This document shows positions 1-64,000 of a DNA stretch of 64,000 nucleotides, one piece after another. This stretch comes from Squalus acanthias (taxonomy: Eukaryota): NCBI GenBank assembly GCA_030390025.1, contig CM059440.1, forward strand, positions 24,552,001-24,616,000. Reading direction: 5' to 3'. Each line of letters starts with the position of its first letter. The first letter of the stretch is position 1. Both the position numbers and the translations under genes were made by a program. The notes under the pieces were generated by a model, which saw only the letters and a program-made list of their open reading frames with translations, was not told the origin of the DNA and did no database searches.

Positions 1-214
1 AACCTCTCCGCCTCGCTACCTCTCTTTCCTCCTTTAAGACGCTCCTTAAAACCAACCTTTTTGACCAAGCTTTTGGTCACCTGCCCTAATTTATCCTTAT
101 GTGGATCGGTGTCAAATTTTATTTTTTGCCTTGAAATACTCCTGTGCAGCGCCTTGGGACGTTTTACTATGTTAAAGGCACTATATAAATACAAGTTGTT
201 GTTGTTGTTGTTGT
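1..214 (+). mobile_element. 3' end of an L2-type LINE/SINE with (GTT)n tail
   Basis: gcgccttgggac..aaaggcactatataaatacaagttgttgttg; this tail is shared with the SINE copies at 31541 and 31975. Confidence 0.6.
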
Positions 215-1037
215 CCAACGATCAATCCAGCAACCGCATTGGTAACAACAGTTCAGTATTACTCTTTCGGACTGGCAGTGATAGGAAGCCCCTCCCACAG
301 ACGGCCAGTGATACATAGCCCCTCTGACAAACTGTCAGTAATTAGAAGCCCCTCCGACATTCTGACATTGTTTGAAAGCCTCCCCTGTCGTTGGCTGACA
401 GCCACATAAATCATGCCTTTGACTACCAAATTCAAGATGAACAATATGACTGAATGGGATTCAGTTCATTTTCCTCTGCTGTTTGAATACAATGATTTAG
501 GAGGGGGAGAAGCAGCCCCTTCACCTTTAACAGAATTCTACTTGTTGCATAACTGTTAAAAATAGTATCAGCTTATTCTGTGTGACCGTTTGGGCTTTCC
601 CTTTGTACCATTATTGACCCCTTGGGGTTATTGGCTGTTGTTGTCTCTGCAGAATTGATGCTTATCTTTGTGGAATTCTTACATGTTACACAGTCTGATA
701 ATTGGCACTCACACCAATCCAGCAGGGTTTCCTGCTGTCAGTAACACACACACACAGCCGCACTCTTGTACCTCAGCCAAGTGGCTGTTTTTATGTGTGA
801 GCTTGGACTGCATGCGGCTGGGCCAAATACATTGTTGCACGTATATCCCAGTGCATGTGCTGTGACAGTTGGGAGTTTCACAGCTATTGTATAACAGTGT
901 CAGGGTACTGGTATAATCCTGCCAATGCACATCAGGTGCTGTTAGTATAACCTTGTCAGTACATGAGATAGTGTTCCAAGAACATCATTTGTATTGGTGC
1001 AAGACGCCTTAATGTGTGCGGATAGTAGATTGAGGAC

Positions 1038-1487
1038 AGGTGGGTGATGGGTTGAGGATGGGCGGGTGGTGGGCTGAGGATGGGCGGGGGTGGGTTGAGG
1101 ATGGGCGGGGGTGGGTTGAGGATGGGCGGGTGGTGGGTTGAGGATGGGCGGGTGGTGGGTTGAGGATGGGTGGGGGTGGATTGAGGATGGCTGGGTGGTG
1201 GGTTGAGGATGGGCGTAGGTGGTGGGTTGAGGATGGGTGGGTGGTGGGTTGAGGATGGCTGGGTGGTGGGTTGAGGATGGCTGGGTGGTGGGTTGAGGAT
1301 GGGCGGGTGGTGGGTTGAGGATGGGTGGGGGTGGGTTGAGGAATGCTGGGTGGTGGGTTGAGGATGGCCGGGTGGTGGGTTGAGGATGGGCGGGTGGTGG
1401 GTTGAGGATGGGTGGGTGGTGGGTTGAGGATGGGCGGGTGGTGGGTTGAGGATGGGCGGGTGGTGGGTTGAGGATGGGTGGGTGATG
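1038..1487 (+). repeat. G-rich 22-bp minisatellite (GGGTTGAGGATGGGCGGGTGGT)n, about 20 units
   Basis: Directly visible tandem array; accounts for the spurious ORF 1009..1512. Confidence 0.95.
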
Positions 1488-1562
1488 GCTCTAGATGAAG
1501 TGTAAATGGCATTGTCAGAATGAAAGACAGATGCCTTGCACCATCTCTTAATCTCTCTTAAT

Positions 1563-2306
1563 GGGCCAAAAATTCATCCCGCGACGCGAGAGTACGCACT
1601 GCGTACTCTCGCGTATTCCCACTCCAATTGCCGGTTTTCTGCATGCCCTGCGCATGCGCTGAAAACCGGCAATTGGTCTTTTGAAAAGGGGGCGGTTCCT
1701 CGGTGCATCGCGTGCGCGCTACAGGCTGCGTGCACGCTGTGCACTTCATGCTTTGGACGCGCAGGTAAGTACGGAAGATTTTAGAAATGGAAAAAGGAGG
1801 AGTAAGACCCACGTTTAACAAGGTAAGTAGTGAATTAAGTATTTTTTTGAATTTTTTTTAACAGGTATATCTTTTTTAGAGACTTTAAAGACAGGTAAGT
1901 TTATTTTTATAACTTTTTAAAAGATTTTAAATTTTTTCAAAAATTTTATTTTTTATTTACAATGGTTAATTTATTTAACTATACTTATTTTATTAATGTG
2001 ATGGGTTTTTTTTTAAATTTAATTGAGGTTTAGCTGTTATTTTGGGGGGGTGTAAGATTCATAGATTTCACAGCACGTATGTGAAACTTATGAATGGAAG
2101 ATGGTGTGCTGCCATTGGCTCTAACTGAGTCACGTGATCCCACAGCTCGCACGAATTCACTACGCCGGTGGGATACGCAAGCACTGCCCAGCTGATGTCT
2201 GGAACATCAAGTTCGTGCGAGCTGGATCTGAAAAAGCACAAGCGGAGTGAGAGATCGCGGGGAAGCCTTACCCCCGCGGGAACAGAGCGAGATCAATTTC
2301 TGGGCC
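1563..2306. mobile_element. MITE-like non-autonomous DNA transposon (GGGCC.. termini), inserted into a Penelope 3' fragment
   Basis: Imperfect TIRs gggccaaaaatt / aatttctgggcc with AAT on both sides; interrupts ctctcttaat|gtctcttaatc, which is seen intact around 2405-2425. Confidence 0.65.
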
Positions 2307-2634
2307 AATTGTCTCTTAATCTCTCCTGCCTTCCATCTAGAGCCATCTTTTGTTTCTCAACTTGTGCCATTACCATCTCCTTTTGCCTTGCACCATCTCT
2401 TAATCTCTCTTAATGTCTCTTAATCTCTCCTGCCTTCCATCCTATCACAGACCTTCCCTTTTGTTCTTTCCTCCCCTCCCCCCTTTCCCGGCCCCTGCAC
2501 TTGCTTAAAAATCTGTTCCATCTCCAGCTTTTTCCAGTTCTGACGAAGGGTCATCGACCTGAAACGTTAACTCTGTTTCTCTCTCCACAGATGCTGCCTG
2601 ACCTGCTGAGTATTTCCAGCATTTTCTGTTTTTA
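2307..2634 (+). mobile_element. Penelope-like element 3'/pLTR fragment containing a hammerhead motif (2536-2572)
   Basis: Homologous to the reverse complement of 55540-56040; also continues at 1488-1562 on the other side of the MITE. Confidence 0.8.
2536..2572 (+). ncRNA. Minimal type I hammerhead ribozyme motif
   Basis: agtt-CTGACGA-[agggtcatcgacct]-GAAAC-GT-T-aact: intact core, helix II hairpin, palindromic ACGT helix III, helix I agtt/aact. Confidence 0.75.
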
Positions 2635-2644
2635 ATTAGATAAA

Positions 2645-2867
2645 TCTATCTTTTTTGGAGGTTTTGATTGAGGGACAAAGGTTGACCAGGACACCAGGAT
2701 ACACAAGAATATGTATTCTTCACATAGTATCATAGGATCTTTTAGATCCATGTAAACAGGCAGACAAGGTCTTGGTTTAACATCTCATCCAAAAGACATC
2801 ACTTCCTACAGTGCAGCACTCCTGCAGTACTGTACTGAGTGTTATCATAGATTATGTGTTCAAATCC
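2645..2867 (-). mobile_element. DeuSINE/SacSINE1-like fragment (followed by a CR1 3' tail at 2868-2958)
   Basis: Similar to 32150-32370 (ttgattgaggg..ggtttaac..cagtgcagcact..cagtactg). Confidence 0.6.
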
Positions 2868-3960
2868 AGTGGGACTAACTGAATTGCTCTTCGAAAGAGC
2901 TGGCGCAGACTTGATGGGCCGAATGGCCTCCTTCTGTGCTGTACTATTCTATGATTCTAAGGCTTAGGCAGTTGAGACCCTATAAGAGAGGTCTAAAATT
3001 TGGAAACCAAAATATCAAATGTGGATTCAGGTGAAGTGGAGTCAGAGGGTGGGGGATGATTGAACCAGGGCGAGCAGACATAATTTAATCCCTATTTTAA
3101 AGCCATACATTCTAATACTTTATTATTATATATAGTTAAATAGCAAGACTTACTACAATTTAGAAAGCGGAATTGAATGGTTGAAAGATGGGAGTTTCTC
3201 TGTAGTACAGGCTGAGGAGCTGGGAGGTGCAAAACTGCGGTGCTAGTGTATGGCAGGAGGATATAATTATAGCATGACATATTTACACAGGCAGATTCAT
3301 TTATAAATGTGGACATTTATAATTTATAATCAAAATAGTTGGCAAAAACATGACACCAGGAAGTAAAGGTTTATTAAATAGGAAGTGCATGCAGATGTAA
3401 GGCTTTTAATATATTATATATATGTATTATATCATTGTTAATTATTTGTTTGTTTGCCTTTTGTGGGATAAATCACTGAATAATTTATCATTAAAATGAG
3501 GCCAGATGTTGTGCTGCTCTATAACTTATCGAAGTTGGCAGAAATCCTATAGAGGCACAGAATAATTAGAGTAGTTAAAAATGTAACCGTGAGTTTGGGC
3601 TGGGTGGATGTTGGATTGAGGATAGATAGGTGTTGCCAGATATAACATGCTGAATTGTGATTGATGTCGCAGTCTATGTCTGCGAGGGACACGAAGGTGA
3701 CATTCTTTATTTACACTTTCACAGACAATTGCTTCCACCTTTAACAAGAGACTAATTGGGAAGATAACCTGTTGGGGAGGGGATGCTGAACTGGGATAGA
3801 CTGATGATAAGAGAAAGCAGAGAGAGATTGTTAAAGCAAAATGTTCAGAGTGTTACTTGGCGGAGAGCCAGAAGAATTGGTTCCTGCTCTTAACCTTTGG
3901 TCTCAGATGAGGTGATATTTGGGGTAAAAATTTGTAATGGCTCATTTCTGGGCATATAAC

Positions 3961-4135
3961 TGAGGCTCAGTCGTTGAGTACATTCAAGACAGAGATCGAT
4001 AGATTTTTGAATATTAAGGGGATATGGGGATAGTTCAGGAAAGTGGAGTTGAGGTAGAAGATCAGCCATGATCTTATTGAGTGGCGGAGCAGGCTCAAAG
4101 GGCCAAATGGCCTGCTCCTGCTCCTATTTCTTATG
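3961..4135 (+). mobile_element. CR1 LINE 3' fragment
   Basis: gatcagccatgatc..ggcggagcaggctcaaagggccaaatggcc..cctgctcct tail, same type as 34990-35060. Confidence 0.75.
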
Positions 4136-5701
4136 GCATGCTTCCACCTGCTCCAGGAGGCCCAAGGATCTACACAAATTGGGCCTCAGGCCATTGTAAT
4201 AATAGTGGCAAGTTGCCAGGGCCTGCCTCCAGAGGCAGTTCGCTGGTGCACCGGGAGCCAATTTAGCCCATTTGCCTCACTGGCTGCAGCCCTCAGGTAA
4301 GTCCTTAAAGGGCGGGCGGGGAGGAAGGAATAACAACCAAAAAACTGCAAGTGCCAGGAACATTTTGCAGATCAGTTAGCATCTGTTGAGAGAACCAATT
4401 TCTTCAGTTCTGATAAAGGTTTGCATAATGTGGCATTCCAACTATTCTAGGTGCAACTTGTGTTATCATGACTCAAGAACGTCCAGGAGCTGAGAGTGAC
4501 CCCTATTGTCTCCTTTCCCTCACACATTGATGTCATTCAGCTGGTCTGTTTGACCAGTAAATAAACCTTGTTTGGGAATCTGAGTCTGACATTTTTTGCA
4601 GCGAGCCTCTCAGCAGTGCTAACACGGGACACAGTGGAAGCTTTGATCCCCATCAGGGGGCGGGGGGTGGGGGGGGGGGGTTCTTTCCAAGCAAAAAGTG
4701 TTGGGGGTCTTTAAAAACGTTTAAACAAAGGAAGCAGAAGTTTGTGGTGCATTGCACCGATCAGAAAGATTTCTGATAAATGCACTGGTCAGTCACTCAC
4801 AACCAGGGCATCAGTGGGGCAGTATAACTGGCCCTGGTGTCCCTGAGCTGGGGAGGAGTAAAAGAAACCAGTTAGGATCCACGACACATGCACAAGAGTA
4901 TGACCGGGTCTAAATTTCTCTGTTGGCATTTTGAAGTGTTGTACAGACACTCTTCAGGCCACCCACCTGCACCCCACAGCTGTAATAAACGTGGTGCAAA
5001 AAAAGGAGTCAAAGTCCATTGTATACGAGCAAGGTTTGAGAAAGACAAGGTACATCTAAAAGTGGTGGTTGGCAGACTGCCAGGCCTGGCTTTTAAACAC
5101 CTTTAGATCGTAGGAGGAAGGGATGAGGAATTCACAGTAATGAGGCACTGCAAAAGTAGGAGATGGTGCGATAAATCTCGATTTCAACACGGTAAGGGAG
5201 GAGCATCTAGGATGGTGCTTCGGAGGAACAAGACAAAAAAGGTCAAAGGAACAGTGAACTTAGTTTCCAAAGAAAAATGGAGACAGGTTGGAGACGACGG
5301 AAAAGTGGATAACTTGACTCAGGTGTTGGGTTCGCTCCAGCTTTTCAAACTCAGAATTAAATTCTCCCCAAAGCTTTAAAACTACCTGCCCGGGCCTGTC
5401 GGCTCGCCGCTAATGACAGGGCAAGTCAGAGTGCAGTATGTGGGAACAGCAGAGTTCTCAGGCTCCTCGTCTCCTCCCAGTCCCGGGCTGGCAGCCAAAG
5501 CCCCGCCCCCTGAAACTGACACACAGCCCAGGAATGTCGGCCGCCCGCTGATTGGATGTCTCCAGGTAGATTTGTATTGTTCAATGGGGAGGGGGGCGGG
5601 TACCGCTGACGTCACTGGGGAATGAATGAAAGTTTGGCAAAAGTTTCCTCAAAGTTTCAATTGAAGTTTGCTCGCGTCCGGAACGGCGGCCCGCATTCAG
5701 C

Positions 5702-53217
<47,516 letters not shown>

Positions 53218-55050
53218 ACTCTTCCTGCACCCCAGGGGGTAAAACCCCCCCAAAACCTTTTTCAAACGACTTGCAATACTTGAATGGGACAATGATTATG
53301 TACTTGAGAATGCTGAAGGGATCTGGCGCTGGAGAGAAACTCGGTTCTTTTTTTAAATTTGGAGGAGAAAAAAAAAGGGAACCAGGTGGACTTCATGACT
53401 TCTCTCTTCCAGTTTTTGGGATTCCCACTGGCGAGGGTCCAACACGACTCTGTACTGGGAGGACGGGGAGCCTTCCAGAAGCCCTTGAGCTGAAGTGGCC
53501 ATAATTGAATTGCTGAGTAGGTGCTGTGTGTGTGTGTGCGTGGAGGGAATCAACTGGTTCATTTGGATCCAAACAGCATTCAGTTCTATTGGGCAGTGTG
53601 TAGTTTAATCAGTACATTGTAGATTGGTTTATTGGCTTCATCCTTTTAGGAGCAACAGGGGACCCCCCCCCCCCCAGTGCCCAATAATAGGACTGTCACA
53701 GGGCATGCCTCCTTATCTAACCCCATCTTCAGAGTTTCTTTTATATTAAAGTTGAGACTCTCTCAGGAAACATTTATTTTTTTTGAACTCTACATTTCCT
53801 ATTTCTTAGGGTTTGATGCACCAGCTTGATGTTAGCAAACTTGATGGAGTTTAAACCAGACCAAGTTTAATAGATGGCGTGTAGAACACTAATTCAATGA
53901 CTGTATAAATGTAATTTTTGCAAACTTTAAGCATGTTTATAATGCCATTTTAAACTCTAGAAATGATGTGGCAGTCAAGCCACGACTGGCTGAAGCGCAC
54001 ACATCATTTCTCAGTTGGCTGACCCTGCTAATCCTTTCATCGGGCCCTAATGAATGATTTCCACATGTAATGGTGCATTCCCAATCTCCCACGATTTAGG
54101 CTGGAACATGCTTGGTGCCCATGAAAGATGATGGTCAAACAGTTAGAACACACTACCACACAATGGGGCACTGGATACGTTCTCTGGATGTTGGGCTAGT
54201 GTTTAAAATCCAATGAGAGCACTATTGCCAGTCGGGCAATATTTCATATGTATAATGAGGGGCGGGTTTTCCTACCACATCCAAATGATGGCAGTCATGA
54301 GCCTCTCAGCCAGTTCAAAGACTACCTCTACCCACTCCTGGAGGTGCAGTGATGGGTACTATGACTGTTAATACAAGCGGCCAACAATGCACCATATTGC
54401 TAAATCCCAACGGTAAACTCTCCTGAAATTCAGTGTATGATCTCCATGTCCTGCAAACATTCCCATTTCAGAGGTTCCCTCTCCCGATGTCTGTGTGTAA
54501 TTGTAACGCACTTCCGTAATGATCCATAAACAAAATAGCAATAAAGACGATGTAGCTCGTTGTCTGGGGGGGGTGGGGGGGGGGAGTTTTGCACACAACA
54601 TTATTGGTGGGTGGGGGGGAATCCTTTTTTCCAAATCCGGGTTATTTTTTAAATTAAAAACAAAAAAGAAAGTGAATTTGCACAGCCTGAATTTTATTTC
54701 CTGATTTATAGGAATCTGACAGATATATATATATATATTTTGTAAATCTTTTCAGAAATAGTTTGAGATAGAAACTTTTGCTTTTTTTTTAAAAAAAGGA
54801 AAAATATGATGTTTAATTTAAGCTGTATTTATTCTGCGCTTTCCTACCTGACTCTCTCTTATTTATTTAACTCTGAATTTAATTTTCTTGCCTTTGGCTG
54901 CAAGTGTGTGATTTTACTCTTTATTGTCTTTAATTTGCTTGTATTTAGAAAATGATTTATTTATTCAGACCAAAACGAATGGAGCCTATGGAAAGGCTCC
55001 CTGTCCAGGAGTTTTTTTATAATAAAAGCTGGTGTACTGGTATAGAGTTT
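53218..55050 (+). other. EPHA2 3' UTR (probable extent) with AU-rich elements
   Basis: Repeat-free stretch after the stop codon, ATTTA clusters at 54820-54965, ending near AATAAA at 55021. Confidence 0.65.
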
Positions 55051-55070
55051 CCTGTGATTTTTTTTCCTCT
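55021..55070 (+). terminator. Probable polyadenylation signal AATAAA with downstream GU/U-rich element
   Basis: AATAAA 55021-55026 preceded by a U-rich run and followed by gtttcctgtgattttttttt; an alternative AATAAA lies at 54540-54545. Confidence 0.6.
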
Positions 55071-55532
55071 TGCTTTAATGTACGTTGGGGACAGTGCAAG
55101 TTTCTGCTGCCATTTGAGATTACACCGACGTAATGAAATGGTAAATAAATCCCAAAGCCTGGTGCAGATGCACAAACAGTCTGCCAAGTTTGCATAGTGG
55201 AATTTTTGCAGCATCGCCCTCTTGGTATGAATGTCAAGGACGTCGAGGTGGCTGGTACATTGCAAGCTTCCTGCATATAGGTCCTTCCATCAGGCTGAAG
55301 GCAGATCTCTATCAAACAGCTGATGAGGAAACTCCCTGAGGCTGGGTATATGAATGGACACTCAAATATCCAGGGTTCAGTGCCAACCAGTGACTTGAGT
55401 TGAAGAGAGGCAAAGAGTCACTGATGAAACTATAGTGTATGTGTGTGTCCATGCTGTGGCCTACCGGTGGAAGTAGCCCTGTCCCTGGTTGCTAGGATTT
55501 CCCAATAAGCAAGCCAATACCCAAACATTTAA

Positions 55533-58041
55533 TACGATAGCAAAATACTGCGGATGCTGGAAATCCGAAATGACAACAGAAAACGCTGGAAAAACTCAGC
55601 AGGCCAGGCAGCATCCGTGGAGAGAGAAACAGAGTTAACGTTTCAGGTCGAAGACCTTTCGTCAGAACTGGAAAAAAGCAGGAAATGAAATAGATTTTAA
55701 AGCAAGTATAATGCTGGGAAAAGGGGGAGGGGATGAAAGAACAAAAGGGAAGGTCAGGGTAGGATAGAAAGCAGGAGAGATTAAGAGATAGCAAAATACT
55801 GCAGATGCTGGAAATCTGAAATAACAACAGAAAACGCTGGAAAAACTCAGCAGGCCAGGCAGCATCCGTGGAGAGAGAAAGAGAGTTAACGTTTCAGGTC
55901 GATGACCTTTCGTCAGAGATTAAGAGACATTGAGAGACATTAAGAGATATTCAAGGCAAGAGGAGGTGGTAATGGGACAGGTTGAGGAACAAAGGATGGC
56001 TCTAGATGAAGTGTGAAATGCGCTGGCAGAATGAAGGACAGCTGCCAACTTCTGGGAGGGAAAAAAAAGGCCAAACAAAAGGGTGGATAAAAAAAATGTA
56101 TATATGTGATGGGGGCCGGGGTTATGATCTGAAATTGTTGAACTCTATGTTGAGTCCAGAGGGCTGTAGAGTGCCTAAACGAAAGATGAGGTGCTGTTCC
56201 TCGAGCTTACGCTGAGCTTCCGTGGAACAATGCAAGAGGCCGAGGATGGTGAGGTCAGAGTGGGAGTGGAGCGGAGAATTAAAGTGACAGGCCACCGGGA
56301 GCTCGGGGTCCCCCTTACGGACTGAATGGAGGTGTTCCGCAAAGCAGTCACCCAATCTGCGTTTGGTCTCCCCAATGTAGAAGAGACTGCATCGTGAGCA
56401 GCGAATACAGTATACTAAATTGCAGGAACTACAAGTAAATCGCTGTTTCACCTGGAAGGGGTGTTTGGGGGCCTGGACAGTGGGAAGCGGGGAGGTATAA
56501 GGGCATGTGTTGCATCTCCTGCGCTTGCACGGGAAGGTGCCGGGCGAAGGGGAAGGGGTGCTGGGGGTGGTAGAGGAGTGGACTAGGGTGTCGCGGAGGG
56601 AGCGGTCCCTACGGAATGCTGAAAGGGGAGGTGAGGGGAAGATGCGTTTTGTGGTGGGATCACGCTGGAGATGGCGGAGGATGATCCGTTGAATGTGGCG
56701 GCTGGTGGGGTGAAAGGTGAGGACAAGGGGAACTCTATCGTGGTTCCGGGAGGGAGGGGCAGAAGTGCGGGAGATAGAACGGACACGGTCGAGGGCCGTG
56801 TCAACCACAGTAGAGGGGAATCCTCGGTTGAGGAAAAAGGAAGACATGTCGGAAGCACTGGTATGGAAGGTGGTATCGTCAGAGCAGATGCGGCGGAGAC
56901 GGAGAAACTGGGAGAATGGAATAGAGTCCTTACAGGAGGTGGGGTGGGAGGAAGTGTAGTCCAGGTAGCTGTGGGAGTCAGTGGGCTTGTAGTGAATGTT
57001 TGTCAATAACCTATCCCCAGAGATGGAGATGGAGAAGTCGAGGAAGGGAAGGGAAGAGTCGGAGATGGACTATGTGAAGGTGAGGGAAGGGTGGAAATTG
57101 GAAGCATAGTGAATGAAATTTTCTAGTTCAGGGCGAGAGCAGGAGAAGGCACCGATAGTCATCAATGTACCAGAAAAAGAGGTGAGGGAGGGGACCAGAG
57201 TAGGACTGGAACAAAGAGTGTTCCACATATCCCAGGAAAAGGCAGGCATAGCTAGGACCCATGTGGGTACCCATAGCAACACCTTTGATTTGGAGGAAAT
57301 GAGTGGAGTCAAAGGAGAAGTTGTTCAATGTGAGAACAAGTTCAGCCAGGCGGAGGAGGGTGGTGGTGGATGGGGACTGGTTGGGCCTCTGTTCAAGGAA
57401 GAAGCGGAGCGCCCTCAGGCCATCCTGGTGGGGGATGGAGGTGTAGAGGGATTGTATGTCCATAGTGAAAAGGAGGCGGTTGGGGCCGGGAAACTGGAAA
57501 CTGTTAAATTGGCGGAGGGCATCAGAAGACTCGCGGATGTAGGTGGGAAGAGACTGGACAAGGGGAGAAAAAATAGAGTTGAGATAGGAAGAGATAAGTT
57601 CCGTGGGGCAAGAACAGGCTGAAACGATGGGTCTACCAGGGCAGTCCTGTTTGTGGATCTTGGGAAGGAGGTAGAAGCGGGCTGTGCGGGGTTAGGGAAC
57701 TATGAGGTTGGCGGCCGTGGGGGGAAGATCTCCAGAGGAGATGAGGTCAGTGACAGTCTTGGAAACGGTGGCTTGATGTTCGGTAGTGGGGTCATGGTCC
57801 AGGTGGAGGTAGGAGGAGGTGTTGGAGAGTTGGCGTTCAGCTTCCGTTAGGTAGAGGTCGGTTCGCCAAACAACAACAGCACCACCCTTGTCAGCAGGTT
57901 TAATGACAATGTCGGGGTTGGATCTGAGAGAATGGAGTGCTGCAAGTTCAGAGGGAGGTAGGTTGGAGTGAGTGAGGGGAGCAGAGAAATGGAGACGGCC
58001 GATGTCACGGCGGCAGTTTGCAATGACAAGATCGAGATCCA
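55533..58041 (-). mobile_element. Penelope-like retroelement (RT + C-terminal GIY-YIG endonuclease), 5'-truncated and decayed, with a tandem 3' pLTR
   Basis: IKPADKGG, MDIQSLYTSI, QIKGVAMGT, YIDD; CxxxxCxxC and VYCIRC..YIGET endonuclease motifs; frameshift after YIDD, internal stops; 14-bp TSD ACCC(A/G)AACATTTAA at 55519 and 58042. Confidence 0.93.
55633..55669 (-). ncRNA. Minimal hammerhead ribozyme motif in the Penelope pLTR (a second core at 55884-55916 lacks the 5' strand of helix I)
   Basis: Reverse complement reads agtt-CTGACGA-aaggtcttcgacct-GAAAC-GT-T-aact. Confidence 0.75.
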
Positions 58042-58113
58042 ACCCGAACATTTAAGGTGGTCCTAGCTAGACAAGTGGTGAGAAACTCATCAGCGCTCTG
58101 TACTAGTGAGCAA

Positions 58114-59523
58114 TCATTGAATCTTGCAGCATGGGAGGCCATTCACCCCATCAGGCCTGTGGCGGCTCTTTGAAAGAGCTCTCCAATTAGTCCAAATCCC
58201 CCGCTCTTTCCTCATAGCTCTGCAAATTTTTCCTTTTCAGGTATATATCCAATTTCCTTTTGAAAGTTACTATTCAATCGGCTTCCACCACCCTTTCAGG
58301 CAGTGCATTCCAGACATAACCGCTCATTGTGTAAAAGAATTCATCCTCATCACCCCTGTGGTTCTTTTGACAATTATCTTAACAGAGTGATTATCCACAC
58401 GAACACTTTTGTAGCCTTCTGCGCAAGCGCATTGTTTCCAGGAGCCGCACATGCATTACCCAACTATTGTGGCCTGCAGCATAGGCCACGCTTTCATTGG
58501 CTGCGTAAGGAGAAGAGAGAGGGGATCAGAGGGGGGAGAGACTGGAGGAAGAGAGAGGGATCGGGGAGGGAGAGAGGGGTGGGGAGAAGAGAGAGGGATG
58601 AGGGGGAGAGAGAGGGGGTCGGGGAAGAGAGAGGGATGAGGGAGAGAGAGGGGGTCGGGGAAGAGAGAGGGATGAGGGAGAGAGAGAGGGATGAGGGAGA
58701 GGGGGTTGGGGAAGAGGGGGATGAGGGAGAGAGAGGGGTGGGGGAAGAGAGGGATGAGGGAGAGAGGGGGTCGGGGAAGAGAGAGGGATGAGGGGGTCGG
58801 GGAAGAGAGAGGGATGAGGGGGTCGGGGAGAGAGGGGGTTGGGGAGAGAGAGGGGGGAGTCGGGAAGAGGGATGAGGGAGAGAGGGATGAGGGAGAGAGG
58901 GGGGTCGGGGAAGAGAGGGATGAGGGAGAGAGGGGGGGTCGGGGAAGAGAGGGATGAGGGAGAGAGAGGGGGTCGGGGAAGAGGGATGAGGGAGAGAGAG
59001 AGAGGGGGTCGGGGAGAGAGGGATGGGAGAGAGAAGCTCGAAAGGGGGGGAAGAGAGAGGATCGGGGGAAGGGGAAGAGAGAGAGGATCGGGGGAAGGGG
59101 AGAGAGGGATCGGGGGAGAGAGAGGCTCGAAAGGGGGGAGAGAGGGATCAGGAAGAAGAGAGGGATTGGGATAAAGAGAGAGGATCGGGGGAAGGGGAGA
59201 GAGAGAGGATTGGGGGATGGGGAGAGAGGGATCGGAGGGGGAGAGAGAGGAGATCGGAGGGGAGAGAGAGAGAGGATCGGAGGGATCAGAGGGAATTGGA
59301 GGCAGAGAAACTGATGGGTGTGTCTTGTCCTCCAAGGGGACCAATCAGAAATCAGGTCTTGTCCTCCAAGGTGACCAATCAGAAATCTGGTGTTGGAAAT
59401 AAACACGACCTTATCTTAAATCATCCGTGTCCTCTGATTACCGACCCTCCCGATGGTGGAAACAGTTTCTCCCTATTTACTCTATCAAAACCCCTCATAA
59501 TTTTGAAGACCTCTATTAAATCT
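58114..59523 (-). mobile_element. CR1 3' fragment (58114-58382 + 59420-59523) split by a 1-kb insertion
   Basis: ggaggccattc..cttccaccaccctttcaggcag..caattatcttaa|atc..ggaaacagtttctccctatttactctatc; rejoins cleanly when the insert is removed. Confidence 0.8.
58383..59410. mobile_element. Unclassified insertion with 8-9 bp TSD, carrying a GA-rich minisatellite (about 58508-59300)
   Basis: TTATCTTAA at 58374-58382 and 59411-59419; internal array of (ggggtcggggaagagagagggatgagggagagag)-like units. Confidence 0.8.
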
Positions 59524-60241
59524 AATTGCAGTTTTAACTAGTTAAACCCCAGCAGTACCTCAATGCATACTTGAGGGATCTTAAGCCTTGCCTCTTGCCA
59601 CATTGCCTACATTCTGTACTTTTAGGTTAGTGGGGAGAGAGTGCACATTTTGTATCGGACAAATGGAATCTATACTTGCGTGGATTTCTCAGTAGTTTGG
59701 CTTGGAGGCTTAAGCATTCGGAATGTTTTCTGTGAGTGTTGGAACATGGCTGGTCAAAAAAATGTCCTTCATGCCTGTGTGGGATTAGTGGAGGCAGGAG
59801 TGTGAAAAACCAGTCCATTGGTGTGATCTAGGAGCTAGGGTGTGACTGATGCTGGGAGGAGTGGGGGAGAAGAGAGCAACTGCATGGGCAGTAAGGTGGC
59901 AGATGGAGTATAATGTAGGGAAATGTGAGGTTATTCACTTTGGTAGGAAAAATAGAATATTTTTTAAATGGTGAGAAACTTTCAAATGTTGGTTTTCAGA
60001 GAGAGTTGGGTGTCCTCGTGCAAGAAACATAGAAAGCTAGCATTCAGGTACAGCAAGCAATAAGGAAGGCAAATGGCATGTTGGGCTTTATTGCAAGGGG
60101 GTTGGAGTATAAGAGTAAGGAAGTCTTGCTACAATTGTACAGGGCCTTGGTGAGACCACACCTGGAGTACAGTGCACAGTTTTGGTCTCCTTATCTAAGG
60201 AAGGATATACTTGCCTTGGAAACAAAGGTTCACTAGATTAT

Positions 60242-60534
60242 GCAGCTGTCCTTCATTCTGCCAGTGGATTTCACACTTCATTCAGCCTTAATCTGTCACA
60301 TTAACACCACCTCTAGCCTTGCATATCTCTTAATGTCTCTTAATGTCTCTTCATCTCCTCCTTTGTTCCTTTATCCCCTCCCCCTTTTCCCAGCTTTACC
60401 CTGGCCTTAAATCTATTTGATTTCCAGCTCTTCCCAGTTCTGATGAAAGGTCATCGACCTGAAACGTCAACTCTCTTTCTCTCTCTACGGATGCTGCCTG
60501 GCCTGCTGAGTTTTTCCAGCGTTTTCTGTTGTTA
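60242..60534 (+). mobile_element. Penelope-derived short insert with hammerhead motif (60436-60472, GUC triplet), 13-bp TSD
   Basis: TSD TTCACTAGATTAT at 60229-60241 and 60535-60547; agtt-CTGATGA-aaggtcatcgacct-GAAAC-GT-C-aact. Confidence 0.88.
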
Positions 60535-60662
60535 TTCACTAGATTATTTCCTGGGATGAGAGGGCTGTCCTATGATGAGAGATTGTGTAGAATGGGCCTA
60601 CACTCTCTGGAGTTTAGAAGAATGAGAGGTGATCTCATTGAAACATACAAGATTCTGAAGGG

Positions 60663-60865
60663 TCTGTGAAATGTCTCTTCATCTCCCCCTTTGTTCCTTT
60701 ATCCCCTCCCCCTTTTCCCAGCTTTACCCTGGCCTTAAATCTATTTGATTTCCGGCTCTTCCCAGTTCTGATGAAAGGTCATCGACCTGAAACGTTAACT
60801 CTCTTTCTCTCTCCACGGATGCTGCCTGGCCTGCTGAGTTTTTCCAGCGTTTTCTGTTGTTATTT
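60663..60865 (+). mobile_element. Penelope-derived short insert with hammerhead motif (60764-60800), 14-bp TSD
   Basis: TSD AAGATTCTGAAGGG at 60649-60662 and 60866-60879; nearly identical to the 3' part of the 60242 insert. Confidence 0.88.
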
Positions 60866-61959
60866 AAGATTCTGAAGGGGATGGATAGGGTAGATGCTGA
60901 GAGGTTGTTTCCCCTGGCTGGAGTGTCTAGAACTAGGGGGCATAGACTCAGGATAAGGGGTCGGCCATTTAAGACTGAGATGAGGAGGAATTTCTTCACT
61001 CAGAGGGTTGTGAATCTTTGGAATTCTCTGGCCCAGAGGGCTGTGAATGCTGAGTCTTTATATATTCAAGGCTGAGATAAATAGATTTTTGGACTCTAGG
61101 GGAATCAAGGGATATGGAGATCGGGCGGGAAAGTGGAGTTGAGGTCGATGATCAGCCATGGTCTTATTTAATGGCGGAGCAGGCTCGAGGGGCCATATGG
61201 CCTACTCCTGCTCTTATTTCTTATGTTCTTATGCTTTAAAGTGAATTTTACACTTGGATCCAGATTAAGGTGGCAGCAGCCAGATGGACTGAAGCCTTAG
61301 CAGCTTTACCAATGGAGGGAAACAATTAGATAACCACTGGTGCATTGGGGGAAGGACAATGCATTGCAGCATTGTTGGATTCCTAAACCTGTGGAACTGC
61401 CAGTGAACACACTGAGAATATTGGTTTCCCATTTACCAATGAAACTGTTCCACAGTGTGATGATGCACAAGCCATTTCACAGTCTGACTCAATCTATCCT
61501 ATGACCCGGTCTTTTTGCAACTTGCCCACTCTGGTTTGTGATTCATGTAATTAGATTCCAGCCAGTATCGTCTAGTACATTTAATTAACCATTTCTTTCT
61601 GTGAGGGTAAAGCTTCAATTAACTAATCCCAACGAGCACACAACTCCGCACATCCAATAAGTGCCAGCTCTTACTAAAGCTCCTTTGTGTAAGAATTATT
61701 CAATAAGTTCCTGTTTCTCACTGCCTTTTACGATATCTGGAAAAATAACTCGGGGAGATTCTAGGTCAGGCTGGGTGGAGTAATCCACATGTGCATAGAG
61801 CACATGATTTGGTTTAACTGTTCCACGCTGCTCAGGTCTATGAACGGGCACCTCCTGTTGATTCACCATACCTCTACTGCCTGTCACGGCACATTAATGC
61901 CCCAAGGTATAACACTCCTTACCCAACTCTAGTATTTAAAATCAGATATATCTCCAAGT

Positions 61960-62465
61960 ACCTCATCTCTCGACCCAACTGATCAGACAGCGTTTCACCC
62001 CATCAGCTGTGCAGAGATACTGGCCAAACCAGCCCACACCAATCAGCAAAGATAGCAACCATCAAAGAAACTCCGCTCAACATAGATAAGGGCCAAACAT
62101 CTGCCCTTCACTGAGCATAGATAAGAGCCAAAATCCCTCCCCTCATTGAGCACAGGATAGATGCAAGTTTCCTGACTCCACTTTTCAGATACCGCTACCC
62201 CTTCCCCCATTTAGCAGAGATAGAGACCAATATGACCCCACCTGATTGAGCAAAGATAGTAAACAGTACACTCCCAGAGAGCAGAGATAGCAGCCACCAT
62301 CCACCCTCCAAGTACAGATCAAGTACCTTTCTCCCAACTCCACTTATCAGATATTGAGGCCAACCCCGCCCTCCCATCCAAAGGACAAATCCCCCTCAAC
62401 TGAGCAGAATCCCACCCAGCATCTCACCCACAAGCAACTCAGCACCACTGTAAAACCTGAGCTAA
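61960..62465 (+). repeat. Highly degenerate tandem repeat (ctgagcanagata.. units of about 35-40 bp)
   Basis: Recurring gagca.agata(a/g) motif separated by C-rich spacers. Confidence 0.5.
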
Positions 62466-64000
62466 AACGCTTCCTCTCCCCCCCCCACTCCCCCCACTCC
62501 TCCAATGGAACTGTCATTGGGTTCTGGCTCAGTGCAGCTCCCTCCTCCCACTGAGAGGAAAATTGGCCCTGGTCCTATGTCCCCAACCCTTCCCTATCCA
62601 CTGTTGTCTCCTCTCCTCTACTCCCTCTCCCCCTCCTCTTCTCATATCGCATCTCCCTCCCCCTGCCCCTGCATCTCCTAGGAATTGGGGGAGGGACGGA
62701 AAGGTGGAGATACAGGGATGAGTCCTGTAAGAAGTGAGGCGATGGCCTGATGGACTTTCTTTGTCCTGAGTACATAGCATTACATAACAATTGACTAATT
62801 CTAGATTAGTCAAAATAGTCCCATTCCTTTTGATAGAAGGAGATATTTACTAGGGATTATAATGTGGGTGGAGAGGTGGTAGGAGGGTTGAGTGGCAACT
62901 CTTCTGACCAACCCTGGACAAGGGACGGATCAGGAATCAAGCCCCAACTTCCTGGGGGACAGGAAACAAGAGAACAAAGCCCACATTTGGGGAAGTCAGT
63001 TGGTGAGGTGTACTGAGAGGGAGGCCAGTAAGCTCTAGGGGAGTCAACCAGGCCCTGTGTAAAATCAGCTTTACCATTTATATTAAATGTGTTATCAGTC
63101 TACCTGCTGAACAATTGGAGAAGTGCATGTGAGGGCACATGCGAAAGACACAATATGCCCCGGGTTAAGTTAATTATGTGGTTAGATAGTGGACAGTGCA
63201 AGCACCCTCCTAAATGTAAGATGTGGGGACCACTTACGGGAGTGACCAATGCTGCTGAAGCCAAGAGAATATCTGAGGCAGGCCCAAAATTTCTAACATC
63301 CCAATTTATCTAATAAGACTGGAACGATTCCCTGGCAGTTGTGGGTGGTCCGTACAGTGGTCTGAACCCCACCAGTCTCAATGCTCACACTAACCATTTG
63401 AAATGCAAAACTTCAGATTCAGATTCAGATTCGAAGGAGGTGAATTTTGTACAAGTCAGATATGGATTCCAAATGTCTCCAAACACCAGATCTTAGAAAC
63501 CTGTGAACTGCTGATAACAACCCTCATTAATAACCTCATTGAACTGGCCTGCCAGAGGGTAATTAAAGAGAAAATAACAGATTGTTGGCAACAGGCCGTC
63601 TTTCCTCTAGGTAAACTGATTTTATGAGACTTTTTAATTATATTCTGTAAACACAATGCGCCCACATGATTCAAAGTACGAATAGCTGGGAACAAAGGCA
63701 CGCAACCTGACAGCAGTTGCGTGCAGCAGAAGCTCCCTTTCATCAGCACCTTGTCAGGAAACTATAAATGTACCGCGGAGCTCCAAACATCAATAAACAG
63801 GTGAGTGTCAAAACAACAAAACGAGTTTCCACTGATTGAAGTAGCAGTTTGTTAATGGTGCTGTCAGTCATTCATCATCACTCCTTCATCCTCAATACAA
63901 ACAGGTAATCCTGCAAGCAGCAAACTTCATGGCACACTGTCCCTTTAGGATTATTGTGTAGTCTTACCACATCCAGTCTTGCTCTGTATGTAAGGCATCT

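Follow-up and report, generated by a model that had tools for sequence, protein, structure and literature searches.

All six hammerhead ribozyme cores in the window, the whole 64-kb stretch of Squalus acanthias DNA that was analyzed, belong to one Neptune-type Penelope-like element (PLE) family, a very abundant retrotransposon of a known kind. The motifs are end-pieces of this PLE and do not make up a separate family of ribozyme cassettes. In the account that is probably correct, they are insertions of a single element, of which long copies are variably 5′-truncated and the shortest are likely to be run-off cDNAs from the 5′ end of its RNA. The elements and the minimal hammerheads were already known; what is new is where many of the shortest pieces start, namely at the front edge of the ribozyme.

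The Penelope-like origin proposed in a preliminary description of this DNA is borne out by 28,034 exact 26-nt young cores genome-wide (reverse control 0) and by a pLTR-ORF-pLTR copy, L066, with an open frame of 1028 codons. Its domain matches are weak: RVT_1 and GIY-YIG were both below the Pfam cut-off, and a PDB search with the open ORF gave 0 matches. Homologues number 566 at E ≤ 1e-20 (the best named, from bamboo shark, at 69%) and carry PF00078 and PF01541. The L066 frame, its domain matches and the domains of the homologues together indicate the single ORF of EN+ PLEs, with RT and, at the C terminus, GIY-YIG. Also present are pLTRs from partial tandems (L061, with a tandem period of 3148 bp, L066, L071, and L078), inverted copies (37 pairs of arms lie head-to-head no more than 2.5 kb apart), an optional 30–40-bp tail, seen from the 3′ ends of 79 arms, and, between RT and endonuclease in the window copy, a C-x4-C-x2-C form of the CX2-5CxxC linker. 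In all of these, including the inverted 5′-truncated copy and the tail on one end, the family resembles EN+ PLEs of the Neptune clade (PMC8557442); it differs in a class of fixed-start stubs that is not seen in the available text of that account. A linker of this type also occurs in Nematis (PMC8557442), and only Neptune and Poseidon are reported as vertebrate PLEs in the accessible part of bioRxiv 10.64898/2026.07.22.740005; linker motif and host point to Neptune. Four contig sets, whose origin from RNA is a guess, cover all 30 bins, and three of them join the tail to the ORF start head-to-tail. These contigs show neither starts nor strand and were left out of the support.

The six CUGANGA..GAAAC cores listed previously were all found, with C3 at 2540(+), 47850(+), 55665(−), 55916(−), 60440(+), and 60768(+); the positions first given for them are the ends of helix I. 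A loose hammerhead descriptor has 7 matches in the window compared with 0.63 in 30 shuffles. Every core has a 5-bp helix II, a palindromic ACGU helix III, and the features of the minimal hammerhead, min-HHR (CUGANGA / GAAA / UH, palindromic 15.2–16.2, extra base after A9); the minimal type I architecture stands. The claim that all six are such ribozymes was not confirmed: four of them form helix I, 4 bp long with AGUU/AACU, while core 47850 has 0 bp of it and core 55916 has 1 bp. Like the min-HHR, the motifs have a type I core, a palindromic helix III lacking a loop, an additional base after A9 and, in four of the six window copies, a helix I of 4 bp (4–5 bp in the min-HHR), and they occur mostly as solo motifs of truncated PLEs. 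These putative ribozymes differ in a 5-bp helix II whose closing pair is A-U or G-U instead of G10.1-C11.1, and in a cleavage-site triplet that is mostly GUU (GUU, not GUC, in five of the six window cores). Among 51 copies, the closing pair is A-U in 26, G-U in 20, and G-C in 2, G10.1-C11.1 thus occurring in only 2, and H17 is U in 48. The Rfam check recommended at the outset matched no hammerhead family in the window at E ≤ 1; matches at 47783–47925 and 50667–50780 were set aside as hairpin look-alikes. Two monomers co-fold via the palindrome, the lowest-energy fold of a monomer is other than the hammerhead, and stubs fold no better than shuffled sequences (z −1.40, 0.87, −1.28). The pLTR contains the hammerhead, which reads in frame with the ORF start. 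The ribozyme is predicted to be weak at best in cleavage, and active only as a dimer or with help from protein, and the start of roughly a quarter of the copies at one 6-nt spot speaks against its setting the insert ends.

Among the copies in the window, an older subfamily is represented by a PLE 3′ part at 2310–2634 (plus strand), with pLTR and hammerhead and without the tail. Its helix I pairs 2536–2539 with 2569–2572, the helix II closing pair is G-U, and the triplet is GUU; it is identical to the other five copies at 84–87 of 94 nt, and a search for its TSD found none. A MITE-like element with terminal inverted repeats (1563–2306, from comparison of its ends) sits inside the pLTR and splits the copy, leaving a 5′ remnant at 1484–1562 in which a short inverted pLTR piece is followed by TCTCTTAAT repeats, beside a 22-nt minisatellite. 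The host gene is EPHA2-like, as first named, with placed exons extending from the ligand-binding one to the final one (14608–53200, plus strand) and EphA2 as the best PDB match (E 8.5e-111). An intron of this gene holds a fold-back insertion at 47733–47945 with a perfect 15-bp TSD (47718–47732 / 47946–47960). Numbered relative to the core, its minus arm runs from +128 to about +8 with the tail and its plus arm from 0 to +96 without it; the arms agree at all 6 diagnostic sites, and core 47850 lacks helix I.

The decayed coding member of the family at 55533–58041 (minus strand) is indeed present, as a 5′-truncated copy with a 14-bp TSD containing one mismatch (55519–55532 / 58042–58055). It has RT, the linker, a GIY-YIG-type end with a stop at 56122, and a pLTR with core 55665 and the tail; RVT_1 matched one fragment at E 4.4e-6, below the curated cut-off. 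Within this pLTR lies a 126-nt stub (+2 to about +128) at 55789–55914 (minus strand), flanked by a 13-bp duplication (55915–55927 / 55776–55788). It creates the core at 55916, without helix I, and its haplotype is unlike that of the host copy. That this core is a separate insertion with its own 13-bp TSD had been overlooked. Two 5′-truncated plus-strand copies lie in one CR1 LINE: a 293-bp copy at 60242–60534 with pLTR, hammerhead, GUC triplet, and no tail (13-bp TSD, 60229–60241 / 60535–60547), and, 128 bp downstream, a 203-bp copy at 60663–60865 (14-bp TSD, 60649–60662 / 60866–60879). A paralogous CR1 copy at about 27850–28300 has both target sites once each, as empty sites. The perfect 13–15-bp TSDs of the three short inserts first described, the fold-back and the two copies in the CR1, were confirmed, and their mobilization by the enzyme of the element and the recent activity of the family were upheld. 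The window contains no tandem hammerhead array, its two direct pairs being separate insertions with their own TSDs. It has 5 exact cores compared with 0.48 expected; this excess is not taken as targeting of EPHA2, the copies being non-independent and the window having been chosen on their account. No link of the insertions to EPHA2 function was found.

The view of the three short inserts as a distinct non-coding class did not hold. L222 matches the 293-bp insert at 100% identity and L256 and L268 match it at 99.3%, all of them extending 1.0–2.0 kb into the ORF, and the 203-bp insert is 99.5% identical to L260, whose copies reach −668 and −2042. With 99–100% identity to copies running 1–2 kb into the ORF, both are, judged by sequence, ordinary 5′-truncated copies of the coding subfamily. 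The relatives came from individually compared loci; a DNA search of the same genome with the 293-bp insert, in which common words were skipped, returned no matches. The 213-bp insert is a standard PLE fold-back with the tail on one arm only. TSDs in the family are 10–18 bp long. In a random 1.4 Mb, the 3′ ends of the 79 arms fall at +87 to +105 (41 arms) or at +121 and beyond (33), with 5 between. These two classes, near +97 and +130, are about 33 nt apart, and the gap is the known PLE tail; they match both reported RT start sites and the reported tail of 30–40 bp (PMC11167929; PMC8557442). Between the arms of a fold-back, the fraction of diagnostic sites that differ is 0.105, compared with 0.486 for random pairs, and 21 of 37 pairs are identical, which indicates that both arms come from one haplotype.

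At the 5′ end, 15 of 55 sampled young copies, selected by their core, start at −5 to 0, while TSD-defined ends in −6 to −100 number 3. The resulting stubs are about 100 or 135 nt long, with 3′ ends near +97 or +130, and are exemplified in the window by the EPHA2 fold-back and the nested stub. In the random 1.4 Mb, 29 of 79 arms have 5′ ends at −12 to +2, including 18 of the 31 that are at least 88% identical. Genome-wide counts fall with stepwise extension upstream from 28,034 to 25,618, 22,320, 20,858, and 16,657, the last step (−8 to −6) being confounded by the TCACAGTT variant; retention per added upstream base is 0.93–0.96 compared with 0.977 within the core. The ends are ragged across 0 to −6, with no single base. 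In a check for a cap-derived G, the base before AGTT is G in 639, A in 442, and T (by subtraction) in 381, but by eye about 10 of the 20 G copies inspected owe the G to TSD or fold-back microhomology. Set against the refuting condition of random truncation lengths given at the outset, these ends yield a mixed answer. The short class has a discrete unit length, as a SINE-like family would, and no private master lineage, all 5 stub haplotypes also occurring in long copies in a small sample of 13 stubs and 42 copies scored at 3 sites. Starts at the cleavage site (+29) were rejected: of the 79 arms, just 5 have their first base between +26 and +36, 4 of them in copies that a later MITE insertion has split. 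Together with the lack of runs of at least three units in 1.4 Mb, these results point to by-products of the autonomous RNA.

The fixed start suggests that the copied RNA itself begins there. Upstream of the core are an Inr-like CCAGTT and a TTTAAA motif at −30, the latter as a similar box at −30 to −33 in 35 of 45 long-copy matches, and transcription may start at the A of CCAGTT, some 30 nt behind the box. As a CAG acceptor with its branch point and pyrimidine tract, these motifs make equally good sense. TATA and Inr-like motifs are reported for rotifer pLTRs (PMC3846280). The GIY-YIG endonuclease would nick both strands, and RT would prime at a pair of internal sites, as was measured in the Poseidon element of the anole. 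Priming at the 5′-proximal copy of these sites, with run-off at the hammerhead front edge, would give stubs; priming at the 3′ copy would give long insertions. Fold-backs may result from microhomology that joins a pair of cDNAs, or a single cDNA that has primed itself. Stubs would lack the upstream promoter and mostly be dead ends, although Penelope of D. virilis has an internal promoter (PMC2377424), so that they might not be. A plain full-length copy of such an RNA is expected to start at −4, and none of the four copies in which a piece of 5′ pLTR leads into the ORF (L061, L066, L071, L076) does so, nor does L078, which counts against the start-site model. Poseidon PAc of Anolis carolinensis (Frangieh et al. 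2024, PMC11167929) is similar in that its hammerhead overlaps the ORF start, its tail is bracketed by two 3′-end classes, and both strands are apparently primed. It is of another clade, genomic stubs with a fixed 5′ edge are not described in the available text, and its initiation is reported as non-homologous, whereas several junctions here show short target matches.

A different origin of the fixed edge, in the same PLE by-products, would be a splice acceptor (pyrimidine tract and CAG|TT), or RT that stalls or switches template at helix I. This is unlikely, though the sequence upstream of the core makes a good acceptor, the D. virilis Penelope intron ends at helix I (PMC4209133), stub ends are ragged, and 3 of 20 fold-backs joined exactly through helix I match AGTT/AACT. 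Splicing would remove the AG or CAG that many stubs retain; 47 non-pLTR junctions have no common exon sequence before TT, and 16 of them match at least 4 upstream bases, some through target microhomology. RT should stall as it enters the structure from the 3′ side, not once all of it has been copied. Self-cleavage or circular RNA templates as the determinant of insert ends are scarcely credible. The motif is conserved, its helix II closing pair kept via G-U or A-U in 46 of 51 copies, and monomer pairs can co-fold, but the rarity of cleavage-site starts, U at H17, and the near absence of G10.1-C11.1 all speak against it, as does the report that anole element insertion was unchanged by ribozyme mutants (PMC11167929).

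The pairing of an autonomous PLE with a self-propagating SINE- or retrozyme-like cassette, as first envisaged, is improbable. The discrete short class stands, the literature describes non-autonomous derivatives of PLEs as well as retrozymes derived from PLEs (PMC8557442; bioRxiv 10.64898/2026.07.22.740005), and the fly Penelope promoter is internal; against the proposed partner stand the coding-subfamily truncations, the haplotypes shared in the small sample, the absence of arrays in 1.4 Mb, and the loss of part of helix I or of the upstream promoter-like box in most stubs. Non-LTR retrozymes (PMC7229834; bioRxiv 10.64898/2026.07.22.740005) are likewise non-coding, PLE-related, and dispersed as monomers with a type I hammerhead. 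They are described as tandem repeats with a complete ribozyme per unit and circular RNAs, whereas tandem complete hammerheads were found neither in the window nor in 77 clusters from 1.4 Mb, and the motifs here are minimal, often incomplete, and colinear in every piece with the coding element.

Run-off from the RNA 5′ end remains the preferred reading. Its sharper form, a ‘strong-stop’-like PLE cDNA in which the RNA begins exactly at helix I and RT primes 100–135 nt downstream and runs off, recorded in thousands of stubs and fold-backs, stands at an even chance. Neither a search of a literature set lacking most subscription papers and Repbase nor a term search of three text supplements of PMC11167929 found PLEs described with a strong-stop product or a fixed 5′ edge. 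About 28,000 near-identical copies, roughly a quarter of them starting at one 6-nt spot, make a sharp prediction of the RNA 5′ end. If true, such a cDNA would explain the origin of inverted pLTRs and solo hammerheads, and, should some stubs keep an internal promoter, they would be raw material for retrozymes. What could matter here is the mechanism of the PLE replication cycle, with regard to where pLTRs, inverted copies, and the tail come from and to the role of the ribozyme.

Positions within the element are numbered on its sense strand, with C3 of the hammerhead core as 0 and the predicted cut after +28. A motif scan of the window recovered all six hammerhead cores of the preliminary description, near-identical to one another and with C3 at 2540(+), 47850(+), 55665(−), 55916(−), 60440(+), and 60768(+); a loose hammerhead descriptor gave 7 matches in the window versus 0.63 in shuffles. 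Each core consists of CUGANGA with one extra A, a 5-bp helix II, GAAA, and a palindromic C-G-U, as expected of the minimal hammerheads that had been claimed, but helix I (AGUU/AACU, 4 bp) is formed in only four, its 5′ strand being absent at 47850 and 55916. An Rfam scan at E ≤ 1 returned no model matching the cores.

The cores lie in copies of a Penelope-like element (PLE), whose terminal repeat (pLTR) carries the hammerhead. The three short inserts do have perfect target-site duplications (TSDs), of 15, 13, and 14 bp. Truncated copies at 60242-60534 and 60663-60865 share one CR1; within 60229-60879 this CR1 copy took up two young inserts independently, with 128 bp between them, and a paralogous CR1 within the window has a single copy of each target site of these 60.2-60.9-kb inserts. 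The fold-back at 47733-47945, a pair of head-to-head arms, has the optional 30-40-bp 3′ extension (tail) on one arm only, and it alone falls inside the span of the mapped exons of the EPHA2-like host gene. The decayed coding member was confirmed as a 5′-truncated PLE copy at 55533-58041(−), its frame broken by stops and frameshifts, with a 14-bp TSD containing one mismatch. Its pLTR is tandem in appearance only: the second unit is a nested stub (the shortest copies, of ∼100 or ∼135 nt with 5′ ends at −5 to 0) of 126 nt at 55789-55914, set apart by a 13-bp duplication of its own and by a haplotype (state at diagnostic sites) that differs from its host copy's. Other copies have a single core per pLTR. 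The stub landed at TCTCTTAAT repeats of its own family's pLTR, placing two hammerheads in direct repeat, 251 nt apart.

The copy with its core at 2540 is older and is split by a MITE-like element. Five further copies, in random 50-kb blocks B04 (L101-105), B08 (L121-125), B14 (L151-155), and B22 (L191-195) and at locus L223, are cut at +26 to +35, in the region of palindromic helix III and helix I, by similar elements whose terminal repeats are of the GGCC..AAATT type and which apparently made duplications of 3 bp; possibly a DNA transposon has a target preference for this hammerhead region. A 22-nt G-rich minisatellite adjoins the 2540 copy (977-1526), and a long purine-rich tandem array lies just upstream of the coding copy (58500-59280). 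Inverted repeats unrelated to the family occur at 50667-50780 (a weak miRNA-like Rfam match) and 31701-32219 (132-nt arms, 255 nt apart).

Exact 26-nt cores number 28,034 in the S. acanthias genome (control 0), and exact 33-nt cores 23,877. Among 20 extended loci, L061 is tandem with a period of 3148, and L066 is arranged pLTR-ORF-pLTR with an open 1028-codon frame passing through the hammerhead region; read from the sequence, this frame is by itself no proof of activity. The ORF gives weak Pfam matches to both RVT_1 and GIY-YIG, and its best named homologue, at 69%, is from bamboo shark, so the host is shark-like. By its motif, a C-x4-C-x2-C linker points to one of the two clades with which it is associated, Neptune or Nematis (PMC8557442).

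Of 51 random copies, 48 have U at H17; helix II closes with A-U in 26, G-U in 20, and G-C in 2. What is maintained is pairing in helix II, not the canonical G10.1-C11.1. As a cleavage triplet, GUU is poor. For one minimal type I hammerhead (min-HHR), Cervera and De la Pena found that the monomer did not cleave and that the dimer did so at a low level (PMC4209133); Frangieh et al. found cleavage to be helped by protein and dispensable for insertion (PMC11167929). Self-cleavage in the dogfish element is predicted to be weak. Where N7 is U, the catalytic CUGAUGA contains an ATG that shares the reading frame of the ORF (e.g., window 60440-60446); the C variant, in 36 of the 51, gives ACG instead, and the T may be CpG decay.

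Copy ends were mapped on the natural copy L076 in a random sample of 28 blocks of 50 kb from 18 large contigs (1.4 Mb). Among 79 arms covering +55 to +85, 3′ ends fell at +87 to +105 in 41, at least at +121 in 33 (a class whose reading is limited by the reference stopping at +126), and in between in 5. The two classes are the PLE tail, tied by Frangieh et al. to two sites of internal RT initiation (PMC11167929). The 5′ alignment ends fell at −12 to +2 in 29 arms, −100 to −13 in 2, further upstream in 25, and downstream of +2 in 23; these arms include a duplicate pair in one block and four that trace to one old insertion within a different repeat, and in old subfamilies divergence too can halt alignment at −5 to −12. 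An old fold-back (same +50/+14 junction, common right flank) occurs four times in the 1.4 Mb, borne by another repeat family (B00, B12, B14, and B22; L081, L141, L151, and L191 onward). Because the arms are not independent and divergence affects their ends, a second sample of 55 young copies was taken, with an exact core as sole criterion and the first ones on contig C1. Upstream sequence common to any other copy was at most 9 nt in 13 of them; with two set by TSD or fold-back junction, 15 of the 55 have a 5′ end at −5 to 0. TSD-defined ends at −6 to −100 were found in three, the ends of several long copies not being pinned down. Genome-wide, retention per base is 0.93-0.96 upstream of the core versus 0.977 inside it.

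The short inserts had been proposed to form a non-autonomous, SINE- or retrozyme-like cassette, a reading that the sampled copies speak against. The 293-bp insert (60242-60534) matches L222 without a difference and L256 and L268 at 99.3% identity; because these three loci extend upstream to −1033, −2039, and −1474, the insert is a truncated coding copy. Thirteen scored stubs comprise five haplotypes, every one also present in long copies. Fold-back arms differ at 0.105 of diagnostic sites versus 0.486 for random pairs (37 head-to-head pairs, of which a few widely spaced ones may be unrelated neighbours); the two arms of a fold-back therefore share a single origin. The 1.4-Mb sample held no tandem array of ribozyme units, and of five arms with an apparent start near the ribozyme cut site, four belong to copies that MITEs later interrupted. 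The insert ends thus call for something other than a SINE-like master or ribozyme cleavage.

The motifs upstream of the core can also be read as a splice acceptor, a less likely source of the fixed 5′ edge, though a shared upstream exon was absent at all 47 junctions inspected. More probably, the edge marks a start of transcription at the A of CCAGTT. A TTTAAA-like box lies at −30 to −33 from this A in 35 of 45 long-copy matches (overlapping loci included), and CCAGTTC agrees with the initiator consensus. In RNA starting at this A, helix I would begin at transcript position +1; an RT that is primed at a nick and initiates at +97 or +130 within the 5′-proximal sequence would run off its template once 100-135 nt had been copied, starts at the same two sites in the downstream pLTR would yield long, variably truncated copies, and priming of both strands would yield fold-backs. 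Against this model, stub 5′ ends are ragged, and the full-length copies observed do not start at −4. In a test for a cap-derived G, the base before AGTT is G in 639 cases, A in 442, and T in 381, but some other cause accounts for the G in about half of 20 such copies retrieved.

Published work already covers this type of element, min-HHRs, solo motifs left by truncated PLEs, fold-backs, and the tail (PMC4209133, PMC11167929, PMC8557442, PMC3846280, PMC2377424, PMC7229834, and bioRxiv 10.64898/2026.07.22.740005). A literature search, mostly outside subscription papers, found no printed description of a fixed 5′ edge of PLE stubs. The element belongs to a known type, and the fixed 5′ edge is one testable lead on mechanism. 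The stub nested in its own family's pLTR represents a possible path to retrozyme-like dimers.
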